DNA from: Clostridiaceae bacterium
GTDB lineage: Bacteria > Bacillota > Clostridia > Oscillospirales > Acutalibacteraceae
Reading direction: 5' to 3'
Length of the DNA stretch: 64,000 nucleotides
Assembly (NCBI GenBank): GCA_016285645.1
Contig: JAEERC010000044.1
Span: 35,040 to 99,039, forward strand
In this document: one piece after another, positions 1-64,000 of the stretch
Layout of the letters: the number at the start of each line of letters is the position of its first letter
Position numbering within the stretch: the first letter of the stretch is position 1
Made by a program: the position numbers and the translations under genes
The notes under the pieces: generated by a model
Seen by the model: only the letters and a program-made list of their open reading frames with translations
What the model was told of the DNA's origin: nothing
Databases searched by the model: none

Positions 1-477
1 CTTTGTAAGAACAAAATCATAAATAAGGAAAGCCGCGAGACCTATGCCGAGAAGCATCGGAACGGCCGCCAGACCGTAATCCTCAAGCTCGTTAATCTCA
101 AGCCCGATAAGCTTGATCATAAGGAAATATGAAACCGATATAGCCGCCAGGAAGCACACGGATTTGACGATATAGGCGAGAACAGCGGGCATATGCTTTT
201 CGAATACCGCCTTTACAATCGGATAATAGCCGAAAAACGCGGTGTACATTACGGCTACTTCCTTGTCGGCAACAAGAAGCATTGAAAGAATGGCGACGGC
301 GGCATAAACGCCGAAAGCCCATTTTTTATCGATTTCAATTACAATAAGCACAATAAGCGCGCCCGCGGCGGCTGGAAGGGCGTAAGTCAGAAACGGGATA
401 ATCGCCACCGATATAAGCATTACAAGCGAGAGCGCCGCGACAATTCCGCCTATGGCGCATTTTGAACTCTGTTTCAA
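1..477 (-). CDS. Conserved hypothetical multi-pass membrane protein (3'-truncated by window edge)
   Basis: Not in ORF track; read manually: SD GGAGG then TTG at 477, MKQSSKCAIGGIVAALSLVMLISVAIIPFLTYALPAAAG..., open to position 1 with several hydrophobic helices. Confidence 0.75.
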   Translation of the reverse strand, partial: MKQSSKCAIGGIVAALSLVMLISVAIIPFLTYALPAAAGALIVLIVIEIDKKWAFGVYAAVAILSMLLVADKEVAVMYTAFFGYYPIVKAVFEKHMPAVLAYIVKSVCFLAAISVSYFLMIKLIGLEINELEDYGLAAVPMLLGIGLAAFLIYDFVLTK

Positions 478-492
478 AAAAGCACCTCCGGG

Positions 493-1158
493 TCAGCAGC
501 AGTCGTCGCAGTGGCAGCAGTCGTCAAAAGGCCCGAGGTCACAGCACATATCGAGGCAGATAAAGCCCTCGCATATATCGCAGGCGTCACAGTCATCGCA
601 GTCGCAGCCGCAAACATCGCAGTCGCAGCCGGAGTCGTTGCCCGAACTGCTTGAATTTGTATTGTTGTTATTGTTGTAAGTATTGTATCCGCCGGAGTTC
701 GAGTTTTTCCTCGCCTTCGCGGCGTTCTGATAAGCCGTTTTGTATTCCCTGTTCCCCGGCTCTTTATCGTGGGCTTTTTTGAAATTCTTATAGGATTCCT
801 CAAGCCACCCGCGGGAGTGCTGAACTCTTCCTTTAAGATAATACCACTGGGCGTCCCTGCTGTTTTTGGGTATTCCGTCAAGCAGGGTTTCCGCGTCTTC
901 AATTCTGCCCGCGTTTATTCTGCTGACAATATCGGAGTAATCCTGATAATAAGAGTCGTTGTAATTTCCCGATGACCTTGAGGGGGCGGAGGACATTATA
1001 ATCGAATCATACGCCTCGTCGATTTCTCTTATAAGGCGCTCTCTTACACTTGCGTTCTCTATTTCATTGTACTGAGCCAGAAGCGATTTGTATGACGCCT
1101 TTACATTGTCAATGGGCGCGTTTTCGGGCACGCCGAGAATCATATAAGGGCTGCTCAT
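493..1158 (-). CDS. Degenerate J-domain + TPR protein with Cys/Asp-rich C-terminal tail
   Basis: N-terminus PYMILGV...KASY...EIDEAYD resembles a DnaJ domain but has no HPD; AQWYYLKG...EPGNREY is TPR-like; C-terminal CDCDVCGCDCDDC... tail; stop/start overlap with upstream gene. Confidence 0.75.
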   Translation of the reverse strand: MSSPYMILGVPENAPIDNVKASYKSLLAQYNEIENASVRERLIREIDEAYDSIIMSSAPSRSSGNYNDSYYQDYSDIVSRINAGRIEDAETLLDGIPKNSRDAQWYYLKGRVQHSRGWLEESYKNFKKAHDKEPGNREYKTAYQNAAKARKNSNSGGYNTYNNNNNTNSSSSGNDSGCDCDVCGCDCDDCDACDICEGFICLDMCCDLGPFDDCCHCDDCC

Positions 1159-2024
1159 CGTTTTCCTCCCTCCCGTTTTTCATCACTGTATTTTAAAAGA
1201 ACTTTATCGGCGGATTTTTTGAGACCGTAATCAAAAATGTTTTCAAAAATTGTTTTATAACGGCGTATGTTTATTTCATAAAAGGATGCTCTTGCCTCGT
1301 TAATCGTATAATTGAGCGATTGCTTTACGGAATTTACGAAAAGATTTTTATCCTCATTATAAATATCTTTTAACGGGTTGAAATTGCAGCGTCTGATATC
1401 GCTTTCAATATCGTCAGCCGCGTCGATAATATAGACAAATCTGCCTGCCATATAGCCGAATCGCTTTATAGCGTCGGTGTCTGTGCCGTCGCCGAAAAGG
1501 GCGAATATTTCGGAGAGCGCCTTGGCGGACGGGTGTGCCGCTTCATCGAGGGAACAGTCCGGGTTTTCTTCTGTCTCCTTTTGCAGTTTCATTGAACCGC
1601 TTATTATGCTTTCAATATCGGGTGAGAGCCGCTTCGCTTTTTTATGAGCGAAAAAGATATAGGGAAACAGCAAAACGGAAATTATTTTTTTTCCCAATCC
1701 TTTATCGCGCATGTTGTCAATCAGCTTGTAATAGACGGTTATTATCAGGGCGTCGGCGCATTTGTCCGGCAGATGCTTGTCGGAATATTTATGACATTTT
1801 TTAGCGGGATTGTAAGGGCAGCGGCATTTTTCGAACGGAGAGCATTCGGGCTTCAAAGCCGCAACGAACATGGCAAGAAGCGTAAAATCATAGCTTAAAA
1901 ACAGCTGGGCAAAAGGGGAGTATCTTCTGCCGAGATTGCGGCAGAGCGAACAGTAAGCGCCCCTGTAAACCTCATACTCTTTGATTTTGAGTTCCGGCTT
2001 GAAAATTCTGACATAACCGAGCAT
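1155..2024 (-). CDS. DUF5685 family protein
   Basis: N-terminal LGYVR..KPELKIKEYEVYRGAYCSLCRNLGRRY and SYDFTLL motifs recognised as DUF5685-like. Confidence 0.75.
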   Translation of the reverse strand: MLGYVRIFKPELKIKEYEVYRGAYCSLCRNLGRRYSPFAQLFLSYDFTLLAMFVAALKPECSPFEKCRCPYNPAKKCHKYSDKHLPDKCADALIITVYYKLIDNMRDKGLGKKIISVLLFPYIFFAHKKAKRLSPDIESIISGSMKLQKETEENPDCSLDEAAHPSAKALSEIFALFGDGTDTDAIKRFGYMAGRFVYIIDAADDIESDIRRCNFNPLKDIYNEDKNLFVNSVKQSLNYTINEARASFYEINIRRYKTIFENIFDYGLKKSADKVLLKYSDEKREGGKR

Positions 2025-2104
2025 TTTATCACCGATTAAATATTATATCACTATCCTTTAAAAAAATATAGATAATATGTAAATTTTATAAGCGAAAAAA
2101 TAAC

Positions 2105-2133
2105 TTGACACGGTTATATGCTTTTGTTATAAT
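2105..2133 (+). promoter_or_regulatory. Sigma-A promoter of tRNA-Gly
   Basis: TTGACA (2105) -17 bp- TATAAT (2128). Confidence 0.85.
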
Positions 2134-2144
2134 ATCGGTGTTGT

Positions 2145-2218
2145 GCGGGTGTAGTTCAACGGTAGAATCCCAGCCTTCCAAGCTGGTCGCGTGGGTTCGA
2201 TTCCCATCACCCGCTCCA
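2145..2218 (+). tRNA. tRNA-Gly(TCC)
   Basis: Cloverleaf GCGGGTG...CACCCGC, anticodon loop CTTCCAA, GGTTCGATTCC T-arm, encoded CCA. Confidence 0.97.
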
Positions 2219-2249
2219 AAAAATCCTGCCGTAAAACGGCGGGATTTTT
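2219..2249 (+). terminator. Rho-independent terminator after tRNA-Gly
   Basis: aaaaatcctgccgt-aaa-acggcgggattttt hairpin plus U tract. Confidence 0.8.
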
Positions 2250-2309
2250 CTTTTTCTGTTTATTATTTATACTTGAAAATCCGGATGAAATTAAAAGCGA
2301 AATATCATC

Positions 2310-2338
2310 TTGACAAAACAAAAACCTTAATATATAAT
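2310..2338 (+). promoter_or_regulatory. Sigma-A promoter of tRNA-Arg-His-Gln cluster
   Basis: TTGACA (2310) -17 bp- TATAAT (2333). Confidence 0.85.
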
Positions 2339-2361
2339 TATCAAGCGGTTTTTAAGAATAT

Positions 2362-2438
<77 letters not shown>

Positions 2439-2441
2439 TAT

Positions 2442-2519
2442 GGTGGTTATAGCTCAGTTGGTTAGAGTGCCAGGTTGTGGCCCTGGAGGTCGTGGGTTCG
2501 ACTCCCACTAACCACCCCA
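2442..2519 (+). tRNA. tRNA-His(GTG)
   Basis: G-1:C73 pair, anticodon loop TTGTGGC, GGTTCGACTCC T-arm, CCA end. Confidence 0.97.
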
Positions 2520-2569
2520 TTAAAGAATTACGCAAGGCATATCTTAAAGCCCTGCGTTTTTTGTTATAT

Positions 2570-2644
2570 TGGGGTGTCGCCAAGCGGTAAGGCAAAGGAC
2601 TTTGACTCCTTCACTCGTGCGTTCGAATCGCGCCACCCCAGCCA
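2570..2644 (+). tRNA. tRNA-Gln(TTG)
   Basis: TGGGGTG...CACCCCA stem, anticodon loop CTTTGAC, CCA end. Confidence 0.95.
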
Positions 2645-2647
2645 TGA

Positions 2648-2675
2648 AAAATCCCCGTCGTCTGACGGGGATTTT
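2648..2675. terminator. Bidirectional terminator
   Basis: aaaatccccgtc-gtct-gacggggatttt between convergent transcripts. Confidence 0.85.
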
Positions 2676-2677
2676 GT

Positions 2678-3346
2678 TTATAACTGATATATTCCCGAAC
2701 GGAGAACGGCGTATTCCATTTCGCCGCAGCGGAAATAAGATTTTACCTCCTCGTTGAAAACCCTGAAGTCCTCAACGGTGTAGTTCCCGAAAGAGATTGA
2801 GCGGATTTTATATGAATACTCGTTGCAGATAAACAGCTTGTTGTTGTAAATCTTGAGGTCTATCGGGTGGCAGAACGCCTTTGTTTTGGGGCCGCCAATG
2901 CGAAGCTCCGTTCTGCCGTGGTCAATTGAGTAGTTTATAACCGCGTTGGCGTCGGGTACGGCGAACCACACATCCCTGCCGTAAACCGCGGGGGAGCAGA
3001 CGGGAGCGCCCTCGTAATCGAGCTCGTCAACATCCGTAAGCTTGCCGTTGCGGACGATTTTTATTGTTCCGTTCGGGTAGGACGCGAGCAGAGCGCCGTC
3101 GTGTAAGGTTACGGTTTTGCAAGTCGCGTAATCGCCCAGCTGGGAGGCGATGTTTCTGCCGTCTCTGCCGTATTTGAAATCTATGTACTGCAGCACATCC
3201 GCCTGGTAGAACTTGTCGTCAACCTGATTGTATCTGTGAAAAACGCCCGCCTGTTTGCCGCTGGAAAGCGTTTCGCGGGCAAGATATATAAAACCGTTTT
3301 TCAACGGAACTATGTCTATCAATTCAGCTTCAATAAGCTTTCGCAA
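2678..3346 (-). CDS. Hypothetical protein, possible beta-propeller (NHL-like)
   Basis: Real start probably TTG at 3346 after GGAGG (the track ORF extends upstream into the 6S RNA); beta-rich repeats such as HPIDLKIYNNKLFICNEY. Confidence 0.65.
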   Translation of the reverse strand: MRKLIEAELIDIVPLKNGFIYLARETLSSGKQAGVFHRYNQVDDKFYQADVLQYIDFKYGRDGRNIASQLGDYATCKTVTLHDGALLASYPNGTIKIVRNGKLTDVDELDYEGAPVCSPAVYGRDVWFAVPDANAVINYSIDHGRTELRIGGPKTKAFCHPIDLKIYNNKLFICNEYSYKIRSISFGNYTVEDFRVFNEEVKSYFRCGEMEYAVLRSGIYQL

Positions 3347-3360
3347 ATCAATTCCTCCAA

Positions 3361-3548
3361 AAAAACGCCCCGCCTTGCCGATGCGCCGACAGTAACCTGC
3401 TCTCAGCAGGTGGGTGCCTCCCGGTGATTTCGCGCTCCCTTCGTCCGCCTGAGCGGGAGGTCTGCAGTCCCTCACCGGAGACCGGCTCCCTATAAATTAC
3501 GTGTTGGGTTACTTCTTGGTCGCATTTATCGCACAAGGCAGGGTCTTT
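3361..3548 (-). ncRNA. ssrS: 6S RNA
   Basis: Minus strand ~185 nt rod: 5' GACCCTGCCTTGTGCG pairs with 3' GCATCGGCAAGGCGGGG; contains GGGAGCC and GGCACCCACCTGCTGAGAGCAGGTT, matching the conserved Firmicute 6S core. Confidence 0.85.
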
Positions 3549-3549
3549 A

Positions 3550-3855
3550 TTATTCTGTTTCCTCGTCGTCAAAGTCAAACATTTCGGAGAGACGCTCCTC
3601 AAATATCTGACCTATTTCGTTGAATTCATCGTCGTCTTCAATCGGCTCAAGATATGTTTCGCCGTTTTCCTCGCTGACCTTTAAAATGATTAACTCGCCG
3701 TCGTCCTCAAGAATCTTTTCGGCGTCGTCATAGAGCGGAAGAAGAGCCACATATCTGCCGTCGTCGGTCTCGATTCTGTCAAGTTCCTCAAAAACGTGCT
3801 CTTTGCCGTCCTCGTCAACTACGCTGACTATATCGGGATTGTATTCTTCGTCCAT
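3550..3855 (-). CDS. DUF1292 domain acidic protein
   Basis: DIVSVVDEDGKEHVFEELD...YVALLP...ELIILKV...YLEPIEDDDEF signature. Confidence 0.85.
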   Translation of the reverse strand: MDEEYNPDIVSVVDEDGKEHVFEELDRIETDDGRYVALLPLYDDAEKILEDDGELIILKVSEENGETYLEPIEDDDEFNEIGQIFEERLSEMFDFDDEETE

Positions 3856-3943
3856 AGGTTGTGTCCTTTCATTCTTTTCAATTATATTTTAATATCAAAA
3901 ACACATTTAGTCAATAGAAATCGAATTTTTTAATGCTCATTTA

Positions 3944-3971
3944 TTGACATATTTAATGAATAAAATATAAT
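3944..3971 (+). promoter_or_regulatory. Sigma-A promoter of G1PDH-SecB-like-ppa unit
   Basis: TTGACA (3944) -16 bp- TATAAT (3966). Confidence 0.7.
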
Positions 3972-4001
3972 AGTAATATAATTAAAACCGAGGTATGAAA
4001 A

Positions 4002-5360
4002 ATGCAGAATATATCCGTTGAAAATCTCATAAACAAAGGCGCGTTCGAATGTCCCTGCGGCAAGACGCATTCAGCCCATCTCAAAAAGGCGGTAATAAGC
4101 CGCGGAGCCGTTTCGCTCATGCCCGGATTCATTAAAGAATACGGCTGTAAAAAGCCCTATGTTTTAGCCGATATAAACACCGTAAAAGCGGGCGAAAAAG
4201 CGCTCGAAGTTCTTGATGAAGCGGGAATCGGATATATAAAATATGTATATAACGAAAAGCATATTGAGCCCGATGACACATCGGTAGGCAAAGCGTTTCT
4301 CAATTTCAGTTATTCCTGCGATATCGTTGTCGGAATCGGCTCGGGCGTAATTAACGATATAGGCAAAATCGTTTCGAGAATGACGGGTCTGCCCTATATT
4401 ATTGTGGGCACGGCGCCTTCCATGGACGGTTACGCCTCCTCGACATCTTCGGTTATAAGAGACGGTCTGAAAGTCTCCGTTGACAGCAGATGCCCCGATA
4501 TTGTAATAGGCGATCTCGATATTCTCTGCAAAGCGCCCGCCTATATGGCGGCTGCGGGTCTCGGCGATATGCTCGCTAAATACATAAGCGTTTGCGAGTG
4601 GAGAATCGGCAACGTTGTTACGGGCGAATACTACTGCGAGGAGGTCGCCTCGATTATCCGCTACGCCCTCAATAAATGCGTTGAAGGCGCGGACAAACTC
4701 ACCGACGGCGATGAGCAAACAATCAAAAGCATTATGGAGGGGCTCGTGATTTCCGGTATAGCCGCGGATTACGCCGGAGTGAGCAGACCGGTCTCCGGTG
4801 TGGAACATTATTTTTCACATATCTGGGATATGAGAAACGCCGAATTCGGTACCCCGATGGATCTTCACGGAATACAGTGCGGCATAGGTACGCTTCTCGC
4901 GGTGAAAGGATATAACCGCCTGCTGTCGCTTTCTCCCGACAAAGAAAAGGCGGCGGAAAAATTCAGCTCATTCGACATCGACGCCTGGCGTGAAAAAATA
5001 AGCGGTTATCTCGGCTCGGCAGGGGAGCAGATGATTAAAAACACCCGTACCTGCGAGCTTTACAACGGTGAAAAATTCAACGATAGAATTGAGAATATCT
5101 GCGATAATTGGAATATAATCAAAGAAATCGTTTCGGAGGAAATCCCGCGGTATGAAACTGTTCTCAATATCTTAAAAACAATCAAAGCCCCGGTAAGCTC
5201 CGACGAAATCGGCATTCCCTCAGCAACAAATCCGCTGACTTTCAGAATGACGAAGGATATACGCGACAAATATATTCTTTCGACGCTTCTGTTTGATATG
5301 GGACTTCTCGATGAAACCGCAGAAGATGTTTTCTGCGCGGGAATTGATAATGAGCGGTAA
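4002..5360 (+). CDS. sn-glycerol-1-phosphate dehydrogenase (AraM/EgsA type)
   Basis: N-terminal CPCGKTH, GSGVINDIGK, TAPSMDGYAS, SGVEHYFSHIWDM and LHGIQCGIG motifs. Confidence 0.88.
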   Translation: MQNISVENLINKGAFECPCGKTHSAHLKKAVISRGAVSLMPGFIKEYGCKKPYVLADINTVKAGEKALEVLDEAGIGYIKYVYNEKHIEPDDTSVGKAFLNFSYSCDIVVGIGSGVINDIGKIVSRMTGLPYIIVGTAPSMDGYASSTSSVIRDGLKVSVDSRCPDIVIGDLDILCKAPAYMAAAGLGDMLAKYISVCEWRIGNVVTGEYYCEEVASIIRYALNKCVEGADKLTDGDEQTIKSIMEGLVISGIAADYAGVSRPVSGVEHYFSHIWDMRNAEFGTPMDLHGIQCGIGTLLAVKGYNRLLSLSPDKEKAAEKFSSFDIDAWREKISGYLGSAGEQMIKNTRTCELYNGEKFNDRIENICDNWNIIKEIVSEEIPRYETVLNILKTIKAPVSSDEIGIPSATNPLTFRMTKDIRDKYILSTLLFDMGLLDETAEDVFCAGIDNER

Positions 5361-5390
5361 ATGTGATATTGTAATGAAAGAGGTGTTAAT

Positions 5391-5840
5391 ATGAACAATA
5401 TTGAACTTAAAGCGTACAGAGCGAAGGAAATAAGTTTTGTCAACAAAGTTGAGAACAACACGAAAATCAATTTTGAAAACAAGTATTCCTACAATGTTAA
5501 CTATTCAAGGCAGAACATATGCAAGGGCGAAATGAAGGTTTCGGCAATTTCAAAGGAATTCCCCGACAAATTCAATATTACCGTGGTTGTGGAGGGCATA
5601 TTCGGCTTTGACCCCGAAGTGCCGAAGGAAAAAATACATGTTGAATCCTTCAAACAGCTTTTCCCTTACACCAAGGCGCTTATTTCCACCGTCACCGCGA
5701 ACGCGGGAATACCCGCGCTGTTCATACCCACAATCGATATTGAAAAATCCAGCATTTACAAATATGATGTAAACAACAGTTTCATAAACCCCAACAAACG
5801 CAGGGAAAACGAAGAAGACGAAGAAAACGACGACGAATAA
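5391..5840 (+). CDS. SecB-like chaperone
   Basis: ITVVVEGIFGF...QLFPYTKALISTVTANAGIPALFIPTID matches the SecB-fold C-terminal pattern (lFPY.R..is..t...g.P.l.lP). Confidence 0.65.
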   Translation: MNNIELKAYRAKEISFVNKVENNTKINFENKYSYNVNYSRQNICKGEMKVSAISKEFPDKFNITVVVEGIFGFDPEVPKEKIHVESFKQLFPYTKALISTVTANAGIPALFIPTIDIEKSSIYKYDVNNSFINPNKRRENEEDEENDDE

Positions 5841-5851
5841 AGGAGAGAATT

Positions 5852-6385
5852 ATGGGAAACATCTGGCACAGCATTAACCCGAAAAGAATCACACCCGAGG
5901 ATTTCATAGCGGTTATCGAAATCGCTCAGGGCAGCAAGAAAAAATACGAACTTGACAAAGAAACCGGTCACATCATTCTTGACCGTATTCTTTACACGGC
6001 AACCCATTATCCCGCCAATTACGGGCTTATTCCGCGCACTTTGGGCGATGACGGCGACCCGCTCGATGTTATGGTGGTGTGCAGCGAAAGTCTTGAGCCG
6101 ATGACTCTTGTGCGCTGCTATCCCATAGGCGTTATAAAGATGATTGACCAGGGAAAGAGCGACGAAAAAATAATAGCCATTCCGTTCAACGATCCCACTT
6201 ACAACACCTATCACAGCATTACCGAGCTTCCCCACCACGTGTTTGACGAGATGCAGCATTTCTTTACCGTCTATAAAAATCTTGAGGGCAAGGAAACCGC
6301 CGTTGACGCCGTTCAGGACAGGGACACCGCACTTGAAATCATAAAGAAAAGCATAGATCTTTATGTGGAGAATTACTGCAGATAA
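5852..6385 (+). CDS. ppa: Family I inorganic pyrophosphatase
   Basis: KKKYELDKETG, YPANYGLIPRTLGDDGDPLDVMV, DEKIIA motifs. Confidence 0.95.
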   Translation: MGNIWHSINPKRITPEDFIAVIEIAQGSKKKYELDKETGHIILDRILYTATHYPANYGLIPRTLGDDGDPLDVMVVCSESLEPMTLVRCYPIGVIKMIDQGKSDEKIIAIPFNDPTYNTYHSITELPHHVFDEMQHFFTVYKNLEGKETAVDAVQDRDTALEIIKKSIDLYVENYCR

Positions 6386-6579
6386 TTTCCGCATCGGCAT
6401 AATAACGGAACATGATTCCGGTTAAAACAAAATATTGTTGCCTATTTTGTAAATTTTCACAAATTTAACATATATATAGTGGTATTATTTTACTGTAATT
6501 TTTGATATTTTATTTGACTATTATATTATATTTATGATAAAATCAATTTATAAATTCATTCGGTAACGGAGAAACGAAA

Positions 6580-7068
6580 ATGAAAAAAATTGCAGTCATT
6601 ATGGGCAGCGACAGCGACCTGCCCGTTGTACAGAAAGCCATTGATGTTCTCGACGAATACGATATTCCCTATGAGGTGCATGTCTACTCGGCGCACAGAA
6701 CTCCCGAACAGGCGAGAGATTTCTCATTGAACGCCCGCAAAAACGGATTCGGCGCCATTATCGCCGCGGCAGGCAAGGCGGCTCATCTCGCGGGAGCGCT
6801 CGCCGCTAACTCGACTCTGCCTGTTATCGGTATTCCCGTAAAATCTTCAACGCTTGACGGCCTTGACGCTCTGCTTTCAACCGTGCAGATGCCCTCGGGC
6901 ATTCCGGTAGCGACGGTTGCCATTGACGGAGCCGCGAACGCCGCTCTGCTCGCGATTGAGATTCTCGCCGTGAGCGACCCGGTGCTCGCTTCAAAGCTCG
7001 ACAAAGCGAGGGAAGAAGCCGCGCAGAAGGTTCTTGAAAAGGACCGCGGCATGGCGGACAGGTTTTAA
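6580..7068 (+). CDS. purE: N5-CAIR mutase
   Basis: [38 protein letters not shown]. Confidence 0.97.
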
Positions 7069-7254
7069 TTTTTCAAAAGGGGGCGGTCGGTATGAACTCA
7101 GTTGTTTCAAAATGCTGTTTCATTGTGCCTTTCTGCCCTTGTGCCACTATGCTTTCCCGCAATCTTTCAAATTATAATCTTGAATCTTACAGCCGTTCAG
7201 TCTGCGACTAAGCAGATTTTAAACGGCTGTTTATTTATATCGGAGGTAATTGTT

Positions 7255-8679
7255 ATGGGCGGATTTTTCGGCGCCGTATCGGAGAGAGACGTAATACTTG
7301 ATGTGTTTTTCGGAACGGACTATCACTCACATCTCGGCACACTCAGGGGCGGTATTGCCGCTTTGACCGAGAACGGCTTTGACAGGCATATTCACAATAT
7401 TGAGAACACGCCTTTCAGAACAAAACTCGAAAAGGACATTATGGATATCCGGGGCAGGGCGTGCATCGGCTGCATCAGCGACACGGACCCTCAGCCGATT
7501 ATCATCAGGTCGCACCTCGGCACCTACGCCATAAGCACAATCGGCATAATCAGGAACATAAAGGAACTGACAGCCGAGATTGTTGACAAATCAAATATTC
7601 ATTTCAGCGGTATGAGCGGCGGCAAAATCAACACATCCGAGCTGACCGCGGCGCTTATAAATACAAAGGCGGATTTCGTCGAGGGAATAAAGTTCGCTCA
7701 CGATAAAATCGAGGGCTCGATTTCGATTCTTATTCTCACCGATAAATACGAAATTATTGCCGCGAGGGATAAATCCGGCAGACTGCCGATTCTTGTGGGA
7801 AAGGACGAGCACGGCTACTGCGTGTCGTTTGAATCCTTCGCCTATGAAAAACTGGGATATAAGGATGAACACGAGCTGGGCTGCGGAGAAGTTGTGAAAA
7901 TAACAGCCGACAAGCTTGAGGTTCTGTCGCCTCCCAACAAATGCAAAAAGAGAATCTGCTCCTTCCTCTGGACTTATTACGGCTACCCGAACTCGCACTA
8001 TGAAGGCGTGAATGTTGAGGTTATGAGATACCGCAACGGCGAGATTATGGCAAACGCCGACAAAGAAAAGGGCGTTGCGCAGAATATAGACTATGTCTGC
8101 GGCGTTCCCGATTCCGGTCTTCCGCACGCAATCGGCTATTCAAACGCCAGCGTTGTTCCGTTCGCGAGACCGTTTATCAAATACACGCCTACCTGGCCGA
8201 GAAGCTTTATGCCCACAAACCAGAATGTGCGCAACCAGGTTGCGAAAATGAAACTTATTCCCGTAACGGAACTGATTAACGGCAAAAAACTTTTATTTGT
8301 TGACGACAGCATAGTAAGAGGTACACAGCTTCGCGAAACGGTTGAGTTCCTCTATGAAAACGGGGCGAAGGAAGTTCACATGCGCTCCGCCTGCCCGCCG
8401 ATTATGTTCGGCTGCAAATACCTCAATTTCTCCGCCTCCACCTCCGAAATGGAACTCATAGCGAGAAGAACAATAGCGGAGCTTGAGGGCGATGAGGGCG
8501 AAAAGCACCTCGATGAGTACGCCGACGCCTCATCGGAGCGCGGCAAGAAACTGCGCGAGACAATCGCCGAAAAACTCAAACTCGATTCACTCGAATACCA
8601 GACTCTTGAAGGTCTTATTGAGGCAATAGGGCTTGACAGAGACGAAATATGCACATATTGCTGGGACGGAAGGGAGTAA
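7255..8679 (+). CDS. purF: Amidophosphoribosyltransferase (Fe-S type; N-terminal Cys replaced by Gly)
   Basis: Start ATG 7255 after GGAGG; [21 protein letters not shown] loop, C-terminal CTYCW. Confidence 0.93.
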
Positions 8680-8683
8680 TGAA

Positions 8684-9727
8684 ATGATAAACAATTCAAA
8701 ATCCGAAAGCTACGCGGCCGCGGGCGTTGACATCACCGCGGGCTACAAAGCCGTTGAACTTATGAAGAGCCATATAGCCAGAACCCTTTCGGGCGGCGCT
8801 CTTTCGGACATAGGCGGTTTCGGCGGCCTTTTCGAACTTGATTTGACGGGAATCAATCACCCCGTTCTTGTAAGCGGTACGGACGGCGTGGGAACAAAGC
8901 TGAAACTCGCTTTTCTTGCTGACAAACACGACACAGTCGGTATCGACTGCGTGGCAATGTGCGTAAACGATATTATCTGCTGCGGAGCAAAGCCGCTCTT
9001 CTTCCTCGATTATATTGCCTGCGGCAAGAACTATCCCGAGAAAATCGCTTCCATCGTTTCGGGCGTGTGCGAGGGCTGTGTTCAGTCCGGCTGCTCGCTT
9101 ATAGGCGGCGAAACGGCGGAAATGCCCGGCTTTTATCCGGTTGACGAATATGACCTCGCCGGATTTTCCGTTGGCGTGGTTGATAAGGAAAAGGTTATTG
9201 ACAACAAAAAGATGATTCCCGGCGATGTGATTATCGCCCTTCCCTCAAGCGGTGTTCATTCAAACGGCTTTTCGCTTGTGAGAAAAGTTTTCGATGTTGA
9301 AAACAGCGATATCAAATCCCCGGTTGACGCCCTCGGCGGCAAATCAATAGCCGAAGCGCTCCTCACACCGACAAAGATTTATGTCAAACCCGTTCTCGCC
9401 CTTCTTGAAGAGGTTGAGGTCAAAGGCATTTCGCACATCACGGGCGGCGGATTCTATGAGAATATTCCGAGAAGCATTCCCGACGGCCTCGGCGCTAAAA
9501 TAGAAAAATCCTCAATAAAAGTTCTCCCGATATTCGATCTCATCGCCAAAACCGGCAATATTCCCGAGCGCGATATGTTCAACACATTCAATATGGGTGT
9601 CGGAATGAGCATTGTCGTTGCCGGGGAGAACGCTCAGAAGGCGGTTGAAATACTCAAATTAAACGGCGAGGACGCGTACATCATCGGCGAAATCGTCAGC
9701 TCCGATAATAAAATCGAGCTTGTTTAA
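8684..9727 (+). CDS. purM: Phosphoribosylformylglycinamidine cyclo-ligase (AIR synthetase)
   Basis: [37 protein letters not shown]. Confidence 0.97.
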
Positions 9728-9732
9728 CCGGG

Positions 9733-10356
9733 GTGAATGCCATGGAAAAAGCGAGAATAGCGGTTATGGTTTCGGGCGGCGGCACAAATCTTCAGGCGCT
9801 TATCGACGCCCGGATTTCCGGCATTATAAAAAGCGGCGAAATCTGCCTTGTTATTTCTAACAGCCACACCGCCTTCGCCCTCGAAAGAGCGAGAAAAGCG
9901 GGAATAAAAACATTCAGCGTTACCAAAAAGGAACTCGGCTCGCAGGAGGCGTTTGAAAAAGCGGTTATTGACGAGCTCGAAAAGGAAAAAATCGATCTGA
10001 TTATACTTGCGGGATTCCTCAGCATCTTAAGTAAGGATTTCACCGACAGATACAAGAGAAGAATAATCAACATTCATCCCTCGCTTATCCCCTCGTTCTG
10101 CGGCGACGGATATTACGGACTCAAGGTTCACGAGGCGGCTCTCGCGAAGGGCGTAAAAGTAACCGGCGCAACCGTTCACTATGTAAATGAAATTCCCGAC
10201 GGGGGAGAGATAATTTTACAGAAGGCGGTTTACATCCGCAAAAACGACACTGCCGAAACTTTACAGCGCAGGGTTATGGAACAGGCGGAGTGGAAAATTC
10301 TTCCCGCGGCCGCCGAAATCTGTTCAAAGGAAATAATTAACAGTAAGGAGAAATAA
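9733..10356 (+). CDS. purN: Phosphoribosylglycinamide formyltransferase
   Basis: SGGGTNLQAL, INIHPSLIPSF, TGATVHYV, DGGEII (start may be ATG 9742). Confidence 0.95.
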   Translation: MNAMEKARIAVMVSGGGTNLQALIDARISGIIKSGEICLVISNSHTAFALERARKAGIKTFSVTKKELGSQEAFEKAVIDELEKEKIDLIILAGFLSILSKDFTDRYKRRIINIHPSLIPSFCGDGYYGLKVHEAALAKGVKVTGATVHYVNEIPDGGEIILQKAVYIRKNDTAETLQRRVMEQAEWKILPAAAEICSKEIINSKEK

Positions 10357-10358
10357 AT

Positions 10359-11078
10359 ATGGGCATCTATGATATCAACAAAATTTCGGACCTTTTAAGC
10401 GTCAACACCTATCCCGGCAGAGGAATAGTCATCGGCAAAACTCCCGACGGCAAAAAGGCGGCTTTCGCCTATTTCATCATGGGCAGAAGCGAAAACAGCC
10501 GCAACAGAATATTCACCGAAAAAGACGGCGCCGTTTACACCGAGCCCTTCGATGTTTCGAAGGTTGAGGACCCGAGTCTTATAATTTACGCGGCCGTCCG
10601 TTCAATCGGCAATAAAACAATAGTCACAAACGGCGATCAGACCGACACGATTTATGATTACATAAAGGACGGCAAAACATTCGAGCAGGCGCTTGATACA
10701 AGATGCTTTGAACCCGACGGCCCGAACTGGACCCCGAGAATCAGCGGACTTCTTACTTTTGAAAACGGTGAATTCACCTATAAAATGAGCATTCTCAAGA
10801 GCGCCGACGCGGAGGGCTCGGCCTGCAACAGATTCACTTACAACTACGCTCCTCTCAGCGGTCTCGGCCATTTCATTCACACCTACAACTGTGACGGCAA
10901 TCCCATTCCCACCTTCTCGAAGGAACCCGAGCGAGTCACTGTATCGGATGACATAGATGAATACACAACGGATATCTGGAACTCCCTCAACGAGGCGAAC
11001 AAGATTTCGTTATATGTTAGTTTTATTGACCTTGAAACAGGCAAGGCGGACAGCAGATTAATCAATAAAAACGCTTGA
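10359..11078 (+). CDS. Stand-alone IMP cyclohydrolase (archaeal PurO-like family)
   Basis: YPGRGIV, AYFIMGRSENSRNR, TNGDQTD, FEPDGPNWTPRISG motifs; position in pur operon. Confidence 0.88.
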   Translation: MGIYDINKISDLLSVNTYPGRGIVIGKTPDGKKAAFAYFIMGRSENSRNRIFTEKDGAVYTEPFDVSKVEDPSLIIYAAVRSIGNKTIVTNGDQTDTIYDYIKDGKTFEQALDTRCFEPDGPNWTPRISGLLTFENGEFTYKMSILKSADAEGSACNRFTYNYAPLSGLGHFIHTYNCDGNPIPTFSKEPERVTVSDDIDEYTTDIWNSLNEANKISLYVSFIDLETGKADSRLINKNA

Positions 11079-11097
11079 TTATAAAGGAGACAGAGCA

Positions 11098-12282
11098 ATG
11101 AAAGAGTTTGAACTTAAATACGGTTGCAACCCCAACCAGAAGCCGTCGAAAATCTATATGAAAAACGGCGGCGACCTTCCCATTGATATTCTCAGCGGCA
11201 GACCGGGCTATATCAATTTCCTCGACGCCTTCAATTCCTGGCAGCTTGTAAAGGAACTCAAAGAGGCGCTCGGACTTCCCGCCGTTACATCCTTCAAACA
11301 CGTGAGCCCCACCTCGGCGGCTGTTGGTATTCCGCTTTCGGACACACTCAAAAAGGCGTGCTTTGTCGATGACATTGAGGGTCTTGATGATTCACCGCTC
11401 GCCTGCGCTTACGCGAGAGCCAGGGGAACGGACAGAATGTGCTCGTTCGGCGACTGGGTTGCCCTTTCGGATGTCTGCGATGTCACAACAGCCCTCCTTG
11501 TAAAGCGCGAGGTGTCCGACGGCATTATCGCCCCAGGATATGAACCCGAGGCGCTTGAGATTCTCAAATCCAAAAGAAACGGCAATTACAATATTGTCAA
11601 AATCGACCCCGATTATGTTCCCGAGGTTCAGGAGACCAAGCAGGTTTTCGGCATCACATTCGAGCAGGGGAGAAACAATTTCAAAATCGACAGGGAACTG
11701 CTTTCCAATGTTGTTACCGCGAATAAGGAATTACCCGAAAGCGCTGTAAGAGACCTTATTATTTCACTAATCACTCTTAAATACACGCAGTCCAATTCCG
11801 TCTGCTACGCTGTTGACGGCCAGGCAATCGGTGTGGGCGCGGGTCAGCAGTCCAGAATCCACTGCACACGCCTTGCCGGCACAAAGGCGGACACCTGGTT
11901 TTTACGCCAGCACGAAAAGGTTCTCAATCTTCCTTTCCGTGACGATATAAAACGCCCCGACAGAGACAATGTTATTGACGGCTACATCAATAAAAATGAG
12001 GAGGATGTGTGCGCCGACGGTATCTGGCAGAAATATTTCAAAACACAGCCCGCTCCTCTCACCGACGAAGAGGCGAAGGCGTTCCTCGCCACCCGTGACG
12101 GCGTTGCCCTCGGCAGCGACGCGTTCTTCCCGTTCAGCGACAATATCGAGCGCGCTCACAAGAGCGGCGTTAAATACATCGCCGAGCCGGGCGGCTCAAT
12201 CAGGGATGACGCCGTTATTGAGTGCTGCGACAAATACGGTATGGCAATGGCGTTTACCGGAATGAGACTTTTCCATCACTGA
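11098..12282 (+). CDS. purH: AICAR transformylase (PurH formyltransferase domain only)
   Basis: LKYGCNPNQ, SFKHVSP, KYTQSNSV, GAGQQSRIHC, SDAFFPF, PGGSIRD, RLFHH; lacks the MGS-like IMPCH N-domain. Confidence 0.92.
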   Translation: MKEFELKYGCNPNQKPSKIYMKNGGDLPIDILSGRPGYINFLDAFNSWQLVKELKEALGLPAVTSFKHVSPTSAAVGIPLSDTLKKACFVDDIEGLDDSPLACAYARARGTDRMCSFGDWVALSDVCDVTTALLVKREVSDGIIAPGYEPEALEILKSKRNGNYNIVKIDPDYVPEVQETKQVFGITFEQGRNNFKIDRELLSNVVTANKELPESAVRDLIISLITLKYTQSNSVCYAVDGQAIGVGAGQQSRIHCTRLAGTKADTWFLRQHEKVLNLPFRDDIKRPDRDNVIDGYINKNEEDVCADGIWQKYFKTQPAPLTDEEAKAFLATRDGVALGSDAFFPFSDNIERAHKSGVKYIAEPGGSIRDDAVIECCDKYGMAMAFTGMRLFHH

Positions 12283-12297
12283 TATCGGAGACTGATT

Positions 12298-13569
12298 ATG
12301 AACATTATTGTTGTAGGCGGCGGCGGCCGCGAACACGCCATTATAAAGTCGCTTAAAAAGAATAAAGAAATTGAAACGATATTCGCTCTGCCCGGCAACG
12401 GCGGAATGAAGGACGACGCTGTTCTTGTAAATATTTCCGCCACCGACATTGACGGTATAGTAGATTTCGCCGTAAATAATAACATCGGCTTTGCTGTTGT
12501 GGCTCCCGACGACCCGCTCGTTCTCGGCGCTGTTGACGCATTGAACGCCAAGGGTATTCCCTGCTTCGGCCCCGAAAAGAAGGCGGCGATTATCGAGGGC
12601 AGTAAGGTCTTTTCGAAGAACCTTATGAAAAAATACGGCATTCCCACCGCGAAATACGAGGTGTTTGACAATGCCGCGGACGCTCTCAGTTATCTCGAAA
12701 CCGCTCCCGTTCCCACCGTTGTTAAGGCGGACGGTCTCGCTCTGGGCAAAGGCGTTCTCATCTGCAACACCCGCGATGAAGCGAAAAACGCCGTAAAAAC
12801 AATTATGGAGGACAAGGTTTTCGGAGCAAGCGGTAACAGCATTGTTATTGAGGAATTCCTTACGGGCCCCGAGGTCTCCGTGCTCTCGTTTACGGACGGT
12901 AAAACCGTTGTTCCGATGATTTCCTCAATGGACCATAAACGCGCGAGAGACAACGACGAGGGTCTGAACACCGGCGGTATGGGTACGGTCGCTCCAAATC
13001 CCCATTACACAAAAGCCGTTGCCGAAGAATGTATGAATAAGATTTTTATTCCCACAATTGAGGCAATGAACAAAGAGGGCAGAACATTCAGAGGCTGCCT
13101 CTATTTCGGACTTATGATTACACCCGACGGTCCGAAGGTCATTGAATATAACTGCAGGTTCGGCGACCCCGAAACACAGGTTGTGCTTCCTCTTCTCAAA
13201 ACAGACCTTTTCGAGATTATGAAGGCGGTCAGCGAGGAGAGACTTTCGGATATAAATGTTGAATTCAGCGATGAATACGCCTGCTGTGTCATAATGGCTT
13301 CCGACGGGTATCCTCAGAAATATGAGAAGGGCTTTGAAATAAAAGTCAATGATAACTTTGACGCCGAACTGTTTATTGCGGGCGCAAAAGAACAGGACGG
13401 AAAACTGCTTACAAACGGCGGCAGAGTATTGGGCGTTACCGCAGTCGCCGGCACTCTTCCCGAGGCGGTTGAAAAGGCGTATAAAGAGGTTGAAAACGTA
13501 AGTTTTGACAACGCCTATTACCGCAGTGATATCGGCAAAAGAGCGCTCGAAGCATTAAAGGAGGGATAA
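12298..13569 (+). CDS. purD: Phosphoribosylamine-glycine ligase
   Basis: GGGGREHA, VVKADGLALGKGV, NTGGMG, EYNCRFGDPE, YYRSDIG. Confidence 0.97.
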   Translation: MNIIVVGGGGREHAIIKSLKKNKEIETIFALPGNGGMKDDAVLVNISATDIDGIVDFAVNNNIGFAVVAPDDPLVLGAVDALNAKGIPCFGPEKKAAIIEGSKVFSKNLMKKYGIPTAKYEVFDNAADALSYLETAPVPTVVKADGLALGKGVLICNTRDEAKNAVKTIMEDKVFGASGNSIVIEEFLTGPEVSVLSFTDGKTVVPMISSMDHKRARDNDEGLNTGGMGTVAPNPHYTKAVAEECMNKIFIPTIEAMNKEGRTFRGCLYFGLMITPDGPKVIEYNCRFGDPETQVVLPLLKTDLFEIMKAVSEERLSDINVEFSDEYACCVIMASDGYPQKYEKGFEIKVNDNFDAELFIAGAKEQDGKLLTNGGRVLGVTAVAGTLPEAVEKAYKEVENVSFDNAYYRSDIGKRALEALKEG

Positions 13570-13572
13570 TTT

Positions 13573-16500
13573 ACGGTTTACAGAATTTATGTTGAAAAGA
13601 AACCCGGCCTTGAAAACGAGGCGAATTCCCTTTTTAACGATCTGAAGTCGCTCCTTCAGATTAACGGTCTTACAAAGCTCAGACTTCTCAACAGATATGA
13701 TGTTGAGAATATTACGGAGGAACTGTTCAATTATTCAATCAAAACCGTTTTCTCCGAGCCGCAGCTGGATTTGACATATGACACTCTCGACGCGGATGAA
13801 AACGCAAAAATCTTCGCCGTTGAGTATCTGCCCGGTCAGTTTGACCAGAGAGCGGATTCAGCCGCCCAGTGTATTCAGATTATTTCGCAGGGCGAGAGAC
13901 CGCTTGTAAAAACGGCGAGAATCTATATTCTTTACGGCGACCTTTCCGACGCCGATATGGCGGCTGTGAAGAAATATGTCATAAACCCCGTTGAAAGCAG
14001 AGAGGCGGGGCTTGAGGAATATAAAACATTAAAGAGCGAATATGATATTCCCACAACGGTTGAGACACTCGACGGCTTCTGCGCCCTCGAAAAAGACGGG
14101 CTTGAGGCGTTTATCAAAAAATACGGTCTCGCTATGGATCTCGGCGATATCACATTCTGCCGCGATTATTTCAGAAAGGAACAGCGCGACCCCACAATAA
14201 CGGAAATCAGGATGATTGACACATACTGGTCCGACCACTGCCGTCACACAACCTTCCTGACCGTTATTGACAATGTGAAATTCAGCGATCCTCTTCTTCA
14301 GAAAACTTATGAGGAGTATCTTGCCGCCAGAGAGGAACTCGGCAGAACAAAGCCGATCTGCCTCATGGATATAGGCACAATAGCCGCGAAGGTTCTCAAA
14401 AAACGCGGTATGCTTGAGAAACTCGACGAGTCCGAGGAAATCAACGCCTGCACGGTTAAAATCACGGTAAACGTTGACGGCGCAGATGAGGACTGGCTGC
14501 TTCTCTTTAAAAACGAAACCCACAACCATCCCACCGAGATTGAACCCTTCGGCGGCGCGGCTACCTGCATAGGCGGAGCCATACGCGATCCGCTTTCGGG
14601 CAGATCCTATGTTTACGCCGCCATGCGCGTTACGGGAGCGGCTGACCCGCTCAAGCCCGTAAACGAGACTATTCCCGGCAAGCTTCCGCAGAGAAAACTT
14701 GTTACCACGGCAGCCGCGGGCTACAGTTCCTACGGCAACCAGATAGGTCTCGCAACCGGTCAGGTTGATGAACTTTATCATGAGGGTTATGTAGCGAAAA
14801 GAATGGAGATAGGCGCTGTTATAGCCGCCGCTCCCGCTAAGAACGTACGCAGAGAACGCCCTGTTGACGGAGATATAGTTATTCTTCTCGGCGGCAGAAC
14901 CGGCAGAGACGGCTGCGGCGGCGCAACGGGCTCATCCAAATCGCACACGCTCGAATCGCTTGAAACTTGCGGCGCGGAGGTTCAGAAGGGCAACGCTCCC
15001 GAGGAAAGAAAACTGCAGAGACTTTTCCGCAATGAAGAGGCCTCGCTGCTTATAAAGCGCTGCAACGATTTCGGCGCGGGCGGTGTATCCGTTGCCATAG
15101 GTGAACTTGCCGACGGTCTTGAAATAGACCTTAACGCGGTTCCGAGAAAATATGACGGTCTTGACGGCACCGAACTCGCAATAAGCGAATCGCAGGAAAG
15201 AATGGCTGTTGTTGTCGCTGCTCAGGATGTTGACAGATTCAAGGAAATCGCCGACAGCGAAAACCTTGAGGCGACGGTTGTTGCCGTTGTAAAGGATGAG
15301 CCGAGACTCAGAATGAAATGGAACGGCAAATATATAGTTGACATTTCAAGGGAGTTCTTAAACACCAACGGCGCGGACAAGCATATTGACATAGCGCCCG
15401 TTTCCCCCGAGGATTACAGCAAAGATATAGGAAACGATTTCGCGGAAGAATACAAAAAACTCGCGGGGGACCTCAATGTCTGCTCAAAGCGCGGTCTTTC
15501 CGAAAGATTCGACTCCACCATCGGCGCGGGTACTGTTATGATGCCCTTCGGCGGCAAAAACCAGATTACACCCTCGCTCGCTATGGTAAACAAGATTTCC
15601 GTCGAAAAGAAAAACACCGATACCGTCTCGCTTATGAGCTGGGGCTACAACCCGTATATTGCCGAAAAGAGCCCTTATCACTCGGCTTATCTCGCGGTTG
15701 TCGAATCCGTTTCCAAACTCATTTCCGCTGGCGCTGAGTTTAAAGATGTTTATCTTACATTCCAGGAGTACTTTGAAAAGCCGATGCAGTCTCCCGAACG
15801 CTGGGGCAAACCGCTGAGCGCTCTTCTCGGCGCTTTCAAAGCGCAGATGGAATACGGCATAGCGGCTATCGGCGGCAAGGACTCAATGAGCGGCACATTT
15901 GAAAATATTGATGTTCCGCCCACTCTCGTTTCATTTGCCGTTACTACTGACTGCAACAAAAATATAATAACTCCCGAATTCAAGGGCGCCGGGCACAAGG
16001 TTGTTCTTCTGACTCCCGATTATGACGAAAACAATCTTCCCGTTGCGGATAGTGTAAAATCGATATTCTCAACGGTTACCGGTCTTATCAGACAGGGCAA
16101 GGTTCTTTCCGCTTATACCCCCGGTTTCGGCGGCATTGCGGAGGCGGTTATGAAAGCCTGCTTCGGTAACTCGGTCGGCTTTGACTATGACGCAAATATT
16201 TCAATTAAAGATATTTTCTCATACTCATACGGTTCGTTCATTCTCGAACTCTACTGCGAGGATGATATCGGCAGAGTGCTGGGCTATACAACGGATAAAA
16301 ATTGTATATCTTATAATGACAACTGTCTCGGTCTTGACGAACTGCTCTCAATTTATGAAGGCAAACTCGAGCCCGTTTACGCCTGCAACATAAAGCAGGG
16401 CGGCAAAGAGATTCCCGCTTTTGAATACAGAGCGGAAACAAGGGTTTCGCCCGCGATTAAAACCGCGAAGCCGAAGGTTCTCATTCCCGTATTCCCGGGC

Positions 16501-17265
16501 ACCAACTGCGAATACGACACCGCGAAGGCGTTTGCCGCGGCGGGAGCGGAGCCCGAGATTATCGTTATCAAAAACCTCACCGCGTCGGGAATTACCGAAT
16601 CGGTTGAATACTTCTCAAAGGCGCTCAAAGACGCGAACATCGTTTTTATTCCCGGCGGCTTCTCGGGCGGCGATGAACCCGACGGCTCGGGCAAATTCAT
16701 AACCGCGTTTTTCAGAAACGCCTCGGTCAAGGACGGCGTGCACGAACTGCTCAATAACCGCGACGGTCTTGTGGGCGGCATATGCAACGGCTTCCAGGCG
16801 CTCATAAAACTCGGTCTTGTTCCCTACGGCGAGATTATCGACACCGACGAAAACTGCCCGACTCTTACATTCAACACAATCGGGCGCCACCAGTCGAGGA
16901 TAGTCAGAACGAGAATCGCCTCAGACAAGTCACCCTGGCTTATGAACACTCAGGTCGGCGATATTTACAGTGTTCCCATTTCACACGGCGAGGGCAAATT
17001 CCTCGCTTCGGATGACTTGATTATGAAGCTTGCCGAAAACGGTCAGATTGCCACACAGTATGTTGACCTTGAAGGCAATCCCACCTCGGATGTCCGCTTC
17101 AATCCCAACGACTCCTGCTTCGCCATTGAAGGCATCACTTCACCCGACGGCAGGGTGTTCGGCAAGATGGGTCACAGCGAAAGATACTCAGACGGGCTTT
17201 ATCTCAATGTTCAGGGCAATTATAAAATCGGAATTTTTGATTCCGCTGTCAAATATTTTAAATAA
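13573..17265 (+). CDS. purL: Phosphoribosylformylglycinamidine synthase, large fused type; probable ACG start
   Basis: WSDHCRH, NETHNHPTEIEPFGGAATC, FPGTNCE, GICNGFQ, HSER; frame is open and homologous upstream of the track start (13771) back to ACG-GTT-TAC-AGA at 13573, 8 nt after AAGGAGG. Confidence 0.92.
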   Translation, partial: TVYRIYVEKKPGLENEANSLFNDLKSLLQINGLTKLRLLNRYDVENITEELFNYSIKTVFSEPQLDLTYDTLDADENAKIFAVEYLPGQFDQRADSAAQCIQIISQGERPLVKTARIYILYGDLSDADMAAVKKYVINPVESREAGLEEYKTLKSEYDIPTTVETLDGFCALEKDGLEAFIKKYGLAMDLGDITFCRDYFRKEQRDPTITEIRMIDTYWSDHCRHTTFLTVIDNVKFSDPLLQKTYEEYLAAREELGRTKPICLMDIGTIAAKVLKKRGMLEKLDESEEINACTVKITVNVDGADEDWLLLFKNETHNHPTEIEPFGGAATCIGGAIRDPLSGRSYVYAAMRVTGAADPLKPVNETIPGKLPQRKLVTTAAAGYSSYGNQIGLATGQVDELYHEGYVAKRMEIGAVIAAAPAKNVRRERPVDGDIVILLGGRTGRDGCGGATGSSKSHTLESLETCGAEVQKGNAPEERKLQRLFRNEEASLLIKRCNDFGAGGVSVAIGELADGLEIDLNAVPRKYDGLDGTELAISESQERMAVVVAAQDVDRFKEIADSENLEATVVAVVKDEPRLRMKWNGKYIVDISREFLNTNGADKHIDIAPVSPEDYSKDIGNDFAEEYKKLAGDLNVCSKRGLSERFDSTIGAGTVMMPFGGKNQITPSLAMVNKISVEKKNTDTVSLMSWGYNPYIAEKSPYHSAYLAVVESVSKLISAGAEFKDVYLTFQEYFEKPMQSPERWGKPLSALLGAFKAQMEYGIAAIGGKDSMSGTFENIDVPPTLVSFAVTTDCNKNIITPEFKGAGHKVVLLTPDYDENNLPVADSVKSIFSTVTGLIRQGKVLSAYTPGFGGIAEAVMKACFGNSVGFDYDANISIKDIFSYSYGSFILELYCEDDIGRVLGYTTDKNCISYNDNCLGLDELLSIYEGKLEPVYACNIKQGGKEIPAFEYRAETRVSPAIKTAKPKVLIPVFPGTNCEYDTAKAFAAAGAEPEIIVIKNLTASGITESVEYFSKALKDANIVFIPGGFSGGDEPDGSGKFITAFFRNASVKDGVHELLNNRDGLVGGICNGFQALIKLGLVPYGEIIDTDENCPTLTFNTIGRHQSRIVRTRIASDKSPWLMNTQVGDIYSVPISHGEGKFLASDDLIMKLAENGQIATQYVDLEGNPTSDVRFNPNDSCFAIEGITSPDGRVFGKMGHSERYSDGLYLNVQGNYKIGIFDSAVKYFK

Positions 17266-17277
17266 GGAGTTGAAAAA

Positions 17278-18783
17278 ATGGCTGTTTATTTTGAAGAACC
17301 CTCAAGAACCTTTAACGAATATCTTCTTATTCCGGGATATACCTCAAAGGAAAATATTCCCGCCAATGTCTGCCTCAAAACTCCTCTTGTAAAATATCGC
17401 AAGGGTGAAGAGGAGTGCCCCATAAGTCTCAATATTCCCATGGTCTCCGCCATTATGCAGTCCGTTTCAAACGACACCATGGCAATCGCTCTTGCCCGTG
17501 AAGGCGGAATGTCATTCATCTACGGCTCACAGACCATTGAGGATGAGGCGGCTATGGTCGCGAGAGTAAAGGCGTATAAATCCGGCTTCGTTCTCAGCGA
17601 CAGCAACTTGAAGCCCGACTCAACCTTAGCCGATGTGCTCAACCTTTTTGAGGAAAAGGGCCACAACACAATGGCTGTTACCGAGGACGGAACGCCCAAC
17701 GGCAAACTGCTCGGCATAGTCACCAGCCGCGATTACAGGGTAAGCCGTATGTCGCTTGACCTCAAGGTTTCGGAGTTTATGACTCCGCTTGAGCACCTTG
17801 TATGCGCTCCCGAAACCACCACCCTCAAAGAGGCCAACGATATTATCTGGGAGCACAAGTTAAACTCTCTTCCGATTGTTGACTCCAACGGCTGCCTTCT
17901 CTATCTTGTTTTCCGCAAGGACTATTCGCAGCACAAGGAAAATCCTCAGGAACTGCTCGACTCCAACAAGAGTTATATGGTAGGCGCCGGCATAAACTCC
18001 ATCGACTATGAAAAGCGTGTTCCCGCCCTTGTTGAGGCGGGCGCCGATGTGCTTTGCATAGACTCGTCCGAGGGATATTCCTGCTGGCAGAAACAGACTA
18101 TTGATTTTATCCGTGAAAAATACGGCGACAAGGTCAAGGTCGGCGCGGGCAATGTTGTTGACCGCGAGGGCTTTATGTTCCTTGCCGAAAGCGGCGCCGA
18201 TTTTGTAAAAGTAGGTATTGGCGGCGGCTCAATCTGCATTACCCGTGAAACAAAGGGCATAGGCAGAGGTCAGGCAACTGCCGTTATTGAGGTTGCCGCG
18301 GCGAGAGACGAGTATTTCAAGAAGACCGGCATATATGTTCCCATCTGCTCCGACGGCGGCATTGTTCACGATTATCATATGACTCTCGCACTCGCTATGG
18401 GCGCCGATTTCCTTATGCTCGGCAGATATTTCGCGAGGTTCGACGAAAGCCCGACTCCGAAGGTGAATATCAACGGCACCTATGTAAAGGAGTACTGGGG
18501 CGAGGGCTCAAACCGCGCGCGCAACTGGCAGAGATACGACCTCGGCGGTAAATCCAAACTATCATTCGAAGAGGGCGTTGACTCCTATGTTACCTACGCG
18601 GGTCCGCTTCACGACAATGTTCTCAAGAGTCTTTACAAAGTTAAATCCACAATGTGCAACTGCGGTGTGCTGACAATAGCCGAATTGCAGGAAAAAGCGA
18701 AACTCACCGTCGTCTCCTCAACGAGCATCATTGAGGGCGGTTATCACGATGTCACTCTCAAATCAACAACAACTCAGGGCTGA
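17278..18783 (+). CDS. guaB: IMP dehydrogenase (with CBS domains)
   Basis: [36 protein letters not shown]. Confidence 0.93.
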
Positions 18784-18802
18784 TTTATAAGGAGGTAAAT
18801 GG

Positions 18803-19933
18803 ATGCTTTCAAGAAAACCGCCTATGGGCTTTAACACCTGGAACACCTTCGGTGAGAAGATAAGCGATTCCGTCATACGCGAAACGGCGGACGCCATGGT
18901 TGAAATGGGTCTTCCGGACGCGGGATATGAATACCTTGTAATCGACGACTGCTGGTCGCTGCGTGACCGCGACCCCGTCACGGGCAAGATAGTTCCCGAC
19001 CCGGTAAAATTCCCCGAGGGAATGAAAGCGGTCAGCGACTATGTTCATTCAAAAGGTCTCAAATTCGGTATGTATTCGTGCGCGGGCACAAGAACCTGCG
19101 CCGATTACCCCGGCAGTTTTGACCACGAATATCTCGATGCCGAAACATTCGCCGAATACGGCGCGGATTTCCTTAAATATGATTTCTGCTATAAACCGCA
19201 AAGCGCGAACGGCCCTCTTCTTTACAGAAGAATGGGCATGGCTTTAAAGGCGTGCGGCAGGGAGATTCTTTTCTCCGCCTGCAACTGGGGCTGTGATGAT
19301 GTTGAAACCTGGATTCGCTCAACGGGCGCTCATATGTACCGCTCAACGGGCGATATAAACGACAATTTCCGCTCCTTCAAGGATATAGCGTTAAGCCAGA
19401 TTGACAAGCTCGCGTATTCCGCCCCCGGCTGCTTTAACGATATCGATATGCTTATTTGCGGTATGTACGGCAGCGGCAATGTGGCAAACGGCGGCTGCAC
19501 CGATGAGGAATACAAAACACATTTCGCTCTCTGGTGCATGTTCTCGTCGCCTCTTATGCTCGGCGGAGACCTGAGAAAACTCAAGGATCAGCCCTTCATT
19601 CTGAATCTTATAAAGAACAGGAATCTTATAAGAATCAATCAGGATGAAGAGGGGAGACCCGCTGTTGCCGTTTGCAGACGCGACGGCGACCGTGTAACCT
19701 TCGCCAAACACCTTTCAAACAACGAAATCGCGATTATGTTCGCCAATCTCAATGACGACGACGGCAACTGCGAGCTGTTCTTTGATGAACTCGGCATAAC
19801 CGCCGCCGGAGGTTACGGGCTTGAGATGACGGAGTGCTTCACCGGTGAGAACATCGGCGTCAAGAAAGAATATATGAAACGCAGAATTCCCGCTCACGGC
19901 TGCGAAGTGTTCATCTGCAAGCTTTCAAAATAA
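18803..19933 (+). CDS. Alpha-galactosidase, GH27
   Basis: PPMGFNTWN, YLVIDDCW, GLKFGMYS, FLKYDFC, YRSTGDI, FNDIDML. Confidence 0.92.
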   Translation: MLSRKPPMGFNTWNTFGEKISDSVIRETADAMVEMGLPDAGYEYLVIDDCWSLRDRDPVTGKIVPDPVKFPEGMKAVSDYVHSKGLKFGMYSCAGTRTCADYPGSFDHEYLDAETFAEYGADFLKYDFCYKPQSANGPLLYRRMGMALKACGREILFSACNWGCDDVETWIRSTGAHMYRSTGDINDNFRSFKDIALSQIDKLAYSAPGCFNDIDMLICGMYGSGNVANGGCTDEEYKTHFALWCMFSSPLMLGGDLRKLKDQPFILNLIKNRNLIRINQDEEGRPAVAVCRRDGDRVTFAKHLSNNEIAIMFANLNDDDGNCELFFDELGITAAGGYGLEMTECFTGENIGVKKEYMKRRIPAHGCEVFICKLSK

Positions 19934-19934
19934 G

Positions 19935-20123
19935 ATGAACTGTATCACCTGTGACAAGGAACTGACCGCCCTTGATATGAGTTTTCACAAAAAAATGATA
20001 AACAGGGGCGCGACGGAGTTTATGTGCATTGAATGCCTTTGCGATTATTTCGGCATAACAACCGAAAAAGCCCACGAAATGATTGAACATTTCCGTGAGC
20101 AGGGCTGCACATTATTCACATAA
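19935..20123 (+). CDS. Small Cys-rich (Zn-binding-like) protein
   Basis: CxxC...CxxCxC...GCTLF pattern; begins 1 nt after GH27 stop and is followed by a terminator. Confidence 0.7.
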   Translation: MNCITCDKELTALDMSFHKKMINRGATEFMCIECLCDYFGITTEKAHEMIEHFREQGCTLFT

Positions 20124-20127
20124 CATT

Positions 20128-20156
20128 AAGGGCTGAATCGTTTTGATTCAGCCCTT
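20128..20156. terminator. Bidirectional terminator
   Basis: aagggctgaatc-gtttt-gattcagccctt between convergent genes. Confidence 0.85.
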
Positions 20157-20162
20157 TTATAC

Positions 20163-21353
20163 TCAGAATTCCCTGAATGGTGTGCTTATATTCTGTACTC
20201 TGAAATCTATCGGTTTGCGGTCGCTTGACCTGCGGTAAACGCTCAAAGCCACGCCTATTCCGAAATAGATACACATATTCGATGTGCCGCCGCTGCTTAT
20301 AAACGGCAGGGTGATTCCTATACAGGGGAGAAGACTCAGGCACATACCTATATTGATTATCGCCTGAGCGGCTATCATAAGCGAAACGCCGTTGCACAAA
20401 AGATAACCCGAAAGGTTTCCCGTGTTTCTTCCGTCCTTTGAAAGGCGGAAAATTATGACAATAAGCATTGCCGCAACGGCAAGACAGCCGATAAAACCGA
20501 GTTCCTCGCCGATTACGGAGAATATCATATCGCTCTCGTCAACGGGCACATAACCGTTCTGAATAAGCGGTCCCTTGAGATATCCCTGACCGGTTATCAT
20601 ACCCGAGCCGATTGCCTTTAAACCTCTTGCCTGCTGGTAAATAACAGCGTCATATGCCTCCTGACTGAGCGCCTGAGGATAATAGACGGCAAGAAGTCTG
20701 TTTTTCTGAAATTCGGAGAAAAACTTTATCCATAATATCGGGAAGGCGACGACGACGGCAACAGCAGCTGCAGCGAAATATCTCAGATGAACGCCCGCGA
20801 GGAACATCATTCCCGCGAATATTACTATGAAAACAAGCGCCGAGCCAAGGTCGCCCGTGAGAATGACAAGGGCTATGGGCAGTAAACCGTGAAGAGAGAG
20901 AAGAAGAACGTTTTTTAAACTGTTTAAATCTTCCTTAACGGCGTTTATATGCGTGGTAAACGTTATTATAAATCCGATTTTAACAAGCTCCGACGGCTGA
21001 AAACTGATTTTACCGAAGTACAGCCAGCAAATGGCGTCGTCTCTGCCGGTGGGGGATCTGCCGAATTTGAACAGCGATACCATCAACAGAAAACCGACTA
21101 TCGCTATGAGCGGCGTAAACCGCATTATTATTTCATAGTCAAACAGCGATATGAGATAACACAGAACAATTCCGAGTATTGAACCGACTATTGTTGAAAG
21201 ACATTCCCTCGCGAGAAATCTGCCGGGGAGAATATCTTTATAAGTCGCGCTGTAAACCATAAACGCGCCGAAAACGGATGTTACGATGCAGGCAAGATAC
21301 AGAACCCAGTCGGTTTCGGTGAACAGATATTTAATTTCGTTTTTGTGTTTCAG
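20163..21353 (-). CDS. FtsW/RodA/SpoVE (SEDS) family peptidoglycan polymerase; probable CTG start
   Basis: FQPSELVK, GDLGSAL, AIGSG, SDMIFSVIGEELGF, LPFISSGGTS; frame open upstream of 21260 to CTG at 21353, 8 nt after AAGGAGG. Confidence 0.9.
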   Translation of the reverse strand: MKHKNEIKYLFTETDWVLYLACIVTSVFGAFMVYSATYKDILPGRFLARECLSTIVGSILGIVLCYLISLFDYEIIMRFTPLIAIVGFLLMVSLFKFGRSPTGRDDAICWLYFGKISFQPSELVKIGFIITFTTHINAVKEDLNSLKNVLLLSLHGLLPIALVILTGDLGSALVFIVIFAGMMFLAGVHLRYFAAAAVAVVVAFPILWIKFFSEFQKNRLLAVYYPQALSQEAYDAVIYQQARGLKAIGSGMITGQGYLKGPLIQNGYVPVDESDMIFSVIGEELGFIGCLAVAAMLIVIIFRLSKDGRNTGNLSGYLLCNGVSLMIAAQAIINIGMCLSLLPCIGITLPFISSGGTSNMCIYFGIGVALSVYRRSSDRKPIDFRVQNISTPFREF

Positions 21354-21474
21354 ATATCCCGCCTCCTTTCGTTTTATCCTATTATAAATGCAAACGCTTA
21401 TTTATTCAAGATAAATCGTTGATATTTATTAGAATTATGATATAATACATTTATTAAATGATTTTGAGGATTAT

Positions 21475-21921
21475 ATGAAAATTTACACGACAGACAGTGT
21501 CTCCGCCACCGAAAAGGTCGGCGGGGAACTTGCAAAGTCAATAAGGAAAAACGATGTTGTGGCGCTGTTCGGCGACCTCGGCGCGGGTAAAACCGCGTTC
21601 ACAAGGGGATTGGTCAGGGGGCTGGGCATTGACGCTCAGGTAAGCAGCCCTACCTTTGCGCTTGTAAACGAGTATTCGGGCGGCGGAAATAAAGTTTATC
21701 ACTACGATATGTACCGCATTACCTCCTGGGACGATCTCTATTCAACGGGTTATTTTGACTGTCTTCAAAGCGGCAGCGTGCTTGTAATCGAGTGGAGCGA
21801 GAATATCGAGGCGGCTCTTCCGGATGACTATATAAGGGTTGAAATAGAAAAAAACAGCGACGAAAACTCAAGAACAATAAAAATCGGAAGGGGAGAAAAT
21901 TTTGAAAATATTGGCGATTGA
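21475..21921 (+). CDS. tsaE: tRNA threonylcarbamoyladenosine biosynthesis ATPase
   Basis: GDLGAGKTAF, VSSPTFALVNEY, HYDMYR, IEWSEN. Confidence 0.95.
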   Translation: MKIYTTDSVSATEKVGGELAKSIRKNDVVALFGDLGAGKTAFTRGLVRGLGIDAQVSSPTFALVNEYSGGGNKVYHYDMYRITSWDDLYSTGYFDCLQSGSVLVIEWSENIEAALPDDYIRVEIEKNSDENSRTIKIGRGENFENIGD

Positions 21922-22603
21922 CTCCTCAGCGAAATCCGCGAGTGTCGCTGTGACCGATGACAGAAAGCTTATCTCGGAATCGTTCGTGAATACAGGGCTT
22001 ACACACAGCGAAACGCTTTTGCCGATGATTAAATCTACGCTTGACAATGTGGGGCTTACTCCGGCTGATATTGACGCCTTCTGCGTTACCGTCGGCCCCG
22101 GCTCATTTACGGGTATAAGAATAGGCGTTTCCGCTCTCAAGGGAATCGCCCAGCCGCTTTGCAAGCCCTGTGCCGGTGTTTCGACCCTTGACGCCATGGC
22201 TCACAACATTGAAAACTTTGGCGGCATAATCTGCTGCGCTATGGACGCGAGATGCTCGCAGGTTTATTGCGCTTTATATAAAAAGGATGATAATTCTCTC
22301 AAAAAACTCACCGATGATATTGCAATTTCTATTGATGAGTTATACAATAAATTGAAGGTATTTGATGAGGATATTCTCCTTGTCGGCGACGGCGCGGAAA
22401 TCTGTTTTGAAGCGTTTAAGGATAAACTTGAAAATGTATCGCTTACGGGTGAACAACTGCGTTATCAGAGAGCGTACGGCGCTGTTCTTGCCGCTCTTGA
22501 CGGCAATATTGAGTTTAAGGATGTTTCCGGTATAAATCCGGTTTATATCAGACCGCCGCAGGCGGAAAGAGAATTAAAAAAGAAAAAGGAGAACTCTCAA
22601 TGA
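21902..22603 (+). CDS. tsaB: tRNA t6A biosynthesis protein TsaB
   Basis: ILAIDSS, HSETLLPMI, GPGSFTGIRIG, MDARCSQVY. Confidence 0.95.
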   Translation: MKILAIDSSAKSASVAVTDDRKLISESFVNTGLTHSETLLPMIKSTLDNVGLTPADIDAFCVTVGPGSFTGIRIGVSALKGIAQPLCKPCAGVSTLDAMAHNIENFGGIICCAMDARCSQVYCALYKKDDNSLKKLTDDIAISIDELYNKLKVFDEDILLVGDGAEICFEAFKDKLENVSLTGEQLRYQRAYGAVLAALDGNIEFKDVSGINPVYIRPPQAERELKKKKENSQ

Positions 22604-23040
22604 TAGCAGTCGGATGTGACCACGGCGGATATGAACTGAAGCTTGCCGTGCTTAAATTCCTCGATGAAAAAGGGATTGAGTACAAGGATTTCGGCACTTA
22701 CAGCAGCGAGTCCGTTGATTACCCCGTATATGCCGAAAAGGTCGCGAGAGCGGTAGTGAGCGGCGAATACGAAAAGGGTCTGCTTTTTTGCGGAACCGGC
22801 ATAGGAATATCCATAGCCGCCAACAAAATAAAGGGCGTGCGCGCGGCGTGCTGCTCGGATAAATTTTCGGTTGAGATGACTCGTCTGCACAACAACGCCA
22901 ACATTCTCTGCCTCGGCGGCAGAGTTGTTACACCCGAACAGGGAATTGAACTTGTGGATATATTCCTCAGCACTCAGTTCAGCGGAGATGAGCGCCACCA
23001 GAGAAGAATTGATCTGGTAACCGCGCTTGAAAATAAATAA
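22600..23040 (+). CDS. rpiB: Ribose-5-phosphate isomerase B
   Basis: GCDHGG, DYP, CGTGIGISIAANK, HNNANIL, RHQRRI. Confidence 0.95.
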   Translation: MIAVGCDHGGYELKLAVLKFLDEKGIEYKDFGTYSSESVDYPVYAEKVARAVVSGEYEKGLLFCGTGIGISIAANKIKGVRAACCSDKFSVEMTRLHNNANILCLGGRVVTPEQGIELVDIFLSTQFSGDERHQRRIDLVTALENK

Positions 23041-23055
23041 TTCCGGAGGGTTATT

Positions 23056-23685
23056 ATGGATAATGTAAAAATAATGGATCACCCGCTAATCAAGCACAAG
23101 ATATCTCTTCTCAGGGATAAGAGAACGGGTACAAACGAATTCCGTCAGATAGTAGAGGAAATCGCCATGCTCGAGGGATACGAGGCGCTTTCCGACCTGC
23201 CTCTTGAGGACGTGGAAATCGACACACCTATTGAAACCTGCATTTCCCCGATGATTTCGGGCAGAAAAATAGCCATTGTTCCCATTTTGAGAGCCGGTCT
23301 CGGTATGGTTCCCGGCATACTTTCACTCTGCCCCACTGCTAAGGTCGGCCATATAGGTATGTACCGCGATGAGGAGACTCACGAGCCCGTTCCGTACTAC
23401 TGCAAACTTCCGAAGCCCATTGAGCAGAGAACGATTATTCTTCTTGACCCGATGCTCGCGACGGGCGGCTCGGCTGTTGACGCCGTCAATCAGATTAAAA
23501 AACTCGGCGGCAAGCAGATTAAGTTTATGTGCATAATCGCCGCTCCGGAAGGCCTTAAAAAGCTTCACGAGGCGCACCCCGATGTTCAGATTTATGTGGG
23601 CAACCTTGACCGCGAGCTAAACGCGGACGCTTACATCTGCCCCGGTCTCGGCGACGCGGGAGACAGAATATTCGGCACAAAATAA
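23056..23685 (+). CDS. upp: Uracil phosphoribosyltransferase
   Basis: [40 protein letters not shown]. Confidence 0.97.
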
Positions 23686-23699
23686 TAACGAAATATTTA

Positions 23700-23722
23700 A
23701 GCCGGAGTCATTGGCTCCGGCT
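23700..23722 (+). terminator. Terminator after upp
   Basis: agccggagtca-t-tggctccggct hairpin followed by T-rich tract. Confidence 0.75.
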
Positions 23723-23733
23723 GTATTTTTTAC

Positions 23734-23762
23734 TTGCAATCACCCTCTCCGTTTGCTATAAT
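23734..23762 (+). promoter_or_regulatory. Sigma-A promoter (extended -10) of tRNA-Leu
   Basis: TTGCAA -17 bp- TATAAT with TGn before the -10. Confidence 0.75.
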
Positions 23763-23781
23763 ACATTGGCAATAAGAATAC

Positions 23782-23866
23782 GCGGGTATGGTGAAACTGG
23801 CAAACACGCCGGATTTAGGATCCGGTGGAGCAATCCTTGCAGGTTCAAGTCCTGTTACCCGCACCA
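23782..23866 (+). tRNA. tRNA-Leu(TAG)
   Basis: GCGGGTA...TACCCGC stem, anticodon loop TTTAGGA, long variable arm, CCA end, 85 nt. Confidence 0.96.
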
Positions 23867-24035
23867 ACAAAAAGCACGCCTTGCGCGTGCCTTTTTTGTT
23901 GGCGAATACAAATGGATTTGCTGACTGCAAGAATTCAAATAAGGGGTCCCCGAAAAACAAAGTTTTTTGGGGGGAAGGAGGAACGGCGGAGCGAATGAGG
24001 GCAAAGCCCGAACGATACGGAGCCGGTGACGACGC

Positions 24036-24060
24036 GGTTCAAGTCCTGTTACCCGCACCA
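24036..24060 (+). repeat. Exact 25-bp duplicate of the tRNA-Leu 3' end (att-like)
   Basis: GGTTCAAGTCCTGTTACCCGCACCA identical to 23842-23866. Confidence 0.95.
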
Positions 24061-24094
24061 TGAAAAAGGCAAGTCGAAAGACTTGCCTTTTTCA
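24061..24094 (+). terminator. Terminator-like hairpin after the tRNA 3'-end duplicate
   Basis: tgaaaaaggcaagtc-gaaa-gacttgcctttttca, perfect 15-bp stem. Confidence 0.8.
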
Positions 24095-24277
24095 GCGATA
24101 TGAATTCCTTTCGGAATTCGCGATATATTCCTTCGGAGTTCGATATGTCTCTATGAGACGCGATATGTCCTGCGGGACAAGAAAGGAATTTATATCATAT
24201 CGTGCGCGAGCAAAAGTGAGCGCATATCGTGATTGCTGCAGCAATTATATCGAATCGAGTGAAACGAGATATATCGC
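24095..24277. repeat. Symmetric array of 4x (G)CGATAT and 4x ATATCG(C) motifs separated by short hairpins
   Basis: (G)CGATAT at 24095, 24120, 24141, 24160; ATATCG at 24197, 24224, 24247, 24271; inter-motif spacers are self-complementary. Confidence 0.85.
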
Positions 24278-24546
24278 TTTATTGATAATACAACAGCAGG
24301 TTTTTGCCTGCTGTTTTTGTTTTATGCTCTGTCCCGGTTAATAGTTGAAATGAGTACATTTTTGACCCGTCTTGCATAATTTTAAAAGTAACCCGTGCTT
24401 TTTGTGGCATCAATAAATTTGTAAAGATTAAAAGGATATTAAAACTGCCTTTATTCCCTTGATTTCGCGAAATTGCGGGATTATAATGAATTCGTAAACT
24501 CCCGATTGAAAAAGCGGGAAAATGCTGAATAAACGGAGGAAAAAAC

Positions 24547-25407
24547 ATGAAATACGCGCTCATTACCGGAGCGGCGGGCGGTCTCGCGGGGGCGTGCGCC
24601 GAAAAACTCAGCACGGACGAAAACTGGACGGTATTTGCCGCCGACATTGCCGAGGCGGGGCTCAACGACCTGCGCGAAAGAACAAACGAGAGGGTTATCC
24701 CCCTTGTGCTCGACATCACAAGCGACGAAAGCTGCGAGGCGGCGGCGAAAAAAATTGAAGAGACGGCGGGCAGGCTCGATGTTATCGTAAACGCCGCGGG
24801 CATTCACACCATGGCCTCGCTTGTTGAGGGCAATATTACCTCAACCGTTGAGAAAATGCTCAAAATCAATGTGCTCGGCATGGTGCGCGTAAACAGGATT
24901 ATGTTCCCGCTTGTAAAGGCGGCTCAGGGCAGAATAATCAACTTTTCCTCCGAATGCGGATGGGAAAAGCCTCAGCCCTTCAACGCGCCCTACGCCATTA
25001 CGAAATACGCCGTGGAGGCGTACACAATCGGGCTTCGCAGGGAGCTGAACTTCCTCGGTATGGATGTGGTTAAAATCCAGCCGGGCTCGTTCAAAACGGG
25101 AATGCACAACCAGGCGACCGACGGTTATCAGAAAATACTTGAAACAACGCAGTATTATATACCCGTGCTCACGGTTTTAAAGCCGCTTATGAGCACCGCA
25201 CTCGCCCACCCGCACGACAAGAAATATCTGGTTGAAACGGTTATGAAGGCGATTTACTCGCCCCGCCCGAAAACGAATTACAAAAGCAAAAACACCTGGT
25301 ATCTTGCGGCGATTGATCCCGTACCCGACAAGGTAATCGATTTCGGTTACAGGGCGCTCGTAAACACCGGTTATAAGCTTATGAAAAAATTCGGAAAAGA
25401 CAAATAG
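24547..25407 (+). CDS. SDR family NAD(P)-dependent oxidoreductase
   Basis: LITGAAGGLA, VNAAG, FSS, YAITK catalytic motif. Confidence 0.92.
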   Translation: MKYALITGAAGGLAGACAEKLSTDENWTVFAADIAEAGLNDLRERTNERVIPLVLDITSDESCEAAAKKIEETAGRLDVIVNAAGIHTMASLVEGNITSTVEKMLKINVLGMVRVNRIMFPLVKAAQGRIINFSSECGWEKPQPFNAPYAITKYAVEAYTIGLRRELNFLGMDVVKIQPGSFKTGMHNQATDGYQKILETTQYYIPVLTVLKPLMSTALAHPHDKKYLVETVMKAIYSPRPKTNYKSKNTWYLAAIDPVPDKVIDFGYRALVNTGYKLMKKFGKDK

Positions 25408-25468
25408 GATTACCGTAACGGATGCAAATTGTTTGAGATTATTAACAAAAGCATAACAGAGGAATAAT

Positions 25469-25789
25469 GTAGGGGCGGCTTTCCCAAAAGCCGCCGCGTA
25501 GGGAACGCCGTTCGGCGTTCCGGGCAAAACAAGGTTTTGCCGCCGTAGGGGCGGATATTATCCGCCCGCAACAAGGCATCCGTTAGGACATAAATTTTGC
25601 GCAGACTCCTTTACGCCGTGCCACCTGTCTCGCCTGCCGGCTCGGTCGGTGCTTCTGCCTTCGGCAGAGGTTCCCACCGGGAACCCGCACCCCCAAAGGA
25701 GGAGCCCACGACGGACGGATATTTTGATATATATAAACGGCGGGATGTGGTCATCCCGCCCTACAAGTTATATTTATCTTGCGATAACC
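25469..25789. repeat. REP-like mosaic cluster A (GTAG-tagged palindromes)
   Basis: GTAGGGGCGGCTTTCCCAAAAGCCGCC, GTAGGGAACGCCGTTCGGCGTTCC, GTAGGGGCGGATATTATCCGCCC and inverted GGCGGGATGTGGTCATCCCGCCCTAC; homologous to 48440-48831. Confidence 0.9.
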
Positions 25790-25890
25790 TCAATTCGTTG
25801 TCCCCATTTCCTCTGTTTTCCGCATAATTCTATTGAGTTTTCCCTGTTTATCATTTATAATAATTGCTGAATTGTGCGGAGGGGTTATTG

Positions 25891-27663
25891 ATGAAAACTG
25901 ATAAAAACACGAACGCTTTGAATGCGGAAAACACAAACGAAAGCTCGGGCGCGCTTCTCAGAAAGGCGGTTAAAAAGAACGCTAAATATCTCGTCGGCAT
26001 TGTTCTTTTCTCCGTCGTAACCGCGGGCTTCACCGCTGTCAATCCCGTTTTTTACAAAAAAATAATTGACGAAGCCATTCCGAACAGGGATATAAAAACC
26101 CTGCTTTTCTGTGTAGCGCTGATGGCGGCGTTTCCCGTTGTAAATGTGGGAATATCGCTGCTGAGGCAAAGGTGCGTTTTTAATTTTACGGATAAATGCG
26201 AAAGGGAACTGAGAACTCAGTTTTTCGCTAAAATACTGAGAATGAACTACCCCGCTTTTATGGAGCTCGGGCCCGTAAAACTGATGTCCGTAATCACAAG
26301 AAGCACGGGTCGGATAATCGAATTGTTTTTAAGCACCGATGTAATAACCGGCGTGTCCGCTGTTTTTCAGTCGCTGCTTATCTTCGGAATAATTTTCCGT
26401 TACAACAAAATCATCGCGGCAGTCACCTTTGTTGTGGTTCCCGTCATTTTTATCGCCATAAAATTTTTCCAGGATAAAATCGGAAACCTGCAAAAAGATT
26501 ATCTCCGCATTCTGAACAGGGGTGAAAAATTCTTTCTGCAGGTGTTCAACGGTATGAAAACCGTGCGTTCCTATTCCGGGCAGGAAAAAGAAAAGGCGGG
26601 GCTTAAGCAGTGGCTCGATGAGGTTTCAAAGAACAAATGGGATATTGAAAAGTCCAATATAACCGTCAGGACTTTTATTCCTGTGGCGGCGGCTCAGGTT
26701 GTGCTCGGTGGCATATTCACTTTCTGCGCCTTCTCGGTTATGAAGGACACAATGACAATAGGAATACTGGTAGCGGTTATCACTTATGTTCCGATGCTGA
26801 TAAACAGTATTCAGAGTATATTGAATATGGGAATCGGGAAAATATCCATTTCGAAAATCCTAGACGACCTCGATTCAATTCTCAACGAGGAGGATGAGTA
26901 TGACGGCGGGAACAAAGACGAAATCCCGAACAGCGGCTCACTCGCCTTTAAGGATGTTGACTTCACCTACGGCAGGGAAAACTTCGACCTGAAGATTGAA
27001 AACCTCGAGATTGAAGAGGGCGATTTTGTAACCATAGTGGGCACAACGGGCGGCGGAAAATCCTCCGTAATGGATATAATCAACAAGTATTATCCCATAA
27101 CTTCGGGCAGCGTTTCGTTTGACGGCGTAAGCATTGACGAGATAGGCACCGACACTTTACGCAGGCATATAAGCACTATGTTCCAGGATGTGTATATGTT
27201 CAACGGCACAATAGCGGAGAACATCGCCTACCCCGGAAAGCCCGATCCGGACAGAGTAAATGAGGTTATGGAAAAAGCGCAGCTGACGGAGTTTGTCGGC
27301 AAACTGCCGAACGGGGCACAAGAAATTGTTGAGGCGGACGGCGCGAACTTCTCGGGCGGCGAATGCCAGCGAATCGCCCTCGCCAGAATGCTTTATAAAG
27401 AAGCGGATATTTATCTTCTTGACGAGCCGACAGCCGCTCTGGACGCCAACACATCCAAGGCAATATTCGATGTGCTCGCGGATGAAAACAGAAACGGCAA
27501 AACAATAATTGCTATTACCCACGACGCGGGCAAGGCGACATACGGCAACAAGGTTATTGTTGTCAGCGGCGGCAGAATAATCGAGTACGGCCCGCCCGCG
27601 AAACTTCTGGAACAAAACGGCGCTTTCGCTTCCCTTTACGAAGCGCAGACAAAAATGGATTGA
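25891..27663 (+). CDS. ABC exporter, fused permease/ATPase
   Basis: TM helices plus GTTGGGKS, FSGGECQR, LLDEPT; ATG 25891 after GGAGG. Confidence 0.92.
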   Translation: MKTDKNTNALNAENTNESSGALLRKAVKKNAKYLVGIVLFSVVTAGFTAVNPVFYKKIIDEAIPNRDIKTLLFCVALMAAFPVVNVGISLLRQRCVFNFTDKCERELRTQFFAKILRMNYPAFMELGPVKLMSVITRSTGRIIELFLSTDVITGVSAVFQSLLIFGIIFRYNKIIAAVTFVVVPVIFIAIKFFQDKIGNLQKDYLRILNRGEKFFLQVFNGMKTVRSYSGQEKEKAGLKQWLDEVSKNKWDIEKSNITVRTFIPVAAAQVVLGGIFTFCAFSVMKDTMTIGILVAVITYVPMLINSIQSILNMGIGKISISKILDDLDSILNEEDEYDGGNKDEIPNSGSLAFKDVDFTYGRENFDLKIENLEIEEGDFVTIVGTTGGGKSSVMDIINKYYPITSGSVSFDGVSIDEIGTDTLRRHISTMFQDVYMFNGTIAENIAYPGKPDPDRVNEVMEKAQLTEFVGKLPNGAQEIVEADGANFSGGECQRIALARMLYKEADIYLLDEPTAALDANTSKAIFDVLADENRNGKTIIAITHDAGKATYGNKVIVVSGGRIIEYGPPAKLLEQNGAFASLYEAQTKMD

Positions 27664-27729
27664 GCAGTTTAAAACAGTCATCGGTTGATGGCTGTTTTTT
27701 ATTTTGAAAAAAGCACTTTCGTTATAACC

Positions 27730-28348
27730 GTAGGGCACGGATTCTTCCGTGCCGTTTTGTTTAATTAGCAATGAGAAAGGAGTAATGAGCAATTAAGGGG
27801 CTAACGCCGATTATATAAATGCAGGAAACGCGGAACGGCGTTCCGGGCAAAACACAGTTTTGCAATGTAGGGCACGGATTCTTCCGTGCCGTTTTGTTTA
27901 ATTAGCAATGAGAAAGGAGTAATGAGCAATTAAGGGGCTAACGCCGATTATATAAATGCAGGAAACACGGAACGGCGTTCCGTATGAAACAAAGTTTCAT
28001 GTCATTCCGAGGGAGAAACTTGTTTTGACCGTGGGAATCTCTGCGTTTTCAAGCACTGTCGGGATTGCCACGGCAGTGTGCGCACTGCCTCGCAACGACA
28101 GAATCATTTTCCCGATTCTGTGTCCTCGCGGACATACTTGTCGCGGGCGACAGGTTGTAAGAACCTGCCTGCGGCAGAACCTTGTTACTCGCTCCGCTCG
28201 TAATATGCCCCTACGGCGGAGATTTCATTTAAGCATTCACGACAGACGGATATTTTGATATAATTAAACGGCGGGATTAGGGAATCCCGCCCTACGGTGA
28301 AAAACGAAATAATGCGGTAACTTGCGGGCGGCAGGTTGCCGCCCCTAC
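27730..28348. repeat. REP-like mosaic cluster B (GTAG and GTCATT-type palindromes, 137-bp-period tandem duplication)
   Basis: GTAGGGCACGGATTCTTCCGTGCC at 27730 and 27867; GTCATTCCGAG...GCAACGAC at 28001-28099; homologous to cluster D (inverted) and partly to A. Confidence 0.9.
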
Positions 28349-28392
28349 AGTATAATTGATTTTGCGGCGAACGGCGGTTTTTGAATGTTTTT

Positions 28393-28758
28393 TCAATCCC
28401 ACAATTCGGTAAAATGGTTTTTTATGAAATCAAAAACCGCTTCCTTTTCTTCCCTGATTTCGTCATCAAACGCGCCGTCAAATGTTTTTTCGCTTAAGAC
28501 CGAGGCGAGAGCCGAGACTCTTTCAAGTTCATTTATCCATTCCTCATAACAGGAAAATTTTGATGAATAACCGTTATCCGTTTCGGCAAGAGTTTTAAGC
28601 ATTCCCGAAATAACGGCGGTAATATGGGCGTTCATCTCCCACACATCGCAGTCGGCCCAGCCGCGCATAATCCTCTGCTTCGCGTATCTGAAAGCGCGGA
28701 GAAAACTTTTTAAACCCGAATATCCGGTTACGGCGAACACATTGAGACTGTATTTCAT
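28393..28758 (-). CDS. Hypothetical protein, possibly phage/MGE-derived
   Basis: Good SD (AAGGAGG); RGWADCDVW...GY...EEW...L...W D pattern reminiscent of small phage proteins. Confidence 0.6.
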   Translation of the reverse strand: MKYSLNVFAVTGYSGLKSFLRAFRYAKQRIMRGWADCDVWEMNAHITAVISGMLKTLAETDNGYSSKFSCYEEWINELERVSALASVLSEKTFDGAFDDEIREEKEAVFDFIKNHFTELWD

Positions 28759-28812
28759 ATGAGCCCTCCTTTTTCAACATAATACTCTCCCCGGTGTCCG
28801 CTTTTCCGCCCG

Positions 28813-29613
28813 TTATCCGCAGTGCTTTTTAAACTCGCTTTCAGCCCACACCCGCATAGCGACGGGGGCGTTGTAGAGCACGGTTGCCCAGTAGGAGCGC
28901 TGGTTCACAATTTCGCCGCTCCCGGCGAGGGCGTTGTCTATGGCAAAACTTATAACATCGCTGTCAATCTGCCTGTATCTTTCAATTATATTCTCAAGCG
29001 GGATATCGCAACCGTTTATCCTCTCGGTCTTTCTGCCGCCCGACATTATCTCCGCCACTATGGTGCAAATCGGGTCAAGTATATCCTCACCGTAGGTGTC
29101 GGCGAGAATTTCATAATCAATACGCCATTTGAATTCCTCCTTCATCATTTCAAAAATGTTATTATGATGAGTGATTGATTGTTCAGGATTAATATTGTTG
29201 GAATTATTAATTGATATATTATTTGATTGTGTGCCGTTTTGTAACGATTCACCGTGCGCGGGTTCGTTTTGTAATGATTCGCTTTTGAAAGATTCGCTTT
29301 CGCTTCCCGCCGCGGGGTTCTGAGGGGTTTCGAAAACGCTCCATTCGCCGCAGGAAAAATGCCCGCCGCTGTGAACGGGACCCGTCCGTTTTAAATAGCC
29401 CGCTTTTTCCAGTTCCGTTACAGCCGCCCTCACGCTTCTCACTCCGTCCGCGCACAGCGTTGAAAGCCCCCTTACGCTGAAATTCCAGGTATCGGGCAGC
29501 GAGAAAATGAGATAATAGAGCCCCAGCGCCCTGAGGGAAATGCTCCTTCCTCTTAAAATACCGTTCGGAACAGCCGCGAAGCCCGTGTTCCCCGTTCTGA
29601 ATGTCTTTTTCAA
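28813..29613 (-). CDS. HTH replication-initiator-like protein with DUF6017-like C-terminus (ICE/phage type)
   Basis: TTG start after AAGGAGG; GFAAVPNGILR..ISLRALGLY...LPDTWNFSVRGL...AVTELEKAGYL; C-terminal IDY..L...I.NQRSYWATVLYNAP. Confidence 0.75.
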   Translation of the reverse strand: MKKTFRTGNTGFAAVPNGILRGRSISLRALGLYYLIFSLPDTWNFSVRGLSTLCADGVRSVRAAVTELEKAGYLKRTGPVHSGGHFSCGEWSVFETPQNPAAGSESESFKSESLQNEPAHGESLQNGTQSNNISINNSNNINPEQSITHHNNIFEMMKEEFKWRIDYEILADTYGEDILDPICTIVAEIMSGGRKTERINGCDIPLENIIERYRQIDSDVISFAIDNALAGSGEIVNQRSYWATVLYNAPVAMRVWAESEFKKHCG

Positions 29614-29761
29614 TTTGCAGTCCTCCTTAAAAGTCCTTTCATTTATAATCAAAACAGGGGTGTTTTGTGACGTTTTTACTTCAAATTTCACAAGGACGAT
29701 AATTGAATTATCATTTTCCGTTTGATATAATATGAGAGAAAAAACAAAAAGGAGACGAGCC

Positions 29762-31144
29762 GTGAAGAACAATCATTACAATTGGAATTACGACTATTCG
29801 CAGACGCTTTGGATGAAGATGTTTTTGGCGAGACCCGATTTCAGAAACAACCGTTCCGAGGTGCTTATCACCTTTGAGCAGGCGCTTGACATCATAAAAA
29901 CCGTTGACGCTCTCACTCAGGGAATCACCAAAATAATCTACCTCGTCGGCTGGCAGGGGCTGGGTCACGACGACTGCTTCCCCGAAATGGAGGTTGTAAA
30001 CGATTATCTCAAGCGGGAGTGCGACAAAGACGGCAGGGAGAGTCTCTGTTGGCTTTTCAATGAGGCGAAAAAATACAACACGGTTGTAAGCTTTCACGGC
30101 AACCTTGCCGACGCCTATTCGCAGAACCCCTCGCACGAAGAATTCGTCAAAGCGAACGCGCTGTGCAACGGGATTGACGGGAAGCCCGCGGTGATAGAAA
30201 GATTCAACGACAGGGACGCCTTCAAAACGAGTTATAAGCAGTATTGGGAGAGCGGTCTTTTCAAAAAATACTGGGACAGGTTCTGTGAAGCGGTTCCGGT
30301 AATCGAGGCGGGCACGGTTCACCTGGACAATTACTGCGTGGCGCAGAGCTTAAACCCCTACACCACGGCGCAGGAAGACATTGAGGCGCGCAACAAAATG
30401 CTCGACTATATCGCCTCGCTCGGCATTGACGTCACCACGGAGTACACCTACCGCGAGGCGGAACTGAGAGCCGAAAGCCACAAGCACCCGATTCATTATC
30501 TCTACCGCACAACGGGCAAGCCCATACCCGAGGTTGACTGGCGAAGCGTTCCGATGCACACACTGGGCAGAATTCCCGCCTCCTGGTGGACGAACAATAT
30601 AACGGCCGCCGAATGCGTGAACATTCCCCCTGCCCTTTACAGCGGACATCTTACGGATTCAGCCCTGCTCGCGGTGTTTTACGGGGCGATGCACGGCGAG
30701 GATATATGGATGGAACACGGCGTAAAAACCGAGAACTGGGCGGATGAGTTCCTTTATCAGTTCTGCACGCTTCAGCTGCCGTATTTTTATTTGAACCGTT
30801 ACGACAGGGTCAACATCGTGCCCGACGGCGAGGATTATATCGCTTATTTTTCTGATGATATTGTAAGTTACGGCAAAACGGGAACGATTGTGAAAAACGG
30901 CGTTATGCTCAAAGAGGGAAATGATGTGTGCCTGCCGCTCGATAAGGAATGCGAAACCTTCATCGCCTACTCCGAAAACGGCAGAAGCGGCGAATGGTTT
31001 ATGCCTGACGCCCGGTTTGAAAAAGCGAAGATTTACGAAATCACGACGGACTCGAACAAATATATCGGGGAAGCGGACATCAGGGGCGGAAAAATAAGTC
31101 TTACTCTCGCCCCCAGTCAGGCATTTGTGATAAAAGCGGAGTGA
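29762..31144 (+). CDS. Glycoside hydrolase, endo-alpha-N-acetylgalactosaminidase (GH101-like) family
   Basis: GTG start after AAGGAG; TFEQALDIIK..D..T.G..KIIYLVGWQ..GHD..FP, VSFHGN..DAY, VHLDNY. Confidence 0.6.
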   Translation: MKNNHYNWNYDYSQTLWMKMFLARPDFRNNRSEVLITFEQALDIIKTVDALTQGITKIIYLVGWQGLGHDDCFPEMEVVNDYLKRECDKDGRESLCWLFNEAKKYNTVVSFHGNLADAYSQNPSHEEFVKANALCNGIDGKPAVIERFNDRDAFKTSYKQYWESGLFKKYWDRFCEAVPVIEAGTVHLDNYCVAQSLNPYTTAQEDIEARNKMLDYIASLGIDVTTEYTYREAELRAESHKHPIHYLYRTTGKPIPEVDWRSVPMHTLGRIPASWWTNNITAAECVNIPPALYSGHLTDSALLAVFYGAMHGEDIWMEHGVKTENWADEFLYQFCTLQLPYFYLNRYDRVNIVPDGEDYIAYFSDDIVSYGKTGTIVKNGVMLKEGNDVCLPLDKECETFIAYSENGRSGEWFMPDARFEKAKIYEITTDSNKYIGEADIRGGKISLTLAPSQAFVIKAE

Positions 31145-31259
31145 AACAATTTGTTAAATTAAATAAATATTTTCATTTATTGACATTTAATTTTAGATAT
31201 GTTACTATAAAAATAGCGTAAAATGCGCGTAAAGAATTAACCGAAAGGAAGTTTGATTT

Positions 31260-31631
31260 ATGGGAAAATTCGCAGTTAAAGAAGTTAAAACAGGCATTAT
31301 GTTCAACCTCAAGTCAGGCAACGGTCAGGTTATAGCCACCTCCGAGATTTACAAATCGAAGGCGTCCTGCATGAACGGCATCGAGAGCGTCCGCGCCAAC
31401 TGCGCAGCCGAAATCGAAGACCAGACAGTTGAGAATTTCGCGAAACTCAAGAACCCCAAGTATGAAGTTTACGCCGACAAGAAAGGTCAGTTCCGTTTCC
31501 GCCTGAAGGCAAAGAACGGCCAGATCATCGCCACATCCGAGGCGTACAAAGAGATGAAGAGCTGCCTCAACGGCATTGCCAGCGTCAAAAAGAACGCTCC
31601 CGAAGCAAAGGTAGTTTTCGAGGAGAAATAA
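31260..31631 (+). CDS. YegP/DUF1508 family protein (tandem domains)
   Basis: Two copies of F.LK..NGQ.IATSE.YK....C.NGI.SV. Confidence 0.9.
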   Translation: MGKFAVKEVKTGIMFNLKSGNGQVIATSEIYKSKASCMNGIESVRANCAAEIEDQTVENFAKLKNPKYEVYADKKGQFRFRLKAKNGQIIATSEAYKEMKSCLNGIASVKKNAPEAKVVFEEK

Positions 31632-31639
31632 TTTAAGCC

Positions 31640-31673
31640 AAAAAAAATCCGTTCCTTCGGGAACGGATTTTTT
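31640..31673. terminator. Bidirectional terminator
   Basis: aaaaaaatccgttcc-ttc-gggaacggatttttt. Confidence 0.85.
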
Positions 31674-31688
31674 CTTTATGTCTTGTTA

Positions 31689-33569
31689 TCACAGTTTTTT
31701 CACATTGAGCGCCCTTACGGCGTTTAAAACGGCTATTATCATAACGCCCACATCGGCGAACACGGCAAGCCACATATTCGCTATACCCGCCGCGCCGAGA
31801 ATGAGACAGGCGAATTTCACGCCGAGCGCGATTATTATGTTCTGGTAAACTATCCGCAGGCATTTTCTGGAGATTTTGATTGCCTTGCTTATTTTGAGCG
31901 GGTCGTCGTCCATAAGCACCACATCGGCCGCCTCAATGGCGGCGTCGCTGCCCAGAGCGCCCATCGCTATTCCTATATCCGCCGCGCTTAAAACGGGAGC
32001 GTCGTTTATGCCGTCGCCCGCGAACGCGGTTTTGCCCTTTGCCGTTGACCTTATTATCTCCTCGGTTTTCGCGACCTTTTCGGCGGGCAGAAGGCGCGAA
32101 ACATGCTCATCGATTGAGAGCGCCTCGCACACGGGCTTTGCCGCCGCCTCGCTGTCACCCGTGAGCATCACGGTTTTTATGCCCGATTCTTTTAGCGCCT
32201 TTATCGCTTTTGCGGATGTTTTCTTTATTGTGTCGGAAATGACGATATAGCCGAGGAATCCGGAGTTTACTGCCACATATACAACAGTGCCGTTTTCGGG
32301 CGCTTCGGTGTATTTTACGCCGAGTTCGTCCATCAGAGCGCCGTTGCCCGCGCAGACGGTTTTACCGTCAACCTCGGCGGTTACGCCCTTGCCCCTTATT
32401 TCACGAACGCCCGAAACACGGCTTAAATCGATATCCCTGCCGTATTTTTCAATTATGCTGCGGCTTATAGGATGCGAGGAGGAGCTTTCGGCGAGGGCGG
32501 CTGTTTCAATGAGTTTTTCATCATCGCCGTCCCGGGCGTAAACTTTATTTACGCTGAAACTGCCCTCGGTGAGAGTGCCCGTTTTGTCAAACACCACGGT
32601 TTTGGTTTTTGAGAGGGTTTCAAGATAATTCGAGCCCTTTATGAGTATTCCCTCGCGGCTCGCTCCGCCCAGACCAGCGAAAAACGAGAGCGGCACGGAA
32701 ATAACAAGCGCGCAGGGGCAGCTTATCACAAGGAAGGTAAGCGCCCTGTAAATCCAGTCGCTCCACGAGGGAGCGCTTTTTAATATGAGCATACGGAAAA
32801 GCGGAACTCCGACGGCGAGAGTGAGCGCCAGAGCGCAGACGGCGGGAGTGTAAAAACGGGCGAACCTGCTTATGAAGTTTTCCGATTTCGATTTTCGCGA
32901 GGACGAGTTTTCGACAAGCTCGAGTATTTTTGAGACGGTGGATTCGCCGAATTCCTTTGTGGTTCTGATTCTGAGAAGGCCGTCAATGTTTATGCAGCCG
33001 CTCATAACCTCGTCGCCCCCGTAAACCTGAGAAGGAACGCTCTCACCCGTGAGAGCGGCGGTATCAAGCGAGGAAGAGCCCTCGATAACAACGCCGTCAA
33101 TCGGAATTTTCTCGCCGGGTCGTACGATTATAACAGTGCCCGGCTCAATATCGTCGGGGCTCAGCTGCGTTATTTTGCCGTCGATTTCAACATTCGCGTA
33201 ATCGGGGCGGATATCCATAAGCGCGCTTATATTTTTACGGCTTTTGCCCACGGCGTAGCTTTCAAAGAGCTGACCCAGCTGATAAAAGACCATAACCGCG
33301 ACCGCCTCAACATAATCGCCGCTTTTTGAGTAAACGGCGAGCGAAAACGCGCCCACGGAGGCGACAGCCATAAGAAAAAGCTCATCAAACACCCTGCCGC
33401 GTATTATTCCCCTGCCCGCCTTTATGAGCACATCGTAAGCGATTATGAGATAATCGGCGAGGTAAAGGGCGAACATTATATACGGATTAAGGTGTACGAA
33501 ACGCAAGGCGATGAGAAAAACGGCGGATATTATTATTCTTACAAGTAATTTCTTTTGTTTTCTGTTCAT
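31689..33569 (-). CDS. P1B-type heavy-metal translocating ATPase (Cd/Zn/Co, CadA/ZntA-like)
   Basis: LTGES, SCPCALVIS, DKTGTLT, SSHP, GDGINDAP. Confidence 0.95.
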   Translation of the reverse strand: MNRKQKKLLVRIIISAVFLIALRFVHLNPYIMFALYLADYLIIAYDVLIKAGRGIIRGRVFDELFLMAVASVGAFSLAVYSKSGDYVEAVAVMVFYQLGQLFESYAVGKSRKNISALMDIRPDYANVEIDGKITQLSPDDIEPGTVIIVRPGEKIPIDGVVIEGSSSLDTAALTGESVPSQVYGGDEVMSGCINIDGLLRIRTTKEFGESTVSKILELVENSSSRKSKSENFISRFARFYTPAVCALALTLAVGVPLFRMLILKSAPSWSDWIYRALTFLVISCPCALVISVPLSFFAGLGGASREGILIKGSNYLETLSKTKTVVFDKTGTLTEGSFSVNKVYARDGDDEKLIETAALAESSSSHPISRSIIEKYGRDIDLSRVSGVREIRGKGVTAEVDGKTVCAGNGALMDELGVKYTEAPENGTVVYVAVNSGFLGYIVISDTIKKTSAKAIKALKESGIKTVMLTGDSEAAAKPVCEALSIDEHVSRLLPAEKVAKTEEIIRSTAKGKTAFAGDGINDAPVLSAADIGIAMGALGSDAAIEAADVVLMDDDPLKISKAIKISRKCLRIVYQNIIIALGVKFACLILGAAGIANMWLAVFADVGVMIIAVLNAVRALNVKKL

Positions 33570-33580
33570 AAAGCACCTCA

Positions 33581-33604
33581 ACAATTAAACGGTTATTTAA
33601 TTGT
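33581..33604. promoter_or_regulatory. Second copy of putative ArsR/SmtB operator, just upstream of the ATPase SD
   Basis: ACAATTAAAC-ggtt-ATTTAATTGT, 1 stem mismatch relative to 33858-33881. Confidence 0.75.
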
Positions 33605-33623
33605 TACCCGTAAAAAAGAGCCG

Positions 33624-33842
33624 TCAGAACTCTATTTCACAGTCCGGCTCAATCTTTCTGCACGCCTTGAGAACCTTTTTCATAACCTTTTTCTCGTCGG
33701 CGCCCTCTTCGAATTCCACGGTCATTTTAAGAGCCATAAAGTTTACAACGGCGTTTACTACGCCCTCGGTTTTGTTGGCGGCGCCCTCCATAAGATTGGC
33801 GCAGTTGGCGCAGTCCACTTCAATATTATATTTCCCGGTCAT
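33624..33842 (-). CDS. Heavy-metal-associated (HMA) domain protein
   Basis: VDCANCANLMEGA..K.EGV..AVVNF. Confidence 0.9.
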   Translation of the reverse strand: MTGKYNIEVDCANCANLMEGAANKTEGVVNAVVNFMALKMTVEFEEGADEKKVMKKVLKACRKIEPDCEIEF

Positions 33843-33857
33843 ATCATTACCTCCTTT

Positions 33858-33918
33858 ACAATTAAACGATTGTTTAATTGTTTAATACTATTATAGTATC
33901 TGTTTGATGATTTGTCAA
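33858..33918 (-). promoter_or_regulatory. Sigma-A promoter plus palindromic ArsR/SmtB operator for HMA-ATPase unit
   Basis: Minus-strand TTGACA (33918-33913) -17 bp- TATAAT (33895-33890); perfect IR ACAATTAAAC-gatt-GTTTAATTGT at 33858-33881. Confidence 0.82.
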
Positions 33919-33993
33919 TAGCCCTGCGGAATAATTTGACTTGTTAAATTATAAAAAATGTAATATAATGGAACAGACGAAAGGAGAATCGTT

Positions 33994-34374
33994 ATGGCAG
34001 AATTTACTCTCCCCCACCACCACAGCGACGTCAGCGACGCCCTTTCAATCAAGGAGACGCTCGACAAAACCGGGAATTTCACCAAGGTTGCCGAAATTTT
34101 CAAGAATCTCGGCGACTCAAACCGCCTGCGCATTTTCTGCCTTCTCTGCCACAGGGAGGAGTGCGTTATAGACATAGCCGCCATGGTGGATATGACCACG
34201 CCCGCGGTTTCGCACCACCTGAAGGTTCTCAAGGCGGCGGGGCTTATCATAAGCAGGCGCAGCGGCAAGGAGGTCTATTACAGGGCGGCGGACACGTTTG
34301 AAGCCGATTTTCTGCACAAAGCCGTTGACAAGGTTATGGACATCACCTGCCCCGGCAGAGTGGATATTGAGTGA
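33994..34374 (+). CDS. ArsR/SmtB/CadC family metal-sensing repressor
   Basis: FKNLGDSNRLRIF..L...EECVIDIA....PAVSHHLKVLK..GLI..RRSGKEVYY. Confidence 0.93.
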   Translation: MAEFTLPHHHSDVSDALSIKETLDKTGNFTKVAEIFKNLGDSNRLRIFCLLCHREECVIDIAAMVDMTTPAVSHHLKVLKAAGLIISRRSGKEVYYRAADTFEADFLHKAVDKVMDITCPGRVDIE

Positions 34375-34401
34375 ATCCGGCGGCATAATACAGGGTTTAA
34401 T

Positions 34402-35034
34402 GCAGGGCGACAGATTGTCGCCCTTTTTTAATGACAAATTCCAAATTCCCAATTCCGAATTAAAGGGCGCAGGGCGTCGGATAATATCGCCACACCCGTC
34501 TTGTTCGCTTCGCTCACAATCCACCCTCTCCGTTCTCGGAGAGGGCTATAAGCACATTACCGCAAACCAACCGTTAACAACCGTAGAGCACGGATATATC
34601 CGTGCCGTAATGTCATTCCGAGGGAGTGAAACGGCCGTGGGAATCTCACATTTAAAGGGATGTTTCAATAATAATCGGAGATTGCCACACCGTTGTTCGC
34701 AACGGTTCGCAATGACATCCGCTTTGCGGATTATACGTCCTCACGGACGGTCGCTAAACGAAACGCATATATGCGTTCCCTACGGTGAGAAACAAGTTTT
34801 ATGTTTACAATAGCCCTCTCCGAGAACGGAGAGGGTGGCGCGACGACGCAAAGCGGAGGAGTGACGGGTGTGGCGAAAAGCGAATCAGACATACATTGCA
34901 AATCTCCGTTTTGCCCGGAACGCCGGACGGCGTTCTCTACGGTGAGAAACAAGTTTTATGTTTAAAAAAGTTCACTCGATGAAAGCACAAAAACGAAGAG
35001 GTGCGGGTCTCCGCCTTCAAGCCCGCGCCCCTGC
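34402..35034. repeat. REP-like mosaic cluster C with long inverted arms
   Basis: 29-bp perfect IR 34521-34549 / 34810-34838; 14-bp IR 34487-34500 / 34863-34876; GTCATTCCGAG...GCAATGAC core 34612-34716; 28-bp direct repeat at 34780 and 34937. Confidence 0.88.
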
Positions 35035-35040
35035 AACACA

Positions 35041-35066
35041 AAAAGCCGTCCCGGAGGACGGCTTTT
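35041..35066. terminator. Bidirectional terminator downstream of putP
   Basis: aaaagccgtcc-cgga-ggacggctttt. Confidence 0.85.
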
Positions 35067-35083
35067 TATTTTGTTGTGATTTT

Positions 35084-36595
35084 TTATTGCTGTTCGAACG
35101 AATCCGAAACCGCTCTGTCGTAGAGGTCGTAAACTTCCTTCTTGGGCTCTTTGTCGATGAGAGTGATGATAACGGCGGCAAGGCAGCCGACGATGAAGCC
35201 GGGCACGATTTCGTAGAGATAGAAACCGTTGTCGGCGTTGTTGACAAACACGAGCCAGAGGATATCGGTGAGAGCGCCGCATACAACGCCCGCGATGGCG
35301 CCCTTGTAAGTGAGACGCTTCCAGAACAGAGTGAGGATGATTACGGGGCCGAAGGAGGCGCCGAAACCGCCCCAGGCGTTTTCAACAAGATTCATAATGC
35401 CGCTCGCGGCTTCCGATTTGCTGCTCGCGATGAAATAGGCGATAACAGCGATGATGAGAACAACAATTCTGCCCACCCAGAGTGCCTCTTTGTCGGAGGC
35501 GTTCTTTCTCATAACGGGCTTATAAATATCGCTTGTGAATGAGGAAGAAGCGACAAGAAGCTGGGAGTCCGCGGTGCTCATTGCGGCGGCTATTACAGCC
35601 GAGAGAAGAAGACCGCCGATGAAGGGAGGGAAGAGCTCCGTGCATCTGATGAAGATTCTTTCCTGAAGTCCTTCTTTGAGAAGGGACTCGGCGTAAAGCG
35701 CTCTGCCGAGAATTGCTATCGCGATGGCGGCGCCGAGTGAAAGCACAACCCATACAATACCGATTACAGCGGACTTTTTGATAGTCTTTGAATCCTTGGC
35801 AGACATAAATCTTACAATGATGTGGGGCATACCGAAATAGCCGAGACCCCAGCCGAGACCGGAGACTATATCCGTCCAGTGGGAGGCGAAGGGATTTGAG
35901 TTGAACACGCTCATTGTGCCGTCAGACATAAGATATTCCTTCGTGATGTTGGAAGCAAGGAAATCCTCGCTTTTCACAATGAGAATCGGCACGGCGAGAA
36001 GGGCTATGAGCATCATAAGGCCCTGGAAGAAGTCGGTCCAGCAAACCGCCTTGAAGCCGCCGAGGAAGGTGTAAAGAACGATGATGAGGGCGAAAATAAG
36101 AAGAGCGGTGCCCTGATCTACCGAGGGAAGAACCTTTGTGAAAACAGCCGCGCCCGCGAGGAAGCTCGAAGCGACATAGGCGGTGAAGCACACAAGGAAG
36201 ATAACGGCGCAGATAATCTGAAGCGCCTTGCCCTCTTCAAGGAATCTGTTTTTGAGGTACTGCGGAATGGTAATGGAATCGTTTGCCGCGGCGGAGAACT
36301 GGCGGAGTCTTTTAGCAACGAAAATCCAGTTGAGAGCCGTGCCGAGCGCAAGACCGATGCCTATCCACACCTTGCCCATACCGAAGGCGAGAATGCTGCC
36401 CGGGAAGCCCATAAGCAGCCAGCCGCTCATATCCGACGCCTGCGCGCTCATCGCGGTTACCCAGGGGCCCATTGAACGGCCGCCGAGGAAGTAATCCTTT
36501 TCGTTGCCGTTTTTGGTTTTGATAAAGAAGAAGATGCCGACGCCTATTATCAGAACGAAATAGAGGACGAAGGCAACAAGTTGCGAGTTGATCAT
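35084..36595 (-). CDS. putP: Sodium/proline symporter
   Basis: YFLGGR.MGPWVTAMSAQASDMSGWLLMG.PG, WGLGYFGMPHI..RFM, AMSTADSQLLV; ATG 36595 after GGAGG. Confidence 0.92.
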   Translation of the reverse strand: MINSQLVAFVLYFVLIIGVGIFFFIKTKNGNEKDYFLGGRSMGPWVTAMSAQASDMSGWLLMGFPGSILAFGMGKVWIGIGLALGTALNWIFVAKRLRQFSAAANDSITIPQYLKNRFLEEGKALQIICAVIFLVCFTAYVASSFLAGAAVFTKVLPSVDQGTALLIFALIIVLYTFLGGFKAVCWTDFFQGLMMLIALLAVPILIVKSEDFLASNITKEYLMSDGTMSVFNSNPFASHWTDIVSGLGWGLGYFGMPHIIVRFMSAKDSKTIKKSAVIGIVWVVLSLGAAIAIAILGRALYAESLLKEGLQERIFIRCTELFPPFIGGLLLSAVIAAAMSTADSQLLVASSSFTSDIYKPVMRKNASDKEALWVGRIVVLIIAVIAYFIASSKSEAASGIMNLVENAWGGFGASFGPVIILTLFWKRLTYKGAIAGVVCGALTDILWLVFVNNADNGFYLYEIVPGFIVGCLAAVIITLIDKEPKKEVYDLYDRAVSDSFEQQ

Positions 36596-36676
36596 TTTGA
36601 TTTCCTCCGTATATATTATTAATATAATGCAACGCCCGAAAGTATAACACAACAATTACCAGAATGAAATACAGAA

Positions 36677-36704
36677 CGGAGTCCGGAATAATACCCGGAC
36701 TCCG
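36677..36704 (-). terminator. Terminator-like hairpin ending the minus-strand tetR unit
   Basis: cggagtccgg-8nt-ccggactccg with T-rich run on the minus strand. Confidence 0.6.
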
Positions 36705-36795
36705 ATTATAAATAATCTTGATTTTCCTTTATTTTCAAGGTTTTTCGCCGTAAACAATTACGGGAATGATAAATATAATGAAAATAAATATTTTT

Positions 36796-37386
36796 TTATT
36801 TTTTTACAAGAAAACCGTCAAAAAGCACGGGCAGAAGCTTTTCCGAGTAGCCGGCAAGGGAGTATTCGCCGCCGCACAGGCACCAGTCGCTTATAATCGC
36901 GCGCTCGCACAGGGCGTACGCCTTGACGATTTCATTGAGCGAAATGTCGCTTCTTATCTCGCCCGAGTTCTGCCCCTCCGAAATGATTTTGCGGATGAGT
37001 TTGTAATAAACCCTGCTGTGGTCGAGCAGACTCCTGCTCCCCTTCGTGGTCATCTGCGAGGAATAGAGCCGCGCTATGAGTTCAACGGGAGTGCCGTTTT
37101 CCATCATCGAGAAAAGCTCCCTGTTGAGATACATAAGCTTCTGAAAGCAGGTCATATCGGGAGTCAGCGACCCCTTCAGCTCCTCATATCTGCCGTCAAA
37201 CAGGTCGGAGAGGGAGTTGAGCAGATCGTCCTTGCCGTCGAAATAGTGGTAAAACGAGCCGCGCGAGGTGCCCGATTCATAGACTATCTCCTCAACGCTC
37301 GTGTTCTCGTAGCCCTGCTCGTAAAAGAGCTTCCAGGCGGCGTTTACGATTTTCGCCTTGGTGTTTTTGTTGGGCTTTCTTGCCAT
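36796..37386 (-). CDS. TetR/AcrR family regulator
   Basis: AAWKLFYEQGYENTSVEEI...GTSRGSFYHYF.GKDDL HTH. Confidence 0.93.
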   Translation of the reverse strand: MARKPNKNTKAKIVNAAWKLFYEQGYENTSVEEIVYESGTSRGSFYHYFDGKDDLLNSLSDLFDGRYEELKGSLTPDMTCFQKLMYLNRELFSMMENGTPVELIARLYSSQMTTKGSRSLLDHSRVYYKLIRKIISEGQNSGEIRSDISLNEIVKAYALCERAIISDWCLCGGEYSLAGYSEKLLPVLFDGFLVKK

Positions 37387-37388
37387 TT

Positions 37389-38099
37389 TTATACCTCTAA
37401 TTCCGAAAGAACTTCGCCTACGTTTCTGTGGGTGATGAAGGTGGCGAGCGAGTCCATCTGCGTTTTGTCGCGGTTTATGAGCACAAGGTTCTCGCCGCCG
37501 AAATAGCGCACGAAGCCCGCCGCGGGGTAAACCGTAAGACTTGTGCCCGCGATTATGAGAGTGTCGGCTTTTGAAATATGATTGACCGCCTGAGTCACGG
37601 TTCTGTCGTCGAGCGGCTCCTCATAGAGCACCACATCCGGCTTGATTATGCCCCCGCAGGAGCATTCGGGAACGCCCCGCGAGTTGATTATGTAATCCAC
37701 ATCATAGCTTTTACCGCAGTTCATACAGTAATTTCTCATTACGCTGCCGTGAAGCTCGAGCACATTTTCGCTGCCCGCCGCCTGATGAAGGCCGTCGATA
37801 TTCTGCGTTATTACCGCCTTTAACTTGCCCGCTTTTTCGAGTTTGGCGAGCGTGATGTGCGCCGGATTCGGCTTTTTGTCGGTAAACAGCATTTTGTCGC
37901 GGTAGAAGCGGTAAAACTCCTGTGTGTTTCTCATAAAGAAGGTGTGGCTCAAAATCGTTTCGGGCGGGTAATCGTATTTCTGATTGTAGAGCCCATCCAC
38001 GCTTCTGAAATCGGGTATGCCGCTCTCGGTGGAAACTCCCGCCCCGCCGAAAAACACAATATAGTTGCTTTCGTCAATTATCTGCTGTAATGTTTTCAT
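37389..38099 (-). CDS. cobB: NAD-dependent protein deacylase (sirtuin)
   Basis: GAGVSTESGIPDFR, TQNIDGLH, ELHG, Zn-binding Cys pairs, IKPDVVLY, GTSL.VYPAA. Confidence 0.93.
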   Translation of the reverse strand: MKTLQQIIDESNYIVFFGGAGVSTESGIPDFRSVDGLYNQKYDYPPETILSHTFFMRNTQEFYRFYRDKMLFTDKKPNPAHITLAKLEKAGKLKAVITQNIDGLHQAAGSENVLELHGSVMRNYCMNCGKSYDVDYIINSRGVPECSCGGIIKPDVVLYEEPLDDRTVTQAVNHISKADTLIIAGTSLTVYPAAGFVRYFGGENLVLINRDKTQMDSLATFITHRNVGEVLSELEV

Positions 38100-38586
38100 C
38101 TTTTTTATAAGTCAGGAATCTGAACACAAGGTCGTTGTATTCCATATAATCGCTCTCTTCGGCTATATACCAGCCGGGCTTTTTATCCATATCGGGGAAG
38201 AACTTTTCGGCGTCCTTGTCGCAGGCGTAAACCTTTGTTATGTACGCCGTGTCGCAGAAGTCAATCATCTGCGCGTAAACGGAGGCGCCGCCGCAGATAT
38301 AGACAGAATCCGTGTCGAACTCCTTAAGTTTTTCAAGCATTTCGTCAATGCTTCTGCACACGATTACTCCCTCGGGAGCCCAGTCCGGGTCGTCGGAGAG
38401 GGCGACGGTTGTGCGCCCCGGGAGGGGTTTGGCGCCGGGCAGGGAAAGCACGGTTGCCATGCCCATAACAACGACATTGCCCATTGTTTTTTCCTTGAAA
38501 TATTTCATATCGGCGGGGATGTGATAGAGCAGGTCGTTGTTGCTGCCTATGCCCCAGTTGCTGTCAACGCAGACTATTGTTTTCAT
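38074..38586 (-). CDS. folA: Dihydrofolate reductase
   Basis: WGIG....L...IPADMKYFK..T...VVVMG..T..SLP..KPLPGR, CGGASVY, D.FFP. Confidence 0.93.
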   Translation of the reverse strand: MKTIVCVDSNWGIGSNNDLLYHIPADMKYFKEKTMGNVVVMGMATVLSLPGAKPLPGRTTVALSDDPDWAPEGVIVCRSIDEMLEKLKEFDTDSVYICGGASVYAQMIDFCDTAYITKVYACDKDAEKFFPDMDKKPGWYIAEESDYMEYNDLVFRFLTYKKDENITADN

Positions 38587-38600
38587 CGGTAAAACCTCTC

Positions 38601-39431
38601 TTAAACCGCTACGGGGAATTTTGAGTCAAACTCGTGATATTTGTAATCGACAAGAGCCACGCTGTCCTTTGTGAAATCGTAGAAATCGGTAACGCTCTTG
38701 TCGAGCACGAACTTCGGAGCGTCAAAGGGCTTGCGCGAGATTAACTCCTCAACAATGGGCACGTGCCTGTCGTATATATGGGCGTCGGCTATAACGTGAA
38801 CCATCTCGCCCGGCTCAAAGCCGCTGACCTGCGCGAACATGCAAAGAAGCGCCGAGTACTGGCAGATGTTCCAGCTGTTGGCGGCGAGCATATCCTGCGA
38901 GCGCTGATTGAGAATGCCGTTTAATTTATTGCCCGTGACATTGAAGGTCATACTGTAGGCGCAGGGGTAGAGAGCCATCTCGCTCAGATCCTGATGAACA
39001 TAGATGTTTGTCATAATTCTGCGGCTCGCGGGGTTGTGCTTCAAATCATAGAGCACCTTGTCAACCTGGTCGAAATCGCCCTCGGGATAGTGGTGCTTTA
39101 CGCCGAGCTGGTAGCCGTACGCCTTGCCGATTGAGCCGTTTTCGTCTGCCCAGGCATCCCACACGTGGCTGCCTAAATCCTTTACATTGTTGGACTTTTT
39201 CTGCCATATCCAGAGCAGCTCGTCAACGGCGCTCTTGATGAATGTTTTTCTCAGCGTGAGGGCGGGGAACTCCTTCTGCAGGTCGTATCTGTTGACAATG
39301 CAGAATTTTTTTATTGTGTGCGCGGGCGTGCCGTCATCCCAGCGCGGGCGCACCTCTCTGTCTGTGTCCCATATTCCGTTTTCAAGAATATCCCTGCAGT
39401 TCTGAATGAATACTTCGTCAGCGTAGCTCAT
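38601..39431 (-). CDS. thyA: Thymidylate synthase
   Basis: ELLWIW, IGKAYGYQL, SRRIM, LYPCAY, QRSQDM, ADAHIYDRH. Confidence 0.96.
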   Translation of the reverse strand: MSYADEVFIQNCRDILENGIWDTDREVRPRWDDGTPAHTIKKFCIVNRYDLQKEFPALTLRKTFIKSAVDELLWIWQKKSNNVKDLGSHVWDAWADENGSIGKAYGYQLGVKHHYPEGDFDQVDKVLYDLKHNPASRRIMTNIYVHQDLSEMALYPCAYSMTFNVTGNKLNGILNQRSQDMLAANSWNICQYSALLCMFAQVSGFEPGEMVHVIADAHIYDRHVPIVEELISRKPFDAPKFVLDKSVTDFYDFTKDSVALVDYKYHEFDSKFPVAV

Positions 39432-39460
39432 AAAATCCTCCCGGTATATTAATGTTTAAT

Positions 39461-39994
39461 TTATTTAAGCAGATAGCCGCACATAAAGCGCGCCTTATCG
39501 ACAAACTCGTGGTAATCTTTATAGAGCACCGGCTCTTCCTTTTTGTTGCTTCTGTTATATACGATTATTCCCCCGTCCGTCTTTTCAACGCAGACCGTGT
39601 GAAGCCCCTTGAAGGGATGGTGGGCGTTCCAGAAGGAGATAATGCCGTATTTCGAGTATCTGAGGTGGTCGAAGAATTTGTCGAGGTTGAAGAACCTGTC
39701 TATGAAAATGTGGCGTTTGTCAAAGTATTTGTGAAGAAGATAGGGGTTTGAGCCGAACACGCCGAGCAGCACGCCGCTTTTCGGATACATCTCCCTCGCT
39801 ATTTCGGCAAGCCCGGGGTTTTCCATACCCTCGAGCAGAAGGAAGTTGTAAATGGCTATCATCTCGCAGCCGTTATAGGACATCGGAAAAAGCCCGTAGC
39901 GCATTTTGCTTACGGGTCCGCAGCCCTGACCGTTGACCGTTCCCCTGCCGAGATCTATTGTTTTGTTGACTTTGAAATTTCTTTTTTCAAGCAT
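39461..39994 (-). CDS. Hypothetical papain-fold (C39-like) cysteine peptidase domain protein
   Basis: YNGCEMIAIYN (Cys), GLHTV (His), IVYN (Asn) in papain-like order. Confidence 0.55.
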   Translation of the reverse strand: MLEKRNFKVNKTIDLGRGTVNGQGCGPVSKMRYGLFPMSYNGCEMIAIYNFLLLEGMENPGLAEIAREMYPKSGVLLGVFGSNPYLLHKYFDKRHIFIDRFFNLDKFFDHLRYSKYGIISFWNAHHPFKGLHTVCVEKTDGGIIVYNRSNKKEEPVLYKDYHEFVDKARFMCGYLLK

Positions 39995-39998
39995 CGTT

Positions 39999-40832
39999 TT
40001 ACTCCGCGCGGTCTCTTATATAGTTTTTGAACAGAGGGCAGAAATCGGTCTGAATTATGTCGAAGCCCCTGTCAATAAGCCAGCCCCAGCCGTAATCGGG
40101 CGATACGACAAAGGCGCTGTCGTCCGAATGGCCCGCGGCGAGCACGGCGTTCTTGTTATAGACTATGGCGTTGGCGAAAACAACCATCCCCCCGGCGTGC
40201 ATTTTTTCAATGTATTCCTGCGAGGCGACGGGTTCGTCCTCCTTTTCAAAGAGCACCTCCGCGCCAATGCAGTTTATGCCCTTTTCAATGAGCTTTTCCG
40301 TTATGTCGTCCCTGCTTCTGACAATCGGCATAAACATAAGGTCCGGCGCGCATTCAAGAATCTCTTTTATGTATTTATCTTTAATCGCGGATTTTACCAC
40401 AACCTGCTTTTCGACCCCGCATTTTCTTATGCACCGCGTGATGCCGGGTATGTCGGTCCAGTATTTGTCAACATTTATATAGCACTTGCCCCTGAGATAA
40501 TCGAAGACCTCCTCAAGGGTGTTTATTCCGAAATCGGTCACGCAGTCGTCCTGATTGACAAAGCGCAGTTTTTTTACCTTTTCGCTCTTCATTGCCGATA
40601 TGAATTTTTTCTTTCTGAGATGCGCGGGCTCCATACCGGGGTGAAAGACGAAATACTCACCGTCAATACTTTTGGTGATGTCGAGTTCTATCATATCCGC
40701 CCCGCTCATAACAGCCGCTTTGAACGCCGCCATCGTGTTGCAGGGAACATCCGCGCCGGACACTCCCCTGTGTGCGCAGAGCAGGGTTTTTCCCCTCGAG
40801 TTTTCGAAAATGCTTTTTTCAAAATCAAACAT
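39999..40832 (-). CDS. Glycerophosphodiester phosphodiesterase family protein
   Basis: AHRG, N..AAF.AA...GADMIELDI, FVFH, IIQTD. Confidence 0.88.
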   Translation of the reverse strand: MFDFEKSIFENSRGKTLLCAHRGVSGADVPCNTMAAFKAAVMSGADMIELDITKSIDGEYFVFHPGMEPAHLRKKKFISAMKSEKVKKLRFVNQDDCVTDFGINTLEEVFDYLRGKCYINVDKYWTDIPGITRCIRKCGVEKQVVVKSAIKDKYIKEILECAPDLMFMPIVRSRDDITEKLIEKGINCIGAEVLFEKEDEPVASQEYIEKMHAGGMVVFANAIVYNKNAVLAAGHSDDSAFVVSPDYGWGWLIDRGFDIIQTDFCPLFKNYIRDRAE

Positions 40833-40939
40833 ATAAAATCACCTTTAATATTTTAACATAGAGCACCGCCGCGGTCAACAATTATAAAACGGTTGTAACA
40901 CTTTTTATTGTGTGGTATAATCCGTTTGGAGGCGATATT

Positions 40940-41641
40940 ATGTTTGACGGAAAGTTAAAGGCGGTCACATTCAGTTATGACGACGGCGTTACGCAGGACA
41001 GGCGGCTTATTGAAATATTCAACAAATACGGTCTCAGATGCACTTTCAATCTCAATTCCGGGCTTCTCGGCAAGGCGGGGCTGCTCATAAGAGACGGAGT
41101 CACCGTAGCCCACTGCAAGCCCGCGCCCGAAGAGGTGCGCGCCATTTACGAGGGGCACGAGATTGCCTCGCACACGCTGACGCATCCCATGCTGCCCGAC
41201 CTCGGCGATGAGGAGATAATTGAGCAGGTTGAAAACGACCGTCTTAAACTCAGCGAACTCGCGGGCTATGAGGTTACGGGCTTTGCCTACCCCGGCGGTG
41301 GAGTAAATTTCAACTCACGGGTGGCTGAAATAATAAAGAACAACACGGGCATAAAATACGCCCGCACAACGGTCGCGAACGGCTCTTTCGATTTGCAGGA
41401 AAACCTTTTTGAGTTTGAGCCGACCGTTCACCACCACTCGCAGTTCGGCGAAATGGTTAAACTCGCCGAAAAGTTTATTGAACTCAAGCCCGACAAGCCG
41501 CAGATTCTTTACATCTGGGGTCACGCCTACGAGTTTGACATCTTCAATCAGTGGGCGGAGTTTGAGGAGTTCTGCAAAATGATAAGCGGAAAAAGCGACA
41601 TTTTCTACGGCACGAACAGAGAGGTGCTGCTCGGGAAATAA
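40940..41641 (+). CDS. Polysaccharide deacetylase family protein (CE4-like)
   Basis: TFSYDDG, HEIASHTLTHP, GFAYPGG, YIWGHAYEF. Confidence 0.9.
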   Translation: MFDGKLKAVTFSYDDGVTQDRRLIEIFNKYGLRCTFNLNSGLLGKAGLLIRDGVTVAHCKPAPEEVRAIYEGHEIASHTLTHPMLPDLGDEEIIEQVENDRLKLSELAGYEVTGFAYPGGGVNFNSRVAEIIKNNTGIKYARTTVANGSFDLQENLFEFEPTVHHHSQFGEMVKLAEKFIELKPDKPQILYIWGHAYEFDIFNQWAEFEEFCKMISGKSDIFYGTNREVLLGK

Positions 41642-41659
41642 ATCTGCGTACGATGAAGC

Positions 41660-42076
41660 GGGTATTTGTCGGCGCAGCGGTCAAAACTTGCAGGCGCTCC
41701 AAGTCGTAAGCAAGTTTTGGGCACCGCAAGAGGGCAGGTTATTGTCGCCCGCAACACGACCGTCCGCGAGGACACAGAATCGGCGAAACGATTCTGTCAT
41801 TGCGAGGCAGTGCGCACACTGCCGTGGCAATCTCGACAATTGTTGTAAAATAAACAGAGATTCCCACGGTCGAAACATGTTTCTCCCTCGGAATGACATA
41901 AAATACAGTTTCATCCGGAACGCCGGACGGCGTTCCCTGCATTTATAATCGGCGAAGCTCATAAATTACTCATTTCGCATTGCTCATTTCTCATTATAAA
42001 ACGGCACGGAAGAATCCGTGCCCTACGGTAAAAATGGATATTGCGGAAAACAGCGGGCGCAGGCTGCCGCCCCTGT
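41660..42076. repeat. REP-like mosaic cluster D (inverted homologue of cluster B)
   Basis: Minus-strand GTAGGGCACGGATTCTTCCGTGCC (42026), heptamer tract, GCAGGGAACGCCGTCCGGCGTTCC, GTCATTCCGAG...GCAATGAC (41897-41796). Confidence 0.9.
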
Positions 42077-42122
42077 ATTTCTCATAATAATTACGCCCGG
42101 CGCGAAGAGCACCGGGCTTCTT

Positions 42123-42755
42123 TTATTTAAGTTTCGCATTGAATGTGTAAACAACGAGGAGAGTTCCCTCACCGACGGATATCTCACCCGCTTCGCCGGT
42201 GAACTCGTTGCTCACTCCCAAAGGGTAATTGTTTGTGATTTTCGCGGTTTTGAGGGTGTATTTCAAGCTCTTTATGTTCACATCGCGGCACTCGGTATCG
42301 AGCGAGAAAACCGAGATATAGCCCGATGAGGAAGGGTCAAAAGTGAGTTTGCCGTTGTGAACCGCGGTGATAATCTCGTTGTCGCCGTAAAGATAAGCGG
42401 ACACGCTCTTCTCTGCGAGCATGGCGAGGGTCTGAATGTTGGCGAAGGTGTGCGCGCTTCTGCCGCCCGTGCCGCCGAAAATGTGTATCTCGCCGCAGTC
42501 GAGGGCAAGTGCCTGCTCAACCGCCTCAAAGGTGTCGGTTTTATCCTTCACGGGGTTCAGTTTTATTACATTTTCACAGTCCGTCACGGCGGTTTTACCC
42601 GAGTCAAAATCGCCTATTACAAGGTCGGGCTTCACGCCGAGGGAGTCAAGATAATCCGCTCCGCCGTCCGCCGCGATTATCACGCTTCCCGTTACGGGTT
42701 TTTCATATCCGTAATATGTGCCCGCGCAGAAAATACTGCACGCTTTCTTTTCCAT
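42123..42755 (-). CDS. thiN: Thiamine diphosphokinase
   Basis: IAADGG, IGDFDS, KDKTDT, GGTGGRSAHTFAN, LKYTL, GVSNEF. Confidence 0.93.
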   Translation of the reverse strand: MEKKACSIFCAGTYYGYEKPVTGSVIIAADGGADYLDSLGVKPDLVIGDFDSGKTAVTDCENVIKLNPVKDKTDTFEAVEQALALDCGEIHIFGGTGGRSAHTFANIQTLAMLAEKSVSAYLYGDNEIITAVHNGKLTFDPSSSGYISVFSLDTECRDVNIKSLKYTLKTAKITNNYPLGVSNEFTGEAGEISVGEGTLLVVYTFNAKLK

Positions 42756-42879
42756 TTTAATCACCTCTTAAAATATATTCCAAAGCACGGCGTTTTGTCA
42801 AATATATTCTTGAAATAATCAAATATTATGCTATAATTGAAATATGTTTCAGGCGAAAATTTTATAAAGGAGTCCGGTT

Positions 42880-44742
42880 ATGAAAAAATCACTTCTCAAA
42901 GTCGTTTCGGTAATACTCTGTATTTCGATGCTGTTTTCCGTGTGTTGCGTCTTCATAAGTGCCCAAACGCCGACCGACGACATCAACGAAAAATACAGTT
43001 ATCTCACCAACAAGAACATAAATCCCGATGAGATAAGCAACGCCGTTGTTATTCCGGGCGTTTTCCAGTCCAAGGTGCGCCTTTACAACGATGACGGCTC
43101 TGTGGCAACCGACAAGAATGGCAAGGAGCTTGAAATGCCCTTCTTCCTTGAGGACACGGGCAGCATTGTAAGTCTGGCTCTCAAAAAATGCCTTCTTCCC
43201 CTTCTGCTCACTCTGTTCACCCAGCACGACTGGGGCGGAAAACTCGCCAAAAGCGTTGCCGGGGTTATAGGCGAAGTGCTCGGCGGCAAGATTCTCTCCG
43301 ACAAAAACGGCGAGTTCGTTTATGACCAGAGAGCCGACTTTTATGACGGCTCAATAGCCGAGTTAAGGGAGCAGGGAAGAACGGACGACATCAAGTTCAT
43401 TTTCGACCAGATTCCGCTTGACGACTACGCCTCCATTGTGGGCGAGGACCACCTCTATTACTTCTCCTACGCCTCCTTCGGCAACATCGACAAAATAGTT
43501 GACCAGCTCTATGAGTTCATACTCAAAGCGGCTGAGAACTCACCCACGGGCAAGGCGATTGTAATACCCATAAGCCAGGGCGGCACTCTCGCCAATAACC
43601 TTCTTGAACGCTATCCGCAGGTGGGCGAGGTTGTTGAGAGAATGATTTACATTGTTCCCGCTCTCGACGGTACAGTGCTCCTCGGCGAGATTTTCGAAAA
43701 GGGCATCATCGACGATGACGAGGCGCTTTACAGGGATGTTTTCCCCATTCTGCTCGACGAGAGCACCGGCTCGCTCATAAACATCTTTCTGCGCATTCTC
43801 CCCAACAGCGTTGTAAACGCCATACTCGACGAGGCGGTTGACGAGCTTGTCGGCAAATATCTCAAATACAGTACCTGCATGTGGGCTCTGCTTCCGCAGG
43901 CGAATTATCAGGGAGCCGCCGACAAATACTTAAACGGTCCCGACGACGCCTTCATCCGCTCACAGACGGACGCCTTCCACGAGGGGCAGGTAAAGGCGAA
44001 GGACAATATAAAATATGAGATGGAAACCTACGGGGTTGAGGTTTTCGATATATGCGACTACAACGCCGCTCTCTACCCCATCTGCGACTCCTGGAACAGC
44101 ATGAACGCGGACGGCATAATCCAGCTCAATTCAACCTCCATGGGCGCCACGAGCGTCGCTGTTGATGTGCAGCTTCCCGAGGACTATGTTCCCGTTGACG
44201 GCGGCAAATATGTTGACAGCTACAATCTTGTTGACGCGGGCACGGGTCTTCTGCCCGACACCACCTTCTATTTCCACAACCAGAACCACGAGAGCACCGG
44301 AAGCAACGATGTTATTATGAAGCTCGCCATCTGCCTGCTCACCGATAAAGACTTCACAAGCGTAAACTCCTACCCCGACAAGTTCCCGCAGTTCAATGAG
44401 GGCAGAAACACCAAATCCTTCAGGAACCGTCTGAGGGACGCCGAGGCGATTGACCGGAGCAAACTCTCCGCCGAAAACGCCGCCGAACTCAGCGCGGCTA
44501 TAGAGCAGGCGGAAACGGCGCTTGCCCAAACCGTTGTTGACAGAGAGGTATCGGGAGCCGCCGACGCGAGACTTTCGAAGATTCTCAACAGGATTAACGG
44601 CATTTCCGACGAGCCGACAATAGGCGACGAGATTTCCGGTAAAGTCGAAAACGGGCTTACCGCGATGCTCAAGGTTATCAGCGCCGCCCTCTTCAGCCTC
44701 CTCGGCGGCAAGGGATTCTCGGATGTTTTCAGAATTTTTTAA
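42880..44742 (+). CDS. Secreted LCAT/phospholipase-like alpha/beta hydrolase with C-terminal helical domain
   Basis: Signal peptide MKKSLLKVVSVILCISMLF...ISA; VVIPGVFQS, PISQGG elbow, YIVPALDG, DGII, C-terminal H in NQNHE. Confidence 0.6.
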   Translation: MKKSLLKVVSVILCISMLFSVCCVFISAQTPTDDINEKYSYLTNKNINPDEISNAVVIPGVFQSKVRLYNDDGSVATDKNGKELEMPFFLEDTGSIVSLALKKCLLPLLLTLFTQHDWGGKLAKSVAGVIGEVLGGKILSDKNGEFVYDQRADFYDGSIAELREQGRTDDIKFIFDQIPLDDYASIVGEDHLYYFSYASFGNIDKIVDQLYEFILKAAENSPTGKAIVIPISQGGTLANNLLERYPQVGEVVERMIYIVPALDGTVLLGEIFEKGIIDDDEALYRDVFPILLDESTGSLINIFLRILPNSVVNAILDEAVDELVGKYLKYSTCMWALLPQANYQGAADKYLNGPDDAFIRSQTDAFHEGQVKAKDNIKYEMETYGVEVFDICDYNAALYPICDSWNSMNADGIIQLNSTSMGATSVAVDVQLPEDYVPVDGGKYVDSYNLVDAGTGLLPDTTFYFHNQNHESTGSNDVIMKLAICLLTDKDFTSVNSYPDKFPQFNEGRNTKSFRNRLRDAEAIDRSKLSAENAAELSAAIEQAETALAQTVVDREVSGAADARLSKILNRINGISDEPTIGDEISGKVENGLTAMLKVISAALFSLLGGKGFSDVFRIF

Positions 44743-44880
44743 ACAGTCGCTAATACTAAAGGAGCCGTTTATAATCGGCTCCTTGTTTTATGCCCTCCTC
44801 AATCTTGACTTGAGGATTTCTTTTGTGTAAAATTAAAAGCAATCATTATTCAATTTGAATGTCATAAAAGGGGTGAGAGT

Positions 44881-45804
44881 ATGGACGCTGCCGGGGTTTT
44901 TCACGGTTTGCTCAAAAGAAGCAGAATAATAAGAAGATTCCCTAAACAGGTGGTTTCCATAGGCAATCAGCTTGTATCCTCCCCTCTGACGGCTTATGTT
45001 CTGCGTTTTCTCAACCGTACCGACAAATCCGAAAAAGAAAAGACAAGGGAAGAAAAGGAATATTTTGACGGTAAGAAAAGCGAAATTGACAGCAACTGCG
45101 CCCTTTTCGGCGATGAAAAAAGCAGAAAGATTTACAGGGGCGTCATTGAATACAGGTCCACATTGAACCCGAAGGCAATAAAGAATCTCAGCGAGCACCC
45201 GAGGCATCAGTACGCGGACGGCGTTCTGCTTCCGGTAAGGTCAACGGAAGTGTTTGTTGACGTGGGCGCGGGATTCGGGGAATCCACGGAAACGGTAAAA
45301 AAATTCTTTAACGAAAACACGTCGGGAGAATTTTCCTTTCGTCCGGTTTTCATAGACGCCGATCCGTTCAACCTTGATATCTGCCGCAAAACGGCAGGCG
45401 GCGGCGGAGAAAATCTTTTTCTCGAATGTGTCTGCGCCCGGAAGTCGGGGGAAAAAGTCAGTTTTCTGTCCGGCCTTTATCTTTCGAGCAGAATAGTCGG
45501 AAACGGTGAGAATGCGGGCGTAAAGGAACGTGAAACGGCGGCTGTTGACGACCTGTGCGACACTTACAATATAGCGCCCACATACATCAAATATGATATT
45601 GAAGGCGCGGATTTTGACGCGCTTCTCGGCTCGGCGCGTACAATAGAAAAATACCGCCCGCGGCTGGCCGTCTCCATCTACCACAGGAAAGAGCATGTAA
45701 TTGAAATAATACAATGGATAAACGAGAACTATCCGTTTTACAAACTTTATGTAAGGCATTATTCCGGCGCGGCTTTTGACACGGTCCTTTACTGTATTCC
45801 TTAA
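44881..45804 (+). CDS. FkbM family SAM-dependent methyltransferase
   Basis: FVDVGAGFGES, IKYDIEGAD..AL.G....I....P.LAVSIYH. Confidence 0.88.
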   Translation: MDAAGVFHGLLKRSRIIRRFPKQVVSIGNQLVSSPLTAYVLRFLNRTDKSEKEKTREEKEYFDGKKSEIDSNCALFGDEKSRKIYRGVIEYRSTLNPKAIKNLSEHPRHQYADGVLLPVRSTEVFVDVGAGFGESTETVKKFFNENTSGEFSFRPVFIDADPFNLDICRKTAGGGGENLFLECVCARKSGEKVSFLSGLYLSSRIVGNGENAGVKERETAAVDDLCDTYNIAPTYIKYDIEGADFDALLGSARTIEKYRPRLAVSIYHRKEHVIEIIQWINENYPFYKLYVRHYSGAAFDTVLYCIP

Positions 45805-45887
45805 AATAAAAGCAAAAAACTGCTTCACAATCGAAGCAGTTTTTTTATTTCCGCGTCAGAGCAATCGGGAATAAAGACCTTTCGCTT

Positions 45888-46832
45888 TTATTTAAGATTC
45901 GCGTCTATAAACTCCGAAACCTTCTTTTCGTACTCCTCTTTCGCGTCGTAGTAACTGAAGGCGTGAACGGCGCCGGGAACAATCAGTTTATCCTTCGCAG
46001 TGGGGCAGGCGTCGTAGAGTTTGTGGCACATATAGGTAGGAACGAAGGTGTCGGCGTCGCCGTGGATGAAGAGCACGGGATTTTTGGCGTATTTCATCTT
46101 GCCCAGAGGGTCGGCGTCCTTTTTGAGGTCGTAGCCCGCGAGAAGTCTGCACCAGATGTTGCCGAGCGACACAAGGAACGGCAGGTTCATGCCGAGCTTG
46201 TCCTTTACGGTGTTCACCATTTCTTCATAGGCGTTCGTAAAGCCGCAGTCCTCAATAACGAGTTTGACCTGCTCGGGCGGGTTGCTCTCGTTAACGGTCA
46301 TAACGGTAGCCGCGCCCATTGAAATACCGTAGAGCAGTATTTCGATATCCTCGCCGAAGCGCTTGATGAGATAGTCAATCCAGTTGAGGATATCCTTGCT
46401 GTCGAGATAGCCGAAGCCGATTCTGTTGCCCTCGCTTCTGCCGTGGCCCCTGAGGTCGGGCAGAAAGTAGTTGTAGCCGCGCACATTGCGGTAGAATTTA
46501 AGGATGTGGCTGCACTCGTCGGGGCCGTTGCAGTTGTAGCCGTGAACGCAGATAATGAACTTGTTTGTCGGCTGCTCCGCGGGCACATACCACGCTTTGA
46601 GAGTGAGGCCGTCGGGCGATTTCATCGAGATATCCTCGGGGTTCAGGGAGTAGAGATAATCGTTGTTCGCCTTTCTCCATTCGTTCCTCTGAACCTTTTT
46701 CGGGTCGGTTTCGGGCTTCTTTACGCGCTTCGGGATAATACCGATTCTGAACGCGACAAACCCCGCCGCCGCGAGGATGATGAAAACGATGACAAGAATG
46801 AGAAGAATAATTCCGAATATAAGTCCCGGCAT
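45888..46832 (-). CDS. Membrane-anchored alpha/beta hydrolase
   Basis: N-terminal TM helix, VHGY, DLRGHGRSEG, GISMGA, LFIHGDAD.FVP, GAVHA. Confidence 0.9.
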   Translation of the reverse strand: MPGLIFGIILLILVIVFIILAAAGFVAFRIGIIPKRVKKPETDPKKVQRNEWRKANNDYLYSLNPEDISMKSPDGLTLKAWYVPAEQPTNKFIICVHGYNCNGPDECSHILKFYRNVRGYNYFLPDLRGHGRSEGNRIGFGYLDSKDILNWIDYLIKRFGEDIEILLYGISMGAATVMTVNESNPPEQVKLVIEDCGFTNAYEEMVNTVKDKLGMNLPFLVSLGNIWCRLLAGYDLKKDADPLGKMKYAKNPVLFIHGDADTFVPTYMCHKLYDACPTAKDKLIVPGAVHAFSYYDAKEEYEKKVSEFIDANLK

Positions 46833-46979
46833 AAAAATACTCCCTTCACATTTCCGTATTGATTAAAGTATATCATTTATATATTTTTAAATCAATACAA
46901 TATTTATTAAAAAAGCTCTTAACAAACGGAATATATTGTGTTATAATAACTTGTAATTTACATTTCCGGGAGAAAAGTG

Positions 46980-47783
46980 ATGATAAAAGAGCTCATCGGC
47001 AAAAACTGTATGGTTATGGCTCACAGGGGCGCGAACGCTTACGCCCCTCAGAACACCATGCCCGCTTTTCAGAAGGCGTTTGACATGGGCTTCACGAGTT
47101 TTGAAACCGACATTCACTGCACGAAGGACGATGTGCTCGTAGTGTGCCACGACTACAAAATAAACCGTGTTTCGGACGGCATTGGCAAAATCGCCGACTA
47201 CTCGCTCGATTTTCTGCGCACCTTCGACTTCGGCTCCTATTTCAACGACAGTTTCAGGAATCTGAAAATCGCCACGCTCGACGACCTTCTCAATCTTGTT
47301 TCGAGCGAGACCGCCTCGGGTATTATGAACATTGAGGTAAAGCACCCGCAGAACGGCGACAGAACCATTGTTGAAAAGCTGATTGACTCCGTAAAGGAGC
47401 ACGGGCTTTACGAGCGGCTGCTTATTTCGAGCTTTGACGCGGGGCTTCTCCTGCACGCGAAAAAATACGCTCCCGACTGCAGAACGGGGCTTCTCTACCC
47501 CGGTCCGCCCGACACGCAGAATTCAATCAAAAATTTTCTCATCCCGCCCTTTAACCTCGCCAAAAACATAGGCGCTTACTCGCTCCACCCCGTTCACAAT
47601 CTTATTACCGGGGATTTTGTGCGGAGAGCGCACGGCTTCGGCTTCAAGATATGCGCGTGGACGGTCAACAAAAGAAAGGATCTCGAAAGGTGCATAAGTT
47701 CGGGAGTTGACGCGGTTATTACGGATAATCCCGAACTCGCGAGAGACACAATAAACAGGCTCAACCTGCAGAAATATATCTGA
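46980..47783 (+). CDS. Glycerophosphodiester phosphodiesterase
   Basis: AHRGA..YAPQNT..AF, ETDIH.TKD..LVVCHD, NIEVK, WTVN, ITDNP. Confidence 0.92.
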   Translation: MIKELIGKNCMVMAHRGANAYAPQNTMPAFQKAFDMGFTSFETDIHCTKDDVLVVCHDYKINRVSDGIGKIADYSLDFLRTFDFGSYFNDSFRNLKIATLDDLLNLVSSETASGIMNIEVKHPQNGDRTIVEKLIDSVKEHGLYERLLISSFDAGLLLHAKKYAPDCRTGLLYPGPPDTQNSIKNFLIPPFNLAKNIGAYSLHPVHNLITGDFVRRAHGFGFKICAWTVNKRKDLERCISSGVDAVITDNPELARDTINRLNLQKYI

Positions 47784-47784
47784 T

Positions 47785-48351
47785 ATGAATGTTTACGATT
47801 TTGACAACACGATTTACGACGGCGAGACCCTCGTTGACATAGTCGCCTTTTTCGCGAAACGCGACCCGAAAGTGCTGCGCTATATACCGAAACTGCTCGT
47901 TCTCTGGGGCAAAGAGGTGTTTCACTTTTTCACAATCGAGGAGGCGCTCAGCGCGTTCAGCGGTTTTCTCGAGGGCTATTTCGTGACCATTACCGATATG
48001 GACAAACAGATAGTCGAGTTCTGGAACAAAAACGAGAAAAAGATAAAGCCGTTTTACAATGAGATACGCAGGGATGACGACGTGATTGTATCCGGCACAA
48101 CGGATTTCATACTTGAGGAGATTGCGAAAAGAATCGGGATAAAGAATTATATCTGCTCCTCAATCGACAGCAAAACGGGCAAGTTCATCCGCCTTTGTTA
48201 CAGAGAGAACAAGGTTGAGGCGTTTTACGAGCGCTTTCCCGGCGCTCACATTGAGAATTTTTACACAGATTCCATGAACGACAAGCCGATGATGGACATA
48301 AGCGACCATGTTTTTATTGTGAAGAAAAACAAAATAACGCAGATTAAATAA
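47785..48351 (+). CDS. HAD-IB family phosphatase
   Basis: VYDFDNTIY motif I, VSGT, FYTDSMND.PM. Confidence 0.85.
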   Translation: MNVYDFDNTIYDGETLVDIVAFFAKRDPKVLRYIPKLLVLWGKEVFHFFTIEEALSAFSGFLEGYFVTITDMDKQIVEFWNKNEKKIKPFYNEIRRDDDVIVSGTTDFILEEIAKRIGIKNYICSSIDSKTGKFIRLCYRENKVEAFYERFPGAHIENFYTDSMNDKPMMDISDHVFIVKKNKITQIK

Positions 48352-48354
48352 CAG

Positions 48355-48923
48355 AAAATCCACCCGATAAGGGTGGATTTTTCAATGAGCAGTGAGGAGT
48401 GAGAAGTGAGGAATTGAGGGAGGGCTGCGCCCTCACCCGTTTATATGTCCTCGCGGACGTCCTTGCGGCGGGCGGATAATATCCGCCCCTACGGCGGCAA
48501 AACCTTGTTTTGCCCGGAACGCCGAACGGCGTTCCCTACGCGGCGGCTTTGGGGAAAGCCGCCCTACGGTTACAACAAGATTCATATAGTTTGCAGGGCG
48601 GGATGACCACATCCCGCCGTTTATAGAAATCAAAATTTCCCTCCGTCGTGGGCTCCTCCTTTGGGGGTGCGGGTTCCCGGTGGGAACCTCTGCCGAAGGC
48701 AGAAGCACCGACCGAGCCGGCAGGCGAGACAGGTGGCACGGTGTTGCAATGCAACATCGTGACGGAAGGAGTCTGCATATGTTTTGTCCTCGCGGACATC
48801 CTTGTTGCGGGCGGATAATATCCGCCCCTACGGCATATAATCGGCACAAAGTGCCCCTTAACTACTCATTTCTCCTTTCTCATTACTCATTACATAAAAA
48901 ATCCACCCGATAAGGGTGGATTT
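48355..48923. mobile_element. Putative non-autonomous REP/heptamer element (cluster E, 48381-48897) flanked by a 26-bp duplicated terminator
   Basis: AAAATCCACCCGATAAGGGTGGATTT at 48355-48380 and 48898-48923; inward heptamer tracts; GTAG-tagged palindromes homologous to cluster A. Confidence 0.7.
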
Positions 48924-48929
48924 GTTTTT

Positions 48930-49400
48930 TCAGTCTTCGAATGTGTCGTCCTTGTTTTTCTTTGTTTTCTTTCTCTTTGCCTTGCCGGCTTCCGCGGCTT
49001 CCTCAATCTTCTTGTTTTTCTCCGCTTCCGCCGCTTCCTTTGCAGCCGCCTTCTCGGCTTCCGCCTTTTCCATGGCGGTATTGTTGGTTGAAACCGCCCA
49101 GCGCGTAATCTTCATTTTGTTGCGGTCCGCGCCCGTTTCAATAACAAGAGAATCCTCTTTTACGGTTACGACTCTGCCCATAATGCCGCCGATTGTGGTT
49201 ATTTCATCGCCGACCTGGATGCTGTCGCGCATCTCCTGCTCCTGCTGCTGCTTTTTCTTCTGCGGTCTTATCATAATGAAATACATTACCGCGAACATCG
49301 CGACAAGCATGATTATCATTGTGTAGCTTGATTTACCGTTGGCTGTGGTTGTGGTGGTTCCACCGCCGAATAAAAGGGGCATTGTTGTTAAGAAATTCAT
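48930..49400 (-). CDS. yajC: Preprotein translocase subunit YajC
   Basis: MYFIMIRPQKKKQ, GDEITTIGGIMGRV, I.RWAV; ATG 49400 after GGAGG. Confidence 0.93.
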   Translation of the reverse strand: MNFLTTMPLLFGGGTTTTTANGKSSYTMIIMLVAMFAVMYFIMIRPQKKKQQQEQEMRDSIQVGDEITTIGGIMGRVVTVKEDSLVIETGADRNKMKITRWAVSTNNTAMEKAEAEKAAAKEAAEAEKNKKIEEAAEAGKAKRKKTKKNKDDTFED

Positions 49401-49467
49401 ATATTTACCTCCAAAAATACTGCAAGTAATTATACAGTATAGATTGAAATTATGCAAGCATTATTTT

Positions 49468-50598
49468 TCATATTCTCGTGTCGAGTTTTTCGGTGTTTTC
49501 TCTGCGGAATTCGTCGAAGGTGCCGTTGTCAATCGAATCGCGTACGCGCCTCAAAAGATTGTTGTAAAAATAGAGATTGTGAATGACGCAAAGGCGCATT
49601 GCCAGCATTTCGCCGCACTTAAAGAGGTGGCGGATGTAGGAGCGCGAGAAGTTTCGGCAGGTGGGGCACCCGCAGGAGGGGTCAATCGGGCTTTCATCGC
49701 GCTCGTATTTTTTATTGTTCAGATTGATAATGCCCCCGTTTGTGAAAAGGTGGCCGTGGCGCGCGTTCCTGCTGGGCATAACGCAGTCAAAAAGGTCAAC
49801 TCCCCTTGAGACCGCCTCGATTATATTTCCGGGTGTGCCGACACCCATAAGATAGCGTATTTTATCCTTCGGGGCAAAGGGCTCGACCACTGAGATTATG
49901 TGGTACATAACCTCCTTCGGCTCACCCACGGCAAGCCCGCCTATGGCGTAGCCGTCAAGCTCCATTTCGGCTATTCTTTTCATATTGTCGCTTCGCAGGT
50001 CGTCGTAGGTGGCGCCCTGGTTTATGCCGAATAAAAGCTGGTTTTTATTGATTGTTTCGGGCAGGGAGTTGAGGCGCTTCATTTCCGCCTTGCAGCGCTC
50101 AAGCCAGCGCTCGGTTCTCGCGCAGCTCTCCTTAGCGTAGGAGTATTCGGCGGGGTTTTCGACACATTCGTCAAACGCCATGGCTATTGTTGAGCCGAGG
50201 TGCGACTGAATCCGCATACTCTCCTCGGGGCCCATAAATATTTTTCTGCCGTCCACGTGGGAGTTGAACGAGACGCCCTCCTCCTTTATTTTGCGAAGCT
50301 GAGCGAGCGAAAACACCTGAAAGCCGCCGCTGTCGGTGAGAATGGGACCGTCCCAGCGGGTGAATTTGTGAAGCCCGCCCATATCGTAAACAACATCGTC
50401 GCCGGGTCTTACGTGAAGATGATAGGTGTTGCTGAGCATTACCTGACAGCCGATTTCCTTTAAATCAAAGGCGGAAAGAGCGCCCTTTATGGCTCCGCAG
50501 GTGGCAACGTTCATAAACGCGGGGGTCTGAAATGTTCCGTGAACGGTTTCAAACTCTCCCCTTCTCGCCGAGCCCTGTGTTTTAAGAAGTTTAAACAT
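49468..50598 (-). CDS. tgt: tRNA-guanine transglycosylase
   Basis: QTPAFMNVAT, SNTYHL, LTDSGGFQVFSL, GGLAVGE, FDCVMP, CGCPTC..H. Confidence 0.97.
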   Translation of the reverse strand: MFKLLKTQGSARRGEFETVHGTFQTPAFMNVATCGAIKGALSAFDLKEIGCQVMLSNTYHLHVRPGDDVVYDMGGLHKFTRWDGPILTDSGGFQVFSLAQLRKIKEEGVSFNSHVDGRKIFMGPEESMRIQSHLGSTIAMAFDECVENPAEYSYAKESCARTERWLERCKAEMKRLNSLPETINKNQLLFGINQGATYDDLRSDNMKRIAEMELDGYAIGGLAVGEPKEVMYHIISVVEPFAPKDKIRYLMGVGTPGNIIEAVSRGVDLFDCVMPSRNARHGHLFTNGGIINLNNKKYERDESPIDPSCGCPTCRNFSRSYIRHLFKCGEMLAMRLCVIHNLYFYNNLLRRVRDSIDNGTFDEFRRENTEKLDTRI

Positions 50599-50611
50599 AA
50601 ATCCTCCGGTT

Positions 50612-51637
50612 TCAGATAATCAGCATGGCGTCGCCCAGCGAGAAAAATCTGTAGCGCTCCGCGACCGCGACCTTATAGGCGTTCATAGTGTTTTCATAGC
50701 CGCAGAAGGCGCTTACAAGCATAATAAGCGTGCTCTCGGGCAGGTGGAAATTTGTTATGAGGGCGTCAATGCATTTGAACTCAAAGCCGGGATAGATAAA
50801 GATATCCGTCTCGCCCTCGTCCTCGCGGATTTCGCCGTATTTCGCAGCCACGGATTCAAGTGTTCTCGTGCAGGTTGTGCCCACGGCGAAGACCCTGCCG
50901 CCGTTTTTCTTTGTTTCATTTATTATATCGGCGGTATCCCTTGAAACAAAGTATTTTTCGGTGTGCATATGGTGGTCTTCTATGTTCTCCGCCTTGACGG
51001 GTCTGAATGTGCCCAGACCCACATGAAGGGTCACGAACGAGACCTTTACGCCCATATCCCTTATTTCATCGAGGAGGGCCGGCGTGAAATGAAGCCCCGC
51101 TGTGGGAGCCGCAGCGCTGCCGTTTATTTTCGCGTAAACGGTCTGGTATCTTTCGGGGTCCTCGAGTTTTTTCGTTATATAGTGCGGAAGCGGCATTTCG
51201 CCGATTCTGTCGAGTGTTTCATAGAAATTGTTTTCATATTCAAAGCGGGCTATTCTGTTGCCGTCGGGCAGAACCTCAATTATCTCTGCCTTCATAAGCC
51301 CGTCTCCGAATATGAATCTGTGACCCTCGCGCGCCTTTTTGCCGGGGCCTGTTATAACCTCCCAGTCGCTCTCGGTTTTGCGCTTGAGCAGAAGGAACTC
51401 GACGGTCGCTCCCGTGTCCTCCCTCACGCCGTAAAGACGGGCGGGAATAACTCTTGTATCGTTTAAAATAAGGCAGTCGCCGGGTCTGAAATACCCTTTT
51501 ATATCCCTGAAAATTTTATGTTCGATTTTGCCGTTTTCCCTGCCGAGCACAAGCAGGCGGGAGGAATCTCTCGGCTCAACGGGAGACTGAGCGATAAGCT
51601 CCTCGGGCAGGTCGTAAAAGAAATCGCTTTTTTTCAT
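50612..51637 (-). CDS. queA: S-adenosylmethionine:tRNA ribosyltransferase-isomerase
   Basis: [51 protein letters not shown]. Confidence 0.97.
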
Positions 51638-51820
51638 TGATTATCCCCAAAAATGTTTCAAAAATTTTATTAATTTCTACAATATATTGTTTGACATAAA
51701 AGAATTATAATGATAAACTATAAAATTGAATTATTTATTTTGTGCGTAATATTTTCAAGTTATTATAAATCATAACCGCAGAAATTACAACACAAAAGTT
51801 TTCGAAAGAAGGATTTGATT

Positions 51821-52912
51821 ATGAAACATTACAGAGTCGGTATTGTCGGCGCTACCGGTATGGTCGGTCAGCGTTTCGCCACACTGCTTGAAAACCACCC
51901 CTGGTTTGAGGTTGTAGCCCTCGCGGCAAGCGCGCGCTCGGCAGGCAAAACCTACAAGGAAGCCGTCGGCGCCAAATGGTGCATGGCAAACCCCATTCCC
52001 GCGAATATGGAGAACATTGTTGTTATGGACGCCGCGGCGGACATAGACAGGATTACCGAAATGGTTGACTTCGTTTTCTGCGCGGTTGATATGAAGAAGG
52101 ATGAAATCAAGGCGCTCGAAAAGGAATACGCCCTTCACGAATGCCCCGTTATCTCAAACAACAGCGCCAACAGGCACACTCCCGATGTTCCGATGATTGT
52201 TCCCGAGCTCAACCCCGACCACGCGAAAATCATTGAGGCGCAGAAAAAGCACCTCGGCACAAAGAGGGGCTTCATAGCTGTCAAATCCAACTGCTCGCTC
52301 CAGAGCTATGTTCCCGCCCTTTTCCCGCTGCACGAAAAATTCGGCGTAAAGGATGTACTTGTGTGCACATATCAGGCGATATCCGGCGCGGGCAAAACCT
52401 TTGAGAGATGGCCCGAGATGGTCGATAACGTAATCCCCTTCATCGGCGGCGAGGAAGAAAAATCCGAAATCGAACCCCTCAAGATATTCGGCAAAATCGA
52501 AGGCGAGGAAATCGTTCCCGCGACAAAGCCCAACTTCACGGCTCAGTGCCTGAGAGTTGCCTGCTCGGACGGCCACATGGCGGCTGTTTTCGCGAGATTT
52601 GACAAAAAGCCCTCCAAGGAAGAGATTCTCGATATATGGAAGAGCTATAAGGGCTATCCGCAGGAGGCGGAACTTCCCAGCGCTCCCAAACAGTTCCTCA
52701 ACTACTTTGAGGAGGACAATCTCCCCCAGACAAAACTCCAGCGCAATCTCGAAGGCGGCATGGCGATTTCAATCGGCCGTCTGCGTGAAGATACACAGTA
52801 TGACTACAAATTCGTCTGCCTTTCACACAACACCCTTCGCGGTGCGGCGGGCGGCGCCGTGCTTATGGCGGAACAGCTCTGCAACCAGGGCTATATCGAA
52901 ACCAAATTTTAA
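51821..52912 (+). CDS. asd: Aspartate-semialdehyde dehydrogenase
   Basis: GIVGATGMVGQRF, KSNCS, QAISGAG, SHNTLRGAAG. Confidence 0.95.
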   Translation: MKHYRVGIVGATGMVGQRFATLLENHPWFEVVALAASARSAGKTYKEAVGAKWCMANPIPANMENIVVMDAAADIDRITEMVDFVFCAVDMKKDEIKALEKEYALHECPVISNNSANRHTPDVPMIVPELNPDHAKIIEAQKKHLGTKRGFIAVKSNCSLQSYVPALFPLHEKFGVKDVLVCTYQAISGAGKTFERWPEMVDNVIPFIGGEEEKSEIEPLKIFGKIEGEEIVPATKPNFTAQCLRVACSDGHMAAVFARFDKKPSKEEILDIWKSYKGYPQEAELPSAPKQFLNYFEEDNLPQTKLQRNLEGGMAISIGRLREDTQYDYKFVCLSHNTLRGAAGGAVLMAEQLCNQGYIETKF

Positions 52913-52936
52913 TTAACTCACAGTGAGGTAAAACTT

Positions 52937-53827
52937 ATGAAACCCGTTGTATTCACAGGCGCGGGCGTTGCCATCATTACGCCCTTCAATGAAGACTGCA
53001 CCGTAAACTACGACCGTTTCGCTCAGATTATCGAGGATCAGATAGCCGGCGGCACGGACGCCATAGTTGTATGCGGCACCACAGGCGAGAGCGCGACCCT
53101 CAACCACGAGGAGCACATCGACGTTATCAAATACTGCGTTGATGTTGTAAACCACAGAATACCCGTTATAGCGGGCGCGGGCAGCAACGAGACGGAATAC
53201 GCCGTGCGTCTTTCCAACGACGCCGAAAAAGCGGGCGTTGACGCTCTTCTCTCCGTTACCCCCTACTACAACAAAACATCGCAGCGCGGTCTTGTTGCCC
53301 ACTACAATTTCATAGCGGACAGAGTCAGCGCCCCGATTATCCTTTACAATGTTCCCTCAAGAACGGGCGTTAACATCAAACCCGAAACCTACGCTCAGCT
53401 CGCTCAGCACAAGAGAATCGTAGCCACCAAGGAAGCAAACGGCAACCTCTCCGAAATAGTCAAGACCGTTGCTCTTTGCGGCGACGACCTCACAATTTAC
53501 TCGGGCGATGACGACCAGACAACAGCCATTATGTCACTCGGCGGCAAGGGCGTTATTTCCGTGCTTTCAAATGTCGCCCCCGCGGCGGCTCACGGCATCG
53601 CTCAGGCGGCACTCGACGGCGACTTCGCGTTAAGCCGCAAGCTTCAGGTTGAATGGCTCGACGTCTGCAACAATATGTTCATTGATGTCAACCCCATCCC
53701 CGTCAAGGAAGCGATGAATATGATGGGTATGAATGTCGGCCCCTGCCGTCTTCCTCTCTATGAGATGGATGACGCGTCCAAAGAAAAACTCTACGCCTCC
53801 CTCAAAAAGCACAATCTCGTAAAATAA
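52937..53827 (+). CDS. dapA: 4-hydroxy-tetrahydrodipicolinate synthase
   Basis: CGTTGES, PYYNK, LYNVPSRTG, TKEA, YSGDD, NPIPVK. Confidence 0.96.
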   Translation: MKPVVFTGAGVAIITPFNEDCTVNYDRFAQIIEDQIAGGTDAIVVCGTTGESATLNHEEHIDVIKYCVDVVNHRIPVIAGAGSNETEYAVRLSNDAEKAGVDALLSVTPYYNKTSQRGLVAHYNFIADRVSAPIILYNVPSRTGVNIKPETYAQLAQHKRIVATKEANGNLSEIVKTVALCGDDLTIYSGDDDQTTAIMSLGGKGVISVLSNVAPAAAHGIAQAALDGDFALSRKLQVEWLDVCNNMFIDVNPIPVKEAMNMMGMNVGPCRLPLYEMDDASKEKLYASLKKHNLVK

Positions 53828-53844
53828 AATCAGGAGCGGTTTTT

Positions 53845-54612
53845 ATGACAGGTATTTTACTCTGCGGCGCTCTCGGCAAAATGGGCAGAGCGGTATGCGC
53901 CAAAGCCGCTGAAAGCGACGGCTTCACCGTTGTTGCGGGCATAGATATAGCGAGCGCGAAGGATGTTGATTTTCCCGTATATGCCGATTTCGGTATGATT
54001 CCCGAAAAGGTGTTAAAGAAAATCGACGTTGTAATCGATTTTTCAAATCCCGCGCTGTTTGACAGTCTGCTTAAATTCTTATTAAAGAACAAGAAGCCCG
54101 CGGTCATAGCCACAACGGGTTTAAGCGAGGAGCAGATTGTAAAACTCAAATCCGCCGCCTACGAAATTCCCGTTTTCTTCAGCGCGAATATGTCACTCGG
54201 CGTGAATCTTGTGTGCGAGCTCTCCCGCAGGGCGGCGAAAGCCCTCGGCGGGGATTTCGACATTGAGATTCTTGAGATGCACCACAACCAGAAGGTTGAC
54301 GCGCCGAGCGGCACGGCTCTTATGATTGCCGACAGCATTTCCTCAGCGCTTGAGACAAAGCCCGTATATGAATACGACAGGCACTCAAAGCGTGAGAAAC
54401 GCACGAAGAACGAAATAGGCATTCAGTCGATAAGAGGCGGCAATATCACGGGCGAGCACCAGGTTATTTTCGCGGGCAACGACGAGATTATAACAATCTC
54501 CCACTCCGCGAGAAGCAAAACGCTGTTCGCTTCGGGCGCTCTCAACGCGGCAAAGATGATAACCGGCAAGGAAAACGGTCTTTACACAATGAAAGAACTC
54601 ATTGACGGCTGA
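53845..54612 (+). CDS. dapB: 4-hydroxy-tetrahydrodipicolinate reductase
   Basis: GALGKMG, VIDFS, IATTG, EMHHNQKVDAPSGTA, H.VIF, FASGAL.AA. Confidence 0.96.
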   Translation: MTGILLCGALGKMGRAVCAKAAESDGFTVVAGIDIASAKDVDFPVYADFGMIPEKVLKKIDVVIDFSNPALFDSLLKFLLKNKKPAVIATTGLSEEQIVKLKSAAYEIPVFFSANMSLGVNLVCELSRRAAKALGGDFDIEILEMHHNQKVDAPSGTALMIADSISSALETKPVYEYDRHSKREKRTKNEIGIQSIRGGNITGEHQVIFAGNDEIITISHSARSKTLFASGALNAAKMITGKENGLYTMKELIDG

Positions 54613-54624
54613 GAGGAGTAAACA

Positions 54625-55089
54625 ATGAAAATCATTGACAATATAACCGTATATGATGAAATCACCCTTATCGGCATAAGCAACACCTCCGCCGACATTG
54701 AGCACATAGCGAGGGTTTTCAATATGTTTGCCGAGGCGGACATCAATGTTGACATGATTTCGCAGCTGCCTCCCGGAGGAGCGAATTCGGGTTTCTCGTT
54801 CACGGTGGGCGACAGCGACTTTGTAAAGGTTCTCGCAATCTGCGCGGAACTTCGCAAATTGAACAGCGAAATTAAAATCAGCGTAAGCAGCGGCAACACA
54901 AAAATTTCCGTATCGGGCGAGGCAATGCGCGATTTAAGCGGCGTAGCGGCAAAGATATTCACCGCCGCGGCAAAGGCGAACGCCGATGTGAGAATGATTA
55001 CCACCTCCGAAACGGATGTTTCCCTGCTCGTGGTGAGCACCGATTCCGAAAGCGTTGTAAAATCAATTGAAAACGCCTTCAGCGAATAA
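54625..55089 (+). CDS. Stand-alone double ACT-domain protein (aspartokinase regulatory/beta-subunit-like)
   Basis: F...A.A.INVDMISQ, KISVSGEAMR..SGVAAKIF, MITTSE..VS.LV as in LysC C-terminus. Confidence 0.82.
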   Translation: MKIIDNITVYDEITLIGISNTSADIEHIARVFNMFAEADINVDMISQLPPGGANSGFSFTVGDSDFVKVLAICAELRKLNSEIKISVSSGNTKISVSGEAMRDLSGVAAKIFTAAAKANADVRMITTSETDVSLLVVSTDSESVVKSIENAFSE

Positions 55090-55109
55090 TTTAAGTTCAT
55101 AAAAGATTA

Positions 55110-55140
55110 ACGGCTTACAGAGAAATCTGCAAGCCGTTTT
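55110..55140. terminator. Bidirectional terminator
   Basis: aacggctt-acagagaaatctgc-aagccgtttt between convergent operons. Confidence 0.7.
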
Positions 55141-55142
55141 TG

Positions 55143-57035
55143 TTATTCGAGTTCGAACGCTCCGGTGTATAAATCGTAATACACTCCGCGTTTCTCAATA
55201 AGCGCTTTGTGGTCGCCGCGCTCGATAATCGAGCCGTGGTCGAGCACCATAATAACATCGGAGTTCCTGACAGTTGAAAGGCGGTGGGCTATTACAAACA
55301 CCGTTCTGCCCTCCATAAGCTTGTCCATTCCGCGCTGGACTATCGCCTCGGTTCTCGTGTCGATTGAGGAGGTCGCCTCGTCGAGAATCATAACGGGAGG
55401 GTTCGCGACCGCCGCGCGGGCTATCGATATAAGCTGCCTCTGCCCCTGCGACAGATTGGAGCCGTTGTTTGTAAGCACGGTTTTGTAGCCGTCGGGCAGT
55501 CGGGTTATGAAGCCGTCCGCGCCCGCGAGTTCAGCCGCCTTAACGCATTCCTCATCGGTGGCGTCGAGGTTTCCGTACCTTATGTTGTCAAGTACCGTGC
55601 CCGTGAAAAGATTGGTCTCCTGCAGAACCACTCCTAGAGAGCGGCGCAGGTCGGATTTCTTTATTTTATTGATGTTTATTCCGTCATATCTTATTTTGCC
55701 GTCTGCTATGTCGTAAAACCTGTTTATGAGGTTTGTGATTGTTGTTTTGCCCGCTCCCGTGGCGCCCACGAAAGCCACCTTCTGACCGGGTTTGGCGTAA
55801 ACGGAAATGTTGTGAAGAACCTCCTTGCCCTCAACATAGGAGAAATCGACCTCATTGAGAGTGACATCACCCATAAGGCGTGTGTAGGAGAGAGTGCCGT
55901 CGCCGTGGGGATGCTTCCACGCCCACTTGCCGGTGTATTTTTCACTCTCGGTGATTGTGCCGTCATCCGCGACTTCGGCGTTTACGAGCGTCACATAGCC
56001 CTCGTCGGGCTCGGGCTCCTCATCCATAAGCGAGAATATACGCTGCGCTCCCGCCATGGCCATAACAACGGCGTTAATCTGCTGGCTGACATTGTTGATG
56101 TTGCCCGTGAACTGCTTTGTCATATTCATAAACGGAACGAGTATGCTTATTCCGAAAGCCATACCGGAAATGCTGACATTCTTTATATCCGTCAAAAGGA
56201 GCAGACCGCCCACCGTGGCGGTGAGAACATAGAGAAGGTTGCCGATATTCATAATAACGGGGGCTAAAATGTTCGCGTAGGCGTGCGCCTTGAAGCTGTC
56301 GCGGAAGAGCGCCTCGTTCGTCTCCCTGAAGCCGTCCTTCGCCTGTTCCTCGTGGCAGAAGACCTTTATCACCTTGCTGCCGTTCATCATTTCCTGAATG
56401 AAGCCCTCCGCCTTGCCCGTGGATATCTGCTGGCGCATAAAGTATTTTGCCGAGCCGCCGCCGAATTTTTTGGAAACGAGCATCATCACAGCCGCTCCGA
56501 AAACTATGAGAATCGTCATCCACAAACTGTAATAGAGCATTATTCCGAACACCACGGCAACTATAACGGCGGAGTTTATAAGCTGCGGCATTGCCCTTGA
56601 AATCAACTCGCGGACGGCGTCGGTGTCGTTTGTGTAGCGGCTCATTATGTCGCCGTGCTTGTTTTGGTCAAAGAATCTTACGGGAAGGTTCTGCATACCG
56701 TCAAACATAGTGCGCCTTATTCTGTCGAGGAAGCCCTGCGTGATGTAAGCCATAAGCTGGTTGTAAACCGCCACCGAGCAGAGCGAGAGAAAATACATAA
56801 AGGCGAGTTTTAAAATGAGGGGCAGTATCTGCGCCTTCGCGCCCGCCCAGTCGCCCGCGAGATAGCACTGCTCCACAACGGCGAAAATCTTCTGGTTGAA
56901 TATAGCCGGCAGGCACGAGCATACCGCGGAAAACACAATGCAGGCAACGGTTACCGGCATAAGCACCGGGAAAAAGCCGAAGAGCATTTTAAAGAGCCGT
57001 TTGAGAACGGCGGGGCTGACGTTTTCTTTATTCAT
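55143..57035 (-). CDS. Heterodimeric ABC exporter subunit (canonical Walker B)
   Basis: GATGAGKT, LSQGQRQ, ILDEATSSID, IAHRLST. Confidence 0.93.
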   Translation of the reverse strand: MNKENVSPAVLKRLFKMLFGFFPVLMPVTVACIVFSAVCSCLPAIFNQKIFAVVEQCYLAGDWAGAKAQILPLILKLAFMYFLSLCSVAVYNQLMAYITQGFLDRIRRTMFDGMQNLPVRFFDQNKHGDIMSRYTNDTDAVRELISRAMPQLINSAVIVAVVFGIMLYYSLWMTILIVFGAAVMMLVSKKFGGGSAKYFMRQQISTGKAEGFIQEMMNGSKVIKVFCHEEQAKDGFRETNEALFRDSFKAHAYANILAPVIMNIGNLLYVLTATVGGLLLLTDIKNVSISGMAFGISILVPFMNMTKQFTGNINNVSQQINAVVMAMAGAQRIFSLMDEEPEPDEGYVTLVNAEVADDGTITESEKYTGKWAWKHPHGDGTLSYTRLMGDVTLNEVDFSYVEGKEVLHNISVYAKPGQKVAFVGATGAGKTTITNLINRFYDIADGKIRYDGININKIKKSDLRRSLGVVLQETNLFTGTVLDNIRYGNLDATDEECVKAAELAGADGFITRLPDGYKTVLTNNGSNLSQGQRQLISIARAAVANPPVMILDEATSSIDTRTEAIVQRGMDKLMEGRTVFVIAHRLSTVRNSDVIMVLDHGSIIERGDHKALIEKRGVYYDLYTGAFELE

Positions 57036-58776
57036 CGCCGTCACCTCCGTTCACCTGCCTCGAATAGATATCGCGGTAGATTTCGTTGGTCTCAAGGAGT
57101 TCTTTATGCGTGCCCGTACCGTTTATTCTGCCGCCGTCCATAACGATTATCAAATCGGCGTCCTCAACGGACGAGACTCTCTGCGCGATAATAAGTTTGG
57201 TCGTTTCGGGGATGTATTCCTTGAAACTCTTTCGGATAAACGCGTCCGTTCTTGTGTCAACGGCGCTGGTGGAATCGTCGAGAATGAGGATTTTCGGCTT
57301 TTTGAGAAGCGCTCTGGCAATACACAGGCGCTGTTTCTGACCGCCCGAAACATTGGTGCCGCCCTGCTCAATCATTGTCTCATACCCGTCCGGGAAGGAC
57401 ATAACAAAATCGTGAGCGCAGGCGAGCTTGCAGGCGTCCTCAAGTTCCTCCTGCGTGGCTTCGGGATTGCCCCACCTGAGGTTTTCGGCTATTGTGCCCG
57501 AGAACAGAAGGTTCTTCTGAAGCACCATGGCAACGCTGTCGCGTATGGTGTCAAGCGAATAATTCTTTACATTTATTCCGCCCACTTTCACCGCGCCCTC
57601 GCCCTCACCGAGATCGTAGAGGCGGGGAATCAACTGCACAAGCGAGGATTTGCCCGAGCCCGTGCCGCCGAGAATGCCGACGGTCATTCCCGAGTCAATG
57701 TGAATATTTATATCCTTGAGCGAGTAGTTTTCGGAGTTTTTGGAATATCTGTAATTGACGTTCTCAAAATCGATTGAGCCGTCCTTCACCTGTGTTACGG
57801 GGTTTTCGGGCTCGGTTATGGCGGGCTCCTCACCGAGCACCTCGCACACTCTCTTTATCGATTCAACCGAGATTGTGATAATAACGAAAATAAGCGAGAG
57901 CATCATAAGACTGAGCATTATCTGCATACCGTAGGTGAGCATTGCCGACATCTGCCCCACATTCACGGTCGCTCCCCTGCTCTGTACTGTAAGCTTTGAG
58001 CCGATGAGCATAACGAAAATCATATTGGCGTAAACGCACACCTGAAGTATGGGCGCGTTGAGGGCGACGATTCTTTCGGCGAAGGTGAAGTCTTTTCTTA
58101 TGTTGTCGGAGGCGGAGGCGAACTTTTCCTTTTCGTACTCCTCGCGCGAAAAGCCCTTGACCACTCTCATAGCGCGGACGTTTTCCTCAATGGATTCGTT
58201 CAATTTGTCGTATTTTCTGAAGACCCTTCTGAAAGCGGGCATCGCCTTTTTTGCTACAAGCCAGAGCCCCGTTGCCATAAACGGAACAATAATCACGAAG
58301 GACATGGCGAGCATACCGCCCATACGGTAAGCCATGATTATCGCGAAAACAATCATAAGCGGAGCGCGCACGGCGGTTCTTATTATCATCATATAGGACA
58401 TCTGTATATTGTTGATGTCGGTTGTCATTCTTGTTACAAGCGAGGATGAGGAGAACCTGTCGATATTGTCAAACGAGAAGGTCTGCACCTTGTCGAAAAT
58501 ATCCTGCCTTAAATTCTTGGCGAAACCCGCCGACGCCTTGGCGCAGGTAAAGCCGGCTATGCCGCCGCAGGTGAGCGACGCGGCAGCCATAACGGTAAGG
58601 ATGATGCCCGTTTTAACAACATAGGATATCTCCTCGCCCGCCTCTATTCTGTTTACAAGGTCGGCGGTCATAAACGGGATGAACACCTCTATTATGACCT
58701 CGGCAGTAATAAAGAAAAGCGTTACAAGGGAAAGATTTTTGTATTCGCGCACGCTTTTGAGAAGCTGCTTTACCAA
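57028..58776 (-). CDS. Heterodimeric ABC exporter subunit (degenerate Walker B)
   Basis: GGTGSGKS, VSGGQKQR, ILDDSTSAVD, IAQR: degenerate-site pattern of TM287/288-type exporters. Confidence 0.93.
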   Translation of the reverse strand: MVKQLLKSVREYKNLSLVTLFFITAEVIIEVFIPFMTADLVNRIEAGEEISYVVKTGIILTVMAAASLTCGGIAGFTCAKASAGFAKNLRQDIFDKVQTFSFDNIDRFSSSSLVTRMTTDINNIQMSYMMIIRTAVRAPLMIVFAIIMAYRMGGMLAMSFVIIVPFMATGLWLVAKKAMPAFRRVFRKYDKLNESIEENVRAMRVVKGFSREEYEKEKFASASDNIRKDFTFAERIVALNAPILQVCVYANMIFVMLIGSKLTVQSRGATVNVGQMSAMLTYGMQIMLSLMMLSLIFVIITISVESIKRVCEVLGEEPAITEPENPVTQVKDGSIDFENVNYRYSKNSENYSLKDINIHIDSGMTVGILGGTGSGKSSLVQLIPRLYDLGEGEGAVKVGGINVKNYSLDTIRDSVAMVLQKNLLFSGTIAENLRWGNPEATQEELEDACKLACAHDFVMSFPDGYETMIEQGGTNVSGGQKQRLCIARALLKKPKILILDDSTSAVDTRTDAFIRKSFKEYIPETTKLIIAQRVSSVEDADLIIVMDGGRINGTGTHKELLETNEIYRDIYSRQVNGGDGDE

Positions 58777-58940
58777 TTAACTGCCCTCCTTTCGGATATT
58801 ACGGAAAATGATTATAATGCAAATATTTTTTAATTGCAATACACTATTTTTATAAAATAAGATAAATGTTTCTCAATATATTTGATTAATAAATATATAT
58901 GTGTTATAATGATATGAAATTTGTAAAGAGGACCGGTTTT

Positions 58941-60359
58941 ATGAAGCGTAACGACAACATTGAATACGCGGCGGGTATTGTTCCTTCCGAAAGGCAGCTT
59001 GCCTGGCAGGATCTTGAATTTTACGCCTTTATCCATTTCGGAATGAACACCTTCACCGATGTTGAGTGGGGCTCGGGCAACGAGGACCCCGAACTGTTCA
59101 ACCCGAAAAATCTCGACGCCCGCCAGTGGGCGCGGCTTATCAAGCTTTCGGGCATGAGGGCGATGATTCTCACCTGCAAGCACCACGACGGCTTCTGCCT
59201 CTGGCCCTCGGCATATACCGACCACAGCGTAAAATACAGCCCGTGGAAGGACGGCAAGGGCGATGTTGTCAGGGAATGCGCGGACGCTTGCCGCGAATAC
59301 GGCTTAAAGTTCGGCGTTTATCTCTCCCCGTGGGACAGGCACGATTCCCGCTACGGCGAGGGAGAGGCGTACAACAGATATTACAAGAACCAGTTGAAGG
59401 AACTGCTTACAAACTACGGCGACATATTCTGCGTATGGCTTGACGGCGCCTGCGGCGAGGGAAAGAACGGCAGAAAACAGGATTACGACTGGGAGGGCTA
59501 CTACGCCGTTGTGCGCGAGCTTCAGCCCGGCGCCTGCATCTGCGTTACCGGCCCCGATGTGCGCTGGGTGGGCAACGAAGCCGGTGTATGCCGCTCAAGC
59601 GAATGGAGCGTTGTGCCCTACTGGCACAGTCTGCAGGCAACTGTTGAGGCGCAGTCACAGAAGGATGTTTCCAAGCCGCCGAGAAAGTTCTCGCCCCAGG
59701 ATGTCGATCTCGGAAGCAGAAAGGCGATAAAGGGCTGCAACAAGCTTATATGGTACCCCGCCGAGGTCAACACCTCGCTGAGAAAGGGCTGGTTTTACCA
59801 CGAGAGCGAGGACTACTCCTTAAAGCCGCTGAGAAAGCTTATGGATATCTATTACAACTCCGTCGGCGCGAACGGCTCCTTCCTTCTCAATCTCTCGCCC
59901 AACAAGGAGGGTAAAATCGCCGAGAAGGATGTTGAGACAATGATTTCCATGGGCGCGCAGCTCGAAATCGATTTCAACGAAAACCTCGCCGAGGATTCGG
60001 TAATAACCGACAACCGCCACCTTGACGACAGCCACACCGGGCAGGCGGCGCTCTCGTACAACCCGGAGGAATACTGGCATTCGGGCGAAAATCCCGACGG
60101 CTCCGAGCTTATTCTCGACCTCGGCGACGAGTATGATATAAACAAAATAGTACTGGCCGAGCACATACGCACCGGCCAGCAGATTGAAGAGTTCACTGTT
60201 TACATTAAAATAAAGGATAAATGGAAAAAGGTTTCCGAGGGTACCGTAATCGGTCACAAACGAATTTGCAGATTCGATGAGGAAAGAATAAGATATATCA
60301 AAGTCGTTATTGAAAAGGCGCGCTGCTTTGCCACCATTTCAAAATTTGAGGCGTATTGA
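58941..60359 (+). CDS. Alpha-L-fucosidase, GH29, with C-terminal F5/8-like domain
   Basis: FIHFGMNTF, LTCKHHDGFCLWPS, YLSPWDRH, WLDGA, WFYH, NSVGANGSFLLN. Confidence 0.93.
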   Translation: MKRNDNIEYAAGIVPSERQLAWQDLEFYAFIHFGMNTFTDVEWGSGNEDPELFNPKNLDARQWARLIKLSGMRAMILTCKHHDGFCLWPSAYTDHSVKYSPWKDGKGDVVRECADACREYGLKFGVYLSPWDRHDSRYGEGEAYNRYYKNQLKELLTNYGDIFCVWLDGACGEGKNGRKQDYDWEGYYAVVRELQPGACICVTGPDVRWVGNEAGVCRSSEWSVVPYWHSLQATVEAQSQKDVSKPPRKFSPQDVDLGSRKAIKGCNKLIWYPAEVNTSLRKGWFYHESEDYSLKPLRKLMDIYYNSVGANGSFLLNLSPNKEGKIAEKDVETMISMGAQLEIDFNENLAEDSVITDNRHLDDSHTGQAALSYNPEEYWHSGENPDGSELILDLGDEYDINKIVLAEHIRTGQQIEEFTVYIKIKDKWKKVSEGTVIGHKRICRFDEERIRYIKVVIEKARCFATISKFEAY

Positions 60360-60698
60360 TTATTCCCAGGTTTTCCACACATCGGGGCAGTAACCTACGG
60401 TTGCCTGCTTACCGTTGCGAACAATCGGAGTTCTGAAAAGCTCGCCGTTTTCGAGCAGTTTTTCCTCCGCCGCCTCTTTGGTTATATACTTCATATATTC
60501 GCGCTCGTACGCCTTCGATTTTTCATTGACGAGCGCCTCCATAGAGCCGACCGCCGCCTTTACGGAATTGTATTCGCCTTTGCTCAGACTTTTCTGACTC
60601 AGGTCAATATACTGGAATTTTATTGAGCGCTCTTTAAACCATCTCTGCGCCTTTTTGGTGTCAAAACATTTTGACAGCCCGAAAATCTGAATGTTCAT
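60360..60698 (-). CDS. ArsC/Spx-like thioredoxin-fold protein
   Basis: IFG..KCFDTKKA.RWFKER.I, LFRTPIVRNG.QATVG. Confidence 0.88.
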   Translation of the reverse strand: MNIQIFGLSKCFDTKKAQRWFKERSIKFQYIDLSQKSLSKGEYNSVKAAVGSMEALVNEKSKAYEREYMKYITKEAAEEKLLENGELFRTPIVRNGKQATVGYCPDVWKTWE

Positions 60699-60726
60699 AC
60701 TGCCCTCCCGGAGGTTTATTTACTGT

Positions 60727-61947
60727 ATGATAATCAATATTCCGAAAGATGTCAATAGAATAATAACCTCATTGCGGCAATCGGGCGCGAAGGCTTACGC
60801 CGTGGGCGGAGCGGTAAGGGACAGCATTCTGGGAAGAAAGATAAACGACTGGGATGTTACGACGGATTTCACGGCTGATAAGGTAAAAGAGATTTTTTCG
60901 GATTACAGAACGGTTGACACCGGAATAAAGCACGGCACGGTAACGGTAATAATCGACAGAGAGCCCGTTGAGGTTACAACCTTCAGGATAGACGGCGGTT
61001 ACTCAGACAACAGGCATCCCGACACCGTCACCTTCACGCCGCGCCTTGAGGACGACCTTGAGCGCAGGGATTTCACGGTAAACGCCCTTGCGTATAACGA
61101 CAGCGAAGGTCTTATCGACCTGCACGGCGGGCTTGAGGATCTGAAAAACGGGATAATACGCTGTATAGGCGACCCCGACAGACGCTTCAATGAGGACGGG
61201 CTGAGGATTTTACGCGCTCTGAGATTCGCTTCTCAGCTGGGTTTTGTAATTGAGGAAAACACCGCGAAAAGCATTGTGAAAAACTTCGCTCTGCTCGGCA
61301 ACATTTCAGCCGAGAGAATAAGCAAAGAGCTTTTCGGCCTGCTCGGCTCGCAGGGAGCGGCAAAAACAATAAAGGAATTCCCGCAGGTGTTTTCGGGTAT
61401 TCTTCCCGAACTTGCCCCCGCGTTTGAAAACAGCATTGACACAGCGGTTCAGTCGCTTCAGAAATGTGACAACATCGCCGAACACAGATTGGCGGCTCTT
61501 ATAGTAATCGCGGGCAGAACAGGCGATGAAACGCTTACGGGATTAAAACTTTCAAACGCCGCGCGCAACAGAATAAAAACGCTTGTTGAGTGCGCCGGAA
61601 TACGGCTTGACACCCTCAATGAAACGGCTTTTCTCAAAAAACTCGGCTCGCTCGGGAAAGACGCCTCGCTTGACGCTCTTTCATTTCTCACCTCCCTTTA
61701 CGGCACGGACAGAAGCGTTATTGAAAAGGCGGAAAAGGTATTTGAAAGCGGAAAATGCATAACCGTAAATCAGCTCGCCGTGAGCGGAAAAGACATAACC
61801 GCGTTTACGGGAGTTACGGGCAAGGCGGTGGGAGATACCCTGAACGCCCTGCTCGATATGGTTATTGAAAATAAAACACAAAACGAAAAGACCGCGCTTT
61901 TGAACGCGGCTCAAACACTTGATATAAGGAGAAACGGCAATGACTGA
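60727..61947 (+). CDS. cca: CCA-adding tRNA nucleotidyltransferase
   Basis: VGGAVRD, DWDVTT, EVTTFR, DLERRDFTVNA, RF.EDGLRILRA.RF, SAERI. Confidence 0.92.
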   Translation: MIINIPKDVNRIITSLRQSGAKAYAVGGAVRDSILGRKINDWDVTTDFTADKVKEIFSDYRTVDTGIKHGTVTVIIDREPVEVTTFRIDGGYSDNRHPDTVTFTPRLEDDLERRDFTVNALAYNDSEGLIDLHGGLEDLKNGIIRCIGDPDRRFNEDGLRILRALRFASQLGFVIEENTAKSIVKNFALLGNISAERISKELFGLLGSQGAAKTIKEFPQVFSGILPELAPAFENSIDTAVQSLQKCDNIAEHRLAALIVIAGRTGDETLTGLKLSNAARNRIKTLVECAGIRLDTLNETAFLKKLGSLGKDASLDALSFLTSLYGTDRSVIEKAEKVFESGKCITVNQLAVSGKDITAFTGVTGKAVGDTLNALLDMVIENKTQNEKTALLNAAQTLDIRRNGND

Positions 61948-62989
61948 AACCGTAAAAATCGCCGACGCGCAGGAGTTTGACGCCTTTGTAGCGTCCTGCC
62001 CCAAGGGTCATATGATGCAGGCGAGCGCCTGGGGAAAGGTTAAGAACAACTGGGACTGGACCGGTGTGATTTCAAGGGACGAAAGCGGAAATATCAAGGG
62101 CGTGTGCGCCGTGCTTTCAAGAAAGATGCCGATGATGCCCTGGAAAATGATGTATGCCCCGAGAGGCCCCGTATGCGACCTGTCGGACAGTGAGACGGTC
62201 ACCGAACTGCTCGAAGCCGTAAAGGAATACGGGCTTAAAAACAAGGCGTACGCCGTCACCATCGACACCGACGCCCTTATAACCGACACGGGTTACATCG
62301 ACCTTCTCAAAAGTCTCGGCTATAAATTCAAGGACAATTCCGTCGATTTCAACACCATTCAATCAAGATATATCTTCCGTATGGATCTGCGCGGCAAAAA
62401 CGAGGATGAAGCGATGATGATGATTCATTCCAAGGCGCGCAACTGCGTACGCAAGGCGATTAAAGAGGGCGTTGAAATTGTTGAAAAAGGCCCCGAAGCC
62501 GTTGAGGAATTCCACAGAATAATGCAGATAACCGGCGAGCGCGACAACTTCTCAACAAGAGGTCCCGAATACTTCAGAAGGGTTATGGACGCCTACGGTG
62601 AGAACGCGAGAATGTGCTTTGCCTACTATGACGGCAAGGCAATCGGCTGCACGCTTCACGTGCTTTACGGCGACAAGGTGTGGTGGCTCTACGGCGCGAG
62701 TTCCAACGAGCACAGGGATCTTCAGCCGAACTATCTGCTCCAGTGGGAAGCGATAAAATGGACGCTCTCAAAGGGCGCGGGCTGGTATGATTTAAGGGGC
62801 GGCTACCCGGACGAGAACAACCCGCTTCACGGCATTTTCAAATTCAAAAAGAAGTTCTGCAAGGAATATATGGAGTTTATGGGCGAGGCGGATCTGATAA
62901 TCAGCAAGCCCGGCTTCGCCGCCGTGACCGCCGCGCAGAAGTTCCTCAAAAAGACAAAGAAAATAAGGGCGAAAATCAGCAACAGATAA
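61940..62989 (+). CDS. FemABX/MurM family peptidoglycan peptidyltransferase
   Basis: Q...WGKVK..W, YAPRGPV, YGASSNEHR...PNYLLQWE.IKW, YDLRG, GIFKFKKKF. Confidence 0.9.
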   Translation: MTETVKIADAQEFDAFVASCPKGHMMQASAWGKVKNNWDWTGVISRDESGNIKGVCAVLSRKMPMMPWKMMYAPRGPVCDLSDSETVTELLEAVKEYGLKNKAYAVTIDTDALITDTGYIDLLKSLGYKFKDNSVDFNTIQSRYIFRMDLRGKNEDEAMMMIHSKARNCVRKAIKEGVEIVEKGPEAVEEFHRIMQITGERDNFSTRGPEYFRRVMDAYGENARMCFAYYDGKAIGCTLHVLYGDKVWWLYGASSNEHRDLQPNYLLQWEAIKWTLSKGAGWYDLRGGYPDENNPLHGIFKFKKKFCKEYMEFMGEADLIISKPGFAAVTAAQKFLKKTKKIRAKISNR

Positions 62990-63034
62990 AAAATATCCAC
63001 CGGTTTTTCCGGTGGATTTTTTCTTTTATATCGG

Positions 63035-63787
63035 TTATATTTCCACATCCGCGTAAACGGCGTAGTGGTCGGAATAATATCTGCCGTATTCCTTTTTGTT
63101 TATGACTTTGAATTTAAGGGGCTTTACGGTGTTTTTGTCGATGAACACAAAGTCGATTATCGAATGAATCTTCGAGGGTCTGAAACCGTGGAAAGTAAAA
63201 CAGTCATCCGTTTCGGGGCTTACCTTGCGCGCGTCAACCATATTGCCCGACACCATTTCAACATAGCAGTCGGTGTCCTGCTCCACATTGAAATCGCCTG
63301 TGCATACTACGGGCAGACCGCCGAAGGAGGCGGCTTTTTCCTTTATCATTTTAACGCCCTCAACTCTCGCGACCGTGCCGACGTGGTCGAGATGGGTGTT
63401 TATGTGAACATACGCCTTGCCCGTCTGTTTGTTGACGAGTTTCGCGTAGGTGCACACACGCACGCAGGCGGAATCCCAGCCCTTTGAGGGCACATCGGGA
63501 GTTTCCGAAATCCAGAAATTTCCACTCTCCGCAACATCATATAAATCTTTTTTATAGAATACGGCGGCGTATTCGCCCTCTGTTTTGCCGTCATCCCTGC
63601 CAACACCCACATAGCCGTATTCGGGAAGGTTTTCGGTAAGCTCCTTCATCCAGTGCTTGTGCGCCTCCTGAACGCCGAAGGAATCGGGCGAGGCGTCCTT
63701 TATGACCTTCACAACGCCCTTTACGCGCTTTAACCAGAAATGGGAGGGACTGCCGTAGCATAAAACGTTGAACGATAAAACTCTCAT
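63035..63787 (-). CDS. Endonuclease/exonuclease/phosphatase (EEP) family protein
   Basis: LSFNV, GVQE, NTHLDH, TGDFN, IDFVF, SDHYAV. Confidence 0.9.
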   Translation of the reverse strand: MRVLSFNVLCYGSPSHFWLKRVKGVVKVIKDASPDSFGVQEAHKHWMKELTENLPEYGYVGVGRDDGKTEGEYAAVFYKKDLYDVAESGNFWISETPDVPSKGWDSACVRVCTYAKLVNKQTGKAYVHINTHLDHVGTVARVEGVKMIKEKAASFGGLPVVCTGDFNVEQDTDCYVEMVSGNMVDARKVSPETDDCFTFHGFRPSKIHSIIDFVFIDKNTVKPLKFKVINKKEYGRYYSDHYAVYADVEI

Positions 63788-63808
63788 ATTTTTATTCCTT
63801 TCAGAATA

Positions 63809-64000
63809 TTATTTAACAAATGTTTCGGCGACTTCCCTCGCCTGCGATTTTGTCATACCGGGCTTTATTCCCGGGTTATAGAGCACCGAGACAACGCCCC
63901 AGTCGAGTTTTGAGGGCCAGGTCACGCTGTCGGATGTCTGATAAAAAACGCTGTTTTTATACCAATCCGAATCGTTCGGTATTCCCATCGCCTGCAGAAA
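63809..64000 (-). CDS. C-terminal end of a hypothetical protein (5'-truncated), possibly DUF2927-like
   Basis: Read manually: ...FLQAMGIPNDSDWYKNSVFYQ...LDWGVVSVLYNPGIKPGMTKSQA...K-stop. Confidence 0.55.
   Translation of the reverse strand, partial: FLQAMGIPNDSDWYKNSVFYQTSDSVTWPSKLDWGVVSVLYNPGIKPGMTKSQAREVAETFVK

Follow-up and report, generated by a model that had tools for sequence, protein, structure and literature searches.

Systems related to the array

Since 2010, Rfam has listed Gut-1 (RF01706) as an RNA beyond doubt, with a 77-nt model and without organism or function. Its published account (Weinberg et al. 2010, PMC2864571), the only mention of Gut-1 found in our literature search, gives neither its function, nor its organism, nor an associated gene. 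The array that we describe here, located in a 64-kb window (the whole stretch of DNA analysed) of a Clostridiaceae genome, resembles Gut-1 in that its hairpins vary in sequence and alternate with a constant heptamer, G(Y)GA(W)AU, preceded by 'CA'. An inverted second half and a long-range stem are also present in the Gut-1 seed members, and the setting is the same, namely gut Clostridia, often after a tRNA and that tRNA's terminator. The array differs in its heptamer, which is GCGAUAU rather than GUGAAAU or GUGAUAU. Furthermore, only three hairpins (77 nt) are covered by the Rfam model; the real unit spans ~175-265 nt, with an additional upstream hairpin (hp0), a centre and an inverted half.

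Other described systems share some of these features. In REP/BIME elements and in the REPIN-RAYT system, a conserved short motif is followed by a hairpin, and the units are found in opposite orientations, outside genes, at gene 3' ends and in many copies per genome. In REPIN-RAYT as in our family, each type of repeat flanks its own small partner gene, and several types may coexist per genome. However, the hairpins of the arrays are not conserved between copies, and a four-helix-bundle protein takes the place of the HUH Y1 transposase as partner. The arrays have a fixed 4+4 order, a conserved long-range stem and evidence of selection on one RNA strand, unlike REPINs. Neither the shared palindrome nor the GTAG-type 5' motif of REP/BIME elements is found, as the hairpins differ within and between arrays and the motif is CGATAT. 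Integron attC sites similarly keep a structure with variable sequence, have a fixed orientation just 3' of ORFs and carry inverted pairs of 7-nt core sites. Nevertheless, the arrays have no GTTRRRY core, eight sites rather than four and many internal hairpins, and neither an integrase nor a cassette array was seen beside them.

Two protein-linked systems are also relevant. TRAP binds 11 (G/U)AG repeats, and ribosomal-protein leaders are autoregulatory. By analogy, the identical, regularly spaced short motifs of the arrays, near the gene of a presumed small homo-oligomeric protein, would offer a plausible route to feedback control; unlike in TRAP-type leaders, the spacers are hairpins, and the motifs also occur inverted and far from the gene. 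The 23S rRNA intervening sequences (IVS) and Avd of diversity-generating retroelements (DGRs) involve the same protein family, PF05635, together with highly structured RNA from stable-RNA operons (tRNA 3' flanks in our case), and the IVS contain inverted sequences capable of forming long stems. At the arrays, in contrast, the gene follows the inverted blocks instead of lying between them, and it is outside rRNA; reverse transcriptase genes and template or variable repeats, as found in DGRs, were not seen at the arrays.

A symmetric array of heptamers and hairpins

Judged by its sequence, the 24061-24325 segment of the window is one solitary copy of a dispersed 'Gut-1' superfamily, of the CGAUAU subtype. 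Its core (24095-24277) is made of four (G/T)CGATAT heptamers followed by four ATATCG(N) heptamers, with a hairpin in every gap. The CGATAT hexamer is found on the + strand at 24096, 24121, 24141 and 24161, and its reverse complement ATATCG at 24197, 24224, 24247 and 24271. The original prediction of a 4+4 motif array with hairpin spacers was thus borne out by the sequence, by pattern searches and by folding. CGATAT is over-represented in the window (85 occurrences for 39.6 expected), and the presence of eight copies within 183 nt has a Poisson probability of 2.4e-10, or ~9e-8 after correction for window number. The array is the sole cluster of this kind in the window. The remaining CGATAT clusters, e.g. 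at 4169-4570, fall inside coding sequence.

All features are described on the + strand. In the left half, F1 (GCGATAT, 24095-24101) is followed by hp1 (GAATTCC-TTTC-GGAATTC, 24102-24119), F2 (GCGATAT, 24120-24126) by hp2 (ATTCC-TTC-GGAGT, 24127-24139), F3 (TCGATAT, 24140-24146) by hp3 (GTCTC-TAT-GAGAC, 24147-24159), and F4 (GCGATAT, 24160-24166) by hp4 (GTCC-TGCG-GGAC, with a UNCG-type loop, 24167-24178). The left hairpin previously called imperfect is hp2, which is a hairpin of 5 bp including one G.U pair. In the right half, R1 (ATATCGT, 24197-24203) precedes hp5 (GCGC-GA-GC-AAAA-GT-GA-GCGC, 24204-24223), whose stem contains a tandem G.A/A.G internal loop, R2 (ATATCGT, 24224-24230) precedes hp6 (GATTGC-TGCA-GCAATT, 24231-24246), and R3 (ATATCGA, 24247-24253) precedes hp7 (ATC-GA-G-TGAAA-C-GA-GAT, 24254-24270), which again has tandem G.A and folds weakly alone. 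R4 (ATATCGC, 24271-24277) ends the core.

The centre is 18 nt long (24179-24196) and not 13 nt as initially proposed. It is no neutral spacer, 24181-24196 being 94% complementary to 24097-24112, i.e. to F1 and the 5' arm and loop of hp1. These two 16-nt segments form a long-range stem, P1, which is present in the minimum free energy (MFE) structure; the last nucleotides of its 3' strand, GAAAGGAATTTATATC, are a further ATATC similar to the R motifs. Within hp1, the 5' arm and loop have the centre as an alternative partner. Both P1 and the tRNA 3'-end remnant described below had been overlooked in the original prediction.

Flanks of the window copy

The upstream stable-RNA gene is an intact tRNA-Leu(TAG) (23782-23866, + strand; ARAGORN, and 59 bits with the Rfam tRNA model). 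The array does lie downstream of this tRNA gene as reported, but some 230 nt away, after a stretch whose final 25 nt (24036-24060, + strand) exactly duplicate the 3' end of tRNA-Leu, with weaker similarity starting at 24019. Based on the sequence, this copy probably represents the 3' end that tRNA-Leu originally had and that has been displaced, in which case we infer that the array originally directly followed the tRNA. An old integration event may explain the duplicate.

The array is framed by two terminator-like hairpins, as proposed. The first, hp0 (24061-24094), is a perfect 15-bp hairpin of -22.8 kcal/mol flanked by an A-run and a T-run, resembling a bidirectional terminator. It abuts F1 through 'CAG'. 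The homologues also have a hairpin at this place, which belongs to the architecture of the family. The second is an intrinsic terminator (24292-24325) with a 10-bp stem (hairpin 24292-24315) and a T-run, which closes the unit. In another strain (locus L247) this terminator is kept together with the array, and a second copy of it is found upstream of the array. The flanks of the two strains are 97-98% identical; the left half (hp1 to hp4 and the P1 partner) has been replaced between them, while the right half is unchanged.

The next downstream gene codes for an SDR protein, 270 nt away and behind the terminator, with its own promoter at 24459-24487. Other neighbours are upp, rpiB, tsaB/E and genes of an ABC transporter, the Pfam labels being taken from the L247 locus. 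A tblastn search of the 64-kb window detected no homologue of the four-helix-bundle protein (PF05635), and no PF05635 gene starts in the ~10-80 nt beyond R4; the array stands alone, as a solo copy. No integrase-like ORF was found within ~5 kb of it. The window also has REP-like clusters of GTAGGG plus a hairpin.

Distribution and genomic context of the family

Using a final pattern anchored on the centre of the array, we collected >120 loci of near-identical architecture, almost all from metagenome-assembled genomes (MAGs) of Clostridia/Oscillospiraceae. A looser, three-motif pattern applied to viral contigs retrieved at least 120 matches, mostly tandem repeats within coding sequence, L018 and L114 being the only true arrays among the matches listed. 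Arrays were found on three phage contigs (L018, L114 and L126), in phage late operons. In L018 they lie between the genes for TerL and portal and between those for the scaffold and major head proteins. The modal layout is 4+4, with a length of ~175 nt, and the element is a fixed string of hp0, four heptamer-plus-hairpin units, the centre and four inverted units. Some genomes contain near-identical paralogues (L160, L209 and L179).

The element is polar relative to its upstream gene. The left neighbour is co-directional with the array in 81 cases vs 21 (35 vs 8 when only tandem contexts are counted), and arrays lie ~30 nt past the stop codon of the co-directional upstream gene. Contexts are convergent in 24 cases and divergent in 8. 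The tRNA-terminator-array order of the window is also found in L147, L151, L190, L195, L225 and L233, and in 20 of the ~85 loci with a four-helix-bundle gene. Terminators flank the arrays in many loci. The tRNA duplicate is absent in most family members.

The proposal that the element might be MITE-like received no support, as no systematic direct repeats were found around the family loci. When the 70 nt before each array were compared with the 110 nt after it, the longest shared word averaged 6.84 nt, vs 6.64 for mismatched pairs, and words of at least 10 nt were shared across the flanks in 6 of 116 cases vs 9 of 347 mismatched ones, duplications of 2-5 bp being below the resolution of this comparison. 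A search for inverted repeats flanking the arrays was also negative. The L018 array, surrounded by an 18-nt direct repeat, is an exception in the family.

Conservation of the structure

The predicted fold of the window array is stable (z = -8.6). In 68 arrays, each hairpin position is represented by 47 to 61 distinct sequences, yet stems of at least 4 bp close 60-96% of the spacers, vs 1.5-3% in shuffled sequences. Paired cells amount to 95.4% vs 81% in shuffles, and the covariation score is 0.378 vs 0.124, a value reached in none of 500 shuffles. In hp1, hp5, hp6 and hp7, nearly all pairs show changes on both sides; for hp1 (helix 2), double changes affect 6 of 7 pairs. The compensatory changes documented for the hairpins by these statistics and formal pair counts are as expected of Gut-1 homologues, and the notion of sequence-variable but structure-conserved spacers is well founded.

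P1 is present in all 68 arrays, with 12-14 bp (12-16 bp for the family range). Its positions are paired at 96.1%, with six pairs showing double changes. Within the family, the forward heptamers invariably complement the reverse ones, with a mismatch at the seventh base in a few arrays (L209, L218). The left motifs had been suggested to pair with the right ones in a branched multi-stem, and this is supported by folding: when such a 'ladder' fold is enforced, it is close to the MFE in most members, within ~2 kcal on average. The arrays with mixed seventh bases revealed no preferred register, as all 16 Fi:Rj combinations pair 6.7-6.9 of 7 positions.

Several features point to a single strand. The stems contain 17 G.U vs 5 A.C combinations, and the + strand is the more stable one in 46 of 68 arrays. 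Tandem G.A as well as GNRA and UNCG loops are present in the family stems, and GAGYGAARCGA interiors recur among the hairpins. The tandem G.A of hp5 is such a conserved feature, of RNA type and specific to one strand. The bias for G.U over A.C together with the tandem G.A motifs argues for selection on one RNA strand.

Relationship with Gut-1

The element had been considered undescribed, and an Rfam match was to count against this. The Rfam scan shows that the claim of novelty fails in part. The left half of the array matches Gut-1 at 42.3 bits (E = 1.9e-6 for 2 kb, 6e-5 for 64 kb), below the gathering cut-off of 50 bits, with the model aligned over its full length (1-77) to 24093-24171. Other CGATAT-type arrays have similar scores (41.2 for L230). 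Bona fide Gut-1 members score 59-80 bits and have the same forward-plus-inverted architecture, and the Gut-1 model also matches the right halves, on the minus strand. In the array, a constant G-Y-G-A-W-A-U heptamer stands between, and on either side of, at least three hairpins in a row, and the array shares the context of the Gut-1 seeds, i.e. an upstream hairpin or terminator, a centre complementary to the first unit and a downstream block of inverted heptamers. One of our loci, L257, is that of the Gut-1 seed BAAZ01025322. What is new with respect to the published account is the identification of the carriers, Oscillospirales MAGs and phages, and the link with PF05635 genes.

Association with PF05635 genes

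The only recurrent gene family downstream of the arrays is PF05635/TIGR02436 ('23S rRNA IVS', Avd-like). The start of the PF05635 gene lies ~18 nt (9-32 nt) after R4 in at least 15 of 127 loci, behind several different upstream genes. The rumA-array-gene order is kept across species (six loci), and arrays are present on both sides of the four-helix-bundle gene in L204, L224, L252, L337 and L345. Conversely, 49% of 70 further homologues have 6-mers repeated at least five times upstream, vs 3.4% of 844 control windows (p = 3e-20). Distant PF05635 homologues are preceded by plain tandem heptamers. The heptamer varies with the protein lineage (CGATAT, TGAAAT, GAAATA, GTGATA, GAAATC, TGATAT, GCTAAAT, GTGAAGC), and the g/c and t/a variants of CGATAT track two protein subgroups. 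The four-helix-bundle gene was not found on the phage contigs carrying arrays.

To our knowledge, PF05635 has no nuclease motif and is a long-standing orphan family outside DGRs. The PADLOC defence-system models gave no match to the four-helix-bundle protein, and PHROGs a weak match only. A relative in the PDB, 2RLD, has five chains in the entry. In our searches of the literature on PF05635 and on heptamer repeats, no connection was drawn between them. Given this gene association, the protein-binding array also suggested by the original prediction may be retained as a candidate.

Promoters and transcription

A TTGATA-17-TATAAT promoter is found upstream of hp0 in several loci. In the CGATAT subtype, the gap between the array and the ATG is only of the length of a ribosome-binding site (~18 nt), and the promoter is upstream of the array. 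In classical Gut-1/four-helix-bundle loci, a sigma-70-like promoter begins at the last heptamer in 8 of 16 cases, with the -35 box abutting the heptamer, and in L257, L264 and L268 an extra (fifth) heptamer overlaps an extended -10 (TGATATATT).

In RNA-seq data from an isolate that carries the tRNA-array-gene locus L257 (runs X31-X38), a single contig spans the tRNA 3' end, hp0, the array and the four-helix-bundle gene. The depth of the array-gene contig is 5-15x that of the upstream-gene contig in 2 of 3 informative runs (X34, X36), while depths are near parity in the third (X35, 999 vs 851). The window array is represented in rumen and gut RNA runs by contigs at 2-7x, which are strandless and partly from other strains or array copies. 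As hp0 of the window is a strong terminator, transcription of its array depends on read-through.

Possible functions of the arrays

We consider, with a probability of roughly 45%, that the arrays are transcribed structured RNAs whose heptamers serve as putative docking sites for a cognate four-helix-bundle protein, as suggested by sequence comparisons. In the window, + strand transcription would proceed by read-through from tRNA-Leu and hp0 and stop at the 24292-24325 terminator. The RNA would fold into eight hairpins and display the heptamers either as single-stranded linkers, in the P1 fold, or within four F:R helices of 7 bp each, with four-way junctions between them, in the ladder fold. 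The heptamers would be the recognition units of an oligomeric, 23S-rRNA-IVS/Avd-like PF05635 protein. Where the array directly precedes the gene of that protein, binding might bring about feedback control or processing of its mRNA, and solo copies in tRNA or gene 3' trailers and phage late operons might serve as additional binding sites or be remnants of the module. Nevertheless, the match between heptamers and proteins could also mean co-inherited neighbours rather than recognition, the gene is missing from the 64-kb window and from the phage contigs, the promoter between array and gene in classical Gut-1 loci also fits control at the DNA level, and the coexistence of several heptamer types per genome requires several paralogous proteins in the docking model.

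Two other explanations appear unlikely. The arrays might be REP/BIME- or REPIN-like DNA repeats, acting mainly as single-stranded DNA hairpins and copied and homogenized within genomes through recombination or the action of an enzyme; in this view, the flanked 'host' gene would be that of the four-helix-bundle protein, like a RAYT, and any effects on RNA folding or termination would be a by-product. The dispersal in many copies with near-identical paralogues in single genomes, the location at gene 3' ends with an excess of convergent contexts, the short motif-plus-hairpin units in inverted blocks and the arrays on both sides of some four-helix-bundle genes all fit this idea, as do the left-half swap between two strains, which resembles gene conversion between copies, and the GTAGGG clusters in the same window. 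Yet the copies differ in hairpin sequence, unlike REPs, their positions are orthologous across species in the rumA loci, and the strand biases suggest selection on one RNA strand; no systematic flanking direct repeats were found, and no HUH/RAYT or other transposase was seen beside the arrays, PF05635 itself having no nuclease motif that we know of. An equally doubtful idea is that of a protein-independent, cis-acting RNA module of 3' trailers and intercistronic regions, i.e. an exonuclease barrier, an RNase III/Y site or a terminator/insulator, in which the hairpin stack and the long F:R quasi-duplex would separate the downstream message from the tRNA or operon transcripts. It agrees with the stable fold, the position ~30 nt past co-directional stop codons, the location between late genes of phage L018 and the placement after tRNA genes with flanking terminators; moreover, PF05635 genes elsewhere sit inside 23S rRNA IVS excised by RNase III. 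But structure alone needs neither eight identical heptamers nor lineage-specific ones, and the small gene family at a fixed distance behind the array is left unexplained.

It is improbable that the heptamers form a double-stranded DNA operator in which the hairpins play no role and a DNA-binding regulator, possibly the four-helix-bundle protein, acts on the adjacent promoter. The forward/inverted symmetry would suit dimeric DNA binders, and the promoters at the last heptamer and the extra heptamer over the -10 in classical Gut-1 loci are in line with it; but the compensatory changes in seven hairpins and P1, the G.U bias and the polarity towards the upstream gene are not accounted for, the CGATAT subtype has its promoter upstream of the array with ~18 nt to the ATG, and the window copy lacks a promoter on which to act, the following gene using its own. 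It is highly improbable that the array represents arm-type integrase sites or what is left of the att site of an element inserted at tRNA-Leu. Arm sites are short motifs repeated in both orientations, and the exact tRNA 3'-end duplicate is directly upstream of hp0, but the same array is present at >120 loci, mostly without tRNA duplication, no integrase-like ORF was found within ~5 kb, and hairpin covariation would be unexplained; we rejected this as a general explanation. A CRISPR array was also rejected, since the repeat is 7 nt rather than ~23-50 nt, the spacers are palindromic hairpins and the orientation flips at the centre.

Beyond docking at individual arrays, a wider reading can be put forward only tentatively: arrays and PF05635 proteins may be a widespread cognate RNA-protein pair with diversifying specificity, which rides on stable-RNA operons and seeds solo arrays in bacteria and phages. 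Each protein lineage would read its own heptamer, and the sites in stable-RNA operons would be tRNA 3' flanks and 23S rRNA IVS.

These analyses show that the true Gut-1-type unit is at least ~175 nt long, with a two-fold pseudo-symmetry and a conserved alternative long-range stem, and that the element is common among the gut Oscillospirales of ruminants and humans and among the phages of these bacteria. They also provide a recognition rule for the annotation of a frequent intergenic element of gut Clostridia missed by gene callers and by Rfam thresholds. Gut-1-type arrays come in many heptamer 'dialects' and are linked to four-helix-bundle proteins of the PF05635 family. Should the PF05635 protein read the heptamers, this would give a function to two orphan families, the Gut-1 RNA and the non-DGR 'IVS proteins', would explain the presence of PF05635 genes in rRNA intervening sequences and behind tRNAs, and would represent a REPIN/RAYT-like partnership working through RNA.

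The heptamer array downstream of tRNA-Leu

Direct reading of 23700-24700, together with a window-wide CGATAT search, bore out the motif coordinates of the original prediction. Forward GCGATAT heptamers lie on the + strand at 24095, 24120 and 24160 and a TCGATAT heptamer at 24140 (F1 to F4 in positional order), and reverse ATATCG heptamers at 24197, 24224, 24247 and 24271 (R1 to R4) are followed by T, T, A and C, respectively. Each interval between heptamers contains a hairpin that abuts them. As predicted, the array is bounded by two terminator-like hairpins, a perfect 15-bp hairpin before F1 (hp0, 24061-24094) and an intrinsic terminator with a T-run after R4 (24292-24315). The centre was thought to be 13 nt long, but it measures 18 nt, 16 of which (24181-24196) are complementary to 24097-24112, i.e. 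to F1 and the 5' arm and loop of the first hairpin spacer, hp1; this stem is present in the minimum free energy (MFE) fold of the array. CGATAT is over-represented window-wide (85 copies vs 39.6 expected); the eight copies within 183 nt have a probability of 2.4e-10, and no second non-coding CGATAT cluster was found in the 64 kb. This is a real, non-random feature whose structure is under selection. Runs from bovine, goat and other gut metagenomes contain the window sequence.

An intact tRNA-Leu gene (23782-23866) is indeed located upstream, although it does not directly adjoin the array. A partial duplicate of its 3' end (24019-24062), 194 nt downstream of the intact gene, intervenes, with an exact 25-nt copy of 23842-23866 at 24036-24060. 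The stretch of ~170 nt between gene and duplicate (23867-24035) contains a terminator of its own (23874-23890) and another hairpin (23948-23972); together with the duplicate, it resembles the att-type scar left by an element that had integrated in tRNA-Leu and has since been largely deleted. The 25-nt duplicate suggests that the array first sat directly behind tRNA-Leu, as in the homologous locus L151, and that an element integrating at the tRNA 3' end, now reduced to ~170 nt, then displaced it.

The contig of a close strain, L247, has flanks 97-98% identical to the window. Little has changed in its hp0, right half and terminator, whereas the hairpins hp1 to hp4 and the centre segment pairing with the first unit have all been replaced by new, still self-complementary sequences. 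The pattern resembles conversion by a different array copy more than it does point mutation, and the half-swap shows that array copies interact at the DNA level. L247 also carries a second terminator copy upstream of the array (L247:141-172) and, between the array terminator and the SDR gene, a 1.75-kb insertion (L247:446-2196 vs window 24323-24408) encoding a DUF6273 gene and a 65-aa ORF on the minus strand. An ABC-transporter gene of the window (25864-27663) is absent from L247; it lies between two clusters of a second, REP/BIME-like intergenic repeat family, in which clustered GTAGGG motifs precede GC-rich hairpins of differing sequences, in both orientations (25460-25620, 27700-28000, 28200-28360, 41925-42080 and 48435-48655). 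Ordinary annotation includes a 6S RNA (3363-3547, - strand, 64 bits in Rfam) and four clustered tRNA genes (Gly, Arg, His and Gln; 2145-2644, + strand) from ARAGORN/Rfam scans.

A new subtype of the Gut-1 RNA

The array had been considered undescribed, but it is a relative of a described RNA. In a permissive Rfam scan, the full 77-position model of Gut-1 (RF01706) aligned to 24093-24171 with 42.3 bits (E = 1.9e-6 for 2 kb, 6e-5 for the whole window), below the Rfam cut-off of 50 bits. Weinberg et al. (2010, PMC2864571) presented Gut-1 as a certain RNA, reported it solely from human-gut metagenomes and assigned it no function. In the published alignment with flanks (PMC2864571), the first half of seed members such as BAAZ01000095 and BAAZ01025322 consists of GUGAUAU and hairpins, the centre (GGCGAAUAUAA) is complementary to the first unit (UUAUAUUCGCC), and the second half consists of four AUAUCAC and hairpins; one seed is directly behind a tRNA and its terminator. 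This layout is exactly that of the window array, which differs from the seeds in its GCGAUAU heptamer and its score below the family threshold. The window array is thus of the Gut-1 kind, and represents a new heptamer subtype missed by Rfam's threshold.

Using a centre-anchored pattern, we collected homologues from phage contigs (L018, L114 and L126) and from species-representative genomes, where there were at least 120 matches. Among the matches listed, practically all come from Clostridia/Oscillospiraceae/Acutalibacteraceae MAGs of ruminant and other guts. The median length of 127 arrays is 175 nt, and four forward plus four reverse heptamers are the modal layout (68/127). The order of parts is constant: hp0, one of CAG, CAT or CGT, then CGATAT, hp1 (aaatYYc-N4-gRRattt), three more heptamer-hairpin units, a centre ending in ATATC, and four ATATCG with three hairpins between them. 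Every part of this unit is present in the window array.

Variants of the layout were observed. On the podovirus-like contig L018, four ATATCGA are followed by four TCGATAT, with interspersed hairpins, in an array of opposite polarity (1428-1571) that separates the genes for the terminase large subunit and the portal; a second array, of normal F-to-R polarity (4343-4523), precedes the major head gene and is flanked by the 18-nt direct repeat CCCGGCTAAGCGAGCCGC. Half arrays with forward heptamers only are found between phage late genes of L114 (5009-5077 and 7058-7157) and in L204, there directly before another gene and after a four-helix-bundle gene; forward halves thus exist on their own, which is also true of some Gut-1 seeds. 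Arrays with TGATAT or TGAAAT heptamers occur within a few hundred bases of CGATAT-type arrays of the same genome (L161:2716-2864, L207:3459-3583 and L236:96-266); in these types, the centre is a copy of the last hairpin's 5' arm, giving a mirrored closing stem. R4 is followed by a conserved tail ('...GCATCTAAACC...') in one subset of arrays (L131, L136, L188, L195, L212, L217 and L218), and another subset shares the downstream tail 'agcttctgtggacacagaagc...'; these tails may represent orthologous loci or further conserved RNA elements.

Covariation and two competing folds

Each hairpin position of the 68 4+4 arrays is occupied by 47-61 distinct sequences, yet 60-96% of the spacers close with at least 4 bp, vs 1.5-3% after shuffling. 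On a MAFFT alignment of 64 arrays, we scored a structure composed of hp1, hp5, hp6, hp7 and the ladder, i.e. F1-F4 paired with R4-R1. It has 95.4% of cells paired vs 81.0% in shuffles and 22-48% in slid controls, and a covariation score of 0.378 vs 0.124, with 0/500 shuffles as high. The long-range stem between the first unit and the centre, P1, spans 12-14 bp in 68/68 arrays and tracks the hp1 sequence; on the same alignment, its pairing reaches 96.1%, and both partners have changed at six of its pairs. Two global folds are thus in competition: P1 closes the left half in one, whereas in the other hp1 forms and F1-F4 pair with R4-R1 as four 7-bp helices joined by four-way junctions.

Computed from F1 to R4, the mean energies of the 68 arrays are -60.8 kcal/mol unconstrained, -58.5 with the ladder enforced and -52.7 with P1 enforced, and the ladder is more stable than P1 in 60/68. 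The window array is an exception (-63.2, -55.8 and -63.2 kcal/mol, respectively, the MFE being the P1 fold) because its P1 is unusually long, at 16 bp. Since the ladder helices hardly vary, covariation within the CGATAT subtype is possible at the seventh position alone; it does occur there (G:C in 56 arrays, U:A in 49, ~12 exceptions), and no specific Fi:Rj register can be deduced from it. Forward and reverse heptamers always match across subtypes (CGAUAU/AUAUCG, UGAUAU/AUAUCA, UGAAAU/AUUUCA, GCUAAAU/AUUUAGC and GUGAAGC/GCUUCAC), as would be predicted by pairing and equally by an inverted DNA site.

Strand and transcription

Several features speak for an RNA that is read from F to R. The stems contain 17 G.U against 5 A.C pairs (right half, 11 against 1), the + strand gives the better fold in 46/68 arrays (p=8e-4), and the conserved interior of the right-half hairpins reads as tandem G.A/A.G with a GNRA-like segment (GAGYGAARCGA); the opposite strand would have C.U/U.C there. 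Regarding polarity, the left neighbour is co-directional in 81 vs 21 cases and ends a median of 30 nt before F1, arrays follow gene direction in tandem gene pairs (35 to 8), and convergent intergenic regions contain more arrays than divergent ones (24 to 8); right neighbours are unbiased in orientation (54 to 40). Part of this polarity may stem from gene-strand bias relative to replication. In some copies, a good promoter (e.g. TTGATA-17-TATAAT) ends six or seven bases before hp0; in others, including the window's, hp0 is a terminator. In isolate transcriptomes, a single contig of locus L257 starts at the tRNA 3' end and covers hp0, the array and the following gene. Compared with the upstream-gene contig, its word depth, a mean value without strand, was 15x in run X34 (1363 vs 93), 5.5x in X36 (4070 vs 734) and about equal in X35 (999 vs 851); the tRNA termini are recognisable from adapter-joined ends. 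The window array appears in rumen RNA libraries in 2-7x contigs only.

Association with PF05635 genes

Array neighbours are otherwise unrelated housekeeping genes, and clustering them yielded a sole recurrent downstream family. This ~117-aa protein scores 76-80 bits against PF05635 ('23S rRNA-intervening sequence protein') and 86 bits against TIGR02436 ('four helix bundle protein'). In the PDB, sequence comparison identifies a single relative, the uncharacterised protein 2RLD, whose entry comprises five chains. In 15 loci with diverse upstream genes (rumA-like, ABC ATPase, SerS-like), the start codon lies 9-32 nt (usually 17-20) after R4, with the RBS alone between, and L236 provides one more pair. 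Rfam confirms that genuine Gut-1 RNAs also precede such genes (L252, 79.8 bits; L258, 73.3; L253, 66.8; L236, 63.1; L257, 59.1), the right halves of these arrays matching the model on the minus strand. L257 and Weinberg's seed BAAZ01025322 are one and the same locus, so a four-helix-bundle gene already followed the array in the original Gut-1 examples.

Protein and heptamer vary together. At CGATAT loci, the 'MNDKTIKELA' protein subgroup is paired with gCGATAT/ATATCGc and the 'MEQNKN.LRE' subgroup with tCGATAT/ATATCGa, and the arrays ahead of more distant paralogues share the design but use other heptamers (4x GCTAAAT / 4x ATTTAGC in L154, 4x AAATCAT in L197). In a further set of 80 metagenomic and 23 IMG/VR loci (32-73% identity), a 6-mer on either strand was present at least five times in the 250 nt upstream of the gene in 34/70 loci (49%) vs 3.4% of 844 control windows (Mann-Whitney p=3e-20 for repetition against same-locus controls). 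Nearer homologues are preceded by 4+4 arrays whose spacers are hairpins and whose heptamers are specific to the lineage (TGAAAT, GAAATA, GTGATA, GAAATC, TGATAT, GTGAAGC and others); distant ones have plain tandem heptamers, (AGTGAAT)x10, (TTAGGAR)x17 or ATTCGTA x4, and some have inverted blocks on both gene sides. The (AGTGAAT)x10 repeat adjoins the distant PF05635 gene of L283, and (TTAGGAR)x17, each unit with a Shine-Dalgarno-like AGGAG, that of L324 (~2380-2500). Downstream of the L345 gene are six units made up of (TCAAAAY)x3-4 plus one conserved hairpin.

A co-directional tRNA of one of many identities ends 160-400 nt before the gene in 20/~85 loci, in the order tRNA, terminator, array, gene; six CGATAT arrays without the gene (solos) are also behind a tRNA, at 36-42 nt. 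Genes directly behind the arrays of L149, L156, L216 and L242 are truncated or have in-frame stops, which suggests frequent gene decay that would leave solo arrays. No four-helix-bundle gene is found anywhere in the 64-kb window, and the next gene, a short-chain dehydrogenase (from 24547), has its own promoter (24459-24487) behind the terminator. The window array is thus a solo copy in the tRNA-Leu trailer.

Possible roles of the arrays

Several mechanisms can be weighed for arrays with the architecture, covariation, polarity, family distribution and statistical association with PF05635 genes and tRNA flanks observed here. In the reading that we prefer, at a probability of roughly 45%, the heptamers would be read by the four-helix-bundle protein, with RNA as the form bound; an array ahead of the gene would provide feedback or processing control, and solo arrays would be additional targets or remnants. 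The similarity of paralogous copies, the half-swap between the window and L247, and arrays flanking the four-helix-bundle gene would also fit a REPIN-like DNA repeat. We consider this unlikely, as a search beside the arrays found no systematic target duplications, their hairpin sequences are not conserved and they have strand-specific RNA features.

Equally doubtful is an RNA processing, stability or insulator module acting independently of the protein: it agrees with the positions behind tRNAs, behind stop codons and between phage late genes, but leaves the identical, lineage-specific heptamers unexplained. At classical Gut-1 loci, promoter-like sites abut the last heptamer and an extra heptamer covers the -10, as a duplex-DNA operator would have it; such an operator is improbable for the family, since it explains neither the hairpin covariation nor the CGATAT-type loci with the RBS alone between array and ATG. 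A literature search retrieved no paper linking Gut-1 or heptamer repeats with PF05635. Whatever the role of the arrays, their association with PF05635 genes is the most valuable outcome of these analyses, and it is directly testable.

Follow-up and report, generated by a model that had tools for sequence, protein, structure and literature searches.

The 64-kb stretch of DNA analyzed here (the window) comes from an uncultured rumen Clostridia bacterium, from the ruminant gut, and it carries two clusters of small palindromes, A and E, which lie 23 kb apart in inverted orientation yet are 93 to 100% identical in their shared sequence. The original prediction was that these clusters are circular permutations of one repeat unit of about 330 bp. 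This raises the question of whether the permutation is real and, if so, how two copies of one unit came to begin and end at different points. Five intergenic clusters of such palindromes are present in the window:

25469-25789, plus strand: cluster A
about 27720-28350: cluster B
about 34520-34980: cluster C
about 41740-42070: cluster D
48441-48836, minus strand: cluster E

A lenient scan for GTAG followed by a hairpin performed no better on the window than on shuffled sequences. Therefore, a stricter scan for GTAGRG-tagged palindromes with a stem of at least 8 bp was used instead. It yielded 16 palindromes in the window versus 0.35 in shuffles, and all 16 were inside the five intergenic clusters. 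The palindromes are imperfect, are 20 to 50 nt long, and have a conserved GTAG 5' of the palindrome, the exception being one element of cluster E (REP4), which is tagged with GCAG. They are high-copy and mostly extragenic, with a contig depth of 30 to 260 for the REP modules versus 4 to 7 for the flanking genes. By the definition of Di Nocera et al. 2013 (PMC3733652), the palindromes of the window count as GTAG-type REPs. A leader, (A)ACC or GCC, precedes most of them, and the resulting AACC/GTAG junction (the slash marks the point of joining) was found in three clusters (B, C, and E) and in the corresponding locus of a related strain, L001, that is discussed below. Cluster B has a 137-bp period repeated 1.8 times with 99% identity. 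REP2 and the linker hairpin L form a two-hairpin module that recurs in L001 and in clusters B, C, and D. The same repeats are found in Ruminococcus, Oscillospiraceae, Acutalibacteraceae, Fimenecus, and other Clostridia metagenome-assembled genomes (MAGs).

Cluster A consists of a single composite unit, with the following parts:

25469-25789, plus strand: the whole unit, 321 bp, in the order REP1, REP2, L, REP3, degenerate accessory hairpin, body, inverted REP4, S
25469-25497, plus strand: REP1, GTAG-tagged palindrome GTAGGGGCGGCTTTCCCAAAAGCCGCCGC
25498-25540, plus strand: REP2 (GTAGGGAACGCCGTTCGGCGTTCC) and linker hairpin L (GCAAAACAAGGTTTTGC)
25545-25590, plus strand: REP3 (GTAGGGGCGGATATTATCCGCCCGC), followed by AACAAGG and the degenerate accessory hairpin
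25599-25727, plus strand: body, with outer stem CTCCTT and AAGGAG, containing a variable hairpin after a CGTC-like tag, the nested 63-nt core, and a tail (GAGCCCACGACGGACGGATATTTTGA)
25627-25689, plus strand: IN, the nested 63-nt core (GTCTCGCC...CCCGCA), delimited by flank divergence, depth, empty sites, and covariation
25738-25764, minus strand: REP4 (GTAGGGCGGGATGACCACATCCCGCCG), inverted relative to REP1 to REP3
25765-25789, plus strand: AT-rich spacer S; its last letters, ATAACC, form the leader that usually stands 5' of a GTAG REP, but none follows here

Cluster E, read on the minus strand, amounts to 1.15 units and contains the following parts:

48441-48836, minus strand: the whole cluster, between two convergent terminators
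48785-48834, minus strand: REP3 module copy a, which adjoins the body; its 3' flank, AACAAGG, is that of A
48446-48495, minus strand: REP3 module copy b, with the 3' flank CCGCAAGG, the sole copy in strain L122
48496-48834, minus strand: the 339-bp period that is absent in L122
48630-48776, minus strand: body, with the extra palindrome CACGATGTTGCATTGCAACACCGTG
48668-48730, minus strand: IN copy of 63 nt, missing from L124, from L125, and from a Logan contig (joint 48667 to 48731)
48593-48619, plus strand: REP4, tagged with GCAG; the whole module is missing from L124 and from Logan contigs (joint 48580 to 48645)
48497-48592, minus strand: S (48568-48592), REP1 (48540-48567), REP2 (48512-48539), and L (48497-48513)

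The two clusters share three matches. Two are inverted blocks, one of 177 nt with 93% identity (25613-25789 with 48568-48744) and one of 104 nt with 97% identity (25473-25576 with 48461-48564). The third, of 35 nt with 100% identity (25542-25576 with 48800-48834), pairs the REP3 of A with the second REP3 of E. A 23-mer of the body occurs exactly twice in the window and not at all in shuffles; this count and that of the GTAGRG palindromes versus shuffles indicate that the similarity between A and E is not due to chance. When A was doubled and aligned with the minus strand of E, the local alignment ran unbroken through the join between the tail and the head of A, with GATAACC/GTAGGGG in A against TGTAACC/GTA-GGGC in E. 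A module map made with blastn-short gave the order REP1, REP2, L, REP3, accessory hairpin, body, inverted REP4, S in A and the order REP3, accessory hairpin, body, REP4, S, REP1, REP2, L, REP3, accessory hairpin in E. The doubled-A alignment and the module map bear out the prediction that the two clusters are circular permutations of one unit of about 330 bp. The ends of E are formed by a 50-nt direct repeat of the REP3 module (48446-48495 and 48785-48834, 94% identity) with a period of 339 bp. The shortfall of the 321-bp A relative to E is mainly a 20-nt palindrome (TGTTGCATTGCAACA region) in the body of E. Thus, the direct repeat and the alignment also confirm the periods of 321 and 339 bp and the extra palindrome that had been predicted. 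Open reading frames overlapping A and E (for example, 48433-48849) were rejected as genes; they are stop-free repeats read through.

The boundaries of the two copies fit the original prediction less closely. Both were expected to start at GTAG. A does, but the homology of E begins 3 nt before its GTAG (GCC), and the sequences 5' of the two copies differ (AATAAT versus ATATGCC). The far end of E lies after the accessory hairpin GTCCGCGAGGAC, not at GTAG. A was also thought to end exactly where REP1 would restart. The tail of A does align across the join, but its final ATAACC is an ordinary REP leader that here abuts a segment carrying an ABC-transporter gene.

Natural variants of the E locus were sought among contigs of other samples whose flanking proteins are exactly those of the window. 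In L123, an independent JGI assembly, E is identical to that of the window, base for base. In L122 there is one REP3 module, and exactly 339 bp (48496-48834) is missing; the crossover could lie anywhere in a 28-nt identity (48468-48495 and 48807-48834). L124 lacks the REP4 module and IN, and L125 has kept the unit, with another body hairpin (of the type found in L004) and no IN. Logan contigs of other runs show the same indels, one of which skips the 63 nt of IN. The flanks of L122 to L125 are near-identical to those of the window, and the differences at the E locus are therefore fast, module-level events. A joint in a Logan contig that "goes back 331" was considered as a circle junction and rejected because it is the duplicated REP3 module placed on its other copy. 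Further afield, metagenome contigs L002 and L003 have the body without REP3, and REP4 is in the opposite orientation in L002. A first pattern for the body, with hairpin 2 of the window, found no viral contigs, no species genomes, and four metagenome loci, and only about 10 copies of the body-bearing unit were collected. The unit is a mosaic of at least eight modules that vary independently between strains. Copy number varies as well, from no complete unit in L122 to 1.15 units in E, with cluster B at 1.8 periods and L001 with periods of 361 and 744 bp.

The A locus differs from that of a related strain on a larger scale. In L001, which encodes the same adh_short protein, one 1-kb array replaces A, the ABC-transporter gene, and B. 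The segment concerned is as follows:

25790-27729, plus strand: ABC-transporter gene segment between clusters A and B, absent from L001

The L001 array has every junction needed for A and E (REP4-S-REP1-REP2-L and L-REP3-accessory hairpin-body-S-REP1). Its direct repeats are spaced at 744 bp (204 nt), 361 bp (93 nt, S-REP1-REP2-L), and 137 and 224 bp, and their phases differ from that of E. Other modules are cyclically permuted between the two strains (M2-R4-M1-R6 in the window versus M1-R6-M2-R4 in L001), and the IN site is empty in L001. The 1.94-kb ABC segment has ATAACC on both sides (25784-25789 and 27724-27729), the second directly before GTAGGGCACGG of cluster B. Immediately to the right of the first ATAACC is the promoter region of the ABC-transporter gene. 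Depth over the ABC segment is zero in samples that hold the neighboring adh_short gene. The junction 25789/25790 was seen in the window alone, the depth of the runs that hold the ABC gene being too low to cross it. No exact match to the protein of the ABC segment is on record, and a search for further variants of the A locus via the 121-amino-acid neighbor returned only sub-kilobase contigs. The simplest reading is that A and B were once one array. The ABC segment may have been inserted at an AACC/GTAG junction, or it may have been lost from L001 by recombination between arrays.

No Y1_Tnp, RAYT, or HUH gene was found in the 64-kb window by tblastn with E. coli RAYT and IS608 TnpA sequences as queries. 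The one weak tblastn match was a Y1_Tnp open reading frame in a related MAG, L052 (PF01797, E 3e-13), that is followed by tandem GTAG palindromes. Its homologues (at least 7936 relatives) are in RHS/YD toxin cassettes without flanking REPs, and the family was dropped as a candidate REPtron for that reason. In the characterized systems, TnpA_REP cuts at CT or CA beside the REP, with GTAG serving as a guide or recognition motif rather than as the cut site (PMC8266576). CT and CA are absent at the AACC/GTAG and GCC/GTAG junctions.

The nested 63-nt core has a distribution of its own. Contigs of many runs pile up on 25627-25689 to a depth of about 1400 to 1700, versus about 5 for the flanking gene, and the flanks of contigs that contain IN diverge exactly at 25627. 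A 22-mer of its invariant 5' part is present at more than 116 loci among the matches listed for species-representative Clostridia genomes, and IN is spread over several Clostridia families. A diverged copy is present in two Ruminococcus phages and one fecal phage contig. The plasmid collection gave no match to IN. Comparison of filled and empty sites fixed its ends, giving GTCTCGCC...CCCGCA and a length of 63 nt in the window. The empty sites of L001 and L124 read CCACCT/CCCCCAA relative to the window, and the pair L125 and L004 gives AGCT/CCCCCAG, in each case with no duplication. Neither terminal inverted repeats (TIR) nor target site duplications (TSD), the hallmarks of MITEs, were found at these filled/empty pairs. 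The 3' flank of IN nearly always starts with CC, often CCCC(C).

Structural constraint on IN is evident in an alignment of 52 distinct copies, in which 42 columns are invariant. The element has a conserved 26-nt 5' segment (a 5-nt lead, a mini-hairpin, and a short linker to the P2 stem) and then a three-way junction. Its two hairpins and the enclosing stem are paired in 97% of cells, and hairpin 2 has four pairs with double changes, a level reached in 0 of 500 shuffles. The third, mini-hairpin (GCC-TGCC-GGC) is backed by a compensatory change in the phage copy. Mismatches in the stems are A.C 14 times and G.T 2 to 4 times, an excess which suggests, in counts taken from nonindependent copies, that the folded strand is the reverse complement. 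IN is found in the loops of GTAG REPs, in bodies of other genera that resemble that of the window, and, in one Ruminococcus MAG, in a MITE-like repeat. It is also found within genes. In a ParA-like ATPase it is in frame as an insertion of about 25 amino acids after the D-x-x-x-Q-G motif, relative to 8ray_B, and it splits a TnpV protein so that PF14198 falls in two parts. Direct reading revealed no stop codon in any of the six frames of IN. A full-text literature search for the IN sequence found no paper. IN is widespread and, it appears, undescribed, and our best guess is that it is a nonautonomous element moved as single-stranded DNA. IN is the part of this system that may be new; the relation between A and E appears to be that of a GTAG-REP mosaic array, a known kind, here in rumen Clostridia.

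How, then, did A and E come to be permuted? The original prediction left a choice between a circle cut by an HUH enzyme at GTAG and a tandem array. The arrays of related strains and the gain and loss of single modules favor the array. We consider it probable, with considerable room for doubt, that A and E are two differently phased excerpts from the same tandemly reiterable REP/BIME-like mosaic array. Such an array would be a chain of separable modules, comprising four GTAG-type REPs, two accessory hairpins, the AT-rich spacer, and a body of about 130 nt that hosts the 63-nt element. With the same modules present at many loci in near-identical copies, stretches could be duplicated, deleted, or swapped by unequal exchange, by replication slippage, or by repair of breaks templated by another copy (gene conversion). 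The changed stretches would start and stop inside repeated modules. Duplication between two copies of one module would give a partial tandem such as E, with its 339-bp period and REP3 at both ends, and deletion would leave one unit or a lone REP. The remnants of an array would then look circularly permuted in any pairwise comparison, so that the permutation itself is expected for such arrays. We infer that recombination or replication by the host, and not an HUH enzyme dedicated to the task, was responsible, and we infer likewise the directions of the individual events and the route by which units reached new loci. Because A and E are 93 to 100% identical at a distance of 23 kb, some transfer of copies between loci is needed. 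A point against the array is that A is exactly one period, and the array model needs an unverified history of the ABC segment.

Alternatively, the unit, in whole or in part, may leave the chromosome as a small circle, either of single-stranded DNA through a RAYT/IS200-like HUH enzyme or of double-stranded DNA through recombination between REPs, and re-enter at a REP hairpin, the permutation being set by the REP that is used. We think this unlikely, although several observations fit it. L122 lacks exactly one 339-bp period and has kept one REP3. Within E, the REP3 at the body is followed by AACAAGG, as in A and L004, and the resident REP3 is followed by CCGCAAGG, as in L122, which is the pattern that a single crossover with a circle would give. 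A not only is one period long but also starts at GTAG, it is nearly identical to E although the two are 23 kb apart, and the REPs are GTAG-tagged like RAYT substrates (PMC8266576). However, the same 339-bp difference would result if one period were deleted or exchanged unequally between direct repeats. Individual modules of the unit are also gained and lost on their own, and the periods found in arrays include 137, 361, and 744 bp. Breakpoints had been predicted to map to GTAG, but the second boundary of E, the boundaries of the REP4 module, and the left end of the 361-bp repeat of L001 do not. The right end of A lacks the second REP1 that Campbell-type integration would leave. No Y1_Tnp gene is in the window, the Y1_Tnp family of relatives is in RHS/YD loci without REPs, and known TnpA_REP enzymes cut at CT or CA (PMC8266576), neither of which is present at AACC/GTAG or GCC/GTAG. 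Furthermore, a longer array able to yield both copies, which the original prediction had named as evidence against a circle, is largely what L001 has at the A locus. The covariation in IN raises the further possibility that the body is a functional structured RNA gene, a small RNA or a cis-regulatory element, with the REPs as terminators or stabilizers and the copies as paralogues. The conservation of the core, its covarying hairpins, the persistence of the variable hairpin as a hairpin with unrelated sequences, and the presence of IN-containing contigs in one transcriptome sequencing (RNA-seq) run would be in accord with this. Nevertheless, an RNA gene is highly improbable. E is flanked by the convergent genes HAD and YajC, with a copy of one and the same terminator hairpin on either side, and a cluster placed between the terminators of convergent genes is unlikely to form a transcription unit of its own. 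Strains differ in whether a given site has the core, which is also found in REP loops, in phage DNA, and in frame in ParA and TnpV genes. The ratio of IN depth to flank depth in the RNA run equals that of DNA runs, so that the run is uninformative; neither it nor the location supports an RNA function of IN. As RNA, the body folds with weak z-scores (-0.7 and -1.7), and Rfam 15 gave no match over cluster A at the gathering threshold or even at E <= 10. Lastly, collapsed or misjoined repeats could in principle have produced the one-unit A and the partial tandem E, given that short-read assemblies break in these repeats, many loci end in IN, Logan contigs are fragmentary, and the right junction of A was seen in the window alone. 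We give an assembly artifact almost no credence, since E was reproduced base for base in L123, with variants in three other assemblies, and all internal junctions of A recur in E, L001, or Logan contigs.

The natural strain variants, with their near-identical flanks, expose the elementary events of REP-array change: a whole period is gained or lost between two REPs, one REP module drops out, a hairpin is exchanged for another, and the nested 63 nt is present or absent. GTAG REP arrays have received little attention so far in this phylum, and the junctions described here are concrete targets for tests of array versus HUH models. Short-read assemblies of Clostridia from rumen and gut are interrupted at these arrays, which may also bring about rearrangements on the scale of whole genes: the 1.9-kb ABC-transporter segment lies between two arrays and is missing in L001. 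The 63-nt core is of interest in its own right: it has no annotation, is present in great abundance in gut metagenomes, is under structural constraint, and is accommodated within proteins. A bolder reading joins the two subjects. Units of REP arrays would be excised as circles of about 0.3 kb and re-pasted at REP hairpins by a putative HUH-type enzyme, and the 63-nt core would represent a novel kind of single-stranded DNA mini-transposon, free of TIR and TSD, that lands 5' of C-runs and has colonized the DNA of several Clostridia families and their phages, entering REP loops and, in frame, genes. If true, it would account for the permuted, period-long copies and for the precise presence or absence of 339 bp, but we regard it as a long shot.

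For the 63-nt core, the comparison is with ERIC/IRU repeats with internal insertions and with Rickettsia palindromic elements (RPE). Like these, IN is a small structured repeat found inside other repeats and in frame in genes without breaking them, with all six reading frames open. RPE and intragenic REPs are also treated in PMC3733652. Unlike them, IN has an unrelated sequence, forms a three-way junction rather than a simple palindrome, and is found in several Clostridia families and in Ruminococcus phages.

REPIN/RAYT systems and IS200/IS605 elements move through cutting and rejoining of single-stranded DNA by Y1 HUH enzymes, with circular single-stranded intermediates. The unit described here resembles them in being hairpin based, without TIR or TSD, with GTAG 5' of the hairpin, and in the precise presence or absence of the 339-bp period and the 63-nt core. 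It differs from IS200/IS605 elements and PATEs in that the window lacks a Y1 gene and the unit lacks a conserved target tetranucleotide. Known IS200/IS605 and RAYT enzymes cut at CT or CA or at a guide-specified site, not at GTAG (PMC8266576). In addition, REPINs are inverted doublets, in contrast to the multimodule chain found here.

The closest counterparts are the BIMEs (bacterial interspersed mosaic elements) of Proteobacteria, known from the work of Gilson and of Bachellier. There are differences. The host here is a rumen Clostridia bacterium, and the text of the 2013 survey (PMC3733652) makes no mention of Firmicutes. Each unit has four different REP sequence types, with REP1 to REP3 head to tail and only REP4 inverted; REP and iREP do not alternate. 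The unit also includes a non-REP body of about 130 nt with a nested 63-nt element, and no cognate RAYT, such as REP/RAYT systems have, is in the 64-kb window. Even in E. coli, the multiplication and tandem clustering of REPs and BIMEs are still unsettled (PMC8266576). BIMEs frequently form consecutive tandem copies (PMC8266576), and the clusters of the window share with BIMEs and the large GTAG-REP clusters of Proteobacteria (PMC3733652; PMC8266576) the short GTAG-tagged imperfect palindromes, the intergenic position, often after convergent or codirectional genes, the assembly with conserved linkers (here L and S) into composites that are tandemly reiterated together with flanking DNA, and the strain-to-strain change in copy number and composition.

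The body, the ~130-nt non-REP part of the composite unit found in REP clusters A and E, contains a nested 63-nt element, which is located at:
25627-25689, plus strand, cluster A
48668-48730, minus strand, cluster E
loci outside the window, L006-L121 and L129:1495-1557

In this element 42 columns are invariant, the hairpins covary, and all six reading frames are open. No TIR, TSD, or Rfam match was found for it. More than 116 Clostridia MAG loci carry the element, as do Ruminococcus phages, and its depth in rumen metagenomes is ~250 times that of flanking genes. It resides in REP loops and also, in frame, within ParA-like and TnpV genes. The 63-nt element merits separate treatment as a finding of its own.

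Between clusters A and B lies:
25790-27729, ABC-transporter gene

The gene has its own promoter-like site and terminator, and the segment has ATAACC at each end. It is missing in L001, a related strain with the same adh_short protein at the A locus, and in most samples that have the neighbouring gene. Either the segment was inserted at an AACC|GTAG junction or it was lost elsewhere via recombination between the arrays.

Other modules of clusters B, C, and D include:
27730-27982, 137-bp composite, 1.8 copies at 99% identity, cluster B
28001-28100, 34612-34717, and 41795-41897, modules GTCATTCCGAGGGAG...CGTGGGAATCTC and GAGATTGCCACGGCAGTGTGCGCACTGCCTCGCAATGACA, clusters B, C, and D

The 137-bp repeat, comprised of REP5, an AATGAG-rich module, a REP2-like sequence, and a linker hairpin, is a fresh tandem duplication. 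The GTCATTCCGAGGGAG...CGTGGGAATCTC and GAGATTGCCACGGCAGTGTGCGCACTGCCTCGCAATGACA modules are common to all three clusters and occur in both orientations.

Cluster E is bracketed by:
48355-48440 and 48836-48923, ~90-nt inverted copies

Each copy has three parts: a terminator hairpin, ATCCACCCGATAAGGGTGGAT (two in the window versus none in shuffled sequences); a module rich in AATGAG; and a small GC hairpin. Therefore, the convergent HAD and YajC genes around E share one repeated terminator module.

Y1_Tnp (PF01797) proteins of ~232 to 250 aa from gut Clostridia (L130-L136) belong to a very large family, with at least 7,936 relatives. Their genes are directly 3' of RHS/YD-repeat toxin genes, with an additional copy ~1.9 kb downstream in L130, and no GTAG REPs were found in their flanks. 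Downstream of the Y1_Tnp gene of a related MAG (L052:700-1200), the last ~60 nt of the gene plus a GTAG-tagged palindrome, GTAGGGGATTTCGTTCCAATCAAGGAACCGTCCCCTG, form three repeats with a ~180-bp period.

RNA genes of the window include:
2145-2644, plus strand, four tRNA genes (Gly, Arg, His, Gln), adjoining the 6S RNA gene
3363-3547, minus strand, 6S RNA gene (64 bits)
23782-23866, tRNA-Leu(tag)

The first two are ordinary housekeeping features. The 3' end of tRNA-Leu(tag), 23838-23871, recurs 194 bp downstream at 24032-24068 with 94% identity, which looks like an att-type scar, left by an element that integrated or has been lost.

The body also includes:
25609-25626 and 48731-48767, variable hairpin, also in L002, L005, and L011

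Its sequence is wholly different among copies, with pairing always kept. CGTC (or AGTC) is directly 5' of it, and this CGTC tag resembles that of the CGTC-tagged REP superfamily (Di Nocera et al. 2013, PMC3733652).

What the first reader, a model, noticed from the sequence alone, without database searches (positions are those of the whole stretch)
48355..48923. A 517-bp REP/heptamer cassette bracketed by a duplicated transcription terminator
Seen: the 26-bp terminator hairpin AAAATCCACCCGATAAGGGTGGATTT occurs exactly twice (48355-48380 and 48898-48923), between the convergent HAD and yajC genes. Between the copies are a heptamer tract (AATGAGC AGTGAGG AGTGAGA AGTGAGG), four types of GTAG-tagged palindromes plus a long conserved body, and an oppositely oriented heptamer tract. 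Known: GTAG-tagged REPs are substrates of HUH TnpA(REP)/RAYT enzymes, and these are not known to produce long target duplications. Inference: this is a discrete non-autonomous element that inserted at, and duplicated, a palindromic terminator, so both flanking genes keep termination. That would be a terminator-targeting safe-harbour insertion strategy.
Basis: partly seen in the sequence, partly recalled or inferred. Interest (0 to 1): 0.78.

Follow-up and report, generated by a model that had tools for sequence, protein, structure and literature searches.

The report
Repeat cluster between duplicated terminator hairpins
Two identical copies of one terminator hairpin really do bracket a patch of small hairpin repeats between two converging genes of a rumen bacterium, but the patch is a fast-changing mosaic of several independent mini-elements, not one discrete transposon, and whether an insertion made the duplication cannot be shown.

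Summary
The 26-mer occurs exactly twice, in direct orientation, flanking 517 bp between convergent HAD and yajC genes. Five independent assemblies span it, so it is not an artefact.

The interior is not one element:
- Seven spanning assemblies of the same species give six length alleles, 204-805 bp hairpin to hairpin.
- A 63-nt core and a REP module are present or absent between strains.
- A 339-bp unit is partly duplicated.

The two heptamer ends are diverged copies (62% alike) of a widespread "T module": a heptamer array followed by a TTAAGGGGC..GCCGATTATA hairpin. In unrelated gut contigs this module often sits just after a terminator. Comparable module pairs elsewhere carry no flank duplication; one sits between two different terminators.

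No empty site was found in 8 metagenomes or in relatives, because the cassette lies at a synteny breakpoint. The two hairpin copies share loop alleles across strains (GATAA, GCGA, GAAAA each at both positions), which indicates exchange between them. No transposase or recombinase lies in the window.

Verdict: a BIME-like repeat cluster bounded by a real one-off terminator duplication. A terminator-targeting strategy is only partly supported.

The parts
47785..48351 (+). HAD-family hydrolase gene; its stop codon lies 3 nt before the left hairpin
   Evidence: ORF; PF12710 on the identical protein
48355..48380 (.). Left copy of the 26-nt terminator hairpin (11-bp stem, loop GATAA), followed by TTTTTC
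   Evidence: The contig carrying it with HAD is at single-copy depth. Loop alleles GATAA, GCGA and GAAAA occur among strains
48381..48446 (+). T1 module: four heptamers (48384-48411), a GC hairpin GAGGGAGGGCTGCGCCCTCACCC (48416-48438) and GTTTATAT
   Evidence: Heptamer number varies from 2 to 4 among strains. The tract is multi-copy, while the inner hairpin is at single-copy depth in runs X3 and X5
48447..48495 (+). GTCCTCGCGGAC mini-hairpin plus REP1 (first copy of the 50-nt repeat D1, which starts at 48446 inside the T1 tail)
   Evidence: D1, 94% identical, spacing 339
48470..48492 (-). REP1, GTAG-tagged hairpin GTAGGGGCGGATATTATCCGCCC
   Evidence: further copies at 48809-48831 and 25545
48496..48567 (-). 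REP2 (untagged, 48496-48514), REP3 (48516-48539) and REP4 (48542-48567); REP3 and REP4 are GTAG-tagged
   Evidence: The same run of modules is 94-99% identical at 25473-25592. REP2 and REP3 are replaced by variants in L172 and L173
48593..48618 (+). REPx hairpin (GCAG variant of GTAGGGCGGGATG..CATCCCGCC), lying within the insertion/deletion-polymorphic stretch 48581-48644
   Evidence: The 48581-48644 stretch is absent in L003. Contigs skip about the same stretch: 48580->48645 in X2, and 48579->48645 and 48580->48637 in X30
48644..48741 (+). Host hairpin H1 (arms 48644-48667 and 48731-48741) interrupted by the 63-nt core
   Evidence: The uninterrupted form CCTCCATTGGGGG|AGGTGGCACGG is present in L003, L172 and L173
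48668..48730 (+). 63-nt core mini-element TGCGGG...GCGAGAC, inserted 3' of a G-run with no target duplication
   Evidence: Contigs skip exactly 63 nt with no shared letters (X2; X27). It sits in other hairpins in L159, L172, L173, L164 and L137. Binned depth over the core is about 100-200 times that of the flanking genes, more in the peak bin of some runs. It occurs in phages and 15 viral contigs. Its fold is conserved, with 5 of 20 pairs showing compensatory changes
48742..48776 (+). Variable hairpin (TGTTGCAATGCAACA) and a conserved tail GACGGAAGGAGTCTGC
   Evidence: The hairpin is replaced by other hairpins in L004, L156, L174 and in metagenome loose ends
48785..48834 (+). Second copy of D1 (GTCC hairpin plus REP1); start of a partial second 339-bp unit
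   Evidence: L001 keeps a single D1 copy, consistent with loss of the 339-bp unit by recombination between the two D1 copies (hairpin spacing 204 against 543)
48835..48897 (-). T2 module (inverted): ACATAA end, four heptamers (48862-48893), TTAAGGGGCACTTTGTGCCGATTATAT
   Evidence: It matches the family pattern. It is 62% identical to T1 overall and 74% in the tract. Multi-copy depth stops at 48893-48897
48898..48923 (.). Right copy of the 26-nt terminator hairpin, followed by GTTTTTT and then the yajC stop codon
   Evidence: Loop alleles GATAA, GCGA and GAAAA among strains
48930..49400 (-). yajC gene (156 aa), last gene of the queA-tgt-yajC run

Best explanation
The interval is a BIME-like accretion cluster of miniature hairpin repeats. 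It sits in the spacer between two convergent genes of an uncultured rumen Clostridia bacterium, and two co-evolving direct copies of the host's own bidirectional terminator bound it.

Shown:
- At least three independent repeat kinds are packed here. They are GTAG-tagged REP hairpins, a 63-nt three-hairpin core that inserts 3' of a G-run inside hairpin loops without target duplication, and two diverged 'T modules'.
- A T module is a heptamer array plus a TTAAGGGGC..GCCGATTATA-type hairpin. Each one points away from the terminator of the gene upstream of it.
- The interior is gained, lost, duplicated and swapped between strains. The two hairpins and the two T modules stay fixed.

Inferred history:
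- One ancestral terminator (stop codon, 3 nt, hairpin, 6 nt, stop codon) was duplicated once, before the sampled strains diverged, when the first repeat DNA was lodged there. That DNA was probably a short T-module doublet like the 204-bp allele of L001.
- The duplication was a local accident of break repair or template switching at an extruded palindrome. It is not the standard footprint of the element family.
- It persisted because each gene kept a terminator.
- The interior then grew by ssDNA-type (HUH/Y1-like) insertions and tandem duplication.
- The two hairpins exchange sequence by gene conversion.
For: - Direct duplication confirmed, with the multi-copy sequence starting and stopping at the tract edges next to the hairpins.
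- Six length alleles in seven spanning assemblies, with both hairpins and both T modules constant.
- Exact insertion/deletion of the 63-nt core, and the same core in other hairpins.
- Paralogous modules in four other cassettes of the window, none with a terminator duplication.
- REP rule met, 16 against 0.9 expected.
- T modules occur singly and lie after unrelated unique terminators in L136, L152, L162, L164 and L165.
- No flank duplication in 59 other inward-facing tract pairs.
- Each loop allele occurs at both copies across strains: window, L002 and L004 GATAA/GATAA; L172 and L173 GCGA/GCGA; L174 GCGA/GATAA; L001 GATAA/GAAAA; L005 left GAAAA.
Against: - No empty site, no donor copy and no enzyme were found, so the origin of the duplication is inference only.
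- Gene conversion between repeats of only 26 nt is unusual.
- A homologous hairpin (34 nt, 3 mismatches) exists in another context in metagenome X2. The hairpin may therefore not be strictly private to this locus.
- The cassette sits at a synteny breakpoint relative to the nearest relatives. A rearrangement could have joined two separate hairpins.
Confidence: 0.55

Rival explanations
1. A discrete non-autonomous element bounded by the two heptamer ends inserts at palindromic terminators by staggered cleavage at the base of the hairpin. It duplicates the whole hairpin as a target-site duplication, and this is a regular safe-harbour strategy.
For: - A direct 26-nt repeat lies exactly outside both inward-facing ends, and collapsing it gives a plausible 35-nt empty site.
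- The ends resemble imperfect terminal inverted repeats, 74% alike in the tract.
- T modules lie next to a hairpin plus T-run in 12 of 26 copies.
- Matched loops in most strains would follow from duplication of a variant terminator.
Against: - 0 of 59 other inward-facing tract pairs have flank repeats of 10 nt or more.
- L136 has two different terminators, and L162 has no hairpin and no duplication at one end.
- T modules occur singly (cassettes B and C, L156).
- T1's inner hairpin is at single-copy depth in X3 and X5, so there is no sign of other copies of this element in those runs.
- The interior is a strain-variable mosaic.
- Mixed-loop strains exist (L174, L001).
- No empty allele in 8 metagenomes.
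Confidence: 0.15
2. Rearrangement junction. The GDPD-HAD block and the queA-tgt-yajC block were brought together by a rearrangement through repeat cassettes. Each gene arrived with its own copy of a low-copy terminator module already followed by a T module. Later gene conversion keeps the two copies alike.
For: - In relatives at about 83% Tgt identity (three species looked at), yajC is followed by a different hairpin and a co-oriented DUF3792 gene, so synteny breaks at the yajC stop codon.
- HAD homologues at 71% identity sit in other contexts with other downstream sequence.
- A similar hairpin plus T-run exists in another context in X2.
- Cassettes flank a strain-specific ABC transporter gene elsewhere in the window.
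- L136 shows two independent terminators, each with its own T module.
Against: - The hairpin was found only at this locus in 1.33 Mb of fetched DNA, about 0.3 Mb of it from related Firmicutes, and only twice in the window.
- Two independently derived terminators identical over 26 of 26 nt would need a shared family that was not observed.
Confidence: 0.2
3. Site-specific integration. The hairpin is the core site of a tyrosine or Xer-type recombinase. A circular element carrying one copy integrated there, leaving attL and attR.
For: - Direct repeats of 26 bp are typical of att sites.
- The arms are 11-bp inverted repeats around a short centre.
- Matched loops occur in most strains.
Against: - Loop length differs between alleles (4 nt GCGA against 5 nt GATAA), which a crossover region would not tolerate.
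- No recombinase appears among about 50 window ORFs scanned.
- No circular or excised joint was seen in 8 metagenomes.
- The hairpin has the A-run, stem and T-run of an ordinary terminator.
Confidence: 0.05
4. Assembly artefact: a palindrome-induced misjoin created the second hairpin copy.
For: One MAG contig (L001) does fold back at an 11-nt inverted repeat just beyond the right hairpin.
Against: - Five independent assemblies from different samples span gene, hairpin, cassette, hairpin and gene.
- Metagenome contigs cover both junctions at single-copy depth.
Confidence: 0.02

Closest known systems
REP / BIME clusters of Proteobacteria, mobilised by RAYT (TnpA-REP) Y1 transposases (PMC3333891, PMC2817692, PMC6006769)
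   Same: - GTAG tetranucleotide 0-2 nt 5' of a perfect 7-9 bp stem.
- Strictly extragenic, clustered in mosaics with alternating orientation.
- Several REP types per genome, often between convergent genes.
- Copy number varies between strains.
   Different: - The host is a rumen Clostridia MAG, not a proteobacterium.
- No RAYT was seen in the window.
- The cluster also holds heptamer T modules and a 63-nt core that are not part of described BIMEs.
- It is bracketed by a duplicated terminator.
IS200/IS605-derived palindrome-associated elements (PATEs) and peel-and-paste ssDNA transposition (PMC6006769)
   Same: The 63-nt core inserts without target duplication, always 3' of a short conserved sequence (a G-run), into single-strand-prone hairpin loops. 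It has a conserved hairpin structure of its own.
   Different: - It is much smaller than described PATEs.
- No cognate TnpA was identified.
- The target is inside other hairpins.
- It is also carried by phages.
Bacterial MITEs (Correia/NEMIS, RUP, ERIC; reviewed in PMC3184786)
   Same: Small, non-coding and intergenic, with imperfect inverted ends, and able to supply or alter terminators and promoters.
   Different: - MITEs give short fixed target duplications and occur as many near-identical copies.
- Here the 'ends' are 62% alike, the unit is unique, the repeat is 26 nt, and it is not seen at other pairs.
Group IIC introns, which home just downstream of intrinsic terminators (PMC1702495)
   Same: T modules, like IIC introns, are frequently found just 3' of a hairpin plus T-run and co-oriented with the upstream gene.
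   Different: - There is no ribozyme domain, reverse transcriptase or intron boundary. Rfam gives no match.
- T modules are about 65 nt.
- IIC introns do not duplicate the terminator.
IS elements that target REPs (IS1397, ISKpn1, ISPpu9/10; PMC1525189, PMC12288879)
   Same: Insertion into extragenic palindromes as safe sites.
   Different: Those are autonomous IS elements with transposase genes and short or no target duplication. Nothing here encodes a protein.

Membership tests
REP (repetitive extragenic palindrome) sequences | GTAG or GTGG 0-2 nt 5' of a fully paired stem of at least 7 bp with a loop of 2-5 nt (PMC6006769) | tested here: met
REP (repetitive extragenic palindrome) sequences | Multi-copy, strictly extragenic, clustered in mosaics (BIME-like) | tested here: met
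   All 16 lie in five intergenic cassettes (25.5, 27.7-28.4, 34.5-35.0, 41.7-42.1 and 48.4-48.9 kb) that share modules in different orders
REP (repetitive extragenic palindrome) sequences | A cognate RAYT / TnpA-REP gene in the same genome, usually flanked by REPs | tested here: inconclusive
   No PF01797-type or any transposase hit in about 50 window ORFs. Only 64 kb of the genome was available
MITE (non-autonomous cut-and-paste element) | Terminal inverted repeats shared by many near-identical copies | tested here: not met
   T1 and the reverse complement of T2 are 62% identical. T1's inner hairpin is at single-copy depth in metagenomes X3 and X5. No second T1..T2 unit was found in 1.33 Mb
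MITE (non-autonomous cut-and-paste element) | Target-site duplication of constant length at every copy | tested here: not met
   Only the target has a flank repeat; 0 of the other inward-facing tract pairs among 59 do. L136 and L162 show none
IS200/IS605-type (HUH, ssDNA) miniature element - applies to the 63-nt core | Insertion without target duplication, 3' of a conserved short target | tested here: met
   Exact 63-nt skip with 0 shared letters. The empty form is present in L003, L172 and L173. The 5' flank is (A/G)GGG(G) in almost every context, more than 10 in all (one viral context has AGGGA and one copy AGAGG), in bacteria and phages
IS200/IS605-type (HUH, ssDNA) miniature element - applies to the 63-nt core | A Y1 transposase acting on its subterminal hairpins | not testable with these tools
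   No such gene in the window; no whole genome was available
Integrated element with att-site duplication | A recombinase, and a crossover core of fixed length identical in attL and attR | tested here: not met
   No recombinase. Loop length is 4 or 5 nt between alleles, and L174 and L001 carry unlike loops
Intrinsic (Rho-independent) terminator | GC-rich stem-loop followed by a T-run, placed just after a stop codon | tested here: met
   Both copies are predicted: the right copy on both strands, the left copy on the - strand by the scan, with the + strand TTTTT tail read from the sequence. Fold -11.6 kcal/mol, z = -6.3. They lie 3 nt after the HAD stop codon and 6 nt after the yajC stop codon
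Known structured RNA families (Rfam 15) | Covariance-model match at or near the gathering score | tested here: not met
   Nothing inside the cassette at E <= 1. Only terminator-driven chance hits occur at its edges. Nothing on 13 related loci apart from a tmRNA

The most novel reading that the evidence does not exclude
T-module doublets would be a new class of terminator-seeking miniature elements. They share a heptamer array plus a GC hairpin, and are possibly related to the heptamer-array units of gut Bacteroidota. When such a doublet lands on a bidirectional terminator shared by convergent genes, cleavage at the base of the extruded cruciform would duplicate the whole hairpin, so both genes keep termination. 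This would be a self-insulating insertion mechanism with a palindrome-length target duplication.

A companion claim: the 63-nt core would be one of the smallest mobile DNAs known, moving between bacteria and their phages into hairpin loops.
Probability: 0.15. Interest if true: 0.8.

Novelty: new variant of a known kind. Interest (0 to 1): 0.5.

Why it matters
If the duplication were a regular insertion footprint, it would describe a new way for mobile DNA to avoid harming its host, by rebuilding a terminator on each side. The evidence does not carry that far.

What stands is still useful:
- REP/BIME-type repeat clusters, studied almost only in Proteobacteria, exist in rumen Clostridia with extra module types.
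- These clusters change faster than the flanking genes: there are six length alleles among strains with 98-100% identical neighbouring proteins.
- They sit at synteny breakpoints and around strain-specific genes.
- They break metagenome assemblies.
- The heptamer T module and the 63-nt core are apparently undescribed. Both are abundant in ruminant gut metagenomes and could serve as markers or as substrates for finding their enzymes.

Tried and rejected
- **Rfam.** I scanned the interval at E <= 1, the whole window, and 13 related loci. Nothing matched inside the cassette.
- **Empty site through HAD homologues.** The nearest are 71% identical and sit in other gene contexts.
- **Empty site through Tgt/yajC relatives.** In the three species looked at, all at about 83% identity, yajC is followed by another hairpin and DUF3792.
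- **Empty site or circle junction in metagenomes.** None appeared in 8 runs laid on the locus. One of these, X21, was raw reads sampled at about 6% and gave no reads on the cassette. The other seven were assembler contigs, which show presence rather than absence.
- **My one genome-contig scan.** The pattern AATGAGAAAGGAGNAATGAG was too generic.
- **Plasmids.** No match.
- **Phages.** Only the 63-nt core and, in one record, a REP-region stretch (query 100-145) matched.
- **RNA-seq contigs.** They gave no strand or end information.
- **Longer repeat reaching into the HAD stop codon.** A 38-nt, 89% match suggested this. I rejected it because the extra ACATAA is the usual outer end of T modules elsewhere, as in L153 and L156.
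- **Hairpins as part of the inverted ends.** I rejected this because the loops are in direct, not inverted, orientation in every strain.
Full report
**Observation**

The 26-mer AAAATCCACCCGATAAGGGTGGATTT occurs at 48355-48380 and 48898-48923. It occurs nowhere else in the window, even with three mismatches, and never in 100 shuffles. Its stem is palindromic, so orientation can only be read from the loop. Both copies carry GATAA on the + strand, so they are direct repeats and not the arms of an inverted repeat.

The hairpin folds at -11.6 kcal/mol (z = -6.3) and is predicted as a terminator on both strands. It lies 3 nt after the stop codon of a HAD-family gene (47785-48351, +) and 6 nt after the stop codon of yajC (48930-49400, -). 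The heptamer tracts are at 48384-48411 and, inverted, at 48862-48893.

The organism is an uncultured Clostridia bacterium of ruminant guts, judging from source names and run labels.

**Not an artefact**

Contigs from five independent assemblies span gene, hairpin, cassette, hairpin and gene: L002, L004, L172, L173 and L174. One MAG contig (L001) folds back at an 11-nt inverted repeat just beyond the right hairpin and is chimeric there.

**Anatomy of the interior**

From left to right:

| Coordinates | Part |
|---|---|
| 48381-48446 | T1 module |
| 48447-48458 | GTCCTCGCGGAC mini-hairpin |
| 48470-48492 | REP1 |
| 48496-48567 | REP2, REP3, REP4 |
| 48593-48618 | REPx, with GCAG here and GTAG in its paralogue |
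| 48644-48667 / 48731-48741 | hairpin H1, split by the core |
| 48668-48730 | 63-nt core |
| 48742-48756 | variable hairpin |
| 48786-48831 | second GTCC-REP1 copy |
| 48835-48897 | T2 module, inverted |

The two GTCC-REP1 copies are 94% identical and 339 bp apart. The interior is therefore 1.15 tandem copies of a 339-bp unit.

By the published REP rule (GTAG or GTGG 0-2 nt before a perfect stem; PMC6006769), the window holds 16 REPs against 0.9 expected. All of them lie in five intergenic cassettes. Those cassettes share modules in different orders and orientations:
- 25473-25789 has the same REP run and the same H1 plus core at 94-99% identity.
- 27727-28295 and 41743-42029 share a second 'body' and T modules.
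- None of them has a duplicated terminator.

**The interior is a strain-variable mosaic, not one element**

Seven assemblies of the same species, with neighbouring proteins 98-100% identical, give six hairpin-to-hairpin spacings: 204, 471, 478, 543 (twice), 593 and 805 bp. The differences are modular:
- L001 keeps one GTCC-REP1, consistent with loss of the 339-bp unit.
- L003 lacks the stretch 48581-48644 that holds REPx, and also lacks the core.
- L172 has the core inside a different REP and an empty H1.
- L173 has two cores.
- L174 has extra modules.

Metagenome contigs show the same events. One skips exactly 63 nt (48667->48731) with no shared letters, and another skips about 64 nt around REPx. 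In every strain, T1 stays next to the HAD-side hairpin and T2 next to the yajC-side hairpin. Only their heptamer number drifts.

**The 63-nt core**

The core (TGCGGG...GCGAGAC) sits in several different hosts:
- the H1 loop (window twice, L148, L156, L174);
- the REPx loop, in either orientation (L159, L172, L173);
- the REP1 stem after GTAGGGG (L164, L137).

It also occurs in two Ruminococcus phages and in 15 IMG/VR contigs, in at least six contexts. The 5' flank is almost always (A/G)GGG(G), and the element ends in GAGAC. There is no target duplication.

Its fold is conserved: a closing TGC/GCA stem, two hairpins and a third small hairpin. Five of 20 pairs show compensatory changes among eight sequences. 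Its binned word depth in rumen metagenomes is about 100-200 times that of the flanking genes, and more in the peak bin of some runs. This behaviour resembles ssDNA (HUH/Y1) elements of the IS200/IS605 and REP kind. No enzyme was identified.

**The heptamer ends are copies of a widespread 'T module'**

A metagenome scan for the inner motif TTAAGGGGC-N(3-8)-GCCGATTATA found 40 stretches. About nine lie in coding sequence and are chance matches.

In the true copies the layout is a heptamer array and then the hairpin:
- The heptamer differs by lineage: AATGAGN, AATGCAA, AATTAGG or AGTTGAA.
- The inner stem of the hairpin covaries (GGCAC/GTGCC, GGCGC/GCGCC, GGC/GCC).
- The loops are often UUCG- or GNRA-like.

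In 12 of 26 distinct copies a strict hairpin plus T-run ends exactly where the array starts. Five of these are unrelated, locus-specific terminators (L136, L152, L162, L164, L165), apart from the target itself. In the window's own lineage the preceding hairpin is usually one particular GTAG-REP, GGCACGGATTCTTCCGTGCC.

T modules are co-oriented with the upstream gene. They occur singly (cassettes B and C, L156) or as inward-facing pairs. T1 and T2 are 62% identical overall and 74% in the tract.

A looser heptamer pattern also hits more than 117 stretches in species genomes, mostly gut Bacteroidota. There the usual unit is array, short GC core and inverted array. Apart from the shared heptamers, I did not establish homology with the Firmicutes module.

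**Does the family duplicate terminators?**

Depth profiles show that multi-copy sequence starts at about 48381-48385 and stops at 48893-48897. The contigs that carry each hairpin with its adjoining gene are at single-copy depth. A 26-mer is shorter than the assembler's word, so this does not exclude other copies. The hairpins are therefore most likely host sequence, and the repeats lie exactly between them.

The duplication is nevertheless unique to this locus:
- Among 59 inward-facing tract pairs in all fetched DNA, only this one has a flank repeat of 10 nt or more.
- The best analogue, L136, is a roughly 170-nt T doublet between convergent genes. It lies between two different terminators.
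- L162 has a terminator at one end and a ribosome-binding site at the other, with no duplication.
- T1's inner hairpin is at single-copy depth in two of four metagenomes, so they give no sign of other copies of a T1..T2 element.

**Empty site**

None was found. No contig in eight metagenomes joins 48380 to 48898-48924. One of those eight runs gave no coverage of the cassette, and the other seven were assembler contigs, which cannot show absence.

Relatives cannot supply the ancestral state:
- HAD homologues at 71% identity lie in other contexts.
- In relatives at about 83% Tgt identity (three species looked at), queA-tgt-yajC is followed by a different hairpin and a co-oriented DUF3792 gene.
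- Synteny therefore breaks at the yajC stop codon, and the cassette sits on a rearrangement breakpoint.

**Concerted evolution of the two hairpins**

| Strain(s) | Left loop | Right loop |
|---|---|---|
| window, L002, L004 | GATAA | GATAA |
| L172, L173 | GCGA | GCGA |
| L174 | GCGA | GATAA |
| L001 | GATAA | GAAAA |
| L005 and run X2 | GAAAA | not recovered |
| run X7 | not recovered | GCGA |

Each of the three alleles appears at both positions, and GATAA to GCGA is a multi-base change with a length difference. The two copies must therefore exchange sequence, or have been re-formed. The loop-length difference argues against a recombinase crossover core. No strain has an inverted loop.

**Enzymes**

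Pfam scans of about 50 window ORFs found only housekeeping genes. There was no Y1 transposase, RAYT or recombinase. Only 64 kb of the genome was available.

**Caveats on uniqueness**

The hairpin occurs only at this locus in 1.33 Mb of fetched DNA. However, one 9.5-kb contig in metagenome X2 carries a 34-nt match (three mismatches) to the right hairpin plus its T-run in another context.

**Interpretation**

The best-supported reading is a BIME-like cluster of independent miniature hairpin elements. It is lodged between two copies of the host's own bidirectional terminator. The duplication is a single old event tied to the arrival of the first repeat DNA, not a family-typical footprint. It is maintained because each convergent gene needs a terminator, and it is homogenised by exchange between the copies.

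A rearrangement that joined two hairpin-bearing loci is a serious rival. Site-specific integration and assembly artefact are unlikely.

**Comparison with known systems**

- The GTAG hairpins meet the REP definition, and the mosaic resembles BIMEs (PMC3333891, PMC2817692). The host phylum, the T modules and the core lie outside what is described.
- The core works like an IS200/IS605-type miniature element.
- T-module placement recalls group IIC introns, which home downstream of terminators (PMC1702495), but nothing intron-like is present.
- The cassette fails the MITE criteria: there are not many like copies, and no constant target duplication.

Noticed in passing
window 48668-48730 and 25628-25690 (-); L159 about 750-812; L172, L173; L176 1525-1587; L177-L191: A 63-nt three-hairpin mini-element (TGCGGG...GCGAGAC) is present or absent between strains. 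It inserts 3' of a G-run inside other hairpins without target duplication. Its binned depth in rumen metagenomes is about 100-200 times that of flanking genes, more in the peak bin of some runs. It also occurs in Ruminococcus phages and 15 IMG/VR viral contigs. It is not in Rfam.
   Followed up: yes
L136, L152, L162, L164, L165 and other loci L132-L171; window 27768-27830, 27905-27967, 41935-41996: A conserved 'T module' (3-5 heptamers, then a TTAAGGGGC-loop-GCCGATTATA hairpin with a covarying stem) occurs in many unrelated gut contigs. It often starts exactly at the T-run of the upstream gene's terminator. Its function and its enzyme are unknown.
   Followed up: partly
L015-L131 (for example L036, L049, L103, L118; and L027, L030, L057): In gut Bacteroidota (Alloprevotella, Prevotella, Paludibacteraceae), arrays of AATGAGA/AAGGAGA heptamers form small palindromic units just after stop codons. 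In some Prevotella genes the same array appears to lie inside the reading frame at the same position in three species.
   Followed up: no
window 25767-27467 (ABC transporter gene 25864-27663): This gene has zero depth in four rumen metagenomes that carry the flanking genes of the same species. Contigs there join 25764 to 27862. The gene is strain-specific and bracketed by repeat cassettes A and B.
   Followed up: partly
window 27730-27866 and 27867-27997: A 137-bp tandem duplication (95% identical) of the unit REP, T module, REP3. Contigs in two metagenomes show other arrangements (joint 27891->28324).
   Followed up: no
window 34773-34813 and 34930-34970: A repeat of about 30-40 nt (CTACGGTGAGAAACAAGTTTTATGTTTA) follows two different REPs about 157 bp apart. 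This is a second case of direct repeats inside a cassette, here explained by modular composition rather than target duplication.
   Followed up: no
window 48924-48935 compared with L175, L193, L197: Synteny with the nearest sampled relatives (about 83% Tgt identity) ends at the yajC stop codon. They have yajC, DUF3792, a 150-aa gene, then GFO_IDH. This species has the cassette and an inverted GDPD-HAD block.
   Followed up: partly
metagenome run X2, a 9530-nt contig matching window 48897-48930: A 34-nt match (3 mismatches) to the right hairpin plus its T-run lies in an unrelated context at higher depth. The terminator sequence may therefore not be private to this locus.
   Followed up: no
L001 3350-3497: The MAG contig folds back about 40 nt into yajC, at the 11-nt inverted repeat AAGAAAAACAA/TTGTTTTTCTT, and continues into a HAD-like gene in reverse. 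It is probably an assembly chimera.
   Followed up: no
window 28813-29772 (-): An ORF with HTH_36 and DUF6017 domains, both common on Firmicutes mobile elements, lies next to cassette B. It is the only mobile-element-like protein seen in the window.
   Followed up: no
window 2145-2641, 3363-3547, 23782-23863: A cluster of four tRNA genes, a 6S RNA gene (64 bits) and a lone tRNA gene.
   Followed up: no
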